A stretch of 53,665 bases of DNA, taken from positions 1-53,665 of the forward strand of contig CAKOSE010000004.1 of NCBI GenBank assembly GCA_934102055.1. The letters are read 5' to 3'. The position numbers were made by a program, and so were the translations under genes. Of this stretch, positions 1 to 53,665 are shown in pieces; the first letter of the stretch is position 1, and each line of letters begins with the position of its first letter. The notes below the pieces were generated by a model. That model was not told where the DNA came from. It saw only the letters and a program-made list of their open reading frames with translations, and ran no database searches. Source of the stretch: an uncultured Bacilli bacterium (lineage in GTDB: Bacteria > Bacillota_I > Bacilli_A > RF39 > UBA660).

Positions 1-71
1 TCCTTCTTATATGAATCTTTATCACTAGTCATCCTATCTAACATAGGAATATTATTTATATTATTTGTCAT
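1..71 (-). CDS. 5' end of an unidentified CDS running off the left edge (MTNNINNIPMLDRMTSDKDSYKK...)
   Basis: ATG at 71-69 preceded by TAAGGAAGAG Shine-Dalgarno-like sequence. The frame stays open to the window edge. No recognisable motif. Confidence 0.3.
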   Translation of the reverse strand, partial: MTNNINNIPMLDRMTSDKDSYKK

Positions 72-181
72 TTTATTTCACTCTTCCTTAACGATTATTT
101 TCTTGTCAAATGAATTCATTTGTTTCACTATAAACCATTTAAAAGAGCTTGTAAAATGACCAAATCTAGATTTCAGCATAC

Positions 182-214
182 AAAAAGTATAAGAGTTTCA
201 CTATTCTCTTATAC
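182..214 (-). terminator. Rho-independent terminator downstream of the disrupted surface-protein paralog
   Basis: 9-bp inverted repeat gtataagag(187-195)/ctcttatac(206-214), followed on the minus strand by a T-run (plus-strand aaaaa 182-186). Confidence 0.5.
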
Positions 215-328
215 CAATTTTTATATTTTATAAACTATACTTATCTCAAACATTACAAAGTATATAAATTCAAAAAATTTCATAATAAACGTTAGTGTTT
301 GAAATCACTCCCTAAAATAATTATATAA

Positions 329-1819
329 TTAAGGTATTATTATAAGACGGGTTGAATCATCGGAATAAGTAGTACCATCAAATGGATCAGCAACAGTTTC
401 TCCACCAAAGCTAGGATATGAACTAAAAATACTATCACCTCTAATTGTCCACGGCATACTATCAGCTGGTAATTTCATTTCAGCACCATACCAATCATAT
501 ACATCATCTTTTAAAACTTCTTTTATTCCATCTCCTAATTTACTTCTTATCATAGAGTAATTATCTCCTGTATCATTATAAATATCATAGTATTTTTCAT
601 CTGGTAAAGATGTAAACTGTGATTTACCATATCTGGAATCACCACCATAAGACATAGTTAATTCATGCGCTCCACCAACCATATCATACACTCCATATAT
701 ATTCCCTGTAGTAGACGTTAACATTCCATTTTTTGTATCATAAGCACTACAAATAGAACTGTTATCACTTGCACCACATCCTGCTTTATATTCATATATC
801 ATACCACTAGCAACACTATAAGAGTTAGCCTTTATCTCTGCATATTCATTTTTTTCACACATGCCATATCTAGAATGGGATAGATATGCTACCGCTCCCC
901 ACTCCATGTTTTTTATAACATGTGTATCAATAGATGAATTAAAACCATATTGATTGTTATTATTTTTCATATTTAATATATTTGTAAAGAAAGAACTTAA
1001 TACTTGATTATTTAAAGTAACTATATTTGGTTTATTGTGATGTTATCTATTGTTCCAGTAAGTTCAAATTTTCCTATCAAAAAACCTTTTATTTCTTCAT
1101 CTCCAAATGTAAAGGCTGGATGTGTATATGTTTTATTATTACATGTATCATCTGTACAAGCCTCATTTGTTGCTTTTAATTTACATACTTCAGATGGGTA
1201 TGCAGTTTCATCAGAACCAAGTTGATCTATACATGATAATTCTCCTGTTTTCGATGTCCCACTTTCAAATGTTATCTCTATTGGTTGAGGATCGCTTGTT
1301 TTTGTTCCAGTAGTATTATAATTCCATACTTTATATTTATATCTTGGTATCCAAACCTGCATTGTTAGAATATCATCCATTGGTATTTCTGTTCCAGGAC
1401 TTGCTGATAAATACTTACTTCTATTGGTTGATGATACTGTTACACTATTGGCCCATTTCTTTTCACAATAATCATACCAAGTGTTTCCTTTGTTTGCACT
1501 ATCTGCTTTCTTCCACGTTTCTGTTTCTTCATCATAATATACTGGTATCATTGCATCATCTAGTACTGGTTCATTTGGTTTATTACTACTACAGGTATCT
1601 ACTGTTAATTCTATTGTTTTTGAGCCTATTATTGTATCTGTAAATACTGCATATGTTGTATTTACTTTATAGGATATTAGTCCTACACACATTAAAAATA
1701 TTATACTTAAAGTAGATATAATATAGGGATTAAACTCTTTTATATCTTTATTTAATAGATTGTAGAACCCCCCCCCCCCCAGACGAATATTTGTTCGCTT
1801 TTTTATTACTTTTTTTCAT
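329..1819 (-). pseudogene. Disrupted or phase-OFF paralog of the 676-aa surface protein gene at 32553-34583
   Basis: ATG at 1819 with RBS AAAAGGAGTTAAG. Translation gives MKKSNKKANKYSS, then the 13-G tract, then VLQSIK-stop. The body ORFs 1021-1692 and 329-970 lie in two other frames. Removing one G joins the ATG to GGGGFYNLLNKDIKEFNPYIISTLSIIFLMCVGLISYK. A second -1 shift near 1031-1035 (ACAATAAACC here versus ACTACAAAACC in copy 2) splits off the C-terminal part. Confidence 0.8.
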
Positions 1820-1837
1820 AATCTTAACTCCTTTTAT
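1030..1837 (-). repeat. Dispersed direct repeat: conserved 5' module (RBS, N-tail, poly-G, TM, Cys-rich domain) shared with 33800-34601
   Basis: Long near-identical nucleotide runs by eye, for example agacgaatatttgtt next to the tract, tctgtaaatactgcatatgttgt, and ccatttcttttcacaataatcatacca. The encoded peptides align residue by residue. Confidence 0.75.
1768..1780 (-). repeat. Homopolymeric tract, 13 x G on the coding strand (C on plus)
   Basis: Counted directly: ccc at 1768-1770 plus cccccccccc at 1771-1780. It sits at the same codon position as the 12-G tract of the paralog. Confidence 0.95.
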
Positions 1838-1907
1838 TTTATATGTATATTATATAATAATTTTTTTGTTTTTGGAATAGTTTTTGTGTTTTTTATTTTT
1901 TGGTGTA

Positions 1908-1932
1908 AAATAAAAAAAGCCCTACGGCTTTT
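1908..1932 (-). terminator. Rho-independent terminator of hup
   Basis: Stem AAAGCC/GGCTTT (1916-1921 / 1926-1931) with a 4-nt loop, followed on the minus strand by TTTTTTTATTTT, directly after the hup stop codon. Confidence 0.7.
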
Positions 1933-1933
1933 A

Positions 1934-2206
1934 TTAGTTAACAGCGTCTTTAAGAGCAGCTCCTGCTTTGAAAGTAACAGCGTTTCTAGCAGCTATTTGT
2001 ACTTCAGCACCTGTTTGTGGATTACGTCCTACTCTAGCAGCTCTTTTTGAAATTGCAAATGTTCCAAATCCGATTAATGGAACTTTATCTCCTTTAACTA
2101 ATGCTTCTGTAATAGCAGCAAATGTTGCATCTACAGCTCTTCCTGCATCTGCTTTAGTAATACCAGCTTTAGCTGCAACTGATTCGATTAATTCTACTTT
2201 TTTCAT
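1934..2206 (-). CDS. hup: DNA-binding protein HU
   Basis: 90-aa ORF with HU/IHF family motifs ([20 protein letters not shown]). RBS AAGGAGGTAAAAATAAATG. Locally GC-richer, typical of a highly expressed gene. Confidence 0.95.
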
Positions 2207-2324
2207 TTATTTTTACCTCCTTATATAATAATAAGCTTTTTTTATCATGCTTACATATATAAGATATCATTTATTCCCTGTAAAATCAAGAGATTTGCTA
2301 AAAAAACATAATTTTTTACATAAA

Positions 2325-2606
2325 TTAATTGTTATGCTTTTTAAGAAGAAACCACTTGCAATTAAAAGCACAGTAATTTTCTATATAATTGTCTAAAGTT
2401 GAGATATCATTTATATTATTAAATTTTTTATTGTTTTTATCACAAAAGCCTTTAAGTCTTATTTTATTATAAGCAATATCTCCGAATATGTAATCAAAAT
2501 CTTTGAAATAATCTGTAATTAAACCACTGATATCATTTACATCGAAAATTTGTGCATCGTCTTTTATAAGTTCATATTCTATACCATTAAATTCATATTT
2601 CTTCAT
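2325..2606 (-). CDS. YutD-like protein (DUF1027)
   Basis: FDYIFGDIAYNKIRLKGF and YCAFNCKWFLL match the YutD family pattern. The likely start is MKKYEF, behind the RBS GGTGAT. Confidence 0.6.
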   Translation of the reverse strand: MKKYEFNGIEYELIKDDAQIFDVNDISGLITDYFKDFDYIFGDIAYNKIRLKGFCDKNNKKFNNINDISTLDNYIENYCAFNCKWFLLKKHNN

Positions 2607-2636
2607 ATGTATCACCAATATTATTTTATCATATGA

Positions 2637-3314
2637 TTAGATATTTGAAAAGATATTGGAGCTTTTTGTAATACCTGATCCGTAATAAGATGGAACTTTT
2701 CCTTTAATTATTTTATATGATATGGGGATATCATTGGTAACTTTAATTACATCTGAAACTGTTGGAAGCATTATCTTTTCCTTTACTTCAACATGGATAT
2801 ACATTTCGAGCAAACAGTTATTAATACCATAATCTGTTATTTTAGTATCAACATTGGTAGTAACTGAGCCAATAAGTTCCATACGAACAGGAATTTTTGG
2901 ACCCTTATCATTTAGAATAGGACTTTTAAATAAGGACCCTACTGGCACTTTGAAAGAGGATTCTCTTGAAACTTTACCTTTTGTTAGAGTTTTTGATATA
3001 TTATTAGTAACGTCTCTTAAAAAGAGATTAACTAAGTAGGAATCATAATCTATCATTTCTATTTCTTTTGATGAGTTTCTGGTTATTTTATAGAGATCTT
3101 TTTCTTTTATTAGACTTAAAGCATCATCTGTAAGAGAGGAATCTACTGCTTCATCTATGATATTTTTAGCAGTTTTTATAGAATAGTTTAAGTAATAATA
3201 ACTTATATTAGAGTAAAAGAAATAAAATAGATAGCCTATGATTATAAGTAATGTAAAGATGATTATTCTTTTTTTTATAAAAATTTTTCTTTTACTTTTA
3301 AGACGCATTCTCAT
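2637..3314 (-). CDS. yunB: Sporulation protein YunB-like
   Basis: N-terminal TM, then GPKIPVRMELIGSV, GINNCLLEMYIHVEV and GKVPSYY, resembling YunB. Confidence 0.6.
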   Translation of the reverse strand: MRMRLKSKRKIFIKKRIIIFTLLIIIGYLFYFFYSNISYYYLNYSIKTAKNIIDEAVDSSLTDDALSLIKEKDLYKITRNSSKEIEMIDYDSYLVNLFLRDVTNNISKTLTKGKVSRESSFKVPVGSLFKSPILNDKGPKIPVRMELIGSVTTNVDTKITDYGINNCLLEMYIHVEVKEKIMLPTVSDVIKVTNDIPISYKIIKGKVPSYYGSGITKSSNIFSNI

Positions 3315-3348
3315 AACAAATTATATGAAAAAAAGCACTAAAAAGTGC

Positions 3349-4164
3349 TTAAACTCCGAAAAAATACTCATATACAAAGAATCCACATGTAAGTAAGATT
3401 AGAATAATTACAATGATTATTGCTATTAAAAGACCTTTTCCTTCTTTTTGTTCGATAAAGTCACTAGACATGGAATCATCATTTTCTTCTTTGTTTTCTT
3501 TTTTTGCTTGTTCTTCTTTTTTTGTTTCTTTATCTTTTTTGGGTTCAATCTTAGTAGCAATTTCTTCTTGACTTGATGATTTTTCTTCTTCTTTATTTTC
3601 TTTTAACTCTTCTTTTTGATTATTTTTTGGGACTGGGTCATCATCATATAGCTCACTAAGCAGTCTATCTTCTTCTTTTTTTGAGTAAGTATCGGTTTTT
3701 GTAATTGGCCTTTCTTTTTCGTAAACATCATCAACTAAAGATTTGATATCTTCTTTTTTCATATCTTCGTTTTGGATGGATGCGAGATCTAGCTTAGTTA
3801 AGATATTATACTCAGTATTTATAAGACGTTTTTTTTCTTTTTCTTCGAAAAGTTTATTGTCTCTTGCAAGTTTTAGTATTTCGTCAATATCATATATTCT
3901 GTTTTCTTCAGGGATCGGGTCTTCAAAAATTTCTCTTTTCTTTTCTTTGTAAGATGGCATAATTCTATCTAGTTCTCTTTGTTTTTGATAGCTTTCTCTA
4001 GTTTTAGACTTATCGTAAGTTGATAAATCCATTGCGTTATCGACATTTATATCAACATAATCAATATTCATGTCTTGTATCTCGTTATATAATTTTTCGT
4101 TTCTTGTTGTTCTTCTTTTTACAGTTGGTGTGGTAACATCATATTTTTCCATTCTTGCTTTCAT
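3349..4164 (-). CDS. Hypothetical K/E-rich protein with a single C-terminal TM (tail-anchored topology)
   Basis: Long ORF. The start is moved to MKARMEKYD behind the RBS TAGGTGAT. The C-terminus LLIAIIIVIILILLTCGFFVY is hydrophobic. I recognise no family. Confidence 0.6.
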   Translation of the reverse strand: MKARMEKYDVTTPTVKRRTTRNEKLYNEIQDMNIDYVDINVDNAMDLSTYDKSKTRESYQKQRELDRIMPSYKEKKREIFEDPIPEENRIYDIDEILKLARDNKLFEEKEKKRLINTEYNILTKLDLASIQNEDMKKEDIKSLVDDVYEKERPITKTDTYSKKEEDRLLSELYDDDPVPKNNQKEELKENKEEEKSSSQEEIATKIEPKKDKETKKEEQAKKENKEENDDSMSSDFIEQKEGKGLLIAIIIVIILILLTCGFFVYEYFFGV

Positions 4165-4268
4165 AAAATCACCTATCATTACTATAAAAATTATAACATA
4201 AAAACATTAAAAAGAAAACCATTTTATTTTATAGATTTTTATTATATAATATTATCAGGAGGTAAATT

Positions 4269-4460
4269 ATGAAAGCAAAAGTTATAGATAATCTATGTAT
4301 TGGATGTGGTGCTTGTGCTGCTCTTGTTCCAGATGAATTTGACATTAATGAAAATGGTGTAGCATATGCTATAAATGATGAAGTAAATAAAGAAAATGAA
4401 GAACTTGTAAATGATGCTAAAGATAATTGTCCTACTAGTGCAATAAGCGTTACTGAATAG
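4269..4460 (+). CDS. fdx: Small 4Fe-4S ferredoxin
   Basis: CIGCGACAALVP plus a distal CP motif. RBS caggaggtaaattATG. Confidence 0.85.
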   Translation: MKAKVIDNLCIGCGACAALVPDEFDINENGVAYAINDEVNKENEELVNDAKDNCPTSAISVTE

Positions 4461-4473
4461 TTTTTCTAAAGTA

Positions 4474-4504
4474 AAAACATAAGATTAAATGCATCTTATG
4501 TTTT
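4474..4504. terminator. Bidirectional terminator between convergent fdx and tex
   Basis: Inverted repeat aaaacataagat / atcttatgtttt with a 7-nt loop, flanked by an A-run and a T-run. Confidence 0.7.
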
Positions 4505-4511
4505 ATTTTGT

Positions 4512-6656
4512 TTACATATCTTTTAAAGTAAGAGCAACTTTCTTTTTGTCTTTATTAATTTCTAGGACTTTACATTTTATTATGTCTCCGACAGATAGGA
4601 TATCGCTTGGATGTTTAACATAATTATTACTTAAATTAGAGATATGAATTAGGCCATCGTTTTTTAGTCCTATATCTACAAAAACTCCGAAGTCTATTAC
4701 GTTTCTTACTGTTCCTTCGAGGATCATTCCTTCTTTTAGATTATCTATTGTAAGAATATCACTTTTAAGTACTGGTTTTACAAGTTCATCTCTTGGATCT
4801 AGAATTGGTTTTTCTAATGATTTTATTATATCATCTAAGGTGTATTTATCTATGCTTAGTTTTTCTATTAGCATGTTTTTATCTACTTCTTTTAGTTTGT
4901 TTTTTAGGGTTTCTGTTCCTAGTTCGTCTAGGTTTGAGTTTATTATTTTAAGTAAGCTATATGTTTTTGAATAACTTTCTGGATGGATGCTTGTTTTATC
5001 GAGTGGATTATCTCCGTCATTTATTCTTATGAAGCCTATTGCTTGTTCATATATTTTATCGGATATTTTAGTTGCTTTTTTTAAGTCTTCTCTTGTTTTA
5101 TATTTTCCTTTTTCTTCACGTATTTTTAATATTTTATCAATTGTTTTGGAAGTTAGTCCTGATATATGTGATAGTATTTCTTTTGAGGCTGTGTTTATAT
5201 TTACTCCGACATTATTTACGACACTATCTACTGTAAAATCAAGGGCTTCGCTTAGTTCTTTTTGTTTTACGTCATGTTGATATAGTCCTACTCCGATTGA
5301 CTTTGGATCGATTTTAACAAGTTCTGATAAGGGATCTTGAAGTCTTCTTCCGATGGAGATAGCACTTCTTTCTGAGACATTTAGATTTGGAAATTCTTTT
5401 ATTGCTAGATTGGATGCTGAATAGACACTTGCTCCTGCTTCGTTTACTATTATGTATTTTGTATTTGTTCCTTTGATTAGATTGGATACAAATGCTTCAC
5501 TTTCTCTAGATGCTGTTCCGTTTCCTATTGCTATTACGTCGATATTATATTTATTTATTAAATCAAGAACATGTTTTTTACTTTTTTCTTTTTCGTTTTG
5601 AGGTTCATGTGGATAAATAACACTTATATCTAGAACATTACCTGTTTTATCTAGTACTGCTAATTTACATCCTGTTCTAAATGCTGGATCAAATCCTAAG
5701 ACGGTTATTTCTTTCATTGGTGGAGATAAGAGTAAACTTTTTAAGTTGCTTGAGAAATTTGATATAGAAACTTTACTTGCTACATCAGTTAGTTCACTTC
5801 TTATTTCTCGTTCTACTGAGGGAATTATTAGTCTTTTTAGGCTATCTTTTATAGAAAGTTCTACTAAAGGACATACTTTTGATTCTTTGTTTTTAATAAG
5901 TTTTGTTTTTAAATAGGATTCTAGTTTTTCTTGATTAAAATTTATTTTAACACTTAGTATTCCTTCTTTTTCTCCTCTGTTGATAGCTAGAACTCTATGG
6001 GGTTTAATGTGTTTTATGGATTCTTCATAGGAATAATACATTTCATAGACTTTATCTACATCTTCTTTGTCTTTTCCTTTTTTTAGTTTTGTTTCTATTA
6101 CTGCGTTTTTATAAATAAAGTTTCTTATATATTTTCTGTAGCTAGCGTTATCAGAGATATATTCTGATATTATATATGATGCTCCTTCTAGTTTTTTATC
6201 TATATCTTTAATTTTACAATCATATGTTTTTGCTATGTCTTCTGGGGTTTTGTTAAGAGGAAAAGAAAGTATTATTTTTGCTAAGCCTTCTAGACCACTT
6301 GCAATGGCAGCACTTGCTTTTGTTTTTTTCTTTTCTTTATATGGTCTATATAAATCTTCAACTTCTACTAGTTTAGTACAACTTAATATTTTTTGTCTTA
6401 GGTCTTCAGTCATTAGATCTTTTTCTTCGATTAATCTAATTACGTCTTCTTTTCTTTTCATGAGATTTACTTGATAGCTATAAACTGTTTCTATTTTTTT
6501 TATCTTGGTTTCATCTAATCCGTTAGTAGCTTCTTTTCTATATCTTGCTATAAAAGGAATAGTATTACCTTCTTCGAGTAGTTTTAATGTATTTTTTACT
6601 TGTTTTTCAGTAATGTTTTCCTCTTGGGATATTTGTTTTATTATTATATCATTCAT
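4512..6656 (-). CDS. tex: Transcription accessory protein Tex (S1 RNA-binding domain protein)
   Basis: N-terminal IPFIARYRKE motif, YqgF-like core, HhH region and C-terminal S1 domain (GTVRNVIDFGVFVDIG). The start is set at MNDIII behind AAAGGTGAT. The ORF-track start at 6701 is a TTG inside a terminator. Confidence 0.9.
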   Translation of the reverse strand: MNDIIIKQISQEENITEKQVKNTLKLLEEGNTIPFIARYRKEATNGLDETKIKKIETVYSYQVNLMKRKEDVIRLIEEKDLMTEDLRQKILSCTKLVEVEDLYRPYKEKKKTKASAAIASGLEGLAKIILSFPLNKTPEDIAKTYDCKIKDIDKKLEGASYIISEYISDNASYRKYIRNFIYKNAVIETKLKKGKDKEDVDKVYEMYYSYEESIKHIKPHRVLAINRGEKEGILSVKINFNQEKLESYLKTKLIKNKESKVCPLVELSIKDSLKRLIIPSVEREIRSELTDVASKVSISNFSSNLKSLLLSPPMKEITVLGFDPAFRTGCKLAVLDKTGNVLDISVIYPHEPQNEKEKSKKHVLDLINKYNIDVIAIGNGTASRESEAFVSNLIKGTNTKYIIVNEAGASVYSASNLAIKEFPNLNVSERSAISIGRRLQDPLSELVKIDPKSIGVGLYQHDVKQKELSEALDFTVDSVVNNVGVNINTASKEILSHISGLTSKTIDKILKIREEKGKYKTREDLKKATKISDKIYEQAIGFIRINDGDNPLDKTSIHPESYSKTYSLLKIINSNLDELGTETLKNKLKEVDKNMLIEKLSIDKYTLDDIIKSLEKPILDPRDELVKPVLKSDILTIDNLKEGMILEGTVRNVIDFGVFVDIGLKNDGLIHISNLSNNYVKHPSDILSVGDIIKCKVLEINKDKKKVALTLKDM

Positions 6657-6690
6657 TTGTATCACCTTTTTAATTATAGAATAAATTAAG

Positions 6691-6719
6691 AAAAAAACCA
6701 ACTTTTTTGAGTTGGTTTT
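6691..6719 (-). terminator. Terminator of the 6723-7463 gene
   Basis: Stem AACCAACT / AGTTGGTT, followed on the minus strand by TTTTTTTC. Confidence 0.65.
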
Positions 6720-6722
6720 ACA

Positions 6723-7463
6723 TTATTTTTCTTTTATTTGTTTTGTTGTGCCATCTTGAAGAGTTAGTTTGTAGGTTGGATTTTCACATGTTTTTGATGA
6801 AGAATTACATATAACTTCTAAATCTTTCACTTTATAATCACTTAAAATTGTTTGTTTTTTCATATGATTTATTCCTGAGTCAGTTAACATATATTTAAAA
6901 ACTGTTCCGTCTTTTTTTATTATGAAAAATAGACTTATTGCATCAGATGGGTTATATATTGTTTTCACTACTACCTTGTTTAAATCTTCTTCTGATATAT
7001 TTAAATTTTTTGTTTTGTATCCCTCTCCTGATTTTGTTGGATTTGATGAGGCTGTAATGTTTTCAATACCTAAACATTCATCCGAACCTAATAAAGATGG
7101 TTCATTTACTGAAGATATATATAACTGTCCGTCATATGTGTAAATTAAGTAGCCATACCCTATCGCGTATATATGCATATCTTTTTCTCTATATGTGCTT
7201 ATTATATAGTTTTTTTCATTTGTCTCTGATGTTTTCTGAGTATCTTCTGCCTTGATTTCGTTTAATTTATCATTTGCTTCTTTCTTTTCTCTGTTTGCTA
7301 TTTCTAAGTCATCTCTTGCTACTTCTAGATTTGTTTTGGTGTTTTTATCTAGTACTAGTTTGTCATATGCTGTGTATGCTCCTAATCCTAGTAACAATAC
7401 TATTAGAATTATTATTGTTACTGTTTTTCCTGTGCTTTTTGGTTTTTCTTGGTTTTCTTCCAT
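6723..7463 (-). CDS. N-terminally membrane-anchored extracytoplasmic protein, unknown function
   Basis: RBS AAAAGGAGTGAAAGTATG. One TM (VTIIILIVLLLGLGAYTAY), a coiled-coil-like stretch, then a beta-rich domain. No known family. Confidence 0.7.
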   Translation of the reverse strand: MEENQEKPKSTGKTVTIIILIVLLLGLGAYTAYDKLVLDKNTKTNLEVARDDLEIANREKKEANDKLNEIKAEDTQKTSETNEKNYIISTYREKDMHIYAIGYGYLIYTYDGQLYISSVNEPSLLGSDECLGIENITASSNPTKSGEGYKTKNLNISEEDLNKVVVKTIYNPSDAISLFFIIKKDGTVFKYMLTDSGINHMKKQTILSDYKVKDLEVICNSSSKTCENPTYKLTLQDGTTKQIKEK

Positions 7464-7497
7464 ACTTTCACTCCTTTTTATTATCTTTTACATTTTT

Positions 7498-7526
7498 ATT
7501 TTATAATAAAACCAATACTTTTTCAA
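7498..7526 (-). promoter_or_regulatory. Sigma-A-like promoter (TTGAAA-N17-TAAAAT) embedded in a terminator hairpin
   Basis: On the minus strand: TTGAAA (7526-7521), a 17-nt spacer, then TAAAAT (7503-7498). The -35 lies in the loop of the hairpin AGTACTT-GAAA-AAGTATT. The same cassette occurs at 34622-34657. Confidence 0.5.
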
Positions 7527-7542
7527 GTACTATTTATCTTGA

Positions 7543-8184
7543 TTAGTTTTCTTTTGCTATGTTATTTATTATTTTATTTCCATCTGTGGTAAGGCTATAT
7601 TTTGTCTTTGTATTAGTGTTTGTATCATTTTTATAATATTTATAATTTGTTCCATCAAATTCAACTTCATCTTCTTCTAGTGGATTATCTATTGTTATTT
7701 CATTTTTTAGTTTTTTTGTGTCATTATATATGGTCATTTTATAGATTTTTTCTGGGGAGATTTCTCTTAGAAATCCTAAGTATTTTCCTTTAAATATATA
7801 TAACTTGGCATTGAAATTAGTTAGTACTGAACTATTTTGTAAAACTCCTCCGGATAAGGTGTCTACTTCTTTTCCATCTATATATAATGTATAGTTTACT
7901 TCTTTTTGATCTGTTATTGTGTAATATTTAATTTTTATTTTGTGATTTTTGTTTTTATATGCGACTTCTATTTCTTTTGTGCAAGAATTGTTATCTATAA
8001 CGCAAGAAGTTCCCTTTAAATCAAATATGTTCCCTTCGACTAATATATTTGAAAAGGAATTATCTTTAACAACTTCTGGTAAAGTACTTTTAAAGAATTT
8101 ATCATAAACTATATAGCTAATGGATGATATAAATAAAATAAGTAATACTATTATAATTATTGTTTTTTTGTCTTTATTTTTCAT
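7543..8184 (-). CDS. N-terminally membrane-anchored extracytoplasmic protein, unknown function
   Basis: RBS AAGAAGGTGTAGTATG. One TM (IIIIVLLILFISSISYIVY) followed by a beta-rich domain. The anchor region resembles that of the neighbouring 6723-7463 gene. Confidence 0.7.
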   Translation of the reverse strand: MKNKDKKTIIIIVLLILFISSISYIVYDKFFKSTLPEVVKDNSFSNILVEGNIFDLKGTSCVIDNNSCTKEIEVAYKNKNHKIKIKYYTITDQKEVNYTLYIDGKEVDTLSGGVLQNSSVLTNFNAKLYIFKGKYLGFLREISPEKIYKMTIYNDTKKLKNEITIDNPLEEDEVEFDGTNYKYYKNDTNTNTKTKYSLTTDGNKIINNIAKEN

Positions 8185-8271
8185 ACTACACCTTCTTTTT
8201 TATAGTATAACATGTATATTGTTTTATTGGATAAAATATTATTTTCTTTGTGTAAATAAGTGTAAAAAGAA

Positions 8272-8297
8272 CAAAATAAAAACCCTTTTAAGGGTTT
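8272..8297 (-). terminator. Terminator downstream of tRNA-Met
   Basis: Palindrome AAACCCTT..AAGGGTTT, followed on the minus strand by TTTTATTTT. Confidence 0.7.
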
Positions 8298-8308
8298 GAT
8301 ATTCTATA

Positions 8309-8385
8309 TGGTAGCGACGGAGGGGATCGAACCCCCGACCTTCCGGGTATGAACCGGACGCTCTAGCCAGCTGAGCTACATCGCC
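8309..8385 (-). tRNA. tRNA-Met (anticodon CAT), elongator type, CCA encoded
   Basis: The reverse complement GGCGATGTAGCTCAGCTGGCTAGAGCGTCCGGTTCATACCCGGAAGGTCGGGGGTTCGATCCCCTCCGTCGCTACCA folds as a cloverleaf. The anticodon stem TCCGG/CCGGA carries the loop TTCATAC, and a T-arm GGTTCGATCC is present. It closely resembles Bacillus elongator tRNA-Met. Confidence 0.9.
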
Positions 8386-8403
8386 AAAAATATAGGCAAT
8401 GTA

Positions 8404-8432
8404 ATCATAACACAGGTTTATAAAAGTTGCAA
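8404..8432 (-). promoter_or_regulatory. Sigma-A promoter for tRNA-Met (TTGCAA-N17-TGTTATGAT, extended -10)
   Basis: On the minus strand: TTGCAA (8432-8427), a 17-nt spacer, TATGAT (8409-8404) preceded by TGT. It lies about 18 nt upstream of the mature tRNA 5' end. Confidence 0.6.
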
Positions 8433-8449
8433 TACAATTTTGTATTTTT

Positions 8450-9424
8450 TTAGCTTAATGTGCGTTTTTTTATATCATTTGAGGTTGAAAATTTATCTAT
8501 TGTGGCTTTTCTATCTATTAGAATGGCTCTTACTATATCAAGAGATATATTATTTTCTTTGTAATCTCTTTTGTAAGACTTGCTTTTTGTATATTTCATG
8601 GTATCGTTGTAAGCTTTAAGGACGCTTATATCGTCTATTAAATGAAGTAAAGCTTCTAGATAACTTTTATGTTTTATGACTTCTAAGTAAGAATATGGGT
8701 CATTGTAATTATAATCTTTAACTTTTAGGATAGATAGTATTTCTTGATTGATTTGTTGTTTTAGAATATCTTCTTTTAAATCGCTAAGATCTTCTTCATC
8801 AATAAATAGAAAATTACTAAGTTCTTCATCTGTTAAATAATTAAAACTATTGCTAGTTAAATATTTCATATCTAAGAAATTTTCTTCACTTATTTTATAT
8901 TTTGTCCTTATTATATAATTTCTAACATCTTCTCGTGTATTTTCAGTAAGTAAATCATTTAGTATATAGATAGTGCTTAGATTTTTTTCTTCATTTAGTA
9001 TAGTAGATAAACTTTCCCTTTGAAAAAGAGAAAGTCCTATTACTCTTAGTTTATCTCTTGTTGTTTCATAACCGTTTACTTCTAAAGATATTTCATCTAT
9101 ATTATCTAATATTTCATTTGCTTGTTCTTCTATATATTTTTGGTTTATCTTTTTATCTAACTGATTAATAACTCTTTTTAATGGAAAGTCTTTTAAGGAT
9201 TCTTTTGTTATTAAATAGTCTAGTGTTGAAAGATCATTGTCATTATAGATGCTAAATTCTTTACCTACTAGTTCTTTTAATTTTAATACTTCTTTTTTAT
9301 ACTCATTGCTGTCTTTTTTGTTGTTTACTTCTAATTTGCATAACATGTTATATGTCTCATTTATTTGTTTTGTGACTTCGATTAAACTTGTTTTAAAGTT
9401 TAGTAATTTTTTTTCATTGCTCAT
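8450..9424 (-). CDS. Hypothetical cytoplasmic, predominantly helical protein
   Basis: Long ORF. The start MSNEKK follows the RBS GGGGGA. No TM segment and no recognisable motif. Confidence 0.6.
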   Translation of the reverse strand: MSNEKKLLNFKTSLIEVTKQINETYNMLCKLEVNNKKDSNEYKKEVLKLKELVGKEFSIYNDNDLSTLDYLITKESLKDFPLKRVINQLDKKINQKYIEEQANEILDNIDEISLEVNGYETTRDKLRVIGLSLFQRESLSTILNEEKNLSTIYILNDLLTENTREDVRNYIIRTKYKISEENFLDMKYLTSNSFNYLTDEELSNFLFIDEEDLSDLKEDILKQQINQEILSILKVKDYNYNDPYSYLEVIKHKSYLEALLHLIDDISVLKAYNDTMKYTKSKSYKRDYKENNISLDIVRAILIDRKATIDKFSTSNDIKKRTLS

Positions 9425-9499
9425 GTCTAATTCCCCCATGGATAGATTTTATCATTTTTTTATGGATTAGTCAAAAAAATAAGTCTTCTTTTAGACTTA

Positions 9500-9736
9500 T
9501 TACTTTTCTTCTTTTTTAGTTTCTTTTTTGCTTTTTTTAGCCTTTGTTTGTACTTCTTCTACTTGGTCTTTTATAACTTGTGTGTTCTTATAATAACCAC
9601 ATTCTTTACAAACTCTATGAGATTTAATAGTAGCACCACAATTAGGGCAAACAGTAGTATTCTTAGCTGTTAAAGCCATATGGGCTCTACGAGTTCTTTG
9701 ACTAGTTTTTGAAACTTTTCTTGCAGGAACTGCCAT
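9500..9736 (-). CDS. rpmF: 50S ribosomal protein L32 with a K/E-rich C-terminal extension
   Basis: MAVPARKVSKTSQRTRRAH plus the zinc ribbon CPNCG...CKECG. RBS AAGGAGTGA. The start is set at MAV rather than the upstream ORF-track start. Confidence 0.9.
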   Translation of the reverse strand: MAVPARKVSKTSQRTRRAHMALTAKNTTVCPNCGATIKSHRVCKECGYYKNTQVIKDQVEEVQTKAKKSKKETKKEEK

Positions 9737-9829
9737 ATTATCACTCCTTTTTTTATCTACTTGACTAGAAGTCATTGCTTTATAAATTATACACTATATT
9801 TATATAAAATACAAGGAATTTTTTGTATT

Positions 9830-10561
9830 TTACTTTATTTGATTTAAAAAATTTTTTGATTTTAGATATAAACCAGTATATTTTGTATAATAGTCTTCTA
9901 AAAATTTGCTTATTTCTATTTTGTTTTTGTCTCTTATATTAAGTTCTTTTATTTTGAAAATATCTACTAAATCGAACATTCTAAGTAGTTTTATTGTTTT
10001 TTGATCTGCAATGTATTCGTTTGTGTAACAGTTTTTGCAAATATATCCTCCAGCATCACTATTTATTGTTATTATATCTTTTTGGTTTCCACATAGGCTA
10101 CATCTATTGAGAATGGGCTTAACTCCTAGAAATGATAGGTATTTAAGCTCTGCTATGTTGGTAATAAGACTAGGATCTAGGTTGTTTTCTATTTTTATGA
10201 GTGATGCTTCTAAGATATTAAATATTTCTTTTGGATTATTATTTTGTTTAGTAACTTGAGAGGCTAAATCTACTAAATAAGTAGCATATCCTATTTTTTT
10301 TAAATCTGTTTTTATGTTTTTAAAATTATTTATTATATCTACTTCTAATAAGGTTGAAAGTGTGTTTTCTTTGTAATTTAGATAAAATATTCCGTATGTT
10401 AGTTTACAGGATGCTGAACGAAGTTTTGATTTATAATTTCTACAACCTTTAGATATAACGCTTATTATTCCTTTTTCAGGAGTAATTATATTAAGTATTT
10501 TACTAGATTCACTATAGTTAGTATCATTTATCACTATTCCCTTTATCTTGATTGTTTGCAC
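9830..10561 (-). CDS. recO: DNA repair protein RecO
   Basis: OB-fold N-terminus (KGIVINDTNYSESSKIL) and a Cys4 motif (CSLCGN...CKNC). GTG start. Conserved position after era-yqzL. Confidence 0.85.
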   Translation of the reverse strand: MQTIKIKGIVINDTNYSESSKILNIITPEKGIISVISKGCRNYKSKLRSASCKLTYGIFYLNYKENTLSTLLEVDIINNFKNIKTDLKKIGYATYLVDLASQVTKQNNNPKEIFNILEASLIKIENNLDPSLITNIAELKYLSFLGVKPILNRCSLCGNQKDIITINSDAGGYICKNCYTNEYIADQKTIKLLRMFDLVDIFKIKELNIRDKNKIEISKFLEDYYTKYTGLYLKSKNFLNQIK

Positions 10562-10649
10562 TTTTATTTATTATCTCCATTTCTTTATACAACATATAAT
10601 ATTTTATATCTCCTGTTAGTTTGAATAAGTTCCAAATTTTATTTTCCAT
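10524..10649 (-). CDS. yqzL: YqzL-like small protein (41 aa), absent from the ORF track
   Basis: MENKIWNLFKLTGDIKYYMLYKEMEIINKSANNQDKGNSDK matches the YqzL pattern (W-x-LF-x-x-TG-x-I-x-x-Y-x-x-Y-K-E). RBS TAGGTGA. It sits between era and recO as in Bacillus subtilis and overlaps the recO start by 38 nt. Confidence 0.6.
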   Translation of the reverse strand: MENKIWNLFKLTGDIKYYMLYKEMEIINKSANNQDKGNSDK

Positions 10650-10679
10650 TTTATCACCTATATATATAGTGATACTTTT

Positions 10680-11564
10680 TTATAGATCTTTTTCAGTAAT
10701 TCGTAATAAATCAAACATTTCTTCTTTATTTTTCCAGTTTTCTATTGTTTTGACATATAATTCTAGATAAACTTTCATGCCTAGGTATTCTTCTAGATCG
10801 TATCTAGCAAGCATTCCTATTTTTTTTAGCATTGCACCGTTTTTGCCAATTATAATTTTTTTTAGATTTTTTCTATCTACTATTATTAAAGCGTTTATAT
10901 ATGCTGTTTTTCTTTTGAAACAAATATTTTCTACTAGACATGTAACTGAATGTGGAACTTCTTCTTTTGTTAAGTTAAGAACTTTTTCTCTTATTATTTC
11001 TCCGATCATGAAGTTTTCATCAACGTTTGTTATAGTATCATCTTCGAAATATTTTATGTTATCTTTTAGATGGGTTTTTATTACTTTTAGTAATTCTTCT
11101 GTGTTATTTCCTTTAAGTCCTGAGACTGGTACTATGTCTTTGAAATCGTATAGATCTTTTAGTTTTATTATTTCTTTTATTAGGTTTTCTTTTTTGATTT
11201 TATCTACTTTGTTTAATACTAGTATAACGTCTTTGTTTTCGTGTTTTAATCTTTCTAGGATTTTTTCATCGCCTTTACCAAAACCACTTGATATATCTAC
11301 TAGGAATAAAACTAGATCGTTTTCAAATGATAAATATGCTTTTTTATTTAGAGCCTCTCCTAGTTTATCTACTGCTTTACCTATTCCTGGTGTATCTATA
11401 AATATTATTTGTGTATCTTCATCGTTATAAATACCATATATATTGTTTCTGGTTGTGCCTACTTTATCTGATGTAATAGCAATTTTTTTGTTCATTATTT
11501 TGTTTATTAGTGTTGATTTTCCTACATTTGGACGTCCTACTATACTTACAAATCCACTTTTCAC
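10680..11564 (-). CDS. era: GTPase Era
   Basis: G1 GRPNVGKST, G3 DTPG, G4 NKVD and a C-terminal KH domain. The start is set to GTG at 11564, behind the RBS AAAGGAGG. It forms a GTGA overlap with the cdd stop codon. Confidence 0.9.
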   Translation of the reverse strand: MKSGFVSIVGRPNVGKSTLINKIMNKKIAITSDKVGTTRNNIYGIYNDEDTQIIFIDTPGIGKAVDKLGEALNKKAYLSFENDLVLFLVDISSGFGKGDEKILERLKHENKDVILVLNKVDKIKKENLIKEIIKLKDLYDFKDIVPVSGLKGNNTEELLKVIKTHLKDNIKYFEDDTITNVDENFMIGEIIREKVLNLTKEEVPHSVTCLVENICFKRKTAYINALIIVDRKNLKKIIIGKNGAMLKKIGMLARYDLEEYLGMKVYLELYVKTIENWKNKEEMFDLLRITEKDL

Positions 11565-11947
11565 TTTAAATCCTCCTTTGAAAAAGGATATGGACATATT
11601 TGCTCCATTTGATATATTTTCTTTTCTTTTTGGTTGTTGTAAACATAAATAAGGGTATCTTGGTTAAAAAATTCTATGAATGTTTGCCTACATATAAAGC
11701 ATGGCATGGCAAATTCTTTACTATCACACATAATATGGATTTCTTTAAAGTTACTTGTAGACTGTCCTTCGCTTATGGCTTTAGTAATTGCTACTCTTTC
11801 GGCACATATGGTAGCACCGTAAGATGCGTTTTCTATATTTACGCCAGTATATTCTTTGCCATCTTTTGTAACTAGTATTGCACTAACACGAAACTTGGAA
11901 TATGGGGCATATGATTTCTTTAGATTCTCTATTAATTTATTTTCCAT
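11561..11947 (-). CDS. cdd: Cytidine deaminase
   Basis: CAERVAI and PCFICRQ zinc-binding motifs in a 128-aa ORF. Confidence 0.9.
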   Translation of the reverse strand: MENKLIENLKKSYAPYSKFRVSAILVTKDGKEYTGVNIENASYGATICAERVAITKAISEGQSTSNFKEIHIMCDSKEFAMPCFICRQTFIEFFNQDTLIYVYNNQKEKKIYQMEQICPYPFSKEDLK

Positions 11948-11957
11948 AACTTACTCC

Positions 11958-12359
11958 TTAAAATAAACTTATTATGCGTGGTATAAACACGATTAGTCCT
12001 ACTATGAAGGCAAATATAGATGCTACTGCAACAGCACCACTTGCACAGTCTTTTGCAACTTTTCCGTATTTGCTTTTTTTATCTCCATCATGAAGATTAA
12101 CGACTGCTTCGATTGCGGTGTTGATTAGCTCTAAAGCAAGTATTTGTCCTATTAAAAGAATAATAACTAGTCTTTCTAAGTAACTTATATTAAGTAGTAG
12201 TCCTAGGATGATTGCTAGTATTCCCATGATGAACATTACTATAATATTTTGTTCGTGATAAAACGCATATCTTATACCTTCTTTAGCATATCCAAATGAT
12301 TTAGTAAATCTTTTTAGGCTTTTTCTATTTTTTTCAAACATTTCTTTATCTTTATTCAT
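11958..12359 (-). CDS. dgkA: Diacylglycerol/undecaprenol kinase (prokaryotic DAGK family)
   Basis: Three-TM small kinase with the ELINTAIE motif. Conserved position between ybeY and cdd. Confidence 0.85.
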   Translation of the reverse strand: MNKDKEMFEKNRKSLKRFTKSFGYAKEGIRYAFYHEQNIIVMFIMGILAIILGLLLNISYLERLVIILLIGQILALELINTAIEAVVNLHDGDKKSKYGKVAKDCASGAVAVASIFAFIVGLIVFIPRIISLF

Positions 12360-12804
12360 CTAATATCATCTCCTGTTTTTTAAACATAATCTTTTCGTCT
12401 TCTTTTTTCATGTGATCATATCCTAGTAAATGTAATAAACCGTGAACGCTTAGAAATGATAGTTCACGAGTTAAGGAATGACTATATTCTTTGCTTTGTG
12501 ATTTTGCTTTATCTACTGAAATGTAGATATCTCCGAGTACTCTTTGTTTTAGAAAAAACTCTTCATTTTTTTCATCTTCTAGGGCAAAACTTATGACATC
12601 TGTTACACTGTCTTTATTTCTATACTTTTTATTTATTTCATGTATTTGGTTGTTGTCTATTAATATTATATTAAAATATGCATTTTTGACATGTTCAAGT
12701 TTTAGACATTTGTTAATATATTTTTTCACTTCTTTTATTTCTTTGTTTAAAGAATAATTAGTTGTGTTATATATTTTATACTTATTTAAGGAATTAAAAA
12801 CCAT
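12352..12804 (-). CDS. ybeY: rRNA maturation endoribonuclease YbeY
   Basis: HGLLHLLGYDH metal-binding motif. Confidence 0.9.
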   Translation of the reverse strand: MVFNSLNKYKIYNTTNYSLNKEIKEVKKYINKCLKLEHVKNAYFNIILIDNNQIHEINKKYRNKDSVTDVISFALEDEKNEEFFLKQRVLGDIYISVDKAKSQSKEYSHSLTRELSFLSVHGLLHLLGYDHMKKEDEKIMFKKQEMILDE

Positions 12805-13388
12805 ACTAAACCTCCTAGTACTAATATTGAGACTATGTCCCAGAATATATCTTTATGGAAGAAGCTAGGTAATCTATCGACTTCTTTTTTACAAATTTTA
12901 TAAAGACCAAAGCCTAGTAAGCATCCTAGTACGTTAAGTATTATATCATCTACATCAAATACTCTTCCTATTAAAAACTGAACTACTTCTATGGAAAGGG
13001 ATGTTATAAAGGCGATTATGGATACTATTAAAGGGCTTTTTACTTTGATATATTTTCCTATAAATACGCCATATGGTAAGAATAATAAAACGTTACCAAA
13101 TATATTTTTATAGAAAAGTCCACTGCCAAAATCATATCTAAGTATTTCTTTAAAGGGGATATAATTATGAGATGACCAGCTTACATCTTGGAAAGTAACA
13201 GCATAAAATAAACAAAGTATGTAAATTATAAAACATAATTTAAATAGTTCATCATGTAATACGAGTTTTTCTTTGTTTGTGAATAAGTATGTTACTCTTA
13301 GTAATACTGCGATTATTATAGCAATTGTTATCATTGGCCAAGAAAAACCAAGTAATGATAATATTTGAGATTTTAGTCCTTCGATCAT
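12786..13388 (-). CDS. VanZ-like family membrane protein
   Basis: Multi-TM protein with the NVLLFLPYG, SIEVVQF and DVDDIILNVLG pattern typical of VanZ-like proteins. Confidence 0.65.
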   Translation of the reverse strand: MIEGLKSQILSLLGFSWPMITIAIIIAVLLRVTYLFTNKEKLVLHDELFKLCFIIYILCLFYAVTFQDVSWSSHNYIPFKEILRYDFGSGLFYKNIFGNVLLFLPYGVFIGKYIKVKSPLIVSIIAFITSLSIEVVQFLIGRVFDVDDIILNVLGCLLGFGLYKICKKEVDRLPSFFHKDIFWDIVSILVLGGLVWFLIP

Positions 13389-13392
13389 ATAA

Positions 13393-14538
13393 CTAGTCCT
13401 CTTCTTCTATATTCTTCAAATCTTCCTCTTTAGAGATATCTTCATAAGTTTTGAAAAAAACTTCTATATACATTTTACCATTTTTAATATACTTTTTCAA
13501 AGTTTTTTGTTTAATTATATATTCATCTTTTTCTAAAGTATCTAAAATATCTTTTTTAGCACGGACTTCTAATATTTTTTTTAGATTATTACTGGTATAT
13601 TTTTTAGACTTGGTTGTGTATTTTTTTTCTTGTTTTATATTTATACTTAATAAATCGTTTTTAAAGATATTACTTGTTTTATTACTTTGTATTTTTTTCC
13701 TTAGTTTAAATAAGATTATTTCTTTGTTATTGGTATTTAAAACAAGGCTTAGATTTCCTTTTTCTTTTGGGACTAGTTCTTTGTGATTTAAACTATCGTT
13801 TACTTTTACTATATACCAAACTTCTGCATAGACTTTTCCACTTGCTCTTACTTTAGAGACAATGTTTTCGTTTCTTATTATGTTTCCGCTTATAATAACA
13901 TCGCCTTTTTTTACGTAGTCATAAGTGTTTTTTTGAACTTGACCGCGTCTTGATTCAATTTTTCTTATATAACCACTTTTTTCTGCGACTATATCTTTAT
14001 AATCATTTTTATCATTTTTTATGTGATCAATTCTTTCTATTACTTTAACATTTAATAGAACTCCTTTTTGATCTAGTTCAATCCATTCTATTTTATCTTT
14101 GTTATTGTTTTTGATATTAAGACTAATTGTATTTAGGGATTTATAGTCTTTTTTTAAAGAATAAAGAGTAATTTTTTCTTTTTCTAAGTTATTAGAAATT
14201 GTTTGTTTTAAGGAATCACTATTGGTATCTATATTTATAAATAAAGTAAAATGAGAAATAAAGCATAGAAAAAAAACACTAATAATAAAAGTAATTAGAG
14301 ATATTTTGTATTTTTTCAAATTCATTAAGTACTTTTTCTTACCACATGTCTTTATTATATTTATTTGATAAGTTGTCTTTATTTTTTTTATTTTTTGATA
14401 ATCGCTATAGGATATTTTTATAAGGATGTTATTTTTTTGATATTTAATATCTAGTATATTTATATCTAGTTTAAGTATTTGTGTTAAGAATTTTCTTGTG
14501 TTTTTACCTTTTATCTCAGCCCAAAAATAATTAATCAT
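13393..14538 (-). CDS. yqfD: Sporulation protein YqfD (stage IV)
   Basis: About 380 aa with one central TM. It lies immediately downstream of yqfC, in conserved synteny with the ybeY-era cluster. Confidence 0.7.
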   Translation of the reverse strand: MINYFWAEIKGKNTRKFLTQILKLDINILDIKYQKNNILIKISYSDYQKIKKIKTTYQINIIKTCGKKKYLMNLKKYKISLITFIISVFFLCFISHFTLFINIDTNSDSLKQTISNNLEKEKITLYSLKKDYKSLNTISLNIKNNNKDKIEWIELDQKGVLLNVKVIERIDHIKNDKNDYKDIVAEKSGYIRKIESRRGQVQKNTYDYVKKGDVIISGNIIRNENIVSKVRASGKVYAEVWYIVKVNDSLNHKELVPKEKGNLSLVLNTNNKEIILFKLRKKIQSNKTSNIFKNDLLSINIKQEKKYTTKSKKYTSNNLKKILEVRAKKDILDTLEKDEYIIKQKTLKKYIKNGKMYIEVFFKTYEDISKEEDLKNIEEED

Positions 14539-14546
14539 TTTATCAC

Positions 14547-14777
14547 CTAAAATTCAATAGTTTTTATTTTGCCCAGAATCATTATTTCATGATTTTCTAG
14601 TTTTGTTACTCTTAAATCATTGCCTTTTATGTTTATGTAGCCGTTGCTAGTATTTATAAGAATTCTATCATCTTCGAAGACTAAAACTTCTTTAAATGAT
14701 TTTATACTTAGTTTTCCGTCTTCTAGTATGACTCTAAAATTGTTATCATAAACGATATCTCTTAGTTCTTTAAACAT
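14547..14777 (-). CDS. yqfC: Sporulation protein YqfC
   Basis: A 76-aa protein with the ILINTSNGYINIKGNDLRV and ILGKIKTIEF pattern typical of YqfC. Confidence 0.7.
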   Translation of the reverse strand: MFKELRDIVYDNNFRVILEDGKLSIKSFKEVLVFEDDRILINTSNGYINIKGNDLRVTKLENHEIMILGKIKTIEF

Positions 14778-14812
14778 AAACTCTCCTTTATTAAAAAGTA
14801 TGTTTACTATAC

Positions 14813-14838
14813 AAAAAAAAGACTAGCTTATGCTAATC
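14813..14838 (-). terminator. Rho-independent terminator closing the bacteriocin locus
   Basis: On the minus strand: GAUUAGC-AUAA-GCUAGUC (one G-U pair) followed by UUUUUUUU, directly after the stop of the small hydrophobic ORF. Confidence 0.65.
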
Positions 14839-14991
14839 TTATATACAGTTTGAAATTTCTCTTAGATAAGAGCCGAATGCTATTCCTAGAATATTTATGA
14901 AATATAATACTTTTATAACGATTGGTAATGAAATGACTGTAAAAACTATTTTTAACGCTTTTTTCTTGTTTAATCTCTTGATAAAGTGCAT
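14839..14991 (-). CDS. Candidate bacteriocin immunity protein (50 aa, hydrophobic), absent from the ORF track
   Basis: MHFIKRLNKKKALKIVFTVISLPIVIKVLYFINILGIAFGSYLREISNCI has a basic N-terminus and a hydrophobic core. The ATG overlaps the last 22 nt of peptide B, and the ORF ends right at the terminator. The SD (GAAGAA) is weak. Confidence 0.35.
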   Translation of the reverse strand: MHFIKRLNKKKALKIVFTVISLPIVIKVLYFINILGIAFGSYLREISNCI

Positions 14992-15173
14992 AATTTTTTT
15001 CTTCTTATTCTACGTATAGCAGAACCAAATTCTTGTCCGAAACCATATAGAACCTTAAAAGCTGAAGTGAAGGCGTTTATGACTGAGCCTGAAAACTTTG
15101 CTCCACCGATTACTTCTTTGGATTCTTCTATGGTTAATTTATTTACGACATTTGATTGGTCTAACATAACCAT
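14970..15173 (-). CDS. Double-glycine-leader bacteriocin precursor B (67 aa, predicted 43-aa cationic mature peptide)
   Basis: The leader MVMLDQSNVVNKLTIEESKEVIGG fits the GG-leader consensus (L-12, E-8, V-4, GG). The predicted mature peptide is AKFSGSVINAFTSAFKVLYGFGQEFGSAIRRIRRKKLCTLSRD. An AGGAG SD lies 6 nt upstream of the ATG at 15173. The gene is adjacent to the C39-ABC exporter. Confidence 0.7.
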   Translation of the reverse strand: MVMLDQSNVVNKLTIEESKEVIGGAKFSGSVINAFTSAFKVLYGFGQEFGSAIRRIRRKKLCTLSRD

Positions 15174-15276
15174 CAAGTGCTCCTATTCCAAAAATTATAC
15201 CTGCTATTCCTCCGAGTATTGCCCAAAGAGATACTCCACCTTCTATGTTTTTTAATTCTTTATCGCTTAACTTCAT
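15139..15276 (-). CDS. Double-glycine-leader bacteriocin precursor A (45 aa, predicted 31-aa hydrophobic GxxxG-rich mature peptide), absent from the ORF track
   Basis: MKLSDKELKNIEGG matches the LSxxELxxIxGG consensus exactly. The predicted mature peptide is VSLWAILGGIAGIIFGIGALDGYVRPIKCRK. The SD AAGGGGGA lies 9 nt upstream. The ATG lies 17 nt inside the 3' end of the ABC gene, and the 3' end overlaps the start of peptide B. Confidence 0.7.
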   Translation of the reverse strand: MKLSDKELKNIEGGVSLWAILGGIAGIIFGIGALDGYVRPIKCRK

Positions 15277-17314
15277 ATACTGTACCATCCCCCTTAAAAT
15301 TATACTTTTTAGTAAATAGATCTTTATTACTATTTCTATGTGATATTATTATTATTATTTTATCGTTATGTTTATTTATTATATTTTTTAATATTTTTCT
15401 CTCTTCTGAGATAGAAATTTCATTAAATACTTCATCCAAGATAAGTACATTTTTTAAATGTAATAGTCCTCTTGCTAGAATTATTTTTTTTCGTTCTCCC
15501 CCACTTAGATTCATACCATCTTCTTCTAAGAAGTAGTTAAGATTTGTTTTGTTTTTAGATAAGAATTCATTTAGTAAAGAAAGTTTACATACTTCATTTA
15601 TTTTATTTTTATCACTTGTTACTAGTTTGAAATTATCTAGTATAGTGCCTTGAAATAGTTCTTCGTTTTGACTTATGTATGTAATATTATTTCTGATAAA
15701 AGATAAATCTAAGTCTTTATGATTTATATTATCTATTAGGATTTTTCCTTCTTTTTGTGAGTAATACTTTAATAATAACTTCATCATGGTTGATTTTCCT
15801 ATTCCAGATTGTCCAGTTAAATAGATTCTTTCTCCTTTGTTGAAGTTACAGTTTATGTTATTTAGAATAACTTTATTATCGTTTTCGTATGTAACATTTT
15901 CGAATACAATACTTTTTATTTCAGAGTAGTTTGTTTTGTTAAACTTTTCTGGTTGCACTTCTAGAAGATCGAGTACTCTATCGGTAGAGGTTTGATATAC
16001 TTTATGAAGTACTATACTTTCCATTATGTTATCTAAAAGTCCCATGGTTAAATAAAAGAAACTTGAAAACAATATAATATCAAATAATTCCATTTTTAAT
16101 ATATGCATTATAAATATTGAAATAAAGATAAGCAAAACATAAAACGTATCTTCTAGTGAAGAAATAATAAAATTATAGACTGCATTAGTCTTGTTATATA
16201 TTTTGTTTTGAGTTAAAACATCTGTATATTTTTGGTTTAAGTTATTTGATATTTTTTTACTTATGTTTAAGTTTTTTATGGTTTCAAATGCTTTTATATT
16301 AGAAATAAGTAAGGATGTATAACTTATTTTATGGGTCTTATATTTAACAAATGAATCGTTTAGTTTGTATTGATAATTTTTTGTTATTATAAGTATTATT
16401 ACTACCATTAAGAAAAGAAATAGACCAACATAAATGTTTAGAAAACAAGTATAAATGATTACTACAAGTATAAGAATTAAATCTACTAGTGATAATATAA
16501 AAACTTTTGTTACTATTTCTTTAAAGATTTCTATATCTTCTACTACTGTCATTAATTCTCCAGACTGTTTTTGGATGAAGTACTTGTAAGGAAGATTTAG
16601 AATATGATTTATGACTTTGTTTGTTATATCTTTGTCTATTTTTGAGTTAAGTTTTATCATTAACCTATCTTTTATATAAGTTAAAATATTTTTAAAAAGA
16701 GCAAGTGATAAATATATAATACATATAATCAATAATAGATTAATTTTTTTATTATAAGTTAATACTAGTTTTAAATAATAATTAAAAATTAAAGATAAGA
16801 TAACTGTTACAACTGATAATATTACTGTCTTTGTGATGCTTTTTTTATTTGATTTTATTATTTTTAATATATGCTGTTTTAAAGGCTTTTCTTTTTTTGT
16901 TTTATTGTTTTTATTAAATAATAAAAAGATATTTGTGCTTATTTCATTGAATTCATCATAAGAAATTATTTTGATTCCATCTTCTGGATCCATCACTTTT
17001 AAGAGTTTTTTCTTTTTATCTTGTGCTAGTATAACTATAAAGTGAAACATATTTTTTCCTTTTATAGTATGAGCGATAGCGGGTAATTTTGAAAGATTAT
17101 TTATATCGGTTTTTATACCATAACTATCTATTCCATACGATTTACTTACTTTTATTAAATCATATGCTGTATAACCTCCATGTTTTTTATTCATATTACT
17201 TATTATTTTTTCCCTAGAGGGTTTTATTTTATAATACATGAGAATGGTCATTATACTTGCTACTGCACAATCATTATTATTAAGTTGTAACACATAGTCA
17301 TAATTTTTATTCAT
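15260..17314 (-). CDS. Bacteriocin-processing ABC transporter with N-terminal C39 peptidase domain
   Basis: C39 catalytic motif LNNNDCAVASIMTIL plus HFIVIL/DP. Six-TM domain. Walker A GQSGIGKST, signature LSGGERKK, Walker B ILILDE. RBS GAGGAGGATAAAATG. Confidence 0.9.
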   Translation of the reverse strand: MNKNYDYVLQLNNNDCAVASIMTILMYYKIKPSREKIISNMNKKHGGYTAYDLIKVSKSYGIDSYGIKTDINNLSKLPAIAHTIKGKNMFHFIVILAQDKKKKLLKVMDPEDGIKIISYDEFNEISTNIFLLFNKNNKTKKEKPLKQHILKIIKSNKKSITKTVILSVVTVILSLIFNYYLKLVLTYNKKINLLLIICIIYLSLALFKNILTYIKDRLMIKLNSKIDKDITNKVINHILNLPYKYFIQKQSGELMTVVEDIEIFKEIVTKVFILSLVDLILILVVIIYTCFLNIYVGLFLFLMVVIILIITKNYQYKLNDSFVKYKTHKISYTSLLISNIKAFETIKNLNISKKISNNLNQKYTDVLTQNKIYNKTNAVYNFIISSLEDTFYVLLIFISIFIMHILKMELFDIILFSSFFYLTMGLLDNIMESIVLHKVYQTSTDRVLDLLEVQPEKFNKTNYSEIKSIVFENVTYENDNKVILNNINCNFNKGERIYLTGQSGIGKSTMMKLLLKYYSQKEGKILIDNINHKDLDLSFIRNNITYISQNEELFQGTILDNFKLVTSDKNKINEVCKLSLLNEFLSKNKTNLNYFLEEDGMNLSGGERKKIILARGLLHLKNVLILDEVFNEISISEERKILKNIINKHNDKIIIIISHRNSNKDLFTKKYNFKGDGTVYEVKR

Positions 17315-17382
17315 TTTATCCTCCTCATATATATAATTACCAACAAGGAAGACTTTTTCCTTAATTTTTTGATAAAAAAGTT

Positions 17383-17416
17383 AAAAAAATAAAAAGATAA
17401 GTTTTAATCGCTTATC
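17383..17416 (-). terminator. Terminator of dnaE
   Basis: Stem GATAAG (last dnaE codons) / CTTATC, followed on the minus strand by TTTTTATTTTTTT. Confidence 0.55.
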
Positions 17417-20310
17417 TTAATTACTTCGTTACATATGATTTGGTATTCATTAAGTCTTCTTTCGACTTTTCCATTTACTTTAATTATTTCGTTTTTCTTT
17501 AGATTGTTTAATTGTTTGTATAGTTCGGGGAACATGACTAAAGTTGTATCTCCTGTATTGTCTGATGTTGTTACAAAGCACATAACTTCGTTTTTCTTGG
17601 TTATGATTTCTTTCTTTTTATCTATCATGACAATAACGCTTATTTTTTTGTTTAGATAGTTTTTTATATCTTTTATATCTGTTATATTGGTGTTGTTTAA
17701 TTTATATTTTTCAGTTTTATGACTAGTTAAATAAAAACCAAATACTTCTTTTTCTTTGTTTAGGATTTCTTCTTCTGGTAGTTCTGGTTTTAGTTCTATT
17801 TCTGGTTTTGCTAATGCACTATCGTCTAGTCCTATTGAAAGTTCTACGTAGTTTAAGATGTTATCTAAATTAGATATTAAGGTGTTTATGTTATAGAAAT
17901 TATCAAAGACGTGGGCATATATTAGGGATTCAAGTATTTTTCTATTGTTTGTTTTTGGATAAGTTCTTTTTAGGAAGTCATATATATCTTTATAAGGGGT
18001 ATTTCTTTTTTCTACGATATAATTTGATATAATACTACCGACATTTCTTATTCCTCCGAAGGGATATATAATTGTGTTTTCTTTGAATGTGAATTTATCT
18101 TCTTTGCTTAAATTTATATCTGGTGCTAGGACTTTGATACCTAGTTTTTTTACTTCGTTTAGGTATTCTTTTGTTTTTTCTTCACTTCCTATGACGCTTG
18201 ATAATAAATTGGCATAGAATTCTTTTGGAAAGTAGTATTTTAAATAGGCCATTTTATATGCTACTATGGAATAGGAAACTGAATGACTTTTGTTAAAACC
18301 ATATCCTGCGAAGGCAAGTATTAGATCGAATAGTTCTTTGGCTTTTTCTTTTGTTTTATTGTTTTTTAGGGATTTTTCTATGAATTTTTCTTCTTCTCCT
18401 TTTAAGATATCGTACTTTTTCTTACTCATTGCACGTCTTAAGAGATCGGCTTCTGCTAAGGTGTATCCTGCATATTTTCTTGCAATTAACATGATTTGTT
18501 CTTGATAGACTATTATTCCATATGTTTCTTCTAGTATTTCTTTTAAGTCATTATCTAAATATGTTATCTTTTCTTTACCTTCTTTTCTTTTTATGAAGGA
18601 TGGGATGTTTTTAGCAGGACCTGGTCTAAAGAGTGCTATGGCATTACAAAGATCTATGAAACTATCTGGTTTTAAATCTTTTAGAAATCTTCTCATACCA
18701 TCTGATTCGAACTGGAATATACCAGTAGTTTCTCCTTTTTTAAATAAATCAATTACGTTTTTGTCATCTAGGGGAATTTTGTTGATGTCTAGTTTTTTTC
18801 CTACGTTTGCTTCTATATCTTTTATGACGTTATCTATTATAGATAGGTTTTTTATTCCTAAGAAGTCCATTTTTATAAGTCCCAGTTCTTCTAGGTAGTC
18901 CATGGTATATTCAGTTAGGTTTATTTCATCGCTTTGTTTTATTGGTAAGACTTCGTAAAGTGGTTTATAACTTATGACAATACCTGCGGCATGGATACTT
19001 GTATGTCTTTTATTACCTTCGATTAAGTTTACTATATTATATAAAAGTTTTAGTTTATCATCGTTTTCAATCATTGTGTTTACTTCTTTATCACTGTGTT
19101 TAAGCTCTTTTAAAGTGCCTTTGAATGGTATTTTTTTGCAGATTATATCTATATACCGAGGTGAGATGTTTAGAACTCTTCCAACGTCTCTTACTGAGGC
19201 TCTTCCTCCGAGGGTTCCAAAAGTAATAATACCTGCGACGTTATCTTTTCCATATTTTTCTTTTACGTATTCTATGACTTGTCCTCTTTTTGTATCGGGG
19301 AAATCTGTATCTATATCGGGCATTGTTACTCTTTCGGGATTTAGGAATCTTTCGAATAAAAGGTTATATTTTATGGGATCTACATCTGTAATTCCTAAAC
19401 AGTATGAAACAAGGGAACCTGCGGCTGAACCTCTTCCTGGGCCTACTAAGATATTGTTTTGTTTTGCATATTTTATATAGTCATATACTACTAAAAAATA
19501 ATCTTCAAAATGCATTTTTAATATAATATCAAGTTCATATTTTAGTCTTTCGAGATAGGTTTTGTTTACATTACCATTTAATCTTCTTATAAGACCTTTT
19601 TTACTAAGATTACATAGAAATTCTTTAGAGTTAGGGACATCATACTTAGGCATGAATAGTTCTTTTTTAAAGGAATAGTTACACATATTGGCTATTTTAT
19701 TAGTATTTGCAATGGACTTATTGCTAACTCTTGAAAGGGCTTCTTCGTAAGTAAATAAGTAATTGTCTTGATAGATAAATTCTATTTTATCGCTGATTGT
19801 TTTTCCATCTCTTATCATAAAGATATAGGGTAAGTATTTATATAGGGCTTTTTCTAAATATAGGGTTTTGTTTATGAAGACGGTATTATATTCTTTGTAT
19901 TTATCTTCTTCTATTTTATTAGAGACTCCTATAAAGATATCATAAAAGTAAGGATTATATTCGTTATAGGTATCTATATCAAAGCAAATAAGAATTAGGT
20001 CTTTGGATAGTTTTATTATATCTTCTTTGGATAGGTTTTCTTTGTTTTTTAGGGTTTCTATTTTTACTAAGTTATAATAACCTTCACTAGTTTTTGCTAG
20101 TAAGATATATTTGTTAAGATCGAGTCCTATTAAGGGTTTTATACCGGCTTTTTTAAATTTGTGAGTAACTTCCATAGTGCCATATAGGTTATCATCCACT
20201 ATAGCACATGAGGAAATGTTTTTTTTCTTTAAATTATCTATTAAATCGTCTATTTTGATTAGACTTGATAATAAACTATAATCGGTTTTTATGTAAAGTG
20301 GTGTGTACAT
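17404..20310 (-). CDS. dnaE: DNA polymerase III alpha subunit, DnaE type
   Basis: N-terminal PHP domain, the FLNPERVTMPDIDTDF palm motif, GYGFNKSHS, an HhH region and a C-terminal OB fold. 968 aa. Confidence 0.9.
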   Translation of the reverse strand: MYTPLYIKTDYSLLSSLIKIDDLIDNLKKKNISSCAIVDDNLYGTMEVTHKFKKAGIKPLIGLDLNKYILLAKTSEGYYNLVKIETLKNKENLSKEDIIKLSKDLILICFDIDTYNEYNPYFYDIFIGVSNKIEEDKYKEYNTVFINKTLYLEKALYKYLPYIFMIRDGKTISDKIEFIYQDNYLFTYEEALSRVSNKSIANTNKIANMCNYSFKKELFMPKYDVPNSKEFLCNLSKKGLIRRLNGNVNKTYLERLKYELDIILKMHFEDYFLVVYDYIKYAKQNNILVGPGRGSAAGSLVSYCLGITDVDPIKYNLLFERFLNPERVTMPDIDTDFPDTKRGQVIEYVKEKYGKDNVAGIITFGTLGGRASVRDVGRVLNISPRYIDIICKKIPFKGTLKELKHSDKEVNTMIENDDKLKLLYNIVNLIEGNKRHTSIHAAGIVISYKPLYEVLPIKQSDEINLTEYTMDYLEELGLIKMDFLGIKNLSIIDNVIKDIEANVGKKLDINKIPLDDKNVIDLFKKGETTGIFQFESDGMRRFLKDLKPDSFIDLCNAIALFRPGPAKNIPSFIKRKEGKEKITYLDNDLKEILEETYGIIVYQEQIMLIARKYAGYTLAEADLLRRAMSKKKYDILKGEEEKFIEKSLKNNKTKEKAKELFDLILAFAGYGFNKSHSVSYSIVAYKMAYLKYYFPKEFYANLLSSVIGSEEKTKEYLNEVKKLGIKVLAPDINLSKEDKFTFKENTIIYPFGGIRNVGSIISNYIVEKRNTPYKDIYDFLKRTYPKTNNRKILESLIYAHVFDNFYNINTLISNLDNILNYVELSIGLDDSALAKPEIELKPELPEEEILNKEKEVFGFYLTSHKTEKYKLNNTNITDIKDIKNYLNKKISVIVMIDKKKEIITKKNEVMCFVTTSDNTGDTTLVMFPELYKQLNNLKKNEIIKVNGKVERRLNEYQIICNEVIKISD

Positions 20311-20407
20311 ACAAATACCTCCTTTTAGATAATTTTATCATACAATAGAAGTTTTTTTTATATTTTTTAGAAAAATAGTGATATAATTAACTAAAGGAGG
20401 AAGTGTC

Positions 20408-21187
20408 ATGAGTATTGGACTATTAGTTATAATTTTTATCATTATATTTGTTTTACTCTCTGGGATTAAACAAATAAATCAATATGAAAGAGGTATTAAA
20501 TTTTCACTTGGTAAGTTTTCTAAGATAATGGAACCTGGATGGAGACTTGTAATTCCTATTTTTCAATCTTATAAAAAGGTAGATATAAGAACAAAGGCTG
20601 TAGATGTTCCTGAGCAGGATGCTATTACGAAAGATAATGTTTCTGTAAAGATTAATGCTGTTATTTATTATAAGGTATTTGATGCTGCGAAGAGTATTCT
20701 TGAGGTTGAGAATTTCTTTTATGCTGTATCACAACTAGCTCAAACGACAATGAGAAATGTTGTAGGATCTGTATCACTTGATGAACTTTTAAGTGAAAGG
20801 GATAAGCTTTCAACAGAGATTTGTAATATTATAGATAAAGCAACTGATCCTTGGGGGATTAAAGTTGAGAATGTGGAACTAAAAGATGTGTCATTACCTG
20901 TAGAAATGAAAAGAGTTATTGCAAGAGTTGCTGAAGCTGAAAGAGAAAAACAAGCTGTTATAACTAAGTCAATTGGAGAAGTTGAGGCTTCTAAAAACTT
21001 AGCGTTAGCAGCAGAGACTATGTCGAGTGCAAACGGTGCTCTTCATTTAAGAACATTATCTACAATTAATGATATATCATCTGATCAATCTAATACTATT
21101 ATATTTGCCTTACCTATTGAAGTCCTAAGAGCAATCGAAGGAAGTAATATTGATTTAAAAAGTATGATAAAAAAGAAAGACAAATAA
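20408..21187 (+). CDS. SPFH/band 7 (stomatin-like) membrane protein
   Basis: N-terminal TM, INQYERGIKFSLGKF, a band 7 core and an AEAEREKQA coiled coil. RBS aaaggaggaagtgtcATG. Confidence 0.85.
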   Translation: MSIGLLVIIFIIIFVLLSGIKQINQYERGIKFSLGKFSKIMEPGWRLVIPIFQSYKKVDIRTKAVDVPEQDAITKDNVSVKINAVIYYKVFDAAKSILEVENFFYAVSQLAQTTMRNVVGSVSLDELLSERDKLSTEICNIIDKATDPWGIKVENVELKDVSLPVEMKRVIARVAEAEREKQAVITKSIGEVEASKNLALAAETMSSANGALHLRTLSTINDISSDQSNTIIFALPIEVLRAIEGSNIDLKSMIKKKDK

Positions 21188-21191
21188 AAAG

Positions 21192-21218
21192 CTTAAGAAA
21201 AAAATCTTAAGTTTTTTT
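21192..21218. terminator. Bidirectional terminator between the SPFH gene and the convergent 21225-21818 gene
   Basis: Stem cttaaga / tcttaag with an A6 loop, then a T7 run on the plus strand and an A-run upstream. Confidence 0.65.
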
Positions 21219-21224
21219 ATGTAT

Positions 21225-21818
21225 TTATATTTGTAATGATTTTAGAACTAGTTCATAGGCTTTTTTTACATCGATTTCATTTGATATATTAAGACCATAT
21301 GATTTTAGTTCTTTAATCATTGTTTTCTTTTCTTCTAAAATTTCTTCGTTTGATTTTTCTTCAAAATCATTTAAGTTTTCGTATTCTAATAATAGACCTA
21401 AGTTATTTACGTTTTGAAAGGCAAATTCTAAATTGTTTTTTTTCATGACTAGAACATCATATTTTACTTCGGTTAATTTTTCAAACTTTAATGCTTGGAA
21501 TAGTTTATATGCTATATTCAGATCTTCACAGTTTAAATTTATTTTTTCTTCTGAAATAACTTGATTATCATCGTATACTTTGTTTTTATATGTTATTTTT
21601 TTTATGACTTGTTCGTCATTAATTTTTAAATATCTTAAAAGAACACATGAAGATAAGATTTCAATAATATTTTTCTTGTTTAGGTCTTTCTTTTTTTGAG
21701 TTAAATAGATATCTTTTACTTTACTTTCTCTTACTTTTTTAAAGCCATGTTTTTCTAGTTTTTTGATTGCTTCTTCTAGTGTTTCATTTACTCTTGTGGT
21801 TATTTCTATTTGTTTCAT
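21225..21818 (-). CDS. Hypothetical protein, possibly a degenerate CYTH-like domain
   Basis: 197-aa ORF opening QIEITTRV, which resembles the CYTH ExExK beta-strand but is degenerate. The assignment is weak. Confidence 0.35.
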   Translation of the reverse strand: MKQIEITTRVNETLEEAIKKLEKHGFKKVRESKVKDIYLTQKKKDLNKKNIIEILSSCVLLRYLKINDEQVIKKITYKNKVYDDNQVISEEKINLNCEDLNIAYKLFQALKFEKLTEVKYDVLVMKKNNLEFAFQNVNNLGLLLEYENLNDFEEKSNEEILEEKKTMIKELKSYGLNISNEIDVKKAYELVLKSLQI

Positions 21819-21858
21819 TTTATAACCTTTTTATTATAATATTAATTTTATTGCTGCT

Positions 21859-22482
21859 TTAATTATTATGTAAAATATCTATATTATTTAAATCATCTAA
21901 AATATAAGAAGCACTAACTATTATATCGGTATTTTTTAAGTTACTAATTACCTTTTCATTTACTCCACCATCTACACTTATTTTATAATTATAATTGTTT
22001 TCTTTTTTTATGTCATATAATTTGTTTATTTTATTTGTTGTTTCTTCTAGATATTTTTGTCCGCTTTTTCCTGGGTGTACTCCCATTACTAGGACTAGGG
22101 ATATGTCTTTTAAGATGTGGGTTATATCTTCGATTTTTGTCTCTGGATTTATAGCAAGTCCTGCTTTTATACCGTTTGTTTTTATTTTGTTGATCATTTC
22201 TAAATAATTGTCTATTTCTTTATGAATGGTTATGTACTCTACTTTATGTCCTATTAAGGAATCTATATACTTTAATGGATTGTTTACCATTAGATGAACG
22301 TCATTTTTTTTATTTGACATGTCTATATATTTTATTAAGTCATTATTATTTAGATTGGTATTATCTACAAAAATACCATCCATTACATCGAAATGAATAT
22401 AGTCTGTTTTGGAATTGTTTAGCATTTTTATATATTCATCATATGAACCTTTTTTTAAAAATGATGTTGAAACTTCTTTCAT
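21859..22482 (-). CDS. rpe: Ribulose-phosphate 3-epimerase family protein
   Basis: HFDVMDGIFVDN, MGVHPGKSGQKY and VDGGVN motifs. Conserved position after rsgA. Confidence 0.8.
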   Translation of the reverse strand: MKEVSTSFLKKGSYDEYIKMLNNSKTDYIHFDVMDGIFVDNTNLNNNDLIKYIDMSNKKNDVHLMVNNPLKYIDSLIGHKVEYITIHKEIDNYLEMINKIKTNGIKAGLAINPETKIEDITHILKDISLVLVMGVHPGKSGQKYLEETTNKINKLYDIKKENNYNYKISVDGGVNEKVISNLKNTDIIVSASYILDDLNNIDILHNN

Positions 22483-22485
22483 GTT

Positions 22486-23310
22486 TTACCTCTTTTCTAT
22501 GAACTTTTTATAGTTATCGTATCTTGATTTGATTATTTTTTTGCCTACTTGTTTTTTTACTTCACATTCTTTTTCTTTTAGATGAAAACAGTTTTTATAG
22601 GGACACTTGTATTTAGAAAATTCTATGAAGGAATTTTTTATTTCTTCATCATTATATAGGGATAGATCTAGTGCAGAGAATCCTGGGGTATCTAGTACTT
22701 TTCCTTTTGCTAGATTAACAAGTGTTACATATCTTGTTGTGTGTTTTCCTCTCCCTAGGGCTTTTGATATTTCATTGGTTTCGAAGTTTAGGGTTTTGTC
22801 TAGTTTATTTAACAGGGTACTTTTTCCTGCGCCTGTTTGTCCTGTGAAAACAGTAGTTTTATTCTTGAAACATTTTTTTATTCTATATAATTCATTATTA
22901 TACAGAACTTTATATCCTAGGTGTTTATAATATTTAATTATTTTTTTTATTTCTTTATATTCGTTTTTTTGTAGTAAGTCTTTTTTTGTTAGACATATAA
23001 CTGGTTCTATGTTGTTTATGTGACATATAACTAGTAATTTATCTAGTAAATTAGTAGAAAGATCAGGACTTTTTAAACTTGTTATTATAAAAGCCTGATC
23101 TATATTACTTACACTTGGTCTTTCTAGTGAGTTTCTTCTTTTACAAATTTCTTCGATTACTTGTTCTTTTTCGTTAAAGATACAATAATCTCCGACTTTT
23201 AAAGTGAAATTCTTGTTTCTGAGTTTTCCTCTTGCTTTACATATATACTCTTTATTTTGATAAGAGACAAAATAATCATTACTTATTATTTTTATAATTT
23301 GACCTTTCAT
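22486..23310 (-). CDS. rsgA: Ribosome small-subunit-dependent GTPase A
   Basis: OB N-terminus, circularly permuted GTPase (TKKDL, GQTGAGKSTLLN) and a C-terminal zinc motif (CPYKNCFHLKEKEC). The start is set at MKGQIIK behind GAGGA. Confidence 0.9.
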   Translation of the reverse strand: MKGQIIKIISNDYFVSYQNKEYICKARGKLRNKNFTLKVGDYCIFNEKEQVIEEICKRRNSLERPSVSNIDQAFIITSLKSPDLSTNLLDKLLVICHINNIEPVICLTKKDLLQKNEYKEIKKIIKYYKHLGYKVLYNNELYRIKKCFKNKTTVFTGQTGAGKSTLLNKLDKTLNFETNEISKALGRGKHTTRYVTLVNLAKGKVLDTPGFSALDLSLYNDEEIKNSFIEFSKYKCPYKNCFHLKEKECEVKKQVGKKIIKSRYDNYKKFIEKR

Positions 23311-23317
23311 ATTATCC

Positions 23318-25048
23318 TCATTCACTATCTTTGCTTTCTTCATCTTGATTATCTTCATCATCTGGGTTTGTTTGGTCTTGTGTTTTTTCTTTTGAGATGG
23401 TTAAAGTGAGTGTTTGCCCACTTATTAGTTCATCTCCGGATGATTTTGATTGTTTTATGACTAAGTCTTTATCGTATTTATCTGTTTCTTCGTATTTGAT
23501 TTTTAGTTTTATATTGTTGTCAGAAGCCCATTTTCTTGCTTCTCTAAGAGTCCAACCTTCGCTTACCATGTCTGGGTAATATTTTTTGACGTTTGGTATA
23601 TAAAGTGTTATTTCAGTACCTTTATCTACTTCTTTTCCTGGATCGATTGATTGTCCTATTATGTTTTGTTCTTCGCTTTCACTTATTTGTGTATTAGTGT
23701 CTTTTTTCTCGATGTTTACTTTTAATCCTTTTAGTTCTAGCTGAGTTTCTATTTTTATGTAGTTTTCTCCAGAGTAATCTTCGATTTTTATTTTACTAAT
23801 TCCTTTGGATACTGTTAGAGTGACTTCGGTTCCTTCTTTGACATTTTTTCCTATTTTAGGATTTGTTTCGATTACTTTACCTTTATCTATCTTGTCTGAT
23901 GCTTCTTCGACTGTTCTAGCACTTACTGTTAGTTTAGACTTTTCAAGTTTTTTAGTAGCTTCTTCGACAGTAAGATTAGAAACGTCTGGTATAGTTACTT
24001 CTGGAACTTTTGTTATCATTGGTAAAATAAGAAGTGCAAATAAGGTAATGACTATTAATCCTCCCAGAACTGATGCAAGTATTATTACTTTTTTATTTTT
24101 TGGTTTTTCATCATCTTTTATTTCGCGAACTATTCCTTCATCTGCCATTTGTTTATCAACTATAACGGGTTCATCTTCAAGACCTTCGTCGTATTTAAGT
24201 ACTATTGGGGGTTCATTTATTCTTTCTTTGTTAAGTGCAGTCATTAAATCGTCATGCATTTCACTTGCATTGGCATATCTATTTTTTGGATTTTTTGCTG
24301 TTGCTTTAATTATTATGTTTTCTATACTTTGAGGAAGCTCTGGTAATTCTGTTCTTATAGATGGAATTGGTTCTTTTAAGTGTTTTAGTGCTATTTCAAC
24401 AGCATTATCTCCTCTGAAAGGGAGTACTCCGGTAAGAAGTTCATACATCATGATTCCTAGAGAATAAACGTCACTTTTTAGGGTAGAGCCTTTTCCATTA
24501 GCTTGTTCTGGCGGAAAGTAATGGACTGACCCCATAGCAGAATTTGTTTGAGTAAGCTGAGTAGCATTAAGAGCCATTGCTATACCAAAGTCTGTAATTT
24601 TTATCTCTCCATCGTCTTTAATTAAGATATTTTGGGGTTTAAGATCTCTATGTATTATAAGACTGTCATGTGCTACTCCCATAGCACTTGTTATTTGTAG
24701 CATTATGTCTACGACTTCTGCTGCAGTTAGTTTTTCTCTTTTTTTAAGTAGTTGTTTTAGGTTTTTGCCTTCAACATACTCCATCACTATATAATAGTCT
24801 CCATCGTCTTCTCCTACATCATAAATTTCTACAATGTTTGGATGAGATAAACTAGATGCTGATAGAGCTTCTCTTTGAAAACGTCTAACAAATTTTTCAT
24901 CTGATGCTAAATCTCCGCGAAGTACTTTTATTGCAACATTTCTATCTAGGATAGTATCTCTTGCTAGATAAACATTTGCCATTCCACCTTCACCAATAGT
25001 TTTAATTATTTCATATCTTGAATTAACTTTTTGCCCCTTTACTATCAC
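23318..25048 (-). CDS. prkC: Ser/Thr protein kinase PrkC with extracellular PASTA repeats
   Basis: Hanks kinase motifs (GEGGMANVY, HRDLKPQN, DFG), one TM and repeated PASTA-like modules. Confidence 0.9.
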   Translation of the reverse strand: MIVKGQKVNSRYEIIKTIGEGGMANVYLARDTILDRNVAIKVLRGDLASDEKFVRRFQREALSASSLSHPNIVEIYDVGEDDGDYYIVMEYVEGKNLKQLLKKREKLTAAEVVDIMLQITSAMGVAHDSLIIHRDLKPQNILIKDDGEIKITDFGIAMALNATQLTQTNSAMGSVHYFPPEQANGKGSTLKSDVYSLGIMMYELLTGVLPFRGDNAVEIALKHLKEPIPSIRTELPELPQSIENIIIKATAKNPKNRYANASEMHDDLMTALNKERINEPPIVLKYDEGLEDEPVIVDKQMADEGIVREIKDDEKPKNKKVIILASVLGGLIVITLFALLILPMITKVPEVTIPDVSNLTVEEATKKLEKSKLTVSARTVEEASDKIDKGKVIETNPKIGKNVKEGTEVTLTVSKGISKIKIEDYSGENYIKIETQLELKGLKVNIEKKDTNTQISESEEQNIIGQSIDPGKEVDKGTEITLYIPNVKKYYPDMVSEGWTLREARKWASDNNIKLKIKYEETDKYDKDLVIKQSKSSGDELISGQTLTLTISKEKTQDQTNPDDEDNQDEESKDSE

Positions 25049-25794
25049 TTGGAATCACTCCCTTCATTATTCCTTTTTAAACATGCAACTGAGATGTTAT
25101 CATTTCCTCCCCTATTATTAGCTTTTTTAATTAATTTTACAACTTGCTCTGAAACTGAAATATCTTCTAGAAGGACTTTTTCTATTGTATCGTCTGTTAA
25201 CATTGTAGTAAGTCCATCTGAACAAAGAAGAATTTCATCAATATCCATATTACAATCAAATACATCTATTTCTATTGGATCGTTTATACCTAGGGCATTC
25301 ATAAGGATATTTTTCTTTGGATGATTTTTTGCTTCTTCTTGAGTAAGCTCTCCCGCGGCAAGAAGTAAGTTTACTAAAGTATGATCATGAGTTACTTTGT
25401 GAAGTTTATTATCTTTCATTACATATCCGGATGAATCTCCAATGTTTCCAAATAGAATGTATTCTTCTGTTATAATAGCCATAACTAAAGTGGTCCCCAT
25501 TCCTTTACTTTCTGGGTTTTCTTCAGTATATTTAAATATTTGACCATTTATTTCATTAACACAAGTCTTAATCCATTCAACAGCTCCGGCTTTATTCATT
25601 TTGAAAAAGCTTTCCATAAATCTATTACTTAAATAACTTATTGCCAGTGATGATGCAACTTCTCCGGCTTTATGGCCACCCATTCCGTCTGCAACAGCCA
25701 TTAAAATAGAAGCATCACTATTCTTTATAATTATTACACTATCTTCATTATGATCTCTTACTATACCTGTATCAGTTAAATAGAATGTTTCCAT
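25045..25794 (-). CDS. stp: PP2C-family Ser/Thr phosphatase
   Basis: RDHNEDS, ADGMGGH and GGNDNIS motifs. Overlaps the prkC start. Confidence 0.9.
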   Translation of the reverse strand: METFYLTDTGIVRDHNEDSVIIIKNSDASILMAVADGMGGHKAGEVASSLAISYLSNRFMESFFKMNKAGAVEWIKTCVNEINGQIFKYTEENPESKGMGTTLVMAIITEEYILFGNIGDSSGYVMKDNKLHKVTHDHTLVNLLLAAGELTQEEAKNHPKKNILMNALGINDPIEIDVFDCNMDIDEILLCSDGLTTMLTDDTIEKVLLEDISVSEQVVKLIKKANNRGGNDNISVACLKRNNEGSDSK

Positions 25795-25795
25795 C

Positions 25796-26812
25796 TTATT
25801 CCTCCTTTTTTGATCTCAATTGTCCACATGCTGCGGATATTTTTTTACCAAATTCTCTTCTTACAGTTACGTTTATCTTTTCTTTTTTTATTATATCATA
25901 AAATTCCATTATTTTTTCATTTTTAGGTCTTTTAAAGTTAAACATAGGATTTTCATTGTATGGTATTAAATTAATATAAGCATTCATTCCTTTGATTAGT
26001 TTACATAAAGCAAGGGCATCTTTTTTAAAATCGTTAATCCCTGCAAGTAAGATATATTCAAAAGTAACCCTTCTTCCAGTTTTAGAGAGATAATCTCTTA
26101 TAGAATCCATTAACTCGTTTAAGGGATAAACTTTGTTAATAGGCATTAATTTAGTTCTAAGTTCATCGTTTGAAGCGTGTAAACTAATGGCAAGATTAAC
26201 TTGGTATGAAAGATTAGAAAATTCATGTATTTTAGGAACTATTCCGCAAGTAGAGACAGTTATATGTCTAGACCCTATGCAAAGACCTTTATGATTGTTA
26301 GCATTGTCTATAAAGGAAACTAAGTTGTCGTAATTGTCAAAAGGTTCTCCAATACCCATTATAACAACATGAGATATTCTTTTAGATATTCTTTTTTCTA
26401 TTTCAATAATTTGAAGTAGCATCTCACTCGGAGTTAGGTTCCTTACTTTTTTTCTTCTTCCACTTTCACAAAAAGCACATGACATATTACAGCCAACTTG
26501 AGAAGATATGCATAAACTAATTCCATAGTCATGATACATTAAAACACTTTCAATATGTTCATTGTCACTAAGTTTAAAAAGAAATTTGCTTACATCTTTA
26601 TCATGTTCTTCTTTAACAATTATAGGAATATAAAAACTAAAACTATCTTCCAGTAATGATATTAAATTTTTACTTAAATTAGTCATTTCAGAAAAAGAAG
26701 TAACTCTCTTTTCATATAACCAATAAAAAACCTGAGAAGCTCTATATTTCTTCTCATCATGTTCTATAAAAAAGTTTTCAAGTTTATTTAAAGTTAAATC
26801 ATATATATTCAT
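25796..26812 (-). CDS. rlmN: 23S rRNA/tRNA adenine-C2 methyltransferase RlmN (radical SAM)
   Basis: YRASQVFYWLY, CNMSCAFCESG and C-terminal AACGQL. The start is set at MNIYDL. The upstream ORF-track extension is hydrophobic junk. Confidence 0.9.
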   Translation of the reverse strand: MNIYDLTLNKLENFFIEHDEKKYRASQVFYWLYEKRVTSFSEMTNLSKNLISLLEDSFSFYIPIIVKEEHDKDVSKFLFKLSDNEHIESVLMYHDYGISLCISSQVGCNMSCAFCESGRRKKVRNLTPSEMLLQIIEIEKRISKRISHVVIMGIGEPFDNYDNLVSFIDNANNHKGLCIGSRHITVSTCGIVPKIHEFSNLSYQVNLAISLHASNDELRTKLMPINKVYPLNELMDSIRDYLSKTGRRVTFEYILLAGINDFKKDALALCKLIKGMNAYINLIPYNENPMFNFKRPKNEKIMEFYDIIKKEKINVTVRREFGKKISAACGQLRSKKEE

Positions 26813-26873
26813 AAAAATCACACTATAATTATACAAGAAAAAAGTAAAAAAAGAAACTATTTTAAAAAAGTTA

Positions 26874-27755
26874 TTAGCCATTAATAACTTTTTCAAACAA
26901 TTTCTCATCAAAAGACTTATTTCTAATCATTTCTATTTCATATTTATATGGAGGTTTCCCTTCGATGTAAGGGGTTTCTAAAATTTTAGGGATACTTTCT
27001 AATCTTTTGTTATAGATAACAGATAAAAGACTTGAAAAACCAATGGTTCCATATCCAATGTTCTCATGCCTATCTTTATGAGAAGAAACAGGGTTTTTAC
27101 TATCGTTTACATGAATACAACCAATTTTATCAAATAAATTATATTTGTCAAAACAATCAAGAATCTCATCAAAAGAAGAGATGGAAAGGCCACTATCAGA
27201 TAAATGACAAGTATCTAAACAGATTCCTATCTTAGATTTATCTTTATCATTAATACCATTTATTATTGTGCTGAGTTGTTCTATAGTAGAACCAAGTTCA
27301 GTACCTTTACCAGCCATAGTCTCAAGTAAAATAGTTATCTTAGTGGTTGGTAATATCTCATTTAAAGCATTTATAATATTTTTAAGACCAACTTCTACTC
27401 CTTGACCAACATGAGATCCAGGATGAAGAACTAACTTAGAAACACCAAGCTCTTCACAGCGTTTACATTCTTGTTTTAAAAAATTAATAGAAAACTTGTA
27501 CTTACTTTCGTCCCCATTAGCAAGATTTATTATGTATGGAGCATGAACAATAACATTATTTATATCAATATTGTTTTCATTCATTAAAGACTTAGCTTCT
27601 AAAGTAAGAGCACTATTAAGAGCAGCTCTATTAGTATTTTGAGGAGCACCAGTATAAAACATAAAAGTATTAGCACCATAAGATAAAGCTTCTTTAACAG
27701 ATCCTACCAGTTGTGTATCTTTCTTAAAGGATACATGCGATCCTATTATTAACAT
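26874..27755 (-). CDS. nfo: Endonuclease IV
   Basis: IGSHVS, HAPYIINLA, LHPGSH and CLDTCH motifs. Confidence 0.9.
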   Translation of the reverse strand: MLIIGSHVSFKKDTQLVGSVKEALSYGANTFMFYTGAPQNTNRAALNSALTLEAKSLMNENNIDINNVIVHAPYIINLANGDESKYKFSINFLKQECKRCEELGVSKLVLHPGSHVGQGVEVGLKNIINALNEILPTTKITILLETMAGKGTELGSTIEQLSTIINGINDKDKSKIGICLDTCHLSDSGLSISSFDEILDCFDKYNLFDKIGCIHVNDSKNPVSSHKDRHENIGYGTIGFSSLLSVIYNKRLESIPKILETPYIEGKPPYKYEIEMIRNKSFDEKLFEKVING

Positions 27756-27787
27756 ATATTAATTCACCTCTTAAAATAGATTATATC

Positions 27788-27814
27788 AAAAAAAAGATAC
27801 TATTTAAAGTATCT
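27788..27814 (-). terminator. Terminator of the pilin gene 27813-28292
   Basis: Stem AGATACT / AGTATCT overlapping the TAG stop, followed by TTTTTTTT on the minus strand. Confidence 0.7.
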
Positions 27815-28292
27815 ATTTTGTTCCTTCAGATGAAGCTTCGAACGAAGAAGTCGCTTTTGGACACTTATTTGTATCGCTATAAACTTCTACTTTGTCACTA
27901 ATAGCATCCTTTTCTTTTTGGTTCAAAATACGATAACCATCAGCCAAGCAAATACTATATGTTGTTGCGCCATCAGTACCTTGGGTTACTGTTACAGCAC
28001 TATCACTGCTATATGATTTTCCAAATGGACTAGTTATTAATTTTTTTTCAAGGAGCTCATCGATATCTTTTTTGGTATAAGTATAATCTCCAACGTATGA
28101 TTTAGAAACATAATCCATTCTAACTGCACTTATCGCTGATTGAGCTGCATCTGCAAATGTTCCCTTTCTTGCAGTATCCAAATATCTAGTTACTGCTGGA
28201 ATTGCTATCATTACTAAGATTGCAAGTATTACTATAACTGCTAAAAGTTCTATTAAAGTGAAACCTTTCTTATTATTATTTAATTTTTTCAT
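27813..28292 (-). CDS. Type IV pilin-like protein (prepilin N-terminal methylation motif), candidate major subunit
   Basis: MKKLNNNKKG/FTLIELLAVIVILAILVMIAIP is a class III signal with E+5. A C-terminal Cys pair (SICLADG...NKCP) is present. The gene has its own promoter, a strong RBS (AAGGAGGAAAACAATATG) and its own terminator. Confidence 0.85.
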   Translation of the reverse strand: MKKLNNNKKGFTLIELLAVIVILAILVMIAIPAVTRYLDTARKGTFADAAQSAISAVRMDYVSKSYVGDYTYTKKDIDELLEKKLITSPFGKSYSSDSAVTVTQGTDGATTYSICLADGYRILNQKEKDAISDKVEVYSDTNKCPKATSSFEASSEGTK

Positions 28293-28323
28293 ATTGTTTT
28301 CCTCCTTATTTTCTTATATTTAA

Positions 28324-28352
28324 AATATATCATTTAAAAAATACTTTGTAAA
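28324..28352 (-). promoter_or_regulatory. Sigma-A promoter (TTTACA-N17-TGATATATT, extended -10) for the pilin gene
   Basis: On the minus strand: TTTACA (28352-28347), a 17-nt spacer ending in TGA, then TATATT (28329-28324). Confidence 0.55.
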
Positions 28353-28396
28353 TAGTTTTTAAGTTTTTTATATTTTTTTGTCGTTAAGTGATTAAT

Positions 28397-28873
28397 TTAT
28401 CTTGTACACTGACCATTTGAATAATTTCCTAGTTGAACATCACTTTTTGACAATTTATTTTTATCAGTATTATCAATCATATAACATTTATCTTTTTGAT
28501 AAGATTGCAATGTAATTGTAACTTTTCTTTCTTGCACGCCTTCAGTACCAGGACTACTTGGTTCTTCAAATTTTATTATACTGTTTTCTTTATCGTATGT
28601 ATAACCATATGGATCGGTAAGATCTGAATCATTTATTCCTTCTATATCACCTAGTTTTATTGTAGTACCGCTGATAAATTTTTCTTTATTCTTTTCTTGT
28701 TTATACATATAGGTTGCTTTTGCTATAAAGTCTTTAGCATCTGCTACGTATTGTTCTTTTTTACCTCTATCTATCATATTGACTATATTGGGTGTTGCTA
28801 TTATTGCTAGTATCGATAAGATTACTACTACTGCGATTAGTTCTATTAGAGTAAAACCTTTTTTATCCTTCAT
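28397..28873 (-). CDS. Type IV pilin-like protein
   Basis: MKDKKG/FTLIELIAVVVILSILAIIATP and a C-terminal Cys pair (KDKCYMID...NGQCTR). RBS GAGGGGAG. Confidence 0.85.
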   Translation of the reverse strand: MKDKKGFTLIELIAVVVILSILAIIATPNIVNMIDRGKKEQYVADAKDFIAKATYMYKQEKNKEKFISGTTIKLGDIEGINDSDLTDPYGYTYDKENSIIKFEEPSSPGTEGVQERKVTITLQSYQKDKCYMIDNTDKNKLSKSDVQLGNYSNGQCTR

Positions 28874-29048
28874 ATTGACACTCCCCTCTTCCGATACATT
28901 TAGTTAATGTGTTATTTATGTCTTCTACATAGTTTTTTTGATTATCGTATTCTTTTTTTTCTATTGCTAGTACTGTAAACATTGTTATTGAAAGTAATAT
29001 AATAACAGCATATACCATACTAGTAATAGCAAAACCTTTATTATTCAT
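28863..29048 (-). CDS. Small pseudopilin-like protein (degenerate prepilin signal, no E+5)
   Basis: MNNKG/FAITSMVYAVIILLSITMF and a C-terminal CIGRGEC pair. RBS GGTGAT. Overlaps the start of the next pilin gene. Confidence 0.6.
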   Translation of the reverse strand: MNNKGFAITSMVYAVIILLSITMFTVLAIEKKEYDNQKNYVEDINNTLTKCIGRGECQYEG

Positions 29049-29104
29049 TATCAAATCACCTACAATAAAATTATAACAAAATTAATCTTAAAAAAAAAGA
29101 TATA

Positions 29105-29326
29105 TTAGGAAAATATATCAATTATTTGGGATACCCTGTCAATATTTTTAGAAAACCTATCTAATTTATCTTGAGGAGTCATTTTATACTCTATTTTCAT
29201 TTCTTTTTCAAAAGATGAAAAGTAACTACTATCTCTATTTAGATATTTATACCAATTAGAATTTTCTCTTAAGAATCTTTGGTAATTAGGATTTTGTTTT
29301 ATTCTATTTTGCAAAATTAAGTTCAT
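29105..29326 (-). CDS. YlbE-like protein
   Basis: QNPNYQRFLRENSNWYKYLNRDSSYF resembles the YlbE family pattern. It lies immediately downstream of the ylbD-like gene, as in Bacillus. Confidence 0.55.
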   Translation of the reverse strand: MNLILQNRIKQNPNYQRFLRENSNWYKYLNRDSSYFSSFEKEMKIEYKMTPQDKLDRFSKNIDRVSQIIDIFS

Positions 29327-29679
29327 TAATCATCGAAATACTTATATAATGGTCTTGCTTCGTATGTACTTTTTCTAACTGGTATACTTTCTTCTTTTGT
29401 TTTGACTAAGTTTTCTATGTATCCTATTCCTTTTTGTAAGGAATTAACTTGTTTTTGAACTTCGGTCATATCTATATTTTTAAACATATTAAACATATCT
29501 TTTAGTGTAACGGTTCCTGTTGATTGTTCTTTTACTATGTATTTATCCCAAACAGAACTATTCTCTCCATATAATGTGTACATGTTATAGAAATCTTGCC
29601 ATGTTTTTTCTCCTTTTGAAACATAAGATTCTAGAGATGGTTTTGTTTTTACAAATTCTTTAAATTTATCTAAAGACAT
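29326..29679 (-). CDS. YlbD-like (putative spore coat) protein
   Basis: DKFKEFVKTKPSLESYVSKGEKTWQDFYNMYTLYGENSSVWDKY resembles YlbD. RBS GGTGAT. Confidence 0.5.
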   Translation of the reverse strand: MSLDKFKEFVKTKPSLESYVSKGEKTWQDFYNMYTLYGENSSVWDKYIVKEQSTGTVTLKDMFNMFKNIDMTEVQKQVNSLQKGIGYIENLVKTKEESIPVRKSTYEARPLYKYFDD

Positions 29680-29761
29680 GATAATCACCTAATTAATTAT
29701 ATGTTTTTGCTTGTCTTATAAAACAAAAAACTATCACAAAGATTTGTAATAGTTTATATAT

Positions 29762-30202
29762 TTAATTACTTAATTTATCTTTTATTAGAGTGGTAACTTT
29801 TTTCATATCACATTTATTTTTTAACTTAGGGGTTGCTATTCTCATTACATTTCCTAAATCTTTAATAGTTGTGGCATTACTTTCTTTTATAGCATTTTCT
29901 ATAATATTATTTATTTCTTCTTCTGTTAATTGTTTAGGCATATATTCATTTAGTATTTCTATTTCTTCCATATATGACTTAACTAGGTCTTCTCTTCCTG
30001 CTTTTTTAAATTCTTCTACTGAGTCATTTCTAAGTTTTATTTGTTTGTTTACAACTTCTACTAAAAGTTCATCGTTTTCTTCTTTTTTATTGTTTATTCT
30101 TTCTAGTTGCATTGCTCCTTTAACTGATCTTAATGTATTTAATTTAACTTTGTCTTTATTTTTCATTGCTTCTATAAGTTCTTTTTTAAATTTTTCTAAC
30201 AT
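29762..30202 (-). CDS. yqeY: GatB/YqeY domain protein
   Basis: MLEKFKKELIEAMKNKDKVKLNTLR and SYMEEIEILNEYMP match the YqeY pattern. Located downstream of rpsU as in Bacillus. Confidence 0.85.
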   Translation of the reverse strand: MLEKFKKELIEAMKNKDKVKLNTLRSVKGAMQLERINNKKEENDELLVEVVNKQIKLRNDSVEEFKKAGREDLVKSYMEEIEILNEYMPKQLTEEEINNIIENAIKESNATTIKDLGNVMRIATPKLKNKCDMKKVTTLIKDKLSN

Positions 30203-30231
30203 GATTTTCCTCCTAAAAAAAGCAACTAATA

Positions 30232-30429
30232 TTAAGCTGCTCTATTATTTCTTCTATTTCTTTTTTTGGAATTTATAGTGTTTTGTTTCTTTTCTTCTCT
30301 TCTTTTCACTCCTGGCTTGTCATAAAACTTTCTTTTTTTGGCTTCAGAAAGGACTCCGTCACGAGCACATTTTTGTTTGAATCTTTTTAATGCACTGTCT
30401 AAATTACCTTTTACTGTTACTTCAGTCAT
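30232..30429 (-). CDS. rpsU: 30S ribosomal protein S21
   Basis: [35 protein letters not shown]. Confidence 0.9.
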
Positions 30430-30464
30430 AATTTAATCCTCCTTTCTTGCCTGTACTACTCTGT

Positions 30465-30493
30465 ATTATAGCAAACATAAGGATAAATTTCAA
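30465..30493 (-). promoter_or_regulatory. Near-consensus sigma-A promoter for rpsU (TTGAAA-N17-TGCTATAAT)
   Basis: On the minus strand: TTGAAA (30493-30488), a 17-nt spacer, TATAAT (30470-30465) with an upstream TG. Confidence 0.65.
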
Positions 30494-30511
30494 CTTTTTT
30501 TTAGCTTTTTT

Positions 30512-31819
30512 TTAAAAAGGTAGCTTAAAATTACCATTTGCCATCTGTTTCATCATTTTTTTACTTTGTTCAAATTGCGTAAGAAGTCTATTTACTTCCA
30601 TTAAAGGTCTTCCACTACCATTTGCTATTCTTTGTTTTCTACTTGCTTTTATTATCTCAGGTTTTTGTCTTTCTTCTTTTGTCATTGATAAGATAATTGC
30701 TTCAACATGGGCCATATCTTTTGGATCAATATTTATCTTATTTAAACCTAGTTTCTTAGCACCAGGAAGAAGTTTTAGTATAGATTCAAGTGATCCAAGT
30801 TTTTTTATTTGTTTCATTTGTTTTAAGAAATCTTCTAAATCATATTTACCAGATCTCATTTTTTTAAGAGAGTTTTCTGCTTCTTTTTCATCTATTACTT
30901 CATTAGCTTTATCTACTATAGATAAAATATCTCCCATACCTATTATTCTTGAAGCCATTCTATCTGGGTAAAAAGCATCTAAACCATCGAGTTTTTCTGA
31001 AACTCCGACAAACTTTATAGGTACATTTGTTAAATGTCTAACAGAAAGGGCTACTCCTCCTCTGGTATCTCCATCTAACTTAGTTAGAATAACTCCTGTA
31101 AGATCTAAGTTTTCATTAAAGCCTTTTATAACGTTTATAGCATCTTGTCCCATCATTGAATCAATAACAAGTAAAACTTCTTGAGGATTAACTTCTTTTT
31201 TGATATTTTTAAGTTCATCCATTAAAGCTTCGTCTATATGAAGACGACCAGCAGTATCTATTAAAACATAATCGTATCCGTGTTCTTTTGCATATTTAAT
31301 AGCATTAAGACTTATTTCTACAGGATTACCTTTACCTTCTTCATAAACTTCAATATTAAGCTCTTTTCCTATTTGTTTTAATTGATCAATTGCAGCGGGT
31401 CTATAAACATCACATGCTACTAAAAGGGGTTTTTTACTATGTTTTTTTCTTAGAAAGTTAGATAATTTTCCTATAGTAGTAGTCTTTCCAGAACCTTGCA
31501 GACCAACAAGCATAAGAATTGCAGGATTGCCTTCTACATTAAGAGGAGAAGCTTCTCCCCCTAATAAATCTTCAAGTTCATCTCTTATTATTCCTACAAA
31601 CATTTCTCCTGGAGATAAGCTTTTTTTAACTTCTTCTCCTAAAGCTTTTTCTTTTACATTATTAGTAAACTCTCTAACAACTTGATAGTTTACATCAGCT
31701 TCTAGTAATGCTAGCCTTACTTCTCTTAACATTGGATCTATATTTTCTTCTGTTATTTTTCCATGTCCTTTTATATTTTTTACTACTTTTTCTAATCTAT
31801 CACTTAATGTTTCAAACAT
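30512..31819 (-). CDS. ffh: Signal recognition particle protein Ffh
   Basis: N domain, G domain (GLQGSGKTTT, DTAGR, TKLD) and a Met-rich M domain. The start is set at MFETLSDRL behind GGTGAT. Confidence 0.95.
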   Translation of the reverse strand: MFETLSDRLEKVVKNIKGHGKITEENIDPMLREVRLALLEADVNYQVVREFTNNVKEKALGEEVKKSLSPGEMFVGIIRDELEDLLGGEASPLNVEGNPAILMLVGLQGSGKTTTIGKLSNFLRKKHSKKPLLVACDVYRPAAIDQLKQIGKELNIEVYEEGKGNPVEISLNAIKYAKEHGYDYVLIDTAGRLHIDEALMDELKNIKKEVNPQEVLLVIDSMMGQDAINVIKGFNENLDLTGVILTKLDGDTRGGVALSVRHLTNVPIKFVGVSEKLDGLDAFYPDRMASRIIGMGDILSIVDKANEVIDEKEAENSLKKMRSGKYDLEDFLKQMKQIKKLGSLESILKLLPGAKKLGLNKINIDPKDMAHVEAIILSMTKEERQKPEIIKASRKQRIANGSGRPLMEVNRLLTQFEQSKKMMKQMANGNFKLPF

Positions 31820-31904
31820 ATTTATCACCATATTAATTATATATTATTACTAAATAAAAAGAAAGAGTTTTTCTCTCTTTACTTATAAATTAATATGAGT
31901 CTTG

Positions 31905-32330
31905 TTTATTTTGTTATAATATCTTTATAAACTATTGTTTTAAATATTCCTTCTAAGTATATATTTAAATCATTAGGATTATCTTGAAGTATTGATATAT
32001 TACCTGGCAACCATCATTTTTCATATAATCTAAGAAATATTCATAATGGCTTTTATTATTTTTATTAAAAGCACTTGGATATTCTTCAAAAGGCAATGAT
32101 AACATTTTTTATTTTCACATACCTTTCCAATAATAATGTTGCTAATTTACCAGATAGCATATAAGCATTTGAACCTGTTATATATACTCAACATTTTTCT
32201 TTATATATATAGACTATCAACAGTCTTTTGAAATTTAGGAACTATTTGGAACTTCATCTAAAAAACATAATAATTCTTCTTGAAGTCAATTTTTGTAAAT
32301 ATTTTTCCATAACTACCATGATTTAACATG
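31905..32330 (-). pseudogene. Decayed remnant of an AAA_14/DUF4143 (COG1373-type) ATPase gene
   Basis: Minus-strand translation across at least three frames gives FFLDEVPN, KFQKTVDSLYIKKNVEYI, TGSNAYMLSGKLATLLLERYVKIK, PFEEYPSAF, HYEYFLDYMKNDG and YLEGIFKTIVYKDII. This follows the family pattern (LDE[IV]Q, TGSN..LLS.ELAT.L.GRY.EI, PLSF.E[FY], YL..I..T...KDI). The Walker A N-terminus and the C-terminal half are missing, and several stops and frameshifts interrupt it. Confidence 0.55.
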
Positions 32331-32489
32331 TTTTGGAAATTGTTGTTTTTTATTTTTTTCTTACTATTTTACTAAATATTTTTACTTATCAACAGAATCA
32401 AATTTTAACAAAAGTATTAAACTTTTGTTATGGGAAAACTATTACTGTAACTCATAGTTTTAGATAAAATTATATTTTAATTTACATAG

Positions 32490-32525
32490 AAAAAACCTAT
32501 AAAATTACTTATTCGTAATTTTATA
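32490..32525 (-). terminator. Terminator of the 676-aa surface protein gene
   Basis: 11-bp stem TATAAAATTAC / GTAATTTTATA with a 6-nt loop, followed on the minus strand by GGTTTTTTC. Confidence 0.65.
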
Positions 32526-32552
32526 AGACTGTTTCATAGTTTTGGTAACACC

Positions 32553-34583
32553 TTATGGTGTTATTATGAGGCGAGATGTGTCATCCGAAAAAACATTACC
32601 ATCATTGTTGCCTGAGGAAAACACTAAATTGCCAGTACCAGTATACGCACCACCTCGGCGAAGCCAAGGATAATTGCAATACACCAATGCGCCAAGATTT
32701 CTACCTGAACCATCATACACTTCTTTTATTCCATCTCCTAATTTACTTCTTATTCTAGTATATTTACTTGTACTAAAACTATATTTATCATAATATTTAC
32801 TATTTGGATATGCTATTCCTGCGTATGATGTATAATTACCTGAATCATATATTTTTCCCGTATATCCTGAATTTTGATTTGAATAAGCTCCACTCATCAT
32901 TGTTGTTCCATCGTTACTTACCATATTTCCCATTGTGTATTCAGTTGATCCTGCACTCATATCGTATACTCCATATATATTATGTGTTGTTGAGGCACTT
33001 GGTCCATCTTTTCCTTCCCCTATAGGCGTCTTTGTTACTTTTACTGTCGGACTATCAAAAACCTTTATATTTTTTATATATCCTGTATCTGTTCCTTTTG
33101 CTCCTGAATTATCTTTTCTATATGTAAAAGTTAATACATATTCACCTTTAGCTAATTTTTTTGATACATTTTTGTATGTTAATGCACTTTCTGTCGTTCC
33201 TAAAGTTGTGCCTCCTATTTTTGTACTTGTTCCTGTATCAGATAAAGTTGTTCCATCTTTTGTTATTGTATAGTATAAATAATCATAACTTGCACTTTCA
33301 CTTGACACACTCCAGTCAAATGATAAATATGTTTCATTTGTTGGTGCTGTAAAATTAAACTTCAAATTAGTTGTAGTAGAATTTTTTCCTTGATTAGAAC
33401 TCTTATATAAACCATCTGTTTCAGTCCAAGGATATGTCGTATCATTTGTAACTGTTGGGGAAATATTAGTTCCCCCAGTTATTGTGGTATTAGTTAGATA
33501 TTTTTGATTATATTTATATGTTCCATCTGATGTAAAAGAAGCACTAGAACTTCCTCCACTTCTTCCTGTATAATAGCTAGAACTATTATTTTTATTCACT
33601 TCTTTACATGTACCATCTGTACATGTTCCGTACTTAGAATGTGACAGATATGCGACTGCTCCCCATTCCATATTCTTTATCATATGTGTATCTGTTGTTG
33701 TTGATAGTCCATAGTTATTACCACTATTTTTCATATTCATTATGTTTGTTTCAAATGTACTAACCTTTTGATTTCTTAAACTTTGTACATCTGGTTTTGT
33801 AGTTATATTATCTATTGTTCCAGTAAGTTCGAATTTTCCTATCCAAAACCCTTTTATTTCTTCGCTTCCAAAAGTAAATGCTGGATGAGTATATGTTTTA
33901 TTATTACAAGTACTATCTGTACAAGTAGAATTTGTTTCTTTTAATTTACATGTTTCAGATGGTTTTCCCTCCGTTCCTGATATTGCATCTTGACATGAGA
34001 TTTCTCCATTTGATGCTGTACCATCTTCAAATGTTATTTCTATTTGCTGTTCATTACTACCAACTGTTCCATCACTATTATAATTCCATACTTTATATTT
34101 ATATCTTGGTATCCATACTTGCATAGTAAGTATATCATCCATTGGAATTGTTGTACCGTTTTCTGCAGATAAATATTTTGCTCTGTTGGTGCTTGATACT
34201 GTTACACTATTGGCCCATTTCTTTTCACAATAATCATACCAATTATTGCCTTTGTTTGTAGAATCTGCTTTTTTCCATGTTTCCGAATCTTCATCATAAT
34301 AAACTGGTATCATTGCATCATCTAATACTGGTGCATTTGGTTTATTCATACTACAGGTATCTACTGTTATCTCTATTGTCTTAGTACCCATTATTGTATC
34401 TGTAAATACTGCATATGTTGTGTTTACTTTATAGGAGACAATTCCTACTAAAACTAAGAATATTATACTTAAAGTTGATATAATATAAGGGTTAAACTCT
34501 TTTATATTTCTATTTAAAAAGTTATATAATTGCCCCCCCCCCCCAGACGAATATTTGTTTGGTTCTTGGTCTTTGTTTTTCAT
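32553..34583 (-). CDS. Phase-variable candidate: large Cys-rich surface/secreted protein with an FGE-sulfatase (C-type-lectin-like) fold interrupted by a beta-sandwich insert
   Basis: Intact 676-aa ORF with RBS AAAAGGAGTTAAAACTATG. Domain order: N-tail with the poly-G-encoded GGGG, a TM, the TTYAVFTD motif, a Cys-rich domain, then motifs GFWIGKFELTG, NMEWGAVAYLSHSKYG, IYGVYDMSAGSTEYT and WLRRGGAY. These resemble FGE-sulfatase family signatures. The domain assignment rests on motifs only. Confidence 0.85.
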   Translation of the reverse strand: MKNKDQEPNKYSSGGGGQLYNFLNRNIKEFNPYIISTLSIIFLVLVGIVSYKVNTTYAVFTDTIMGTKTIEITVDTCSMNKPNAPVLDDAMIPVYYDEDSETWKKADSTNKGNNWYDYCEKKWANSVTVSSTNRAKYLSAENGTTIPMDDILTMQVWIPRYKYKVWNYNSDGTVGSNEQQIEITFEDGTASNGEISCQDAISGTEGKPSETCKLKETNSTCTDSTCNNKTYTHPAFTFGSEEIKGFWIGKFELTGTIDNITTKPDVQSLRNQKVSTFETNIMNMKNSGNNYGLSTTTDTHMIKNMEWGAVAYLSHSKYGTCTDGTCKEVNKNNSSSYYTGRSGGSSSASFTSDGTYKYNQKYLTNTTITGGTNISPTVTNDTTYPWTETDGLYKSSNQGKNSTTTNLKFNFTAPTNETYLSFDWSVSSESASYDYLYYTITKDGTTLSDTGTSTKIGGTTLGTTESALTYKNVSKKLAKGEYVLTFTYRKDNSGAKGTDTGYIKNIKVFDSPTVKVTKTPIGEGKDGPSASTTHNIYGVYDMSAGSTEYTMGNMVSNDGTTMMSGAYSNQNSGYTGKIYDSGNYTSYAGIAYPNSKYYDKYSFSTSKYTRIRSKLGDGIKEVYDGSGRNLGALVYCNYPWLRRGGAYTGTGNLVFSSGNNDGNVFSDDTSRLIITP

Positions 34584-34601
34584 AGTTTTAACTCCTTTTT
34601 A
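33800..34601 (-). repeat. Dispersed direct repeat: conserved 5' module shared with 1030-1837
   Basis: See the feature at 1030-1837. Same orientation, about 31 kb apart. Confidence 0.75.
34533..34544 (-). repeat. Homopolymeric tract, 12 x G on the coding strand, encoding Gly4 in frame
   Basis: Counted directly: 8 C at 34533-34540 plus 4 C at 34541-34544. The coding strand reads TCG TCT GGG GGG GGG GGG CAA TTA, translating to SSGGGGQL. Confidence 0.95.
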
Positions 34602-34621
34602 TGATATTTATCTTTAAGTTA

Positions 34622-34650
34622 ATTCTATAATAAAAATAATACTTTTTCAA
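34622..34650 (-). promoter_or_regulatory. Sigma-A-like promoter (TTGAAA-N17-TAGAAT) of the phase-variable gene, embedded in the upstream gene's terminator hairpin
   Basis: On the minus strand: TTGAAA (34650-34645), a 17-nt spacer, TAGAAT (34627-34622). The hairpin is AATAATACTT-GAAA-AAGTATTATT. This cassette is homologous to 7498-7530. Confidence 0.5.
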
Positions 34651-34665
34651 GTATTATTTTATTTT

Positions 34666-35196
34666 TTACTTATAAATATCTACTCCGTATTTATGTTCTA
34701 CTATATCATAGAATATGTAATTTCTTGGAGGATTTATTGTTAAACTTAAAAGTGTTACATAACCTAGTATTATTAATATTATTGATACTTTGTTTAGTAA
34801 TTTATTTTCTTTTCCATAGTTTAATAGATAATAACTAAATATTTGTTCTAGGATTATTACTATTACTAGAAGAGATATGGATATTATCATGTTTTCTCCG
34901 AACATATCGTAAAGTGGTAAATAAATGATTAAGTAAAGTATTATACTTGTGATCATCATGAGGAAGGTAACTGTAAAGAAATTATTGGTGTTAATATTCT
35001 TTTTTTTATAGATGATGTATTCAATTATATTAAAAGTTAAGATACCACTATAAAGGAGTTTCATGTGTTCCCATATACTTTCGTTAACTGGAAAGAAAAT
35101 TTCGAATATAGGATTTGGAAACCATTCATATAAGAAATGATATAGTACTGTTAAGAGGAATGTTATAATTACTCCGATTATTTTTATTTTTTTCAT
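34666..35196 (-). CDS. Polytopic membrane protein of unknown function
   Basis: Five to six hydrophobic segments and an N-terminal FPVNESIWEHMKLLY motif. The start is set at MKKIKI behind GGTGATAGTG. Confidence 0.65.
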   Translation of the reverse strand: MKKIKIIGVIITFLLTVLYHFLYEWFPNPIFEIFFPVNESIWEHMKLLYSGILTFNIIEYIIYKKKNINTNNFFTVTFLMMITSIILYLIIYLPLYDMFGENMIISISLLVIVIILEQIFSYYLLNYGKENKLLNKVSIILIILGYVTLLSLTINPPRNYIFYDIVEHKYGVDIYK

Positions 35197-35254
35197 CACT
35201 ATCACCATTTTTATTATATGAAAAAAAGTGTTTTTTTATTTTTATTTGTAACAC

Positions 35255-35692
35255 TTATTTTTCTATTATTATAGTTACAGGACCATCATTTGTTAAGGAT
35301 ACTTTCATGTCTTCTCTGAAAACACCTGTTTCTATGTTTATTCCTGTTTCTTTTAGTTCTTTATTGAATTTATCATATAGGATGGTTGCTTCTTCTTGTT
35401 TTAGGGCTTCTACGTAGCTGGGTCTATTTCCTTTTTTTGTATTTGCATAAAGAGTAAATTGTGATACTGAGAGTATTTGTCCTTTTACGTCTTTTATTGA
35501 TAAGTTCATGATACCGTTTTCATCGTCAAATATTCTTAGGTTTACTAATTTGTTTACAATCCATTTTATGTTTTCTTCTGTGTCGTTTTGGGTAAATCCT
35601 ACTAGGACTAGTAATCCTTTATCTATTTTACCTACTACTTTATCTTTTATTTCTACTTTTGCATTTGTAACTCTTTGTAATACTACTTTCAT
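35255..35692 (-). CDS. dtd: D-aminoacyl-tRNA deacylase
   Basis: MKVVLQRV, SQFTLYA and NDGPVT motifs. Confidence 0.9.
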   Translation of the reverse strand: MKVVLQRVTNAKVEIKDKVVGKIDKGLLVLVGFTQNDTEENIKWIVNKLVNLRIFDDENGIMNLSIKDVKGQILSVSQFTLYANTKKGNRPSYVEALKQEEATILYDKFNKELKETGINIETGVFREDMKVSLTNDGPVTIIIEK

Positions 35693-37839
35693 CTCATGAT
35701 CCTTTCTACGTCATTTACGTGATTTATTTTTGTTAAGCCTGTTATGTATTTGTTTAGTGATTCTTTATCTTTTACAAGTACATTTACTGAGTAAACGTTG
35801 TTTGTGCTTTTATTTATTAAGTTAACGCTTTCTATTATAATGTTCATAGCGGATGCTGTTTGAACTATATCTACTATTATGTTATCACTTGATGTTGTAT
35901 GGATAATTAGTTCACTGTTATATTTATTGTCTATATTTGGGTTCCAACTTGCACTTATTGTTCTTTCATCGAGGTATTCGATGTTTTGACATTCTTTTCT
36001 ATGTATTTTTATTCCGTTTGTACGGGTAATGTATCCTACTATTTCATCTCCTGGGACAGGCAAACAACAATTAGCTATATGTGTTTCTATATTTTTTGTT
36101 TGTCCTACTATTATATCATTATCACTACTTTTAATGACTATTTTTAGTGGTTTTTTTTCTTCTTGGACTGAATCTTTGTTTAGTGATTTTATTATTGTTT
36201 TAGGAGAGTATTTATTATTTCCTATATTTAGATAAATTTCTTCGATGGTTTTTAGTTTGAATTTTGAATATATTATTTTTAGATTTTCTTCGGATAAGAA
36301 GTCTTGTACGGGGATTTTTTTTCTTCTTAGTTCTTTTTCTAAGAGATCTTTTCCTTGATTTATATAATCTTCTTTAGTAGTTCTGTTGAAGAAGCTTTTT
36401 ATTTTGTTTCTGGCTCCGGTTGTTTTTACTATGTTTAACCAACTTCTTGATGGTCCTTTTGAGTTGTTATTTGTTATTATTTTGATTATATCGGCGTTTT
36501 TTAGTTCATAATTAAGGGGAACCATATTATTATTTACTATTGCTCCGGTCATTTTATCTCCGACTTGGGAATGGACTCTGTAGGCGAAGTCGATAGTTGT
36601 TGCGCCTTTTGGAAGTTCTATTACGTCTCCCTTTGGGGTATATACGTATATATTGTTGTTTAAAACTTCGTTTTTTACTTTATCTACAAAGTCTTCACTA
36701 GTAAGTTTATCGTCTTTAAGTTCTATTATTGATTTATAGAATTGAAGTTTTTGTTCTGTTATATTTTGCATTTCTACAGCGGCATTTTTTTGTTCTTTAT
36801 AAGCCCAGTGGGATGCTATACCATTTTCTGCGATTTCGTCCATATCATAGGTTCTTATTTGGATTTCGAAGAGATTACCTCCTAGGCCGAATACGGTGGT
36901 ATGGAGTGTTTGATAAAGATTGGTTTTGGGGTTAGCGATATAATCTTTGAATCTTTTTGAGACTGGTTTATATTTTGAATGGATAAGTCCTAGAGCTAAA
37001 TAGCATTCTTGTTCTTTATCTACTAGTATTCTTATTGCTAGAAGATCATAAATGTCATTGAAACTTCTTCCTTTATCTAGTTTTTTATAGATGCTGTAAA
37101 TACTTTTTGCTCTTCCTTTGATCTCGTGTTTTATACCGTTTTGAGTAAGTAAATTACTTACTTCGGCCATCATTTTTTTAACCCATTCTTCTCTTTCTTT
37201 TTTGGTTTTATTTAGTTTTTCTGCGACATCGCGATAGGCTTCTGGTTTTAGATATTTTAACGCGAGTTCTTCTAGTTCGCTTTTTATTTTATTCATACCT
37301 AGTCTATGAGCAATTGGGGCAAGTATTTCTAGGGTTTCTTTTGATTTTCTTTTTTGTTTTTCGTGATCAAGAGCATATAGGGTTCTCATATTGTGAAGAC
37401 GATCTGCTAGTTTTATTATTATTACTCTTACGTCTTCGCTCATTCCTACGATTATTTTTTTATAATAACTGGTTAAATATTCATTATCTGTTGAGACGTT
37501 TATGTTGTTTATTTTGGTTACTCCATCAACAAGACTTGCTACTACTGGCCCAAATTCTTTTTCTAAATCTTCTTTACTTGTTTCAGTATCTTCGACTACG
37601 TCATGAAGAAGTGCGGCTATTATAGTATCTTTATCGGCGTTTATAGAGGTTAAGATATGTGCTACGAAAAGAGGATGAACTATATATTCTTCTCCTGTTC
37701 TTCTGTATTGTCCTTTGTGTTTTTCTTTTGCATATAGATATGCTCTTTTTATTTCTTTTTGTTCTTCAGGAGATAAGTATTTTTTTATTTGTTTTTCTAA
37801 ATTTTCATATGTAATTGTTCTGTTAGTCAAGGAAATCAC
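35689..37839 (-). CDS. relA: Bifunctional (p)ppGpp synthetase/hydrolase Rel
   Basis: HD hydrolase (HPLFVAHIL, LHDVVEDT), a synthetase domain (YRSLHT-like QTLHTTV, EIQIRT), then TGS and ACT regions. Confidence 0.95.
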   Translation of the reverse strand: MISLTNRTITYENLEKQIKKYLSPEEQKEIKRAYLYAKEKHKGQYRRTGEEYIVHPLFVAHILTSINADKDTIIAALLHDVVEDTETSKEDLEKEFGPVVASLVDGVTKINNINVSTDNEYLTSYYKKIIVGMSEDVRVIIIKLADRLHNMRTLYALDHEKQKRKSKETLEILAPIAHRLGMNKIKSELEELALKYLKPEAYRDVAEKLNKTKKEREEWVKKMMAEVSNLLTQNGIKHEIKGRAKSIYSIYKKLDKGRSFNDIYDLLAIRILVDKEQECYLALGLIHSKYKPVSKRFKDYIANPKTNLYQTLHTTVFGLGGNLFEIQIRTYDMDEIAENGIASHWAYKEQKNAAVEMQNITEQKLQFYKSIIELKDDKLTSEDFVDKVKNEVLNNNIYVYTPKGDVIELPKGATTIDFAYRVHSQVGDKMTGAIVNNNMVPLNYELKNADIIKIITNNNSKGPSRSWLNIVKTTGARNKIKSFFNRTTKEDYINQGKDLLEKELRRKKIPVQDFLSEENLKIIYSKFKLKTIEEIYLNIGNNKYSPKTIIKSLNKDSVQEEKKPLKIVIKSSDNDIIVGQTKNIETHIANCCLPVPGDEIVGYITRTNGIKIHRKECQNIEYLDERTISASWNPNIDNKYNSELIIHTTSSDNIIVDIVQTASAMNIIIESVNLINKSTNNVYSVNVLVKDKESLNKYITGLTKINHVNDVERIMR

Positions 37840-38045
37840 CTCATATCTTTTATATCTAATTTTAATATATCGTTTACTATTTCATTTAAAGATAGGTTTT
37901 TACTATGCATCCATTTACTTTGTTTTAAATGCATAAATATTTCTTCTTCATTGATGTTATATCCAAGTAGTTTAAAATCGTCTTTTCTTTTACTTAAAGC
38001 TGGCATTATTCTATCTTTTAATTCTTCTAGGGAACTGAAATTCAT
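37836..38045 (-). CDS. ComN-like post-transcriptional regulator family protein
   Basis: A 69-aa protein with FKLLGYNINEEEIFMHLKQSKW...LNEIVNDIL, resembling the ComN/YrzD family pattern. Confidence 0.5.
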   Translation of the reverse strand: MNFSSLEELKDRIMPALSKRKDDFKLLGYNINEEEIFMHLKQSKWMHSKNLSLNEIVNDILKLDIKDMR

Positions 38046-38905
38046 GTATTATCACCTCTCTTAAACATTATATATGGTTTCATTTTATCTTGATAAGGTC
38101 CGTATAAGGATAGTTCACAATTATTTTTTACAAATAATATATAGTTTTCACTTATTTTAGGAATTATTCCTCCGTTTATTATCTCTTTTTCATATTCTTT
38201 TATGGGCTCCATTACTTTTGGATTTAGGACTTCTTTTACACTTAGTAATTTATAATTATCATTTTCTATATCATATAAACTATAGGAATCTTTTATATTA
38301 AAGGGACCTTGAGTAATTCTTTCTAAACTGTTCATGCAAAGAGGAATATTAAGTTTTTTTGATAAGTCGTTTATTAGACTTCTTATATATGTTCCTTTTG
38401 AGACGTGACAGGTAAAGGAGAAGTATTGTTTTTTGTCTTTTATATATAGATTTATATCATTTATGTCATATATGGTTACTTCTTTTTTAGGAAGGGTAAC
38501 TGGGATATTATTTCTTGCGTATTCATATAGTTTTTTTCCGTTTACTTTAACTGCACTATAGATTGGTACTTCTTGTAGATAGGTTTTTTCAAAGGATTTT
38601 AACTGTTTTTCTAAGTCTTCTTTTGTTATTAATTTATCTTGTTTTGAAAGTATGTTTCCTGTTATATCATAGGTATCTGTTTTTGTTCCTACTAGTGCTT
38701 CTACTTTGTATGTTTTATTATCAAAGATATTAAAGTTACCTAGTTTAGTAAGTGATCCTATTCCTATTACTAATAATCCTGTTGCCATGGGATCTAGTGT
38801 TCCGAAATGTCCTACTTTTCTTGTGTTAAATTTTTTTGATATGATATTGACAATGTCTCTTGAGGTATATCCTTTTTCTTTGTTTATGAGAATTATTTTA
38901 TCCAT
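38042..38905 (-). CDS. truB: tRNA pseudouridine-55 synthase
   Basis: GHFGTLDPMATGLLVIGIG catalytic motif. Confidence 0.9.
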   Translation of the reverse strand: MDKIILINKEKGYTSRDIVNIISKKFNTRKVGHFGTLDPMATGLLVIGIGSLTKLGNFNIFDNKTYKVEALVGTKTDTYDITGNILSKQDKLITKEDLEKQLKSFEKTYLQEVPIYSAVKVNGKKLYEYARNNIPVTLPKKEVTIYDINDINLYIKDKKQYFSFTCHVSKGTYIRSLINDLSKKLNIPLCMNSLERITQGPFNIKDSYSLYDIENDNYKLLSVKEVLNPKVMEPIKEYEKEIINGGIIPKISENYILFVKNNCELSLYGPYQDKMKPYIMFKRGDNT

Positions 38906-38961
38906 GTTATCACTTCCAAATATATATAGATTATAACAGAAAAATGAAGATATTTAAACCT

Positions 38962-40722
38962 TCACATTGCTCTTTTGAATAGTTTTTCTAGTTCATAGAA
39001 ACTATAATTTATAATAGTAGGTCTTCCATGGGGACAAGTATATGGGTTTTCACACTTTAAAAGGGTTTCTAAGAGTTTTTCTGCTTCTTCTAGGGAGATA
39101 TAGTCATTTGCTTTAATGGCCATCTTACAAGAAAGGTTTATGGCAATTTTTTCGTTAAACTTTTCTTTTGAGAAGTCTTTTTCATGGATGATAATTTCGA
39201 TTATTTTTCTTAGGGACTCAGTTATATATCTTTTGTTTATCCATTTTGGATGTTTTCTTATTATTATGACATTTTGTCCAAACTCTTCGTATGATATTCC
39301 TACTCTTTCTATTATAGATTTCTTTTCTTTTAATTCAAGGAATTCTTCGTTTGTAAATTCTAGTTTTATTGGCACAAGTACATCTGTAAATTCCATAGTT
39401 TCTTTGCCTAGTTCTTTTTTATATTTTTCATAGTTTATTCTTTCTTGTGCTGCGTGTTGATCTATTAGATGCATACCATCATCGTTTTCTCCGACTATAT
39501 ATGTGTTTCTAACTATTCCCACGGGAGTTATTTTTTTAACTGTTTTTTTATTTGTTTCTTGTGTGTCTGTTATGTAAGGGATTTCTTCTTCGTTTGCGTT
39601 AAAATCAAAGGTTACCTCTTCGTATATTGGTTTTATTTCTTGTTTTTCTTTAAAGTCTAAGTCTTTGTTTATAGTAGTTATTTTATCAATGTTGGATACT
39701 ACTTTTTCTGATGATTTAATTTCTGGGACAAGGATTAATTTTAGTAAAGCATTATTTATGGTGTGTCTAATTAATTCTAGTAATTCTTCTTGTTTAGAGA
39801 ACTTAATATCCATCTTAGTAGGATGAACGTTTACATCTATTATAGTAGGATCTGATTCTATGTTTAGGACTACAACAGGATATCTTCCGATTGGTAAATA
39901 GGTATGATAAGCTTCTAGGATGGTTTTTATAACAGAGTTATTTCTTATGTATCTACCATTTACAAACATGGTTATAAAGTTTCTAGATGCTCTATTTACT
40001 TCTGGGTAGGAAATGTATCCATTTATGTCGTAATCACTATTAGATGAGTTTATCTTTATCATTTTTTTAGTAACATCAAGACCATATATACTATTTATAA
40101 CTTTTAAAAGATTACCAGATCCATCGGTATTAAGTAGAACTTTTTCATTATTTGTGAGAACAAACTTTATATTAGGATAAGAAAGTGCCATTTTATTTAC
40201 ATATGAGGTTATATTAGCAAGTTCAGTATGAAGGTTTCTTATATATTTAAGTCTTGCTGGGGTGTTATAGAAAATATCTCTTACAGTTATCTTAGTTCCT
40301 GTTCTTAAACTTGATTCACTTGTGCTAGAAATTACTCCGCCATTTATAACTACTAAAGTGCCACATGTTCCATCTGAAGTTTCTATTTGCATCTTAGAAA
40401 CAGAGGCAATAGATGGAAGAGCTTCTCCTCTAAAGCCTAAGGTATCTATATGAAACAAGTCATCATCATTATATAGTTTACTAGTTGCATGTCTTTTTAA
40501 ACAATTAGTGGCATCAATTCTGCTCATACCTATGCCATCATCAGAAACACAAATCTCTCTGGTACCAGCATCTATTAAAGAAATTTTTATACTGGTAGAA
40601 GATGCATCTATACTATTTTCAACAAGTTCTTTAACAACGTTCATTAAAGTTTCCACAACCTCTCCTGCTGCAATCTTATTGGAAAGGTTTATATCCATTA
40701 CTTTTATTTTGTCCATAATCAT
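38962..40722 (-). CDS. mutL: DNA mismatch repair protein MutL
   Basis: GHKL ATPase N-terminus (IAAGEVVE, ELVENSIDA, DDGIGM) and a C-terminal dimerisation/endonuclease domain (DQHAAQERI, CPHGRP). Confidence 0.95.
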   Translation of the reverse strand: MIMDKIKVMDINLSNKIAAGEVVETLMNVVKELVENSIDASSTSIKISLIDAGTREICVSDDGIGMSRIDATNCLKRHATSKLYNDDDLFHIDTLGFRGEALPSIASVSKMQIETSDGTCGTLVVINGGVISSTSESSLRTGTKITVRDIFYNTPARLKYIRNLHTELANITSYVNKMALSYPNIKFVLTNNEKVLLNTDGSGNLLKVINSIYGLDVTKKMIKINSSNSDYDINGYISYPEVNRASRNFITMFVNGRYIRNNSVIKTILEAYHTYLPIGRYPVVVLNIESDPTIIDVNVHPTKMDIKFSKQEELLELIRHTINNALLKLILVPEIKSSEKVVSNIDKITTINKDLDFKEKQEIKPIYEEVTFDFNANEEEIPYITDTQETNKKTVKKITPVGIVRNTYIVGENDDGMHLIDQHAAQERINYEKYKKELGKETMEFTDVLVPIKLEFTNEEFLELKEKKSIIERVGISYEEFGQNVIIIRKHPKWINKRYITESLRKIIEIIIHEKDFSKEKFNEKIAINLSCKMAIKANDYISLEEAEKLLETLLKCENPYTCPHGRPTIINYSFYELEKLFKRAM

Positions 40723-40731
40723 TTCTTCTTT

Positions 40732-41349
40732 CTATCCAAAGTACTTACAAAGTGGTCTTTGGCTTAAACTAGTATCTCCTGAAAAGTCATTTATTATTTC
40801 ATCACCATTACGCATTATTTTTATGCATAACATTTCTTCTTCTGAAGGAGTAAATTTGCTTGGTTTGCTATCCATTTTACATTTTTTTACTATTTCTTGT
40901 TTTCCATCTTTTGTTTGAATACTAGTTTCTATTAGACAGGCACCATCTTTTATATATTGTTCTTCTCGTTCTTCATCGTTTGAAAATTTTTTGGTATAAG
41001 AGTCCATTCCTAACAAATCCCCTTTTTTCACTAATGTTATTGTACTTCCTGTTAATTCTTCTTGTGTTAATCTTTTTCCATCGAATGTAAATTCACCAAA
41101 GTATGATTTTTCTTCTTCTTTCATGTCGTCATTTAAAACTATCTTTGTTTCTGGAACTTGTCCTTTCATTATCATATCTTGTCTATATTTGTCATAAGTG
41201 GCTTCGATGGATGAATGTAGTTCTGTTAAATCCATATCTCTTGCGTCTTTTCTATATCTAGATACACTTACTAGTGCTATTGTAGATAAAATTCCTAATA
41301 TAACTATTACTGCTAATAGTTCTACTATTGTAAATCCCTTATTTTTCAT
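40732..41349 (-). CDS. Type IV pilin-like protein (205 aa) with two Cys pairs
   Basis: MKNKG/FTIVELLAVIVILGILSTIALV is a class III signal with E+5. RBS GAGGTG. It ends 9 nt upstream of the mutL ORF. Confidence 0.85.
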   Translation of the reverse strand: MKNKGFTIVELLAVIVILGILSTIALVSVSRYRKDARDMDLTELHSSIEATYDKYRQDMIMKGQVPETKIVLNDDMKEEEKSYFGEFTFDGKRLTQEELTGSTITLVKKGDLLGMDSYTKKFSNDEEREEQYIKDGACLIETSIQTKDGKQEIVKKCKMDSKPSKFTPSEEEMLCIKIMRNGDEIINDFSGDTSLSQRPLCKYFG

Positions 41350-41392
41350 TCTTACACCTCAGGAATATTTTAACATAAAAAAAGGAGTTTAA

Positions 41393-42091
41393 CTAGTATT
41401 TTATTTCCCCTTTTTTGATGAACTCTCTTAAAATTTTTGTTATTGCTCTTTTTTCTATTCTTGATACATAACTTCTTGATATTTTTAGATCTTTTGCTAT
41501 TTCTTTTTGGGTTTTTTCATCTTCGTTTAAGAGTCCATATCTTTTTATTATTATTTCTCTTTCTCTATCTGTTAGTTTATTTATATATTCTTTTAAAAGT
41601 TTAACGTTATCTTTTATATACATGTTTTCTATATAATCTGGTTTTGGTGTTTTTAAGACGTCTAGTATTGTTATGTCATTTCCTTCTTTATCATATCCGA
41701 TTGGATCGTCTAAGGAAATGTTATTGTTATTTTTTTTATTACTTCTGAAGAACATTAATATTTCATTTTCTATACATTTAGCACAATAAGTTGTGATTCT
41801 TGTTCCATGTTTCTTTGAGTAAGAATCTATTCCTTTGATTAGCCCGATTGTTCCTATACTTATTAAGTCATCGTTGTCTATGTTAGTATTTTCATATTTT
41901 TTAGTTATATGTGCAACTAGTCTTAGATTGTGTTCTATTAAAATATCTCTTGCTTTTTTATCTTTTTTGAGTAATAAATCTATATATTTTTCTTCTTCTT
42001 CTTTTGAGAGAGGTTCTTTAAAGACATTATTAGAGTAAGAGGTTTTAAAGAGCATTAAAGTTTTTAAAAAAGAGATTAGTCCAAAAAACAT
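41393..42091 (-). CDS. sigK: Sporulation sigma factor, SigK-like, with N-terminal pro-sequence
   Basis: YSNNVFKEPLS, LIEHNLRLVAHITKKYENT, DLISIGTIGLIKGIDSY, CIENEILM and ISRSYVSRIEKRA align closely with Bacillus subtilis pro-sigma-K. The hydrophobic leader is MFFGLISFLKTLMLF. The gene is contiguous, with no intervening element. Confidence 0.8.
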   Translation of the reverse strand: MFFGLISFLKTLMLFKTSYSNNVFKEPLSKEEEEKYIDLLLKKDKKARDILIEHNLRLVAHITKKYENTNIDNDDLISIGTIGLIKGIDSYSKKHGTRITTYCAKCIENEILMFFRSNKKNNNNISLDDPIGYDKEGNDITILDVLKTPKPDYIENMYIKDNVKLLKEYINKLTDREREIIIKRYGLLNEDEKTQKEIAKDLKISRSYVSRIEKRAITKILREFIKKGEIKY

Positions 42092-42176
42092 ATTACCACC
42101 TACTTAATGATATGTTTTCTTTTTTAAAAGTATTTTATAATATGTCTTATTTTGTTATAATTTAGAGGGTGATAAG

Positions 42177-42587
42177 ATGAAAGAGAAATCTTGTGGATGT
42201 ATTATATTTAAAAAAGAGAATGAAAAGATAAAGTTTTTAGTTATTAAACAAGTGCTTGGACATTATGGGTTTCCTAAAGGTCATGTTGAGAGAAATGAAA
42301 CTGAAAAGGAAACTGCTTTAAGAGAAGTAAAAGAAGAAACTGGACTTGATATAAGTTTTCTTGGAGATTATAGAAAGGTTATAACTTATAGTCCTAAAGC
42401 TAATACCATTAAGGATGTTATATATTTTTTGGGAACTGTTAAAGGAGGCACTTTAAAGCCTCAAGAGGAAGAGGTTTCATTAATAAAGTGGTTTGATTTT
42501 GAAGATGCTTATAAGACTATTACATATAAGGATGATAAAAATATATTACTAAGTGCTTATAATTATATAAAAGATAATAATTTTTAA
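42177..42587 (+). CDS. NUDIX hydrolase
   Basis: Nudix box GHYGFPKGHVERNETEKETALREVKEETG. Confidence 0.85.
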   Translation: MKEKSCGCIIFKKENEKIKFLVIKQVLGHYGFPKGHVERNETEKETALREVKEETGLDISFLGDYRKVITYSPKANTIKDVIYFLGTVKGGTLKPQEEEVSLIKWFDFEDAYKTITYKDDKNILLSAYNYIKDNNF

Positions 42588-42638
42588 TTTTTTGGAAAGT
42601 ATTTTTTTTCTTAACATATAAATATATAGGTGAAGAAA

Positions 42639-43154
42639 ATGAAAAATATATTAAAAGATAGTAATAAGTATAGAAATGATATTAATGATATTTTAAATGA
42701 GGTATTTAAATATCTTCCTAAACTAAAGGATTGGTATTTGGAACAAAGTGTTATATTTGATGATAATAAAAAGGTTTTATTTAAGGCATTAAGAAATGAT
42801 CAGAATGAAAAAATTGGTAATCAAATAATAATAGATATTCTTTTAGATACTATATATAATTATAATTTAATAATACAGGATGACTCAGTTAAGCTAACAA
42901 AAATATATCAGGAAAAGGATAAGCTTATTAAAGAAACAAAAAAAATAACAATTAATGATGATGAAATAACAAGAAAATGTGTGTTAAATGTAAATAATTG
43001 TAAGACAAAGTATGAAGAAACATATAGTTTTAAAGATGATGAAAGTATTATAAGTATAAATGATAGTGATATAAAAGATACTTGTGATAAGTCTTTGGAT
43101 GAGATTATTAAAAAAATGAAGAATATTAAAAATAAGACTCTTGTAAGGAAGTAA
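42639..43154 (+). CDS. Hypothetical protein
   Basis: ORF with RBS taggtgaagaaaATG. K/N/D-rich with no recognisable motif. Confidence 0.5.
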   Translation: MKNILKDSNKYRNDINDILNEVFKYLPKLKDWYLEQSVIFDDNKKVLFKALRNDQNEKIGNQIIIDILLDTIYNYNLIIQDDSVKLTKIYQEKDKLIKETKKITINDDEITRKCVLNVNNCKTKYEETYSFKDDESIISINDSDIKDTCDKSLDEIIKKMKNIKNKTLVRK

Positions 43155-43213
43155 GTCCTTACTTTTTTTGATTTAAGTAAAGTTTTATAGTATAATTTGT
43201 TTAGGTGATTTAT

Positions 43214-44335
43214 GTGGAAGTAATAGGAATTGTTGCAGAATATAATCCATTTCATAATGGACATAAGTATCATATAGATAAAATAAAAGAAATGTATAAA
43301 GATTCTGTTATAGTAGCATGTATCTCTTCTTGTTTTACTCAAAGAGGAGAAATAAGTGTTTTAAATAAATGGGATAAGACAAGGGTTGCTCTTTTAAGTG
43401 GTGTTGATTTAGTGATAGAGCTTCCTTTTGTGTACTCTAGTCAAAGTGCAGATATATTTGCGAGTGGTGCTTTAAAACTTTTAAATGAGTTAAGGGTTGA
43501 TAAAATAGTCTTTGGTAGTGAATCTAATGATATAAAAAAATTATATGAAATAGCAAGTGTTCAGGTTAATAATAGTGACTTTGATAGTGTTGTTAAGAGA
43601 TATCTAGATGATGGTGAGAATTATCCGACAAGTATTTCTAAAGCATTAGATGATTTTGGTATTGAAAGAATATCTAGTCCTAATGATTTGCTGGGTATTT
43701 CGTATGTAAAAGAGATAATTAAGAATTCATATGACATAATGCCTGTAACTATAAAAAGAACAAATAATTATCATGGTAATAATAAAGGTAATATACTTAG
43801 TGCAACTGAGATAAGAAAATTATATAGTGAAGGCAGTAATATCAATAAATATGTTCCATATAGTAGTAATATTTTATATAAAAATAAAGATTATTTTCCG
43901 TTTTTAAAGTATCAAATTATAAATAATTATGATAATCTTAATAAATATCAGACTACTTCTGAAGGGATAGAAAACAGGATAAAAAAGAGTATTACTAAGG
44001 CTAATTCGTTAGAAGATATGGTAAGTTTTATAAAAACGAAGAGATATACTTACAATAAAATAAACAGAATGCTTATTCATATTTTGACAGGTCTTACAAA
44101 GGAAGAAGCTCAAGAGAAAATAGATTATATTAGAATACTTGGATTTAATAATAAGGGTAAGAATTATCTTAATAAAATAAAAAAGAATACGGGGATTCCT
44201 ATTATAACTAGATATAAAGATATAGATAGTAAGCTGTTAGATATAGAAAAGAGAGCCACTTATATATATTCTTTAATAGTACAAGATAAGAGTTTAATGA
44301 AAAAAGAACTTGAGAGGCCTATTTATGTAGACTAA
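43214..44335 (+). CDS. tmcAL: tRNA(Met) cytidine acetate ligase (YlbM/TmcAL family nucleotidyltransferase)
   Basis: N-terminal GIVAEYNPFHNGHKYHI. The start is set at GTG 43214, behind AGGTGA. Confidence 0.8.
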   Translation: MEVIGIVAEYNPFHNGHKYHIDKIKEMYKDSVIVACISSCFTQRGEISVLNKWDKTRVALLSGVDLVIELPFVYSSQSADIFASGALKLLNELRVDKIVFGSESNDIKKLYEIASVQVNNSDFDSVVKRYLDDGENYPTSISKALDDFGIERISSPNDLLGISYVKEIIKNSYDIMPVTIKRTNNYHGNNKGNILSATEIRKLYSEGSNINKYVPYSSNILYKNKDYFPFLKYQIINNYDNLNKYQTTSEGIENRIKKSITKANSLEDMVSFIKTKRYTYNKINRMLIHILTGLTKEEAQEKIDYIRILGFNNKGKNYLNKIKKNTGIPIITRYKDIDSKLLDIEKRATYIYSLIVQDKSLMKKELERPIYVD

Positions 44336-44352
44336 AGTTCTTTTTTGTGTGA

Positions 44353-44835
44353 TTATAACTTTTTGATATCAATTAACATTCTTGTATGATAATTCTCATT
44401 TTCATAGAATCTAATGGCATTTTTATTGTAAGCAAAAATATCTACAAAAACATACTCACATCCTATAGATTTAAAATAATCTTCTAGTTTTTTTATTAGT
44501 TTTTTTCCTATGCCTTTTCCTCTAATATTTTTAGAAACAATTAGTTCTGAAATTTCACCACTTTTAGGACATTTATAATCTAAATAATCGTATTTATCAT
44601 ATGTCCTAACATAACCCATTATTAAGCCTAGAACTTCTTCATTTTCAATTGCTAAAAAACATTTACCTTTGTTTTTCGAGACTTCTTCTAGGTCTATAGA
44701 AGCCATTTTATCTCTGTATTCAGGATGAACTCTGTCTAAATTATCTTCATCAACGGAAACAATGTACTCTTCAAGTTCTACTAATAGGTTTTTTACATCT
44801 TCCAAGTACTTTTCTTTATACTCTATTATTTTCAT
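44353..44835 (-). CDS. GNAT family N-acetyltransferase
   Basis: Acetyl-CoA binding motif RGKGIGKKLIKKLE in a 160-aa ORF. Confidence 0.8.
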   Translation of the reverse strand: MKIIEYKEKYLEDVKNLLVELEEYIVSVDEDNLDRVHPEYRDKMASIDLEEVSKNKGKCFLAIENEEVLGLIMGYVRTYDKYDYLDYKCPKSGEISELIVSKNIRGKGIGKKLIKKLEDYFKSIGCEYVFVDIFAYNKNAIRFYENENYHTRMLIDIKKL

Positions 44836-45433
44836 TTTTCAAATAATCCTCTCTTGTTAGTTCATATTTTGCAAATGTTAGTTTTCCATCATAAAATGTA
44901 TACGGAGATTCCTCTTCAACTTCATTTATTTTTTCGAATCCTAATCTTTCAAAAATTTTGCATGAAGGGATATTATTTTTTACAGCACCTGATGATATTT
45001 TATCAATTTTTACTTTTTTAAACATGTACTCTATCATTGCGGATGCTGCTTCTTTTGCATAACCTTTAGCTTGATATTTTTTATCGATAAACCATCCAAC
45101 ATCTCTAACTTTTATATCATTTCCTTTTTCTTGAGCCGAAACTTGTCCAATAACTTCTTCTTTGCCACTCATTGTATAAATTGGTTTTAAAAATATACTC
45201 CAAATAAAAGTGTCAGGATTGCCAGCATTTTGTACTTTTGATATATAAAACTTCTCTTGGGTTTCCCATTTCCAATGGTCTTTATTTGTGGCTTTGTTTT
45301 TAGCAGAGGTTAAATACCACTTATTAATTTCTGGATCCATTAATATTTCCCATAATCTTTTTTGTTCTGTTATACTAGAATTTTTTAGTATTAATCTTTC
45401 TGTTTCAATCGTTTTACTACCTATTAAATTCAT
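44816..45433 (-). CDS. GNAT family N-acetyltransferase (RimJ/RimL-like)
   Basis: ETERLILK N-terminus, QAKGYAKEAASAMIEY and N..S.K..ERLGF pattern. Confidence 0.75.
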   Translation of the reverse strand: MNLIGSKTIETERLILKNSSITEQKRLWEILMDPEINKWYLTSAKNKATNKDHWKWETQEKFYISKVQNAGNPDTFIWSIFLKPIYTMSGKEEVIGQVSAQEKGNDIKVRDVGWFIDKKYQAKGYAKEAASAMIEYMFKKVKIDKISSGAVKNNIPSCKIFERLGFEKINEVEEESPYTFYDGKLTFAKYELTREDYLKNENNRV

Positions 45434-45529
45434 ATTATAAAACCTCGTCCTTTTACTGCTTAGAAATTAAGCTTACATAATATTCTATAAGCAAAGTATA
45501 TTATAATCATGAAATCAAGTCAATAGTTA

Positions 45530-46681
45530 TTAATTTACTACTCCTGTTAGAAAACTCTTTATTACTCTAGTATATTGTTTGAAGATACTTGCTTTTTTTA
45601 TATCATCTCCTGCTGTTAGATCGGCTTCTACTATTGTTTTATTATTGCTTTTAAGATATAGTTTTCCTAGTGTTTGACCTTTTTTTACTGGGTACTTTAT
45701 TTCATTTAGTTTTATATTATATGTATAATTTTCTTCTTGTTGACCTTTTGGAATTGTTATGTTTAAATCATCTTTTAAAACTAGGTCAACGTTATTTTTA
45801 TCTGCTTTATCTAGTTTTAATTTTTTGATTACTTTTTCTTTACTGATTATTTTTTTGTTTTGATATTGATTGAATCCATAATCTAGCATAGATATAGCTT
45901 CTTTATTTCTTAGAGTTGTATTTTGGTAGCCAAAGCTTATTGCTATTAATCTTAAGTTATTTTTTAAGGCTGTTACTGCGATTGATGAACCTGCTTCTTC
46001 TGTGTATCCTGTTTTTAAACCATCTACTCCTTTGTAGAATTTGACAAGTTTATTTGTGTTAACTATCCAAGTTTTATTGTCAGTATTTTCTCTTATGTAA
46101 CTTTCGTATTTACTTGTATAATCAAGAACTTTTTTATGTTTTAGTAATTCTTTAGCGATTAATGCCATGTCATATGCTGAGGAATAACCGCCTTTTTCAT
46201 CGAAACCTGTACAATTGACAAAATTTGTGTTTTTTAGTCCTAGTTCTTTTGCCTTTTTATTCATTTCTTTTACAAATTCTTGTTCGGTTCCACTTACTCT
46301 TTCTGCCATTGCTACCATTGCATCATTGGCACTTGCCATAGTAATTCCTTTTAAAAGATCGTCTACACTTATTTTTTCTCCTTCTTCGAGCCAAATTTGT
46401 GTTCCACCCATTTCTTTTGCATTTTTACTTATTGTTAAAATTTCATTTGTTTTTAAAGAGCCATTTTCTATTTTTTCGAATATTATAATTAAACCCATCA
46501 TTTTAGTTAATGATGCTACACTTGTTTTAGAATTTGCATTTTTATTATACAAGATTTTTCCAGTATTGTAATCCATAAGAATAGCACTTTTACCATTAGG
46601 AGTTATATCCAAATCCTCTGCACTTACAATGCCTGGTATTAAGATTATACTAATTAATAAAAACAAAATTATTTTTTTCAT
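45530..46681 (-). CDS. D-alanyl-D-alanine carboxypeptidase (peptidase S11, DacA/DacB/DacF-like)
   Basis: Signal peptide, SxxK motif (SVASLTKMM), a KTG-type motif (LKTGYT) and a C-terminal beta domain. The start is set at MKKIILF behind TAGGTGAG. Confidence 0.85.
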   Translation of the reverse strand: MKKIILFLLISIILIPGIVSAEDLDITPNGKSAILMDYNTGKILYNKNANSKTSVASLTKMMGLIIIFEKIENGSLKTNEILTISKNAKEMGGTQIWLEEGEKISVDDLLKGITMASANDAMVAMAERVSGTEQEFVKEMNKKAKELGLKNTNFVNCTGFDEKGGYSSAYDMALIAKELLKHKKVLDYTSKYESYIRENTDNKTWIVNTNKLVKFYKGVDGLKTGYTEEAGSSIAVTALKNNLRLIAISFGYQNTTLRNKEAISMLDYGFNQYQNKKIISKEKVIKKLKLDKADKNNVDLVLKDDLNITIPKGQQEENYTYNIKLNEIKYPVKKGQTLGKLYLKSNNKTIVEADLTAGDDIKKASIFKQYTRVIKSFLTGVVN

Positions 46682-46732
46682 AAACTCACCTATTAAAAAA
46701 TATGTCAAATAGTGAGTTAATAGAATTAATTT

Positions 46733-47821
46733 TTACCACTTATATCTTTTTTTCATATAAGTTCTGTTTTCGTTTATACCATACTCTAAGAAATTATAGT
46801 CTTTTTCTTTTAGGTTAAGTAAATCTAACATTTCTCTTTCGTCTAAAATTGCCTGATTAGATAGGAAGTTTCTTATCATTGTCATGCCTTCTTTTTTATC
46901 TTTTCTGTAAATATCAAAGAAGTATTCTCCTAGTAATAGCCCGTATAGGTATTTTATATCGTTTGAGTAGTTATAATATGTGGTTATAAAGGATGCTGGT
47001 TTATTGTCTTTATCTAATGAGTAAATTTCTTTAATTTTTGCATATTCATCATCATAGACTATTTTATCTGATAAAGCCATGTTTGATACTTTATATAAGG
47101 ACTCAGCATAATCATTCAAATCAAAGTAGTTTAAATTAAGTTCTCTGTGAGCATCATCTTTATATATATCGTTTTTAATTAAATAATCTAGTGCAACTCT
47201 TTCAAAAAAGCAAGACATTACTTCAATAAAACAATAATCGTATCTATCTATTTGCTGAATAGAACTCATAGTACTCATGAAAGTATTTTCGTATTCATGG
47301 CCAAGTTCATGTAAATAAGTTTTTAAGAATGTAGCTTGTTTATTTATTTTGCTATCTATAGATATATTTGGTTTTTCATAATTAAATGTATTGTAACAGT
47401 TACCCATGCAGGTTTTTAAATCAACATATTTTATATCATCGAAACAGAATAATCTTTCATAACTTTTAACTTTATCTATACCCATACTAGTTAATATTTC
47501 ATAGGTTAGTTCTTTAGCTTCGCTAGGTTTAAATTTATTTTCTGAAAATAAGCCATAATACTTGTATTTATTTTTTGTATATTCTTTATTTATCTTTGTA
47601 TAAAAATCTTTATATATTTCATTATCATTTTTTAAGAAATCGTAAAACTGGTATTCTTTTAACAATAATTCAATTTGTTCAAAATACTTTGCTTCTTGTT
47701 TTTTTACTTCTTCGCTTGAATTAACAAGTAAAGTATAGTACATATTGCTTAATAAAAACTTTTTTGAATTACTTTTTTCAATTTCTAGTTTTTCCCTTAT
47801 TTGTTGTAATTGTTTTAACAT
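46733..47821 (-). CDS. M3-like zinc metallopeptidase (short form)
   Basis: YLHELGHEYEN (HExxH) followed by IEVMSCFFE, resembling the M3 HExxH...E.xS...E arrangement. At 362 aa it is far shorter than PepF. Confidence 0.5.
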   Translation of the reverse strand: MLKQLQQIREKLEIEKSNSKKFLLSNMYYTLLVNSSEEVKKQEAKYFEQIELLLKEYQFYDFLKNDNEIYKDFYTKINKEYTKNKYKYYGLFSENKFKPSEAKELTYEILTSMGIDKVKSYERLFCFDDIKYVDLKTCMGNCYNTFNYEKPNISIDSKINKQATFLKTYLHELGHEYENTFMSTMSSIQQIDRYDYCFIEVMSCFFERVALDYLIKNDIYKDDAHRELNLNYFDLNDYAESLYKVSNMALSDKIVYDDEYAKIKEIYSLDKDNKPASFITTYYNYSNDIKYLYGLLLGEYFFDIYRKDKKEGMTMIRNFLSNQAILDEREMLDLLNLKEKDYNFLEYGINENRTYMKKRYKW

Positions 47822-47915
47822 AATGAATTTTCCCCCTTATTAAAATTATATCATTAATACTTATGTTTTTAAATATTTTTTATTATTTATTAATATAGTT
47901 TATTAGGTGATAAAT

Positions 47916-48785
47916 GTGTCAAATAAGATAAGATTAATTATTATATGTACTTTATTTGTGGTTGCTTTATTATTATTTGTTATAACTCGTGATTATGAGA
48001 ATAAAATAGTTTTAGGAAGTCAGAAAACTGTAAATGCTTATGCACCTTTTGAAAGGAGTTCAAACTATGATATAAAAAATAAGGAAAGATATGCAAGGTA
48101 CTATGAAAATAATAAAAATCTTGATTATGAGGAAGTTGTAACAAGAGTGAATATTGGTTTAGATTATGGATTTTATAATTATATAAAAGATGCAGACTTA
48201 AGTAAAGGAATTCTTGTTCTTACTAATAAGTTTTTGAAACTAAATAAGGAATATGTTCCGAATGATTTAGAAGAGATAAATGATAAATATTTTATTAGTG
48301 GTAATAAAAAAGTTAGGTTTTTAAGAAAAGAAGCAAAGGAAGCATTTGAAAAATTAAGTGATGATTCTATAAAGAATAAGACTCCTGTATATGGACAAAG
48401 TGCTTTTAGGACTTATGAAAGGCAAGATGAATTGTATAGTAGTGCTATTAAGAGTTATGGTAAGGAAAAAGCAGATTTAGATACGGCAAGACCAGGACAT
48501 TCTGAGCATCAAACAGGGCTTACTATTGATGTTAGTTCTACTAAACAGGGAAACATGTTAAGTTTTGAAAAGACTTCTTCTTATAAATGGATGATGGATA
48601 ATGCTTATAAATATGGTTTTATATTGAGATATCCAAAAGATAAGGAGAATATTCATGGTTTTATATATGAGTCTTGGCATTTTAGATATGTGGGAGTTAA
48701 GGTTGCTAAGGATATGCACGATAATTATAGTGATCTTACTTATGATGAGTATTATTATATTAAAATTGAAAATAGGAAATCTTAA
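47916..48785 (+). CDS. VanY-type D-alanyl-D-alanine carboxypeptidase (peptidase M15B)
   Basis: N-terminal TM, with SAFRTYERQ, SEHQTGLTIDV and ESWHFRYVG motifs. GTG start after AGGTGA. Confidence 0.85.
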   Translation: MSNKIRLIIICTLFVVALLLFVITRDYENKIVLGSQKTVNAYAPFERSSNYDIKNKERYARYYENNKNLDYEEVVTRVNIGLDYGFYNYIKDADLSKGILVLTNKFLKLNKEYVPNDLEEINDKYFISGNKKVRFLRKEAKEAFEKLSDDSIKNKTPVYGQSAFRTYERQDELYSSAIKSYGKEKADLDTARPGHSEHQTGLTIDVSSTKQGNMLSFEKTSSYKWMMDNAYKYGFILRYPKDKENIHGFIYESWHFRYVGVKVAKDMHDNYSDLTYDEYYYIKIENRKS

Positions 48786-48855
48786 TTAAAAACAGTTTTT
48801 TTATAATTTTATGTTTTCATTCCGTGAGTTTTTTATATTTTTTCTATTAAATTTT

Positions 48856-48882
48856 CAAAATAAAAAGGACTATTATTGTCCT
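48856..48882 (-). terminator. Terminator of the envelope operon 53553-48881
   Basis: Stem AGGAC / GTCCT with a 7-nt loop overlapping the TAG stop, then TTTTTATTTT on the minus strand. Confidence 0.6.
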
Positions 48883-49549
48883 AATGTTCATATAATCCAT
48901 GTATTTTTTGTCTAGTTACATCATCAATATCGTTTATTGTCCAAATATTATTTACTTTGGTTAACTTGAAATCTATTGTATATTTAACCCTGTCTTTAGC
49001 TTCTTTTAGTTTTCCTAACCTATATTCAACGTATTTAGAATCAGATGTTCCGGTTACTTTGTCTTTTGCATCTTCTGCTACATCTTTAGTGCCTTCTACT
49101 ACGTCTCTTGCAGCATCTTTAACGTCATCTACGACATCTTTTGTAGTGTCCTTTACATCTTTTGTTATGCTGTTATCAGTTGTTGAACTAAATTCATTTG
49201 GATTATTATTATAGTAGTCTTCTGCGTCTTTATTGATCTTATAATAATCATAAACTTCAATTTCAGTGGTTACAGTAGCAGTATCTCCATCGATTGTTTC
49301 ATCTTTGATTACATAGCTCATGTCTTTATATTGTTTTTTCATTATGTCTTCATAAGTACTTTTTTGTGTATCATTCATTAAGGAATCTGTACTTATCATA
49401 TCTTTTAGTTGTGTTAGAACTGTTTCATCTTGATTTTTATAATTATCTAAGAAATTTTCCACTTTTTTAGTTGGGGTATTATCAAAAGAACAACCACTTA
49501 ATAATACAATAGCCATAATACATGAAAAACATAAGAATATTTTCTTCAT
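48881..49549 (-). CDS. Lipoprotein with a C-terminal repetitive KDV/D-rich segment
   Basis: Lipobox LLSGC. The start MKKIF follows GGGAGGA. Imperfect repeats KDVKDTTKDVVDDVKDAARDVVEGTKDVAEDAKDKV. Confidence 0.75.
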   Translation of the reverse strand: MKKIFLCFSCIMAIVLLSGCSFDNTPTKKVENFLDNYKNQDETVLTQLKDMISTDSLMNDTQKSTYEDIMKKQYKDMSYVIKDETIDGDTATVTTEIEVYDYYKINKDAEDYYNNNPNEFSSTTDNSITKDVKDTTKDVVDDVKDAARDVVEGTKDVAEDAKDKVTGTSDSKYVEYRLGKLKEAKDRVKYTIDFKLTKVNNIWTINDIDDVTRQKIHGLYEH

Positions 49550-49595
49550 AATAAATCCTCCCATTTCTATTATGAGAGGTTTTATTTTTTTTATA

Positions 49596-50360
49596 CTAAA
49601 TTCTATTTAATTTATTTTTTTTATTTTTTAAAATTATTAATGCTATTATAAGGATAATGGAAGCTCCTACAAAGACGATTGCTATTATTACTCCTGTATT
49701 ATTATTACTATCAGCATCTTCTCCTATATCTATAGCATCTGTATTATCAGTATTATCAGTGTTTGAATCTGCAGTTTCTTCTTTACCATCATGATCCATT
49801 GGTTCAGTTTCAAGTTGTGGTTTTTTTACAGAAAAGTCTATACTAAAATCGTCGTCTTTTGGAGTCCAAGTATAAACACCATTGCTTGAAGTATCGGCAT
49901 TGCTACTCGTTACAGTAAGAGGAGTTGTGATATTTATTTTGATTTGATCTGCTCTATGTCCACAATAAAATGGTGTTGATGTTTTTATAGAGATGGAACT
50001 GCTTGTGTCATTGTAATCTATTTTACTAAAACAATCATTAAGTATTCTACTTCCTGTAAGGAATATAGAGGCATAACTATTTTTAAGTGTTATAGTGTAG
50101 ACTCCTCCAGAATGTTTTTTTGTTTTTTTATATTTTACTTTGGTATCAGTATTAAAATAAATATCTTCTTTAACAACTGAAGTCATAAAATCATAGTTTC
50201 CACTATTATCTAGTTCTGAATCTTTTATAGTATAAATATTATTTTCAGAAAATTTTAAGTTTTTATCAATTGTTAGGTTATATTCAATGCTTTTAGCATT
50301 TACAAAACTAATTCCAAACATAAAACAGATTAATGATATAAATATATATTTTATTTTCAT
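49596..50360 (-). CDS. Type-I membrane protein (signal peptide, beta domain, acidic linker, TM, basic tail), paralog of 50373-51116
   Basis: Signal peptide ending VNA/KS, a two-Cys domain, the GVYTWTPKDDDFSIDFSV motif, a D/N/T-rich linker and the TM VIIAIVFVGASIILIIALIIL. Confidence 0.75.
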   Translation of the reverse strand: MKIKYIFISLICFMFGISFVNAKSIEYNLTIDKNLKFSENNIYTIKDSELDNSGNYDFMTSVVKEDIYFNTDTKVKYKKTKKHSGGVYTITLKNSYASIFLTGSRILNDCFSKIDYNDTSSSISIKTSTPFYCGHRADQIKINITTPLTVTSSNADTSSNGVYTWTPKDDDFSIDFSVKKPQLETEPMDHDGKEETADSNTDNTDNTDAIDIGEDADSNNNTGVIIAIVFVGASIILIIALIILKNKKNKLNRI

Positions 50361-50372
50361 AAGTTATCCTCC

Positions 50373-51116
50373 TTATAAACTTGAAGCTTTTCTTTTTTTC
50401 GTAATTAGTATTATTGTTCCTACAATTATAAATATTAATAGTAGTACACCTATTATAATAAGTATAGAGTTGTCGGAATTAATTTGGGTATCAGGTGTAT
50501 TATCAGAAACATCAGAGGTAGAATCACTAGTTTGATTGTCTTCTTTATATTTCTTAGATAAATCAATATTGAAGTAGACTGAGAAATCTCTTGAGTTTTT
50601 ATCATTTGATTGCCAAGTATATATATTATTTTCTTCATCAATTTTACTAGCATTACTTTCTAGCATTTTATAAGGAGATTTAATATTTAAAGTGAATTTG
50701 TTAAAATTACAGGTTAAACCTCTGCTAGTAGAGAAAATTAGTTTACTTTCACTTCCATTTTTTAAAATATTATAGTATTTAAAGCAATTACGAATAATGT
50801 TTGAGTTTGTATGATTATTTAAACTGAAACTACCTTTTATTGTAGCCTTTTTGCTTATATCATCAGTTGTAATATTATAATATGCTATGCCTTCTTCTTT
50901 TGTTTTGTTGCCAGAAAATGGATTTTCTAGTTCTGCATCGTACTCTAGAGGAATTGGATAAGAAATTGTCTCCTTTATTTTTTCATAATCTGAAGAATTA
51001 CCAGTTATTAAGTATTCTTCATTTATCCTGTTTTTGTCTATATTTATATTAACTACTGCGGAACAACCGCTCATACTAAACAAAATTATTAAACACAAAA
51101 TACTTTTTTTTATCAT
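50373..51116 (-). CDS. Lipoprotein/type-I membrane protein, paralog of 49596-50360
   Basis: Lipobox FSMSGC, a two-Cys domain, the NIYTWQSNDKNSRDFSVYF motif, an S/D/T-rich linker and the TM ILIIIGVLLLIFIIVGTIILI. Confidence 0.75.
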   Translation of the reverse strand: MIKKSILCLIILFSMSGCSAVVNINIDKNRINEEYLITGNSSDYEKIKETISYPIPLEYDAELENPFSGNKTKEEGIAYYNITTDDISKKATIKGSFSLNNHTNSNIIRNCFKYYNILKNGSESKLIFSTSRGLTCNFNKFTLNIKSPYKMLESNASKIDEENNIYTWQSNDKNSRDFSVYFNIDLSKKYKEDNQTSDSTSDVSDNTPDTQINSDNSILIIIGVLLLIFIIVGTIILITKKRKASSL

Positions 51117-51126
51117 TATTAATCAC

Positions 51127-53553
51127 CTATTCTTTTGATATTATCCAATATCTTGTTGTAGCCGGAACAACAACCTCTTCAAAATCAAACAATTTAGAAT
51201 CATTACTTTTATTAGGATCTTGAACAAAAACTTGTCCGTCCTTATGAGAAGTTAAAACTATAAAATGACCACCGCTGGTAAATGGTTTTTTATTAGTTGC
51301 AGCAATAACTAGTTTTTTGCCACTATTTAATGCTATTAAAACTTCTTTATTGTTCGCTTCACTAACATCCAGTTGTTTAACACTCAAACCATATTTTTTC
51401 CCAGCTGAAGCAAAAAATGCATGTTTAGTTCCTGTTCCAGGTACGTAAAAATCATTCTTACATGAATACTTAGCCATTTCTTCTGGATTGTGTTCTTCGC
51501 CTAACAAAGAAGAAACTACAATAGCCATAGCAGTTGGCCCACAGCCAGAAACTGCAACATTATGCTCTCCTTTACCAGAACAATAAGCAACATTAGGGTA
51601 ATCACTTTGATAATATACTCTTATATTACCGTTGAATCCATCTCCTCCAATTGAACAAGTATTACCACCACCATTTATTTCTATACCATCCGCATAAAAA
51701 TATTCAAGTATTTCTTTATAAGTTTTACCTTGATCAGCTAAATAAGCGGCATAATTTTGACTCATTCCTCTACCATGTCCTGCGTCCTGTTTTGTTGTTA
51801 AATATTTTTCTGGCATAGTATAAGTTACTTTTTCAGAACCAGGAACTTTAATCGATGAACCTGTACATGAACCACTACTACATGTTCCTAAGAAAGAACT
51901 GTATTCAGAACTTATGGTATCTCCATTTAATGTAATCACTGAGTTTCCACCCTCTGAATAAGCTTTTTTTATTTCATCACTAACAAGTTCCATTTTTATT
52001 GCTGTTTGATCATATTCTGAATTTCTAATAGAGGAAGAACAATTATTTGTTCTTTTTATTGTATAAGTTTTGGCAGCAACCATTTGAGCTTTGATTGCCT
52101 CTGCTCCAACACTTGGATTTTCTGCACCCACAACCATCTGTATATAATCATCAAGACTAAACGTTCCAATCGGAAATTTATCAGGATCCTTATTATAACC
52201 ACTTGTATCGCCTTCTGGTCCTGGCACTACTGTAACACCATTAGGACAATAATCTTCAGATGAACTACTTGAACCAGTACTAGATACACAACAATTAGCA
52301 GAAGATGAACTACTACTAGTAGAAACATAACTATCGCTTGTATCATTAGCTTGAGATGCACTATCTCCTGCAAGTTCTCCTTTCCATTTGCTTCCACATT
52401 GGTTTTTGAAGTTTTCTCCTACAAGAGAAGAAACATTTTCTGCACCATTTTTTTCGTCTACACCAAAATATTGGTTTTGTAAATCATATTGTCTTTGGCC
52501 ATTATAAACAAACTCAAAATGTAAATGTGGTCCAGTAGAGTGTCCAGTATTCCCAGATTTTGCAATCATTTGTCCTTTTGCAACTTTATCCCCCACTTTT
52601 ACCAAAAGTTCTGAGTTATGTCCATATCTAGTAGAAATAGCATCGGTATGGGCAATTACTACAGAATTACCATAACCCCCTTCGACTCCAGCAAGTGTTA
52701 CGGTACCGGCTTGTACTGCATAAACAGGTGTTCCAGTCGGAACCCCTATATCTATACCTTCGTGTTGGCTTCCCCATCTAGGACCTGACCAACTTGTGAT
52801 TAGACCTTTATTAGCAAGTGGATGCTGAGAAGAACATGCAAAGTCTAACATATCTGCTGAACCTGTATAGCCCTCACCATTATAAGTACTGCTTCCTGAG
52901 GTACCACATAATGCTGAAAAACTAGCACCTGCTAAAGCAGCAAACAAAATATTGAATAAAAATAGTAATAATATTATCATTGGAACAATAATTATTATTG
53001 CAATTTTAGCTTGTATAGGTAAAATAGTCCATATTTTTTTTATACCTGTTTTAAAAGATTTGCCAATTTTTTCTTTTATTCCACCAGTTTTCTCTTTTCC
53101 AAGTGCTCCTTGCTGAGCTCCTCTTTTTCTGTTGAAAGGATTTAATCTAGAGGCTAAACCACCCTTTTCTTTTGAATTATTTTCCTTTTTTTCACCTGGT
53201 TTTTTATCATTTGCATCTCTAGGATCTTTACTTTTTTTATCACCTGCTCCTGGTAAAGGATTTTTATGTTCATTATCTTTCTTTTTATCTTTGTTGCCAT
53301 CTTTTGAATCTTTTTTATCTTTATCTTTTTTATCTAACCCATCTTTTTTCTTTTTATCATCTGGTTTTTCTTGTCCTCGCATTGGATTTCTTCCAAGGCC
53401 TGCATGGACTCCTCTCATTAAATCAGCTGCTGTGTTTTTAATATTTTGAGCAAAACCACCTCCATTGGCTCTCGGAAAGTTTTGCTCTTCCATTTGTTCT
53501 GGTTCTTCATTCATAATACCTTGATTATTAAAAGAATTATCTTCATTATTCAT
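51127..53553 (-). CDS. Membrane-anchored three-module cell-wall hydrolase: M23 (LytM) peptidase + SpoIID/LytB-like domain + C39-like cysteine peptidase domain
   Basis: Module order: a basic K/D-rich cytoplasmic tail of about 170 aa, then a TM. M23 motifs are HEGIDIGVPTGTPVYA and GNTGHSTGPHLHFE. A Ser-rich linker follows. SpoIID-like motifs are AIKAQMVAAKTYT and GHGRGMSQNYAAYLADQGKTYKEILEYFY. C39-like motifs are VSGCGPTAMAIVVSSL and GGHFIVLT. Confidence 0.8.
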   Translation of the reverse strand: MNNEDNSFNNQGIMNEEPEQMEEQNFPRANGGGFAQNIKNTAADLMRGVHAGLGRNPMRGQEKPDDKKKKDGLDKKDKDKKDSKDGNKDKKKDNEHKNPLPGAGDKKSKDPRDANDKKPGEKKENNSKEKGGLASRLNPFNRKRGAQQGALGKEKTGGIKEKIGKSFKTGIKKIWTILPIQAKIAIIIIVPMIILLLFLFNILFAALAGASFSALCGTSGSSTYNGEGYTGSADMLDFACSSQHPLANKGLITSWSGPRWGSQHEGIDIGVPTGTPVYAVQAGTVTLAGVEGGYGNSVVIAHTDAISTRYGHNSELLVKVGDKVAKGQMIAKSGNTGHSTGPHLHFEFVYNGQRQYDLQNQYFGVDEKNGAENVSSLVGENFKNQCGSKWKGELAGDSASQANDTSDSYVSTSSSSSSANCCVSSTGSSSSSEDYCPNGVTVVPGPEGDTSGYNKDPDKFPIGTFSLDDYIQMVVGAENPSVGAEAIKAQMVAAKTYTIKRTNNCSSSIRNSEYDQTAIKMELVSDEIKKAYSEGGNSVITLNGDTISSEYSSFLGTCSSGSCTGSSIKVPGSEKVTYTMPEKYLTTKQDAGHGRGMSQNYAAYLADQGKTYKEILEYFYADGIEINGGGNTCSIGGDGFNGNIRVYYQSDYPNVAYCSGKGEHNVAVSGCGPTAMAIVVSSLLGEEHNPEEMAKYSCKNDFYVPGTGTKHAFFASAGKKYGLSVKQLDVSEANNKEVLIALNSGKKLVIAATNKKPFTSGGHFIVLTSHKDGQVFVQDPNKSNDSKLFDFEEVVVPATTRYWIISKE

Positions 53554-53605
53554 CTACATCACCACACTTCAGTTTAACTATATATAATATATCATAAAAT
53601 TAGAT

Positions 53606-53631
53606 AAAAAAAAAGGAAAATCACTTTCCTT
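53606..53631 (-). terminator. Terminator of the upstream minus-strand gene
   Basis: Stem AAGGAAA / TTTCCTT with a 4-5 nt loop, followed by T8-9 on the minus strand. Confidence 0.6.
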
Positions 53632-53665
53632 AATTCATTTTATACTTTCTGTATAATACGTATGC
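53630..53665 (-). CDS. 3' end of an unidentified CDS entering from the right edge (...AYVLYRKYKMN-stop)
   Basis: Open frame from the window edge to TAA at 53632-53630, immediately followed by a terminator. Too short to identify. Confidence 0.3.
   Translation of the reverse strand, partial: AYVLYRKYKMN

Follow-up and report, generated by a model that had tools for sequence, protein, structure and literature searches.

Several described systems frame the interpretation of the locus considered here. In Neisseria pilC, a G tract lies in the region coding for the signal peptide of a pilus-associated adhesin. Homopolymer tracts also occupy promoter spacers, with prominent examples such as Mycoplasma hyorhinis vlp, Neisseria meningitidis porA/opc, and Treponema pallidum tpr. 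Antigenic variation from silent cassettes is represented by Neisseria pilS, Borrelia vls, and Mycoplasma genitalium MgPar, and type IV pilins of modular build, which end in a bulky binding module, by Streptococcus sanguinis PilB/PilC. A further comparison is offered by Campylobacter jejuni, an organism not known to possess MutS/MutL mismatch repair. Its AT-rich genome carries intragenic poly-G/C contingency loci with G tracts of 8-13 nt (modal length 9), the reading frame of which sets the ON or OFF state and the length of which varies between closely related isolates (PMC3401435, PMC4965091). The homopolymeric contingency loci of Neisseria have likewise been surveyed (phasome overview, PMC5953494), and the gene family described below matches the signature of both the Campylobacter and the Neisseria loci.

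The window examined here (53,665 nucleotides of contig CAKOSE010000004.1, the whole stretch of DNA that was analysed) contains two copies of a gene for a membrane-anchored surface protein, and at least three copies of the family are present per genome. As in C. jejuni, the tracts of these genes are intragenic, measure G9-G13, and reside in a genome of 27.7% GC. Unlike C. jejuni, the host belongs to an uncultured gut lineage of Gram-positive-type Bacilli (labelled “Tenericutes”) that encodes MutL, and the product of the window genes is the surface protein itself, not an enzyme that modifies glycans. The likeness to pilC is of another sort: the protein is pilus-related or otherwise displayed at the surface and has the tract in its N-terminal leader, at least two paralogs can be ON or OFF independently of each other, and one relative (L037) has its tract within a prepilin leader; however, there is no sequence homology to pilC, and the pilin-like anchor of the window copies is degenerate and non-cleavable. 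The switch mechanism is of a known kind, while no description of it was found for this lineage or protein family; targeted literature searches for phase variation and homopolymeric tracts in RF39, Firmicutes, and metagenomes returned nothing relevant. We argue that one of the two window copies, hereafter copy 1, is a decaying pseudogene of this multi-copy, poly-G phase-variable family, fixed throughout its species, and we assign this reading a probability of roughly 0.8. In contrast to the C. jejuni loci, copy 1 would no longer be meaningfully switchable.

Copy 1 occupies positions 329-1819 on the minus strand. The HU gene upstream of it (1934-2206) ends in a terminator (1915-1932, minus strand), and copy 1 consequently needs a promoter of its own. 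A candidate, read from the sequence and under threshold in a consensus scan, lies at 1849-1877 (minus strand), where a weak -35 element (TTCCAA, 1872-1877) is followed after a 17-nt spacer by a perfect -10 element (TATAAT, 1849-1854); the 100 nt upstream of copy 1 are 97% conserved in L001, a family member at another locus. The ribosome-binding site AAGGAG (1828-1833, minus strand) stands 8 nt 5' of the ATG start codon, read from the sequence at 1817-1819 (minus strand). Thirteen codons (MKKSNKKANKYSS) then lead into the tract, which begins at codon 14 and reads G13 (C13 on the plus strand) at 1768-1780. In-frame lengths are 9, 12, and 15, G13 is out of frame, and both alternative frames meet a stop no more than seven codons on. 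The first-pass annotation had translated the frame from the ATG at 1819 as MKKSNKKANKYSS, GGGG, VLQSIK, and a stop, and re-reading bore this out, with a TAA at 1748-1750 (minus strand) directly after GGGGVLQSIK. Equally sound were its statements that a tract of 12 G would restore a frame collinear with copy 2, which indeed runs on into FYNLLNKDIKEFNPYIISTLSIIFLMCVGLISYK, and that copy 1 is one A short relative to copy 2 and is split into two open reading frames (ORFs) at 1021-1692 and 329-970.

The first of these, ORF a (1021-1692, minus strand; 223 aa from an internal ATG at 1692), takes in the last part of the transmembrane helix along with the Cys-rich, conserved extracellular domain of the N-terminal half. 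The second, ORF b (329-970, minus strand; 213 aa), is the stranded C-terminal FGE-sulfatase-like domain, and its ATG has no ribosome-binding site 5' of it. Removal of one G and addition of one A (G13 to G12, AAA to AAAA) yields a conceptual protein of 496 aa. Our reference for comparison is the intact paralog, copy 2 (32553-34583, minus strand; 676 aa), which carries an in-frame (ON) G12 tract at 34533-34544 (minus strand) and a promoter-like site (TTGAAA, 17 nt, TAGAAT) at 34622-34650 (minus strand). Through residues 1-336, repaired copy 1 and copy 2 share 74% identity, a figure that drops to 37% across the C-terminal domain; copy 2 has an extra insert of ~180 aa. The two window copies had been described as sitting in opposite phase states. 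This is literally so (G13 vs. G12), but it is biologically moot, because copy 1 is truncated even with its tract in frame.

Neither tract is a chance feature of the sequence: the window is 27.7% GC, a G9 match would be expected 0.01 times within it, and two tracts are observed. Apart from the G13 of copy 1 and the G12 of copy 2, no homopolymer in the 53.7 kb exceeds 9 nt. GGG accounts for 6.4% of Gly codons, and four consecutive GGG codons have a probability of ~1.7e-5. The other large genes of the window are intact. Its ten largest other ORFs all have full-length Pfam matches, including DnaE, a PASTA kinase, MutL, YqfD, and a SpoIID/M23 protein, and the organism possesses cell-wall and sporulation-type genes. 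Judged against these ten ORFs, copy 1 is the only obviously broken gene in the window.

The lesion that breaks it is an AAA run at 1031-1033 (minus strand), one A shorter than in all relatives. Copy 1 reads ATCACAATAAACCAAATATAG at 1021-1041, with AAA where copy 2 and every relative show AAAA; the three A residues fall within the context ATCACAATAAACC. The resulting frameshift creates a TAG stop at 1021-1023 (minus strand), such that the product ends at 265 aa even if the tract is in frame, and the annotation of L100, a contig with a G12 tract, carries exactly such a 265-aa ORF. The exact ORF a is present in 27 blocks of public metagenome assemblies and the exact ORF b in 39. We fetched 20 copy 1 loci, representing 14 distinct contigs and thus 15 assemblies when the window is included, and these public contigs bear three assembly naming styles (NODE_, k141_, and MERR22 scaffolds). 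All 20 read GATAACATCACAATAAACCAAAT at the lesion site, and the same split gene stands in the same order in all 14 contigs: Tex, ferredoxin, YunB, YutD, HU, ORF a, ORF b, PDDEXK_2, Cse60, and Lon. No syntenic copy 1 ortholog with HU upstream was found among GTDB representative loci.

Homopolymer indels are a common artefact, and a single A restores the reading frame of copy 1, which raises the alternative that the gene is a normal, live, phase-variable one caught OFF, with the A-run frameshift being an error of sequencing or assembly. The identical lesion in all 14 other distinct contigs, drawn from several samples and three naming styles, speaks against this, as does the fact that an A3 run is not error-prone in short-read data. 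Moreover, an intact copy 1 protein is absent from the databases: a search with the 213-aa ORF against 5.8 billion protein clusters returned its own cluster at 100% identity and then nothing closer than 48%, indicating that no intact copy 1 allele has been sampled. The other window genes are intact, and in a 4.7-kb multi-strain alignment of the locus and its flanks, indels between strains are confined to two intergenic runs and the copy 1 G tract. The shared lesion, the intact neighbours, and this indel pattern together exclude sequencing error in the A run; the live-gene alternative is accordingly very improbable, and, as far as the sampled assemblies speak for the species, the frameshift is real and fixed. 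The first-pass annotation had offered homopolymer error as one of three explanations. For the A run (lesion in 15/15 assemblies) the explanation falls; for the G tract, the exact count of 13 may be an error.

A fixed lesion could also be bypassed, with programmed -1 ribosomal frameshifting or transcriptional slippage yielding the full-length protein. The downstream frame does stay open for 213 codons in all strains, although low strain divergence alone explains this openness. The site (A-ATA-AAC) is not a slippery heptamer of the X XXY YYZ form, and the 96 nt downstream are essentially unstructured, with a minimum free energy of -0.5 kcal/mol (z = +2.26) that all 200 of 200 shuffled sequences equalled or bettered. 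Transcriptional slippage would need a much longer run than A3, and no relative is frameshifted at this site. Programmed frameshifting at copy 1 was rejected on the missing heptamer and the missing structure, and we give bypass of any kind next to no credence.

The G tract of copy 1 differs between assemblies. It is G13 and out of frame in the window, G12 and in frame in L100 (the only such case among the 15), and G11 in L088. Elsewhere it reads GGGGGAGGGGG (L096 and L102), GAGGGGGG (five contigs), GAGGGGG (three contigs), or AGGGGGG (two contigs); in most strains, that is, it is interrupted by A or shortened to G5-G6. Long tract and position at the 5' end of the gene are both as expected of a homopolymeric contingency locus, and at the level of assemblies the tracts of copies 1 and 2 are polymorphic in length between near-identical strains. 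Where copy 1 departs from such a locus is that the rest of the gene is not intact, given the frameshift in 15/15 assemblies, whereas copy 2 is. L088 and L100 show no mismatch to the window over ~7 kb except in tract length. The spread over G11, G12, and G13 reflects either true hypermutation within a clone or assemblies that differ through poly-G noise: lengths were compared from assembly to assembly, exact G counts may include poly-G sequencing or assembly noise, and some of the assemblies may be re-assemblies of identical samples. The interrupted alleles, on the other hand, are real because they recur in several independent samples. On this comparison, the copy 1 tract is both variable and decaying.

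Retention of G11-G13 in one haplogroup, together with the in-frame 265-aa ORF of L100, invites the view that the split gene works, namely that an in-frame tract gives a functional, membrane-anchored N-terminal domain of 265 aa and that the tract is a meaningful switch. The -10 element, ribosome-binding site, and ATG are intact, and the N-terminal domain is the best-conserved part of copy 1. However, in-frame alleles amount to 1/15, the interrupted or short tracts of most strains could not switch readily, no natural product of ~265 aa exists among the family members examined, and the family-invariant residue W247 is gone in most strains. We regard a working split gene as decidedly unlikely. With its ribosome-binding site, ATG, and perfect -10 element kept, copy 1 may nonetheless still be transcribed and give rise to a truncated product.

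Patterns of constraint are consistent with a gene that was useful for long and has since lapsed. Synonymous divergence (dS) among the three paralogs is 0.60-0.75, and by this measure the paralogs are old. The dN/dS of copy 1 against its paralogs is ~0.4 for the gene as a whole and drops to 0.2-0.3 in the greater part of the N-terminal half, a pattern which implies that copy 1 was functional for most of its history. Once repaired, it breaks 10 of 111 columns that are otherwise invariant in the family, against a median of 0-1 in a leave-one-out control. W247L is among the broken columns and is still polymorphic in the species. Some of this excess could stem from the divergence of the C-terminal subfamily and from alignment uncertainty. 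Within the species, diversity is only ~0.5-1%, the body of copy 1 holds just 5 SNPs (3 synonymous and 2 non-synonymous), and SNP density in the gene body is no higher than in the flanks; the SNPs are too few to demonstrate decay after the frameshift statistically. The option of a decaying paralog or pseudogene, also raised in the first-pass annotation, is nevertheless the one that the A-run frameshift in 15/15 assemblies, the eroded tracts, and the 10/111 invariant-site breaks support.

How such a state might have arisen can be outlined. Slipped-strand mispairing would normally switch members of the family between ON and OFF at a poly-G tract of the short cytoplasmic leader, just 5' of the transmembrane anchor. 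In copy 1, a 1-nt deletion in the AAA run cuts the FGE-sulfatase-like C-terminal domain off from the anchor and N-terminal domain in all strains sampled. Tract switching after the lesion would presumably have been without phenotypic consequence, such that selection for a long, pure, in-frame tract lapsed and the tract decayed. The G13 of the window would then be the least-decayed allele, probably still hypermutable and giving at most a truncated product of 265 aa, while copies 2 and 3, which keep pure tracts, would remain working switches.

The third explanation in the first-pass annotation was that copy 1 serves as a donor for recombination. A silent archival cassette of this sort would pass sequence, its unique C-terminal module for instance, on to expressed paralogs through gene conversion. 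As with pilS, vls, and MgPar, a non-expressed paralog is kept beside expressed ones, and the pseudogene is retained in all strains. The family is also mosaic: in L001, the promoter and first 400 nt are of copy-1 type (93-97% identity) and the 3' end is of copy-2/3 type, and stretches of 95-98% identity between copies 2 and 3 stand out from a background of 65-85%. From the L001 mosaic and the patches shared by copies 2 and 3, it follows that occasional exchange of modules over evolutionary time is real. (L001/P0118 was considered as an ortholog of copy 1 and rejected as such, being a mosaic gene at another locus with EzrA after it.) Unlike the known cassettes, however, copy 1 is full length and not promoterless, with its own ribosome-binding site (AAGGAG), ATG, and -10 element (TATAAT); it stands singly instead of in an array; its DNA differs by 21% from that of the expressed copies; and there is no evidence of donation. 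Against copies 2 and 3 its dS is 0.68 and 0.75, respectively, nowhere does a 40-codon window approach zero, and its best 100-nt identity to either is 88-91%. Recent gene conversion of copy 1 with copies 2 or 3 was rejected on these two grounds. Nor did the search of 5.8 billion protein clusters with the C-terminal ORF reveal a copy-1-like C-terminus above 48% identity. A lack of its own signals, near-identical segments shared with expressed genes, and chimeras bearing its C-terminal module would typify a silent donor, and copy 1 displays none of the three. With its own translation signals, a dS of 0.68-0.75, and no expressed protein carrying its C-terminal module, the donor explanation finds no support, and we consider it quite improbable.

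A broader proposition can be entertained, though we hold it to be unlikely: that these uncultured, small-genome, RF39-like gut Bacilli have an undescribed system in which a poly-G-controlled family of pilin-derived, FGE/lectin-like surface proteins, with the tract in leader-coding sequence in some lineages and in a promoter spacer in others, has its paralogs continually born, recombined into mosaics, and killed, with copy 1 as a casualty and a possible reservoir. Were this the case, the C-terminal module of copy 1 could be revived by one A insertion together with tract slippage, or recombination could place it on a live 5' switch; L001 shows that modules have been swapped in this way.

Returning to the pseudogene reading, the paralogs of copy 1 illustrate what its tract would once have done. 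The syntenic locus of copy 2 runs Dtd, DUF6512, and copy 2. By comparison of assemblies, its tract is G9 or G12 (ON) or G10 or G11 (OFF) in other samples, and it is pure in 7/8 alleles; one allele is interrupted as TTGGAGGGG (SSLEGQ) and locked ON. Copy 3 lies elsewhere in the genome of the same species, between a pyruvate kinase gene and a patatin gene, and its tract is G11 (OFF) in L118/L119 and G10 (ON) in P0036. The arrangement extends to other species. In 82 of their loci (490 kb), there are 16 G/C runs of at least 7 nt; each is G9-G12 when read along the sense strand, and almost every one is placed in the promoter or 5' end of a family gene. Where relatives have the tract in leader-coding sequence, the frame is kept in 5/5 of the genes that continue into a long ORF. 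One rabbit-gut metagenome-assembled genome (MAG) has, upstream of family genes, putative promoter-spacer tracts of the form TTGACA-cgta-G10/11-cgtgg-TAGAAT (L056, L057, L058, and L062), reminiscent of vlp, porA/opc, and tpr and unlike the intragenic tracts of the window copies. Many database homologs are N-terminally truncated calls or begin within the tract, and in others the tract is replaced, for example by LKGEA or SSLEG.

The proteins share an architecture of a short cytoplasmic GGG(G) leader, one transmembrane helix, a conserved Cys-rich domain of ~250 aa, and a C-terminal domain. Database homologs number more than 6,800, with no Pfam match on record and almost no source name; related MAG records are labelled Acholeplasma sp. 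CAG:878, Clostridium sp. CAG:914, Coprobacillus sp. CAG:605, and Ca. Pelethosoma. Scanned against Pfam and NCBIfam, neither copy 2 nor repaired copy 1 came above a cut-off, the match of repaired copy 1 to PF03781 (FGE-sulfatase) reaching only E=0.073 and 13.2 bits against a cut-off of 23.3. Among homologs of the C-terminal ORF, 20/37 match PF03781 at E<=0.01 (best 2.3e-5), and the family C-terminal domain thus resembles FGE-sulfatase/C-type-lectin-fold domains through matches that are weak but recurrent. A PDB profile search with this domain brought weak matches only, to 5vf4 (E=0.013) and PvdO; with a sequence profile built on the family alignment at full length, the PDB yielded no match. The AlphaFold2 model of copy 2, built on a 31-sequence alignment, has a mean pLDDT of 56.5 and is confident only at the insert (approximately residues 362-520), which is modelled as a CBM-like beta-sandwich resembling CBM61, CBM35, and ephrin-receptor-type jelly rolls. 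Foldseek matches to the model were generic CBM, ephrin-receptor-LBD, and MAM jelly rolls, as would follow from confidence at the insert alone, and were not used for the core domains.

A relationship with pilins is suggested by relatives L056 and L037, which begin with an N_methyl pilin N-terminus (PF07963; 21.8 and 22.0 bits vs. a cut-off of 21.2) followed by the family core and so recall S. sanguinis PilB/PilC; the tract within the prepilin leader of L037 is G12. A class III signal is defined by G at -1, F or M at +1, and E at +5 ahead of a hydrophobic helix. The window copies depart from it: in ...NIKE|FNPYIISTLSIIF, position -1 is E and position +5 is not, and Pfam gives no match. They further differ from PilB/PilC in that the copy 2 model is poor outside the insert (pLDDT 56). 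The window proteins carry a homologous but degenerate, non-cleavable pilin-like anchor (...NIKE|FNPYIIST). Their role is most likely that of a displayed binding protein, adhesin, or lectin-like.

For copy 1 itself, the outcome is chiefly a point of annotation, in that one pseudogene replaces two hypothetical proteins. For the family, it means that gut Bacilli represented only by metagenomes bear homopolymer contingency loci of the classic type in a large family of surface proteins, ON and OFF alleles both being seen across human (Hadza) samples. Counts of tract length in reads offer a handle on the host and phage interactions of bacteria that are not yet growable. The tracts also lie behind many of the contig breaks in these MAGs and many of their “N-terminally truncated” gene calls.

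Contigs with the DUF6512 neighbour of copy 2 were mostly short (810-2,152 nt) and ended soon after that gene; L104, the only one to reach the start of copy 2, ends ~10 nt before the tract. A scan of metagenome DNA with AAATATTCGTCTGGGGGG yielded 11 loci, several of which were either chance matches in unrelated high-GC sequence (L109, L113, and L115) or ended at the tract.

The tract of copy 2, the intact paralog of this membrane-anchored surface protein family, is polymorphic between samples (window 34533-34544): among the public loci L121-L126, L002 and L120, G9 and G12 alleles are in frame (ON) and G10 and G11 alleles are out of frame (OFF). In one allele the tract is replaced by TTGGAGGGG (SSLEGQ), a state in which the gene is locked ON. 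The locus with copy 2 in its G11, OFF form (L124) shares a single contig with the locus carrying the dead copy 1 (L086), which thus represents a strain with both copies off. A third paralog of the same species, copy 3, lies outside the window, flanked by the genes for pyruvate kinase and a patatin (L118/L119 1345-1420); its leader at these loci is MKKIDKKTIKNDVDTTNKYSS, followed by G11 (OFF), and the database homolog P0036 is copy 3 in a G10 (ON) form.

Alignment of copy 2 (window 32553-34583) with copy 3 (L118) reveals patches of 95-98% nucleotide identity, at about nt 300-500 and 1300-1500, in a background of 65-85%, and this unevenness suggests gene conversion between the two live paralogs. 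A further family gene, at L001 322-2054, is mosaic with respect to all three copies: over the promoter and the first 400 nt it is 93-97% identical to copy 1, in the middle this identity falls to 71-89%, and the 3' end, at 82-84%, resembles copies 2 and 3. Its tract reads GGGGGGAGGGG and the A count upstream is lower by one, which leaves the gene out of frame with little capacity for switching.

Immediately before the tract, copies 1 and 2 share the 12-nt segment AAATATTCGTCT, encoding KYSS (window 1781-1792 and 34545-34556, respectively). This segment is identical at the DNA level among paralogs and among genes with quite different leaders (L107, L110, L114, L116 and L117), and in a family member of only about 45% protein identity (L039) it differs by one base, as AAATATTCGTAT. 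Such identity across differing leaders suggests a 5' switch module that would be either portable or selectively maintained. The tract itself appears to be gained or lost lineage by lineage, because a related species, represented by a Hadza metagenome-assembled genome (MAG), carries at least four family genes on one 706-kb contig, and the loci retrieved from it (L004, L005, L007 and L014) lack any run of 7 or more G; leaders there read, for example, MKQTRESIYILL.

The position of the tract also varies among relatives. In a rabbit-gut MAG, whose family genes encode true type IV pilin-like proteins, G10-G11 lies within the promoter spacer (cTTGACAcgta-Gn-cgtggTAGAAT; spacer 19-20 nt) at L056 2540-2600, L057 2564 and 4410, L058 2563 and L062 653; these genes belong to the same family as the window copies with the switch in another position. 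At L037 1807-1900, G12 falls inside the prepilin leader peptide (MMIMRKNKIKLANCKPGGGGQNLYKIRLNYG|FTLIELLGV) of a protein whose N_methyl match exceeds the Pfam cut-off. Locus L049 carries two identical G9 tracts 2 kb apart (4362 and 6362), each within a short leader ORF (MLPGGGQFNSK...) followed by a hairpin and T-run and then a gene start; these may represent a leader-peptide type of control, or else remnants of decayed 5' modules.

Full-length MutL is encoded at window 38962-40722, and, provided that the genome encodes MutS as well, poly-G instability here would therefore act in cells proficient in mismatch repair. Campylobacter is not known to have this repair system.

The first position of the window falls about 70 nt into a PDDEXK_2/Rpn-like gene, upstream of which (window 253-286, within 1-286) lies the 35-nt motif ATTATGAAATTTTTTGAATTTATATACTTTGTAA. 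The motif recurs after EzrA in L001 (4112-4321) and directly after the DUF6512 gene at the 3' ends of L105 and L106, the place expected for copy 2. As a probable multi-copy element, it would break assemblies and mark structural variation, and some strains may lack copy 2. Between copy 2 and ffh, the 720-nt stretch at window 31832-32552 contains no ORF of at least 50 aa; by eye, its short reading-frame fragments resemble remnants of a degraded gene.

Follow-up and report, generated by a model that had tools for sequence, protein, structure and literature searches.

A minus-strand run of four overlapping genes, encoding a C39-peptidase ABC exporter and three small peptides that we call A, B and C, lies within the window analysed here, a 53,665-nucleotide stretch of DNA from an uncultured Bacilli bacterium. 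Judged by its sequence features, this operon is probably a class IIb-like two-peptide bacteriocin system, with C as the immunity protein. An earlier note on the same DNA had put forward the two-peptide reading of A and B. This reading is supported here by the adjoining genes of two dissimilar GG-leader peptides, by a C39-ABC exporter with an intact catalytic triad, and by an invariant GxxxG motif in each peptide. Peptide C, the third small gene of the locus, was missing from that description. The genome surveyed comprises 1.09 Mb on 42 contigs and is 91.7% complete.

Organization of the operon and its products

The operon is flanked by dnaE on the upstream side and by yqfC and yqfD downstream, and the exporter, A, B and C are the only genes between dnaE and yqfC. 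Each gene overlaps the next one, by 17 nt for the exporter and A, 35 nt for A and B, and 22 nt for B and C. The sole terminator-like site in positions 14500-17600 is an intrinsic-type hairpin followed by a T-run, which shares its first two bases with the stop codon of C (14839-14841). Upstream of the exporter, a second hairpin spans the stop codon of dnaE; it was read by eye, and the terminator scan made no call there. Because of the overlaps, the terminator at the end of C and the upstream hairpin at the dnaE stop, the operon looks self-contained and translationally coupled. No lanthipeptide or radical-SAM genes adjoin it, no classical accessory gene of the LcnD/HlyD type is found near it in the window, and no kinase, response regulator or peptide-pheromone regulatory gene lies in or beside it.

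Table 1. Coordinates of the operon, its flanks and other features discussed in the text (positions in the window unless a locus or contig is named).
Feature	Position	Strand	Description
dnaE	17404-20310		upstream flank
Intergenic region 5' of exporter	17315..17418	-	AAGATAAG/CTTATCTT hairpin and T-run, AT-rich stretch, GAGGAGG before exporter ATG
Peptidase-containing ABC exporter	15260..17314	-	684 aa; C39 peptidase, 6-TM ABC membrane domain, ATPase
Peptide A precursor	15139..15276	-	45 aa; ATG 15276, stop 15139-15141
AGGAG ribosome-binding site of B	15180..15184	-	inside A coding sequence; 6 nt before ATG 15173
Peptide B precursor	14970..15173	-	67 aa; ATG 15173, stop 14970-14972
Peptide C	14839..14991	-	50 aa; candidate immunity protein
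Terminator-like hairpin and T-run	14819..14840	-	intrinsic type
yqfC	14547-14777	-	PF07873 (yqfC/YabP); downstream flank
yqfD	13393-14538	-	PF06898, 191.9 bits; downstream flank
808-aa protein	51127-53553	-	C-terminal C39-like domain
150-160 aa membrane protein, example loci	L020:5357-5842	-	
	L024:5326-5814	-	
	L025:5318-5773	-	
	L027:4435-4920	+	
	L028:4431-4886	+	
LytTR-domain protein	G000:C3:21792-22073	-	269-aa frame on another contig; no receiver-domain match there

The exporter matches the Pfam models PF03412, PF00664 and PF00005 (Peptidase_C39, ABC_membrane and ABC_tran) and scores 254.6 bits with TIGR01193, under the model cut-off of 523.85. Its catalytic triad (Cys16, His91 and Asp109) is intact, Gln10 is also present, and the ATPase motifs are found with Walker A at residue 501, LSGG at 603 and Walker B at 623. 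In many genera a membrane protein of 150-160 aa sits between the exporter and A, and the genus of the window is without it. This protein could be a miniature accessory or immunity protein. We also considered it as a disulfide helper of the PedC/thioredoxin type and rejected this, as it has no Pfam match and is missing from the window's genus. Elsewhere in the window, an 808-aa protein has an N-terminus of low complexity that is rich in Lys and Asp, together with a TM helix, a segment resembling an M23 peptidase, and a C39-like domain at its C-terminus (PF03412, 29.5 bits); its counterpart in genome G002 is a 1073-aa frame. We take the protein to be a probable cell-wall hydrolase rather than another exporter of bacteriocins.

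The leader of peptide A, MKLSDKELKNIEGG, consists of 14 residues ending in EGG, or of 18 if translation starts at the upstream ATG at 15288. The predicted mature peptide is a hydrophobic helix of 31 residues with a net charge of +3, three GxxxG motifs and one Cys, and its C-terminal end is DGYVRPIKCRK. Peptide A scores 30.8 bits with TIGR03949, the class IIb model of the lactobin A/cerein 7B family (cut-off 21.5), which is also matched by 21 of 23 A homologues. The lactococcin G/enterocin 1071 models NF038035 (alpha) and NF038034 (beta) reach 16.7 and 14.5 bits with A, in the leader region only and below their cut-off of 37.

The start codon of B lies 35 nt inside A in a different frame. The ORF listing stretches B to a TTG at 15176, and the ATG in Table 1 is the better start. 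Its leader, MVMLDQSNVVNKLTIEESKEVIGG, comprises 24 residues ending in IGG, and is followed by a predicted mature peptide of 43 residues (AKFSGS...KKLCTLSRD) that is amphipathic, with a hydrophobic moment of 0.45-0.68, a net charge of +7, one GxxxG and one Cys. On reading the sequence, we found that the earlier note had correctly given the coordinates, leader and mature sequence of B, the AGGAG at 6 nt and the frame relation to A. B has no family match in Pfam, NCBIfam, PDB sequences or the ESM Atlas. TIGR03949 matches one of 24 B homologues (E 0.002), the B of the window being without a match, and neither NF038034 nor NF038035 matches B. A database search with B returned at least 1900 homologues, almost all of them unnamed. 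In PDB sequence searches with A and B the leaders alone found matches, to the PCAT1 substrate CtA and to the carnobacteriocin B2 precursor. Both leaders match bacteriocin signal models, and the GG is invariant in both alignments.

We performed an AlphaFold2 prediction on P0121, a homologue in which A and B appear fused, using a 12-row paired alignment. The model contains, at moderate confidence, two helices, at residues 18-39 in the A part and 66-96 in the B part, with a pLDDT of about 80 in the helices and a pTM of 0.51. The B part is thus predicted as a single long helix.

Peptide C has a Lys-rich N-terminus, one predicted TM helix, one GxxxG and the C-terminal sequence GIAFGSYLREISNCI, and it matches no Pfam or NCBIfam model. 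When an alignment of 21 C homologues was compared with the B profile using hhalign, the C-terminal 31 columns of C aligned with a probability of 87% and an E value of 3.9e-6. The likeness is to the C-terminal half of B and consists of GxxxG, Ser/Thr, Arg and often Cys. An ORF resembling C follows B in 69 of the 119 loci parsed, and none was recognised in the other 50. Short immunity proteins of class IIb systems include CbnZ (42 aa), BrcI (53 aa), EnkIaz (52 aa) and AbpIM (55 aa) (PMC6957408). C resembles them in its size, in its single predicted TM helix and in its position directly downstream of both structural genes, and it is a candidate immunity protein of the producer. Its C-terminal half, in addition, is recognisable as a copy of the GxxxG-Arg(-Cys) segment of B, a trait for which the comparison covers C alone.

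Distribution and inheritance of the peptide pair

Used as a single query, B detects homologues in 33 of the 36 family genomes scanned. A profile built from 24 sequences finds B in 286 of 301 family genomes, which corresponds to 221 of the 227 high-quality genomes and 208 of the 214 genera, mostly as a single copy. The profile of A finds its target in 98 of 101 high-quality family genomes. In 116 of the 119 loci parsed with HMMs, A immediately precedes B on the same strand. These numbers bear out that B is a real gene, and a chance ORF is excluded by the conservation. The earlier note had also raised the case in which only one of the two ORFs is conserved in homologous loci; A and B are instead kept together.

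We also considered that A and B might be one frameshifted gene. This was rejected, as in every locus A and B form distinct genes, each with a leader of its own. Outside the window's genus, A frequently terminates at a TAG that B follows in the same frame; the DNA at this junction is TAGGAGGT, in which the stop codon of A is fused to the ribosome-binding site of B (for example L035:2541-2560 and L041:2673-2692). Database gene calls with a Gln at the junction appear as A-B fusions, in five clusters (P0090, P0114, P0119, P0121 and P0127). Where the junction contains a Trp (P0051, P0122 and P0186), the codon is probably a TGA stop translated under code 4.

Assembly gaps account for some of the apparent absences: genome G002 is also without yqfD, and G276 breaks off at the end of a contig. 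At least two high-quality genomes, G270 and G324, have none of the three, A, B or the C39 exporter, and the module is therefore probably not essential. At two loci, L082 (G315:C22) and L121 (G209:C1), B is present with no recognisable A within about 450 nt upstream; in G209, a single-contig genome, A may have been displaced or lost. Across the class, the B profile matches 20 of 20 sampled genomes of its own family, clearly matches the one genome sampled from one other family, and weakly matches one of 12 genomes from another. In the remaining 25 of the 27 other families sampled, about 150 genomes yielded no match. In the single-query scan, a second family of the order was represented by one genome, and B was found there as well. 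The contig CAVFIB010000010.1 (L031) encodes a B that is 97% identical to that of the window by tblastn; it was deposited as 'Bacteroidaceae bacterium', its relatives being labelled Bacilli or Mycoplasma, and the label is probably that of a mislabelled MAG.

Between the window and its relatives, mature A is 58-81% identical within the genus and 45-68% in other genera, and mature B 42-87% and 38-48%, respectively. The corresponding values are 55-62% and 21-36% for the exporter, 50-58% and 28-39% for YqfD, and 74-84% and 50-66% for Era. The cargo peptides are thus at least as constrained as their exporter. Over the same loci, divergence correlates with that of Era with a Spearman rho of 0.95 for the exporter, 0.78 for A and 0.67 for B, from nine data points that are not independent. 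In many genera the operon is located in a housekeeping neighbourhood that includes rpsU, yqeY, yqfC, yqfD, ybeY, era and recO. Taken together, the identity levels, the divergence that tracks Era and the shared neighbourhood indicate that the operon is old and has been inherited vertically under purifying selection. Part of the conservation of the B leader within the window's genus (MxMLDQxNV) is due to its overlap with the codons of the conserved DGYVRPxKC of A. The genes yqfC and yqfD, which are associated with sporulation, are present in this 1.09 Mb genome; in the window's genus the operon immediately precedes them, and in several others it is nearby.

Invariant residues and the paired cysteines

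An alignment of 117 unique A/B pairs revealed that the only mature positions with 100% invariance are G33xxxG37 and C44 in A, and G46xxxG50 and C62 in B. In mature numbering, the two motifs are G18xxxG22 of A and G22xxxG26 of B. The next most conserved positions are P41 of A (99%) and R54/R55 of B (96%). The invariant Cys is located one to five residues from the C-terminus in each peptide of these pairs and is flanked by Lys/Arg in both. Its loss was seen in none of 116 A/B pairs. Among the 119 parsable sequences of the best 120 database homologues of B, the mature part has exactly one Cys in 115, and this Cys is two to three residues from the C-terminus in 111; the CTLSRD tail of the window's B is an outlier in length only. 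Two rare clusters of the B family, P0134 and P0219, are without the C-terminal Cys and have no close relative in 400 family genomes. The earlier note had described exactly one Cys in each mature peptide. This holds for the window, whereas some A homologues carry extra Cys; the C-terminal Cys of A is universal.

The start of C touches the Cys codon of B. In the window the ATG of C straddles the Leu-Cys codons of B (TTA TGC giving ATG), and in 61 of 119 loci, the window included, the start codon of the C-like ORF is made up of the final base of the codon before the Cys and the TG of the Cys codon itself. The invariance of the B Cys might then reflect nothing but the need for its TG in the start codon of C, the thiol being irrelevant, which we regard as highly improbable: the Cys is kept in 119 of 119 loci, although a C-like ORF is missing from 50 of these and the triplet across the two codons differs from ATG in 41, and the Cys of A is equally invariant with no overlapping C at all. 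The overlap is thus rejected as the sole cause, and for the same reasons the thiol of the B Cys itself appears to be under selection.

The earlier note had raised an inter-chain disulfide between A and B. The invariant, Lys/Arg-flanked C-terminal Cys in both peptides argues for such a bond. The lack of matches to DsbA-like (PF13462) and DsbB (PF02600) models in the 91.7%-complete genome, together with the presumed anoxic habitat of the organism, argues against it. On balance we lean somewhat away from a disulfide, while holding it to be a realistic possibility. In the literature searched, we found no description of an inter-chain disulfide in two-peptide bacteriocins. The mutual information between A and B columns peaked at 0.204 (95th percentile after shuffling, 0.189), a value at the edge of the null; several of the top pairs, with values at that same edge, lie in or beside the two GxxxG motifs.

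Relation to known systems and possible functions

Class IIb comprises the unmodified bacteriocins made of two peptides, among them lactococcin G, enterocin 1071 and plantaricins EF and JK (PMC2850506). Their peptides are made as preforms with a double-glycine leader of 15-30 residues that is removed by a dedicated ABC transporter, both peptides contain helix-helix motifs of the GxxxG (or AxxxA/SxxxS) type, and the immunity gene is part of the same operon, with no dedicated modification enzymes (PMC2850506). The operon described here resembles these systems in its adjoining genes for two dissimilar peptides with GG leaders, its predicted leader-cleaving C39 exporter, the GxxxG in both predicted helices, the cationic tails, the small membrane protein encoded downstream and the lack of modification enzymes. 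It differs from them in its mature peptides, which have no similarity to theirs, the NF038034 and NF038035 matches being confined to the leader at 14-17 bits against 37. It also differs in the invariant C-terminal Cys of both A and B.

With the TIGR03949 family, A has in common a GG leader and, behind it, a hydrophobic segment rich in Gly. However, the model spans residues 2-37 of A, so that the conserved DGYxRPxKC tail lies outside it, and B lies outside any family. The exporter has the same domain order as PCAT1 of Clostridium thermocellum, which exports CtA (PDB 6v9z and 7s5j), and the leaders of A and B match PDB sequences with E values of 0.17-1.3. These matches are weak and confined to the leader, and the cargo peptides are unrelated. 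Bacteriocins usually have a patchy distribution and evolve fast. A and B, in contrast, are family-wide, vertically inherited and under purifying selection, and the window's locus has no accessory or quorum-sensing genes.

In the class IIb-like reading that we favour, the four overlapping genes would be translated together in a fixed proportion. The cytoplasmic C39 domain would cleave A and B after Gly-Gly, and the exporter would secrete a 31-residue A and a 43-residue B. In the target membrane, the predicted helices of A and B would pack through their invariant GxxxG motifs to form one membrane-penetrating unit. The cationic C-terminal tails, each with one invariant Cys, would then end side by side, where the two thiols may form an inter-chain disulfide or cooperate in some other way. 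C would stay in the membrane of the producer, displaying a copy of the GxxxG-Arg segment of B as an anchored decoy, and would most likely protect the cell by competing for A or for a receptor. More speculatively, an addictive toxin/immunity effect may have fixed the operon across more than 200 genera, if cells that have lost it fall victim to related cells that still carry it. Export, cleavage, helix pairing, killing, immunity by C and the disulfide are all predicted steps of this scheme.

Several observations count against a bacteriocin. The distribution is that of a core gene and mostly single copy, the operon is located in a housekeeping cluster, the mature peptides are more conserved than the exporter, LcnD/HlyD-type accessory and pheromone regulatory genes are lacking nearby, and 50 of 119 loci have no recognisable C. 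As the main alternative, A and B may be a conserved heterodimer, exported or inserted into the membrane, that serves the physiology of the producer, with C as an anchored third subunit or a regulator. It could, for example, act in controlled membrane permeabilisation or lysis linked to sporulation, or in an interaction with the envelope or the host. The family-wide, vertical core inheritance is atypical of a bacteriocin and suggests such a non-weapon function. Reduced genomes tend to lose dispensable genes, and the operon is retained in genomes of about 1 Mb at the frequencies given above, some of the absences being assembly gaps. Its syntenic position beside yqfC/yqfD is kept, mature A, with an overall identity of 45-81%, comes close to Era (50-84%) and exceeds the exporter (21-62%), and divergence tracks Era for all three proteins. 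Beyond its own family, B gives a clear match in just one sampled family of the class and a weak one in another, apart from the one genome of the second family in its order noted above. Nevertheless, every recognisable feature of the operon belongs to class IIb (PMC2850506), A passes the TIGR03949 cut-off, and G270 and G324 do without A, B and the exporter. No precedent is known to us for a peptide pair of this kind acting on its own producer. Overall, we consider a function of this kind rather unlikely.

The earlier note had offered a further alternative, that one of the peptides is a signalling pheromone. Most plausibly this would be B, secreted as the signal, leaving the other peptide as the sole effector. 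GG-leader peptides exported by C39-ABC pumps do include the pheromones ComC and BlpC, and a BlpC cluster is a weak look-alike of B (score 0.88). The genome also encodes one LytTR-domain protein and, on contigs C17, C9 and C1, three HATPase_c_5 kinases. However, the LytTR-domain protein is on another contig and there is no kinase or response regulator in or beside the operon. A and B, both long and conserved, share the invariant GxxxG and C-terminal Cys, which argues for one unit, and B, at 43 residues, amphipathic and with a charge of +7, is unlike the known short pheromones. B is moreover conserved across genera, whereas pheromones usually diversify into pherotypes. We thus do not favour this alternative and judge it very improbable.

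The class IIb kind is already known, and A would be annotated as such automatically. For B, C, the paired invariant Cys and the family-wide vertical conservation, no description was found in the literature searched. A bolder reading would make A and B a Cys-Cys-linked heterodimeric exported peptide, inherited vertically as a lineage-defining core trait of more than 200 genera in an uncultured family of gut Bacilli with genomes of about 1 Mb, and kept because it is addictive, as a toxin with an immunity mimic derived from it, or for the cell's own physiology. We regard this as doubtful. If true, it would give a class II bacteriocin-like system a new mode of existence, other than that of an ordinary dispensable weapon. 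If the class IIb-like reading holds, the pair would be the first two-peptide bacteriocin whose chains are tied together, or act, through a conserved Cys pair. C would be a candidate immunity protein built from a piece of the toxin, which suggests immunity by competition for the partner helix. At least 1900 unnamed B homologues could then be annotated. Finally, a whole uncultured family of gut bacteria with tiny genomes would have a bacteriocin-like system as part of its core gene set, which would bear on how such bacteria compete or scavenge.

Follow-up and report, generated by a model that had tools for sequence, protein, structure and literature searches.

The locus described here raises the question whether a 45-codon reading frame that begins inside the 3' end of a gene for a C39-type ABC exporter is a gene in its own right and, if so, whether its product is one subunit of a two-peptide bacteriocin. 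The DNA is a stretch of 53,665 nucleotides from an uncultured Bacilli bacterium (CAKOSE010000004.1 of GCA_934102055.1), which is referred to as the window. An initial annotation had described on it a 45-aa peptide with a double-glycine (GG) leader, hereafter peptide A, together with a partner, peptide B. The translation of peptide A, MKLSDKELKNIEGGVSLWAILGGIAGIIFGIGALDGYVRPIKCRK (reverse complement ATG AAG TTA AGC ... CGT AAA TAA), was reproduced exactly at 15276..15139; the coordinates were correct, and the strand, which had been left unstated, is the minus strand. Peptide A is part of a cassette of overlapping genes, together with the exporter gene, peptide B and a small ORF named ORF3, and this cassette displays the following features:

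17320..17326, minus: Shine-Dalgarno sequence GAGGAGG of the ABC gene, 5 nt before the start codon, read from the sequence
15260..17314, minus: ABC exporter, 684 aa, with C39 peptidase, ABC transmembrane domain and ATPase
15288..15295, minus: Shine-Dalgarno sequence AAGGGGGA of peptide A, formed by the ABC tail codons K-G-D
15276..15139, minus: peptide A ORF, 45 codons, ATG at 15276..15274, stop codon TAA at 15141..15139
15235..15276, minus: peptide A leader MKLSDKELKNIEGG, 14 aa, its first 17 nt shared with the ABC gene
15139..15234, minus: predicted mature peptide A VSLWAILGGIAGIIFGIGALDGYVRPIKCRK, a 31-mer, plus stop codon
15180..15184, minus: Shine-Dalgarno sequence AGGAG of peptide B, 6 nt before the ATG at 15173, within peptide A codons I31-G32-A33
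14970..15173, minus: peptide B precursor, 67 aa, its first 35 nt overlapping peptide A
14839..14991, minus: ORF3, 50 aa, with a 22-nt overlap with peptide B
14809..14840, minus: intrinsic terminator-like hairpin (9 pairs, 4-nt loop, T run), directly after ORF3

Reading frame, family and selection of peptide A

As had been described, the ATG of peptide A lies 17 nt inside the ABC gene, whose TAA stop codon is found at 15262..15260, and the Shine-Dalgarno sequence is contained in the ABC coding sequence; within the close clade the same overlap of start and stop is maintained. The spacing of 11-12 nt between Shine-Dalgarno sequence and ATG is at the long end of normal. The Shine-Dalgarno sequence is conserved in four related loci (L001, L002, L003 and L027), of which L001, L002 and L027 have the same long spacing, and L003 possesses an additional GGAGGAG located 6 nt from the ATG. 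An in-frame ATG four codons earlier, at 15288 (MVQY...), is the start of the 49-aa database entry P0001. This longer reading was rejected, its ATG being located within the Shine-Dalgarno sequence; the 45-aa reading is the better one because the ATG at 15288 is missing in L002 and L003, and because most aligned family members start at, or at most one residue from, the MKL/MRL position. The peptide had been termed unannotated, which is right for the 60-aa ORF filter of the first stage, but public gene calls do include it, both in L027-L031 and as P0001. A word-indexed search, with 26 matches for peptide A against 283 for peptide B, had suggested that peptide A systematically escapes gene callers; this was rejected in view of the calls in L027-L031 and of the 284 clusters recovered by the exhaustive search described below.

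The leader of peptide A fits the consensus LSxxELxxIxGG at every position, in agreement with the initial annotation, and its double-glycine type is corroborated by a score of 18.8 bits on the NCBIfam leader model TIGR01847 (cut-off 15.7). The mature 31-mer (VSLW...CRK) has a GRAVY value of 0.97, a net charge of +3 and a computed monoisotopic mass of 3255.868 Da. Where three or four GxxxG motifs had been announced, three are present (starting at G8, G12 and G18) but not a fourth, and among these only G18xxxG22 is conserved in the family. AlphaFold predicts for the precursor a helix at residues 17-38 (mean pLDDT 72).

The initial assignment of peptide A to the class IIb bacteriocins is borne out by NCBIfam TIGR03949, the lactobin A/cerein 7B family, which peptide A matches with 30.8 bits (E 1.8e-07, cut-off 21.5), with residues 2-37 aligned on profile positions 3-45 of 45, and which is also matched by 19 of the 24 peptide A relatives. 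With this family peptide A has in common the GG leader, the glycine-rich hydrophobic GxxxG helix and the basic C-terminal tail, whereas its own clade is short and uniform (precursors of 44-50 aa) and is distinguished by the signature F29-x-x-G32-x-x-x-G36-x-x-x-P40-x-x-C43 (precursor numbering) with a single conserved Cys. On Pfam PF10439 (Bacteriocin_IIc) peptide A stays under the gathering threshold (14.8 bits, E 0.029, against 27.1), and on NF038035 and NF038034 it scores 16.7 and 14.5 bits against a cut-off of 37, these sub-cut-off matches covering the leader and the first mature residues only.

A profile search, which had been proposed as a check, was run exhaustively against 1.84 billion representatives (E ≤ 0.001) and yielded 284 representative clusters for peptide A, almost all of 44-50 aa and matched end to end. 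Motifs were counted over the 162 members not longer than 60 aa: a GG-type site is found in 161, a GxxxG motif in 157, a Cys within the last nine residues in 156, and exactly one Cys in the mature part in 147 of them, the exceptions being visibly truncated or frameshifted. In five metagenomic copies (P0003, P0024, P0026, P0192 and P0279) the similarity breaks off right behind the leader or halfway along the helix, and the C-terminal Cys is lost; these are either copies in decay or products of frameshifted assembly. Among the search matches of peptides A and B there is no named or characterised member. A search of solved structures with both peptides recovered leader-level similarity only (E above 0.1 throughout), the matches being the precursor of carnobacteriocin B2 and CtA, the substrate of PCAT1, and tblastn of both peptides against 72,556 plasmids gave no match.

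Given that the frame is short, and that AT-rich genomes are rich in spurious small ORFs (dozens are listed nearby), peptide A could in principle be a chance, untranslated ORF in an intergenic or overlap region. Against this, the 28 codons free of either overlap give dN/dS ratios of 0.25-0.33 in comparisons of the window with L002 and L003, and this is so in the peptide A frame only: frame +1 contains two to six stop codons, and in frame +2 the ratios for the same pairs rise to 2.4-5.7. For peptide B the ratios are 0.16-0.35, and the alternative frames of both peptides contain stops or give ratios mostly about 1 or more. The 284 clusters, with their uniform length and conserved GG, G32 and Cys, the conserved place beside a C39 exporter and the score above the TIGR03949 cut-off speak in the same direction. 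A six-frame scan of the 53.7-kb window for the leader-like pattern gave three matches, namely peptide A, the adjacent peptide B and a third inside a longer ORF. Because the pattern is matched only three times in the window, and because the frame is conserved and selected across loci, peptide A is not regarded as a chance ORF. On these comparisons the probability of the chance reading is negligible, conservation having effectively refuted it, and the peptide A ORF is a real gene under purifying selection.

Peptide B, the exporter and ORF3

The partner named in the initial annotation does adjoin peptide A and does carry a GG leader. Peptide B is composed of a leader of 24 aa ending in VIGG, MVMLDQSNVVNKLTIEESKEVIGG (22 aa if read from the second ATG), followed by a 43-aa mature part, AKFSGSVINAFTSAFKVLYGFGQEFGSAIRRIRRKKLCTLSRD. 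Its ATG is made from the peptide A codons gAT Ggt (D35-G36), and the GGAG core in front of it is kept with equal spacing in five close-clade loci. The mature peptide (AKFS...SRD, computed monoisotopic mass 4824.613 Da) is amphipathic, with a net charge of +7, a GRAVY value of -0.08, one GxxxG motif (residue 22) and a cationic tail. A profile search retrieved 283 relatives, in which GG, N33, G46xxxG50, R54 and C62 are invariant, and the mature part gave no match to curated families. The AlphaFold model of peptide B displays a helix at residues 29-65 (pLDDT 61.5); for both peptides a helix is thus predicted through the GxxxG region, with moderate to low confidence.

Natural A-B fusion proteins were considered as a sign of joint function and were rejected, as both examples are gene-calling artefacts: in P0113 (101 aa) a TGA stop codon was read as Trp (L026, 915..940), and in P0152 (102 aa) a TAG stop codon was read as Gln (L048, 238..265). 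The window itself uses genetic code 11, with TGA as the stop codon of 4 of its 29 long ORFs and TGG for all 43 Trp codons (43/43).

The exporter gene that had been claimed next to peptide A encodes all three expected domains (Pfam PF03412 Peptidase_C39, PF00664 ABC_membrane and PF00005 ABC_tran, all above gathering), ends in GDGTVYEVKR-TAA, and has kept the catalytic Q/C/H/D motifs. These C39 motifs are Q10..C16, MFHF at 89 and MDPEDG at 108, and those of the ATPase are Walker A at 501, LSGG at 603, Walker B at 624 and ISHR (H-loop) at 657. The best solved relatives are PCAT1 of Clostridium thermocellum (4ry2, E 2.4e-63), followed by ComA of Streptococcus (8hf7, E about 1e-60), with which the exporter has the three-domain architecture in common and aligns over its full length, catalytic and ATPase motifs included; it differs from them in being divergent, in having LSGGE instead of LSGGQ, and in an unusual LILDEVFNEIS after Walker B. 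The exporter scores 254.6 bits on TIGR01193, below the cut-off of 523.85, and is also below the TIGR03796 cut-off. Judged by its architecture and motifs, it is a PCAT despite the sub-cut-off TIGR01193 score.

ORF3 has a basic N-terminus and one hydrophobic span, and this basic membrane protein is probably the immunity protein. Its relatives come after peptide B in every locus for which sequence is available there, with a motif LG-x-x-x-G-x-(F/Y)-L-R in five aligned loci and a looser LGRY-x-G-T in the most distant ones; searches of Pfam and NCBIfam, including the known immunity families, gave no match. In all eight loci examined (the window, L001-L004, L022, L025 and L027) the ORF3 start codon, at 14989..14991 in the window, is built on the codon of the invariant Cys of peptide B, in the contexts ttA TGc, atA TGc and gtA TGt, or atG TGt (a GTG start) in L025, and no Shine-Dalgarno sequence precedes ORF3 in any of the eight. 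Two coding constraints therefore act on the Cys of peptide B. In five of five public contigs examined (L027-L031, the P0030 loci; 4183..4338 in L027) peptides A and B are called and ORF3 is not, so that among the cassette genes it is ORF3 that truly escapes annotation.

The terminator-like hairpin after ORF3, its stem-loop at 14840..14819 with the T run beyond, is the only such site in 14500..17700. A promoter scan gave matches at a rate not exceeding that in shuffled sequence, and the 89-nt gap that precedes the ABC gene contained none. A weak AT-rich hairpin at 17383..17416 (minus; GATAAG, 9-nt loop, CTTATC, T-rich run) overlaps the dnaE stop codon and may to some extent shield the cassette from transcription coming from dnaE. 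Rfam and tRNA scans of the window gave only a tRNA-Met (8309..8385), which is unrelated.

Conservation and chromosomal setting of the cassette

Related loci were obtained via the ABC protein and, independently, via the neighbouring yqfD. Peptide A is followed directly by peptide B in 11 of 11 independent related loci, and ORF3 is present as well in ten of these, the contig of the eleventh (L026) ending just after peptide B. Peptide A directly follows the ABC gene in eight loci (L001, L002, L003, L026, L027, L032, L033 and L034) with ABC identities of 55-97% to the window (L032 97%, L001 96%, L033 64%, L002 60%, L003 and L034 55%). The initial annotation had stated that absence of the ORF from relatives with the same ABC gene would speak against it; the ORF was found in every ABC-bearing related locus. 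In the three most divergent ones (L004, L022 and L025, ABC identity 33-35%) a single ORF, whose product of 137-161 aa has a hydrophobic N-terminal segment, lies between the ABC gene and peptide A (L004 3695..4180, L022 4435..4848, L025 4422..4850). This ORF has no Pfam match, is absent from the clade of the window, and may encode a novel accessory protein.

The cassette is flanked on one side by dnaE, an SPFH protein, rpe, rsgA, a PASTA kinase, a PP2C and rlmN, and on the other side by yqfC/YabP, yqfD, VanZ, ybeY, dgkA, cdd, era, recO and Tex. Over about 10 kb the neighbours serve housekeeping or sporulation, apart from a few ORFs without Pfam match, and no histidine kinase, response regulator, inducer peptide or accessory gene was found there. 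This bears on the suggestion that the peptides are secreted signals, i.e. pheromones of the ComC/BlpC type processed by the same kind of exporter. A GG leader and a C39 ABC exporter also occur in pheromone systems, ComA ranks second among the solved relatives of the exporter, and one peptide A relative and one peptide B relative weakly match the EntF induction factor and ComC, respectively. These weak matches, however, come from single members and cover leaders that are common to bacteriocins, the mature peptides of 31 and 43 aa are one membrane-helix-like and the other amphipathic, with GxxxG motifs, and a two-component system is lacking within about 10 kb on either side. Signalling peptides are therefore considered very improbable.

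Five ORFs of the window that have no Pfam match (E ≤ 0.001) encode 197-329 aa on the minus strand (3349..4179, 6723..7463, 7543..8184, 8450..9439 and 21225..21818), the 329-aa product of 8450..9439 being rich in Asn, Lys and Glu. In L027-L031, at about 4340..5300, a variable insertion is found between ORF3 and yqfC, which the window does not have; it encodes HTH_Rpn_C proteins of 59 to 290 aa in one or two copies, and in L030 no gene is called within the region.

The neighbourhood yqfC-yqfD-VanZ-ybeY-cdd-era surrounds the cassette even in the distant L022 and L025, the cassette is present in three of three yqfD-anchored loci of 46-96% YqfD identity, and its divergence follows that of its flank, with ABC/YqfD identities to the window of 96/94% (L001), 60/57% (L002), 33/31% (L022) and 34/33% (L025). 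It was not found in L037, L039 and L041 (YqfD identity ~35%, several kb of upstream sequence present), and in L003 and L004 it is located at other chromosomal positions. A cassette that diverges in step with its flanking genes points to long vertical retention within the clade. Bacteriocin loci are more often strain-variable. Vertical retention is unusual for toxin loci and says nothing direct about function.

A stable place on the core chromosome beside yqfC/yqfD, with no dedicated regulator within about 10 kb, would also suit a system peculiar to the lineage and directed at the producer's own population, either as sporulation-linked sibling killing or as a kin signal, and the constant neighbourhood and the parallel divergence of ABC and YqfD favour such a role. 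The adjoining sporulation genes, on the other hand, constitute no functional link, and between the cassette and yqfC there is a terminator-like site; moreover, the cassette is not confined to this site (L003, L004), is not found in the three loci of ~35% YqfD identity, and encodes peptides that resemble ordinary membrane-active bacteriocins. A role of this kind is accordingly judged improbable, though less so than a pheromone.

The family pair occurs in metagenome-assembled genomes (MAGs) titled 'uncultured Bacilli bacterium' or 'bacterium', with a locus G+C content of 24-30%. The MAG of L001 (CAVFIB010000010.1) is titled 'Bacteroidaceae bacterium', while all other relatives are Bacilli; its proteins are 94-100% identical to those of the window from dnaE over the ABC gene and the peptides to yqfC and yqfD, and the title is probably a binning or labelling error.

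Class IIb assignment, proposed mechanism and significance

Class IIb systems have been described as consisting of two adjacent genes for GG-leader preforms, an immunity gene in the same operon and a dedicated ABC exporter that cleaves the leaders; the peptides are cationic, their leaders usually count 15-30 residues, and their GxxxG motifs mediate helix-helix packing in the target membrane (PMC2850506). In the window, the genes for peptides A and B overlap by 35 nt on one strand; both precursors have GG leaders, that of A being one residue under the usual range and that of B 24 or 22 aa long; a gene with C39, ABC_membrane and ABC_tran domains, predicted to cleave these leaders, lies immediately upstream; and both mature peptides are cationic and contain GxxxG (three motifs and +3 in A, one and +7 in B), with one GxxxG per peptide invariant or nearly so in the two families. 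Because this arrangement corresponds to the class IIb description (PMC2850506), peptide A is taken as the alpha-like subunit: we consider it likely that its ORF is the alpha-like subunit gene of a two-peptide bacteriocin, made in amounts linked to those of its partner through overlapping, coupled genes. Several features count against this reading, namely the 14-aa leader of A and the spacing of 11-12 nt between its Shine-Dalgarno sequence and ATG, the lack of an accessory protein in the window and of a regulator within about 10 kb, the sub-cut-off TIGR01193 score of the exporter, an ORF3 without Shine-Dalgarno sequence or likeness to known immunity proteins, a mature peptide B outside the described bacteriocin families, the apparently vertical inheritance of the cassette at a fixed housekeeping site, and structure models of moderate to low confidence.

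Adjacent peptide genes accompanied by an immunity gene are also found in the lactococcin G and enterocin 1071 loci, where ORF3 would be the counterpart candidate; lactococcin G has its ABC exporter in the same operon, as would be the case for the window cassette if it is co-transcribed, and each cationic peptide of the two systems contains one functionally critical GxxxG, a likeness to A and B (PMC2850506). The window cassette differs from both in its sub-cut-off NF038035/NF038034 scores, in lacking an accessory protein, and in its genes overlapping by 17 (ABC/A), 35 (A/B) and 22 nt (B/ORF3). The carnobacteriocin XY immunity protein CbnZ has 42 residues and a single TMD and is encoded in the same cluster as the structural genes (PMC6957408). 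By analogy it is an experimental precedent for an immunity protein as small as the putative one, ORF3, both proteins being very small, with one hydrophobic span or TMD, and encoded in the gene cluster of the peptides; ORF3 differs in having no similarity to any curated family. Since GG-leader precursors have been mined by the thousands from gut genomes (PMC12648112), the existence of such a locus is in itself unsurprising: the kind of system is well known, and it is the family pair for which the matches include no named or characterised member.

In the mechanism that we propose, the ABC exporter, peptide A, peptide B and ORF3 would be transcribed as one unit ending at the hairpin 14840..14809, and the two peptides would be made in linked amounts because each downstream gene begins within the 3' end of the preceding one. 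The C39 domain of the exporter would recognise the GG leaders and cut after GG, and the exporter would secrete a hydrophobic 31-aa peptide (+3) and an amphipathic 43-aa peptide (+7). On the target membrane G18xxxG22 of A and G22xxxG26 of B (mature numbering) would pack helix to helix, and the packed pair would make the membrane leaky, probably via a membrane-protein receptor, while ORF3, the 50-aa membrane protein, would protect the producer.

Peptides A and B might instead be independent one-peptide bacteriocins (class IId-like) with a common exporter and immunity gene, A killing alone and B serving as an enhancer or as a toxin of its own. Synergy cannot be read from a sequence, the two peptides differ in character (GRAVY 0.97 against -0.08), and a named class IIb family is matched by A only; yet the adjacency and order of A and B hold at all loci examined, including those of 33-35% ABC identity, both share a single candidate immunity gene, and each peptide has exactly one conserved GxxxG and one conserved Cys, as would fit a paired function. 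We consider independent action unlikely, if somewhat less so than a role within the producer's own population, and retain the two-peptide reading.

The conserved C-terminal cysteines, one in each peptide (Cys29 of mature A and Cys38 of mature B), offer a further, speculative possibility, to which we give a small chance: an inter-peptide disulfide would yield a covalent heterodimeric bacteriocin, with a computed A-S-S-B mass of 8078.465 Da. The conservation of the peptide B Cys is confounded because its codon doubles as the start codon of ORF3. Single functional cysteines are known in other class II bacteriocins, e.g. lactococcin B. Among the papers searched, none described a covalently (disulfide-) linked two-peptide bacteriocin. 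If such a bond is formed, activity could depend on redox state, and the cassette would represent a covalently linked two-peptide variant, kept for long on the chromosome of uncultured spore-forming gut Bacilli by vertical inheritance.

For annotation, the locus illustrates that very small overlapping genes can be missed, as was ORF3, and that wrong genetic-code calls yield false 'fusion' proteins such as P0113 and P0152. The minimal four-gene overlapping cassette should be easy to synthesise and test. For the two-peptide bacteriocins, the present finding adds a sizeable uncharacterised pair, with at least 284 clusters for peptide A and at least 283 relatives for peptide B, hosted by uncultured, low-GC, spore-forming gut Bacilli, and the one Cys per peptide and the fixed chromosomal position pose questions about covalent or redox-dependent pairing and about the stable inheritance of a toxin locus in these organisms.

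Follow-up and report, generated by a model that had tools for sequence, protein, structure and literature searches.

Among the described switches of surface proteins, the opa genes of Neisseria carry CTCTT repeats in the region that codes for the signal peptide, in ~11 paralogues. Homopolymers fulfill this role in Mollicutes, either as coding poly-A, as in M. hominis Vaa and M. fermentans P78, or as promoter poly-A, as in M. hyorhinis Vlp. Campylobacter and Helicobacter are not known to have MutSL repair. Poly-G/C contingency genes have been described in Campylobacter jejuni (PMC6097035) and in Helicobacter, for instance in H. canadensis (PMC2823697), a G-tract switch controls a sortase-dependent pilus in Bifidobacterium breve (PMC9187656), and a phasome survey covers Neisseria (PMC5953494).

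The locus described here lies in the window, the whole 53,665-nt stretch of DNA that was analysed (27.7% GC), which belongs to a lineage of uncultured gut Bacilli whose NCBI records are labelled Bacilli, Tenericutes or Mycoplasma sp. It carries a G12 homopolymer in the 5' coding region of a 676-aa gene (copy A, Table 1). This tract is very probably a hypermutable repeat that acts, by slipped-strand-mispairing phase variation, as a heritable and reversible translational ON/OFF switch of a type-II surface-protein gene, which would bring the classic mechanism of contingency loci to a new lineage and protein family. As in Campylobacter and Helicobacter, the genome is AT-rich, G tracts of ~8-13 nt lie in the 5' coding regions of surface-related genes (here by prediction) at many loci per genome, their lengths vary among strains, and translational frameshifts set the ON and OFF states. 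Unlike these epsilonproteobacteria, the host is a Gram-positive-type uncultured member of the Bacilli with sporulation genes and MutL, and its tracts are not scattered over unrelated genes but belong to one stereotyped, leader-bearing cassette of one large paralogous family. As with Neisseria opa, the locus is part of a multi-copy family of adhesin-like surface proteins (here by prediction), every member of which comes with a separate promoter and with a slippery repeat where the N-terminal leader is encoded, so that a random subset would be shown per cell; opa, however, uses a pentamer and encodes an outer-membrane beta-barrel in another phylum, whereas here a mononucleotide G run precedes a predicted TM-anchored, lectin-like ectodomain. 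Mollicutes are a related branch of the Bacilli that likewise toggle families of variable surface proteins via homopolymer length, although with poly-A and lipoproteins, while the present organism appears walled and uses poly-G in front of a protein without a lipobox. B. breve, in turn, is a gut commensal in which replication slippage at an intragenic G tract switches a colonisation-related surface structure ON and OFF, but in a high-GC actinobacterium and at two loci of pilus genes rather than in a family-wide cassette.

Table 1. Positions of the two G tracts and of the elements around them in the window
Feature	Position	Strand	Remarks
Copy A	32553..34583	-	676 aa: disordered basic N-tail, TM helix, ectodomain ~85-676
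G12 homopolymer	34533..34544	- (C12 on +)	Codons 14-17 (Gly4) of copy A, in frame (ON)
Conserved leader AACAAATATTCGTCT (15 nt)	34545..34559	-	Directly 5' of the copy A tract
TM / signal-anchor segment, residues 33-51	34431..34487	-	Hydrophobic sequence; AF2 helix 32-52; downstream of the tract
Shine-Dalgarno AGGAG	34592..34596	-	8 nt upstream of the copy A ATG (34581-34583)
Promoter-like TTGAAA-17-TAGAAT	34622..34650	-	Putative, from a consensus scan
Twin tract G13	1768..1780	- (C13 on +)	Copy B; out of frame (OFF), ATG frame stops after 23 aa
Second copy of the 15-nt leader AACAAATATTCGTCT	1781..1795	-	Adjoins the twin tract
Copy B	329..1819	-	Paralogue without the beta-sandwich insert; pseudogene

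A sequence-only reading of this DNA had proposed the tract as a phase-variation switch and had described a 12-nt G run that lies 13 codons into the ORF and encodes Gly4 ahead of the TM segment. The sequence bears out this description in position and length: the run occupies nt 40-51 of the ORF and encodes G14-G17, upstream of the hydrophobic residues 33-51, and a frame check of copy A agrees that 12 G is in frame (ON). As had also been noted, the twin at 1768-1780 is its sole counterpart in the window, where every further G/C homopolymer has 5 nt or fewer. Neither composition nor codon usage accounts for a tract of this length: a G/C run of at least 12 nt is expected by chance ~5e-6 times per window, and four consecutive GGG codons have a probability of ~7e-6 where GGG makes up 5% of the Gly codons. 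The low share of GGG, together with relatives that have no Gly at this position, indicates that the glycines themselves are dispensable, and a function as a poly-Gly linker was rejected on these two grounds. The length of the run in this long coding homopolymer decides on the product, since one nucleotide more or less puts translation out of frame and cuts the protein short; G10 or G13 gives 19-20 aa and G11 or G14 gives 22-23 aa, in agreement with the predicted truncation after about 20 residues. No in-frame ATG, GTG or TTG is found between codon 1 and codon 65 of copy A, so that translation cannot restart upstream of the TM segment. The promoter-like site upstream of the gene includes a TAGAAT box that paralogues also have in their 5' regions. 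Rfam gives no match at the copy A locus, which has the gene order relA-dtd-DUF6512-gene-ffh, or in the 721-nt spacer downstream.

These features would fit a model in which the nascent or the template strand slips within the G run during replication and thereby changes its length by at least one G. At lengths of 9 or 12, the frame set by the ATG runs on through the TM segment and the ectodomain (ON), whereas translation of lengths 10, 11 or 13 would end early, after 19-22 residues (OFF); as there is no restart codon ahead of the TM segment, OFF alleles would yield no surface protein. Such changes would presumably be reversible within a lineage. Since the cassette fronts many paralogues per genome, each cell would show a randomly drawn part of a large repertoire of surface proteins, and the varied display would presumably be of selective benefit by altering adhesion or glycan binding or by aiding escape from phages or antibodies.

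The tract recurs across species and paralogues with its position and strand kept and with in-frame and out-of-frame lengths mixed. Specifically, 36 distinct G9-G13 tracts are found in MAGs of related uncultured gut Bacilli, all of them poly-G on the coding strand; they lie 17-63 nt past the start codon, and the leader AACAAATATTCGTCT usually precedes them. In 587 kb of related loci, G-runs of at least 7 on the coding strand number 28, and C-runs number 0. The resulting cassette consists of a start codon, a short tail, the 15-nt leader, G9-13 and a TM segment, and it also fronts ectodomains unrelated to that of copy A. The leader is conserved as DNA: across 38 cassettes, mean pairwise identity is 0.67 at positions -16 to -1 compared with 0.36-0.46 in the flanks, and exact copies of AACAAATATTCGTCT in the window number two, one beside each of the tracts. 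The leader is a near-palindrome (ACAAAT/ATTCGT) that reads NKYSS in copy A and that some paralogues translate as TNIR[HY], in a different frame. A search for the leader-and-tract pattern returned only seven matches in JGI metagenome contigs, one of which (L092) was discarded as an unrelated GC-rich contig, and none on viral contigs.

The conservation of the leader raises the question whether the switch might be a portable, family-wide phase-variation cassette made of promoter, RBS, short tail, DNA-conserved AACAAATATTCGTCT, G9-13 and TM anchor. We consider this a tentative idea that is rather doubtful as it stands, although it fits with a leader that adjoins the tract in species whose proteins are only ~42% identical, that lies at variable distance from the ATG, that is read in two frames and that also precedes ectodomains unlike that of copy A. 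The leader could then be functional itself, by tuning slippage, by binding a regulator, or by offering a site for recombination or gene conversion through which paralogues pass tracts on to each other or have them restored. If so, uncultured gut bacteria would possess a dedicated, order-wide system for combinatorial surface-protein display. Two further roles for the leader region were considered and rejected. In copy A, the 5' region folds no better than shuffled sequence (z = 0.31), which removes a role in mRNA structure, and a terminator-like + strand match over the leader relies on G-T pairing, which on the coding strand turns into A-C mismatches.

The downstream ORF is intact in 31 of these tract-bearing genes, and 23 of the 31 are OFF while 8 are ON, with G10 or G11 as the commonest consensus alleles; OFF copies retain open frames of 500-680 aa. 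This predominance of out-of-frame alleles with long intact ORFs behind them would also be expected if RNA-polymerase slippage or ribosomal frameshifting mixed the frames, such that 'OFF' genes were constitutively expressed at a low level and DNA length mattered little. Homopolymers of at least 9 are known sites of RNA polymerase slippage, and poly(A) tracts with such frame mixing are reported in insect endosymbionts. This explanation is nevertheless hardly probable here, as in-frame (G9, G12) and out-of-frame lengths stand at ~1:2, the ratio that free drift predicts, without a fixed 'programmed' length; interrupted alleles that are locked ON exist (L098, P0008, P0009/L007); and there is no significant mRNA structure or stimulatory element around the tract (z = 0.31). 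Frame mixing is, moreover, compatible with switching at the DNA level, where it would make the OFF state leaky, and does not replace it.

The phase-variation reading predicts that tract length differs between close relatives, and this is the case. Where the sequence-only reading had named an invariant length across related strains as evidence against it, the syntenic orthologues of copy A carry G12 (window, L096), G11 (L094), G10 (L095) and G9 (L081, L097, L085), all of them consensus sequences of short-read metagenome assemblies, in which long G runs are open to one-base miscalls. The DNA at this locus, that of L098 included, is 98.3-100% identical, with the exception of L085 (87%); for the near-identical strains with G9, G10, G11 or G12, identity is 98.8-100%. 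L097 differs from the window by no substitution across the 2,028-nt gene, the sole change being G9 for G12; between L094 (G11) and L097 (G9), the flanks show 0 differences in 2,162 nt and the gene shows two SNPs; and L094 is separated from L095 (G10) by a single SNP in the gene. Near-identical strains thus differ by lengths that are not multiples of 3, and this variation exceeds that of control sequence, because 21 A/T runs of at least 6 (up to A8) from this region are all of constant length in the same six strains. Another paralogue occurs as G8, G10 and G11 in different samples, and the copy A orthologue of L098 carries an interrupted, 'locked' allele, TCTTTGGAGGGG.

Could these differences be errors of sequencing or assembly around a true length that is fixed and in frame? 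Illumina chemistry is error-prone on long G runs, and the loci were all assembled from short-read metagenomes (MEGAHIT k141, SPAdes). This explanation is, however, highly improbable. A single locus spans G9-G12, including differences of 3 nt, and independent samples agree on a length (G9 in L081, L085 and L097; G11 in L083 and L084), whereas A/T runs are invariant. Additionally, the alleles of L098, L102/L107 and L099-L104 are interrupted by substitutions and hence are not length miscalls, and the gene callers of independent projects gave full-length as well as TM-start proteins. Taken with the conservation across species and paralogues, the strain polymorphism and the invariant controls support the switch that the sequence-only reading had proposed.

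Copy B provides a view of what becomes of the tract in a dead gene. The twin run exists where it had been reported, but the account of it needs correction, as it is a G13, out of frame, in a pseudogene. Besides this out-of-frame tract, copy B has lost one nucleotide of an A-run at ~1031-1036, which splits it into ORFs of 223 aa and 213 aa and is also present in all 10 of the other samples examined, so that the second frameshift is fixed in the population and copy B is classed as a pseudogene. In other strains, the twin tract occurs as G12, G11, G5AG5, G6AG4, GAG6, GAG5 and AG6; in all, 12 strains show at least 8 alleles, and a 2-kb alignment of 11 of these strains places 6 of 8 indel columns inside the tract. 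In the intact copy A, by comparison, the tract is pure in 5 of 6 strains. The interruption and shortening of the tract in dead copy B imply that its purity in intact genes is kept up by selection. That the tract is instead a hot spot of neutral mutation in a family undergoing decay, with tracts as relics and frameshifts as steps toward pseudogenes, is extremely improbable, for although it would suit the extra lesions of the pseudogenes copy B and L082, the 23 of 31 copies that are OFF and the small genomes and fast evolution of these lineages (PMC10868615), pure G9-G13 runs stand at the same codon position across species with ~42%-identical proteins, they do so in 27%-GC genomes where G runs are expected to erode, and 500-680-aa frames stay open in OFF copies. 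Still, given that OFF copies prevail in the family and that it includes pseudogenes, decay rather than regulation could be behind part of the pattern.

Under the phase-variation reading, the switch mechanism operates in a Bacilli lineage that encodes MutL and bears sporulation genes. Mismatch repair is at least partly present, given the MutL gene in the window, and switching may therefore be slower than in Campylobacter. The window also contains YunB, YqfD and SpoIID-like genes, which makes the earlier label of 'spore-forming Firmicutes' a reasonable one, as well as genes for PBP5 and a PASTA kinase, on the basis of which the organism appears walled. A literature search found no description of the lineage or of the protein family as phase-variable. 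The host bacteria, which are uncultured and have small genomes, are common in the human gut microbiota, in the Hadza and other cohorts, and their surfaces are almost undescribed. Clustered at 50% identity, the copy A family forms at least 4,251 clusters; it has no Pfam model, and much of it would be wired to the G-tract switch; these commensals thus probably use combinatorial stochastic surface display, like mucosal pathogens. MAG annotation systematically truncates or misses genes of the family, as gene callers begin OFF alleles at internal start codons. With the loci now in hand, within-host phase dynamics become accessible straight from metagenomic reads.

The product of copy A would be a type-II membrane-anchored surface protein with an ectodomain predicted to bind a ligand or carbohydrate. 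An AF2 model from a 111-sequence alignment (pLDDT 91, pTM 0.84) places the Gly run inside a disordered N-tail that is followed by the TM helix and the folded ectodomain; with an alignment of 13 sequences, the model had been unusable (pLDDT 44). The N-tail has 5 K+R versus 3 D+E, from which we infer an N-in orientation. The ectodomain is predicted to consist of a C-type-lectin/FGE-like core with a CBM/MAM-like beta-sandwich insert (~360-520). For the insert, Foldseek finds similarity to the solved structures of CBM61 (2xom, TMt 0.58), CBM16 (2zez, 0.52) and CBM35 (2vzp, 0.49), each with a probability of ~1.0, and sugar binding is a prediction from this similarity. With respect to the C-type-lectin/FGE-like fold, Foldseek retrieves 5vf4 (TaqVP, a DGR variable protein) with E = 3e-4 and a TM (target) of 0.42 over 625 alignment columns. 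PDB sequence searches with the 13- and 111-sequence profiles gave no significant match, and 5vf4 ranks first in one and second in the other. Pfam and NCBIfam assigned no family to copy A, copy B or several paralogues. PF03781 (FGE-sulfatase) does not match copy A at the gathering threshold and scores below its cutoff of 23.3 bits in relatives (P0306, 18.3 bits; L022 protein, 18.5 bits). Exposure of the protein at the surface and its function are thereby predictions from the model. Copy A has no lipobox cysteine, its first Cys being residue 77, past the TM segment, and no NCBIfam match to a SipW-type (TasA/camelysin-like) signal peptide. After the TM segment, the motif YA[VL]F[TS]D is conserved, which we take to resemble the SipW-type class and nothing more.

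In the window, which has a GC content of 27.7%, base composition predicts 5e-6 G or C runs of at least 12 nt. A sequence scan confirmed the sequence-only reading that the 12-nt poly-G in the 5' coding region of copy A and its twin in the paralogue copy B are the sole G or C runs longer than 5 nt. Since both genes lie on the minus strand, the tracts are poly-G in the coding strand. Specifically, the copy A tract (nt 40-51) encodes Gly14-17 ahead of a hydrophobic segment (residues 33-51), which matches the proposed Gly4 before the TM segment of a 676-aa ORF. Frame computation likewise agrees with the expectation that gain or loss of one G truncates the product after about 20 residues, as it ends after 19-20 residues with G10 or G13 and after 22-23 with G11 or G14. 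No in-frame ATG, GTG or TTG was found between codons 1 and 65, and codon 65 lies beyond the hydrophobic segment.

Coordinates of the features discussed
Feature	Positions	Strand	Details
Copy A	32553-34583	-	676 aa; ATG 8 nt downstream of AGGAG
Copy A tract	34533-34544	C12 on +, gene on -	sequence scan
Copy B	329-1819	-	G13; ATG frame ends after 23 aa
Copy B twin tract	1768-1780	C13 on +, gene on -	sequence scan
Copy A-ffh gap	31832-32552		721 nt
ORF in copy A-ffh gap	31965-32105		46 aa; no Pfam match
DUF6512 membrane-protein gene	34666-35208		immediately upstream of copy A
MutL homologue	38962-40722		full-length; DNA_mis_repair, MutL_C, HATPase domains

Counterparts of the copy A locus with the same gene order (relA, dtd, DUF6512 gene, copy A, ffh) came from other metagenomes and were compared with the window, an allele being ON when the start codon is in frame with the downstream TM segment and ectodomain.

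Copy A tract alleles in related strains
Locus	DNA identity to window	Tract	State
L096	100%	G12	ON
L094	99.4%	G11	OFF
L095	99.3%	G10	OFF
L081	98.8%	G9	ON
L097	98.6%	G9	ON
L085	87%	G9	ON
L098	98.3%	interrupted (TCTTTGGAGGGG)	locked ON

Orthologous loci, whose comparison the sequence-only reading had called for, are thus polymorphic in tract length. Over the 2,028-nt gene, L097 differs from the window solely by G9 versus G12, with zero substitutions; L094 and L097 (G11 and G9) are identical in their flanks (0/2,162 nt) and two SNPs apart within the gene, where L094 and L095 (G11 and G10) differ by 1 SNP. Within the same 4.7 kb of six strains, none of 21 A/T runs of at least 6 nt (up to A8) changed length. 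With tract lengths varying between near-identical genes while A/T runs stay invariant, no other site at the copy A locus approaches the tract in mutability, and tract changes include frame-shifting steps. In the 90%-identity protein cluster, ON alleles are called as products of 676 and 675 aa; the OFF allele of L094 and L095 is called from the internal Met65 (612 aa), as is a 599-aa member.

These data make it very probable that the copy A tract mediates slipped-strand phase variation as a translational switch, in which slippage in the G tract would toggle the reading frame ON and OFF. Transcriptional or ribosomal slippage at the tract is disfavoured: it may make OFF leaky, but it leaves both the drift-like spread of lengths and the locked alleles unexplained. 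Homopolymer miscalling is also disfavoured as the source of the length differences, which include 3-nt steps and recur as the same lengths in independent samples, whereas A/T runs are invariant and some alleles are interrupted by substitutions.

The twin copy B is a pseudogene. Relative to copy A, it carries a -1 deletion in an A-run (~1031-1036), splitting its body into ORFs of 223 and 213 aa; the split recurs in 10/10 other samples retrieved and is thus a fixed mutation. Its tract exists as G13, G12, G11, G5AG5, G6AG4, GAG6, GAG5 and AG6 among 12 strains, and an 11-strain alignment of the 2-kb locus has just 19 variable columns outside the tract, which holds six of the eight indel columns. 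Pure decay of the gene family is disfavoured by this contrast, since intact genes keep pure tracts whereas that of the dead copy B visibly erodes.

Copy A relatives comprise 6,854 scored matches (at 50% identity, at least 4,251 representatives), nearly all from gut metagenomes and with no Pfam domain among them. Species-representative carriers are MAGs named uncultured 'Bacilli bacterium', 'Tenericutes' or 'Mycoplasma sp.' Paralogues are numerous in these genomes, at least nine lying on one 706-kb contig. Across 80 family loci (587 kb, gene oriented to plus), 28 G-runs but no C-runs of at least 7 nt occur. Strain loci included, there are 36 distinct tracts (G9 x6, G10 x14, G11 x11, G12 x1, G13 x4), almost all of them preceding a TM segment and lying 17-63 nt past a start codon linked to an RBS. 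Where the downstream ORF is intact, 23/31 tracts are out of frame and 8/31 in frame; another paralogue has G8, G10 and G11 in different samples. Recognisable family N-termini carry a tract in 20/30 cases, an interrupted remnant in 2/30 and neither in 8/30, so it is the tract that is conserved, and the glycines can be dispensed with. Both these relatives and codon usage contradict a required poly-Gly linker, GGG being so scarce (41/734 Gly codons, 5%) that four in a row have P ~7e-6. Family-bearing short contigs of 26-32% GC in 'cleanbin' bins named Bacteroidaceae and Lachnospiraceae (L002, L010, L011, L013, L018, L019, L024, L026, L030, L063) are probably mis-binned Bacilli-lineage contigs.

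The mechanism itself is textbook, as in poly-G genes of Campylobacter and Helicobacter (PMC2823697, PMC6097035), the Neisseria phasome (PMC5953494) and the B. breve pilus G-tract (PMC9187656). It would be a known mechanism in a lineage and a protein family for which a full-text literature search found nothing on phase variation, in line with its having been called rarely described there.

The sole unexplained feature of the proposed switch is its stereotyped leader and tract cassette. Directly 5' of the tract lies a conserved 15-16-nt leader, (A)AACAAATATTCGTCT, which occurs exactly twice in the window, adjoining the two tracts. Pairs of leaders average 0.67 identity at -16..-1 (flanks 0.36-0.46). 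The distance from leader to ATG varies, and the leader reads NKYSS, or TNIR[HY] in some paralogues that use another frame. About 8/38 cassettes lack the core, so the leader is not obligatory. The cassette also heads proteins sharing only the TM region with copy A (L054:7686, L064:1774) or without detectable similarity to it (L051:1811, L068:8768). In the 'locked' allele (L098:1201-1260; protein P0008), the tract is destroyed (SSLEGQ) and the 15-nt leader has two substitutions (AAACAAGCATTCGTCT), which would fit relaxed leader constraint once the tract is lost, in this one lineage. The copy A 5' mRNA has no significant structure relative to shuffled sequence. Paralogues of other species (L087:6050-6152; L056, L088; the L045/L047/L048/L051/L064 group) have an inverted repeat within the 50-70 nt that separate the ATG from an SD-like sequence. 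Compared with shuffled sequence, the L087 type, which overlaps a short upstream ORF, has a significantly more stable fold (-20.4 kcal/mol, z = -3.4), and the L047 type (AGGTGT...ACACCT) shows no significant difference.

Copy A is predicted to be a surface protein with a type-II anchor that binds a ligand or glycan. Its AlphaFold2 model (111-sequence alignment; pLDDT 91, pTM 0.84) has disordered residues 1-16, Gly run included, a helix at 32-52 and a well-folded ectodomain; the protein lacks a lipobox, its first Cys being residue 77. By Foldseek, an insert (~360-520) resembles CBM/MAM-type beta-sandwiches, e.g. CBM61, CBM16 and CBM35, and the longest whole-protein alignment is to the DGR variable protein 5vf4 (E = 3e-4, TM-target = 0.42), whose fold is C-type-lectin/FGE-like. 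Two relatives have sub-threshold matches to PF03781, to which copy A could not be assigned, and the modelled resemblance to this fold is suggestive only. Among relatives, the giant proteins P0173 (4,516 aa) and P0174 (3,713 aa) hold 15-16 separate family-profile matches, and a 993-aa ORF in L048 has two tandem ectodomain copies.

Genes in the window for YunB, YqfD, PBP5, a PASTA kinase and an M23/SpoIID-like protein indicate a walled organism of a sporulating lineage, consistent with the spore-forming Firmicutes setting initially suggested. These features agree with the uncultured Bacilli of the RF39/RFN20/ML615J-28 group, whose discussion in PMC10868615 makes no mention of phase variation. 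The MutL homologue bears on how fast G tracts slip; no MutS-sized ORF adjoins its gene in the window.

Compared with L081, L094, L095, L097 and L098, window positions 31832-34583 diverge by 0.5% in copy A and 0.08% in the almost invariant downstream spacer, far less than the housekeeping genes on either side. Two haplotypes ~7.5% apart exist for the ffh fragment, the DUF6512 gene differs by 1.5%, and gene alleles and flank haplotypes are reshuffled from strain to strain; the overall pattern resembles a recombination mosaic or a recent gene-specific sweep. The spacer has no convincing ORF, the 46-aa one being the only candidate, and even at E <= 1 Rfam gave no match. The more distant strain L082 has its family gene (L082:2700-3010) in the same place, between the DUF6512 gene (upstream) and ffh (downstream); this is a further pseudogenised copy, with G9 out of frame and a TAG stop in frame inside the conserved motif NIKEFN. 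The DUF6512 gene also precedes copy A in L081, L085 and L094-L098, and in L082 the pairing is kept though the surrounding gene order is different (polA, fpg, DUF6512 gene, copy A, ffh); a functional link between the two genes is possible.
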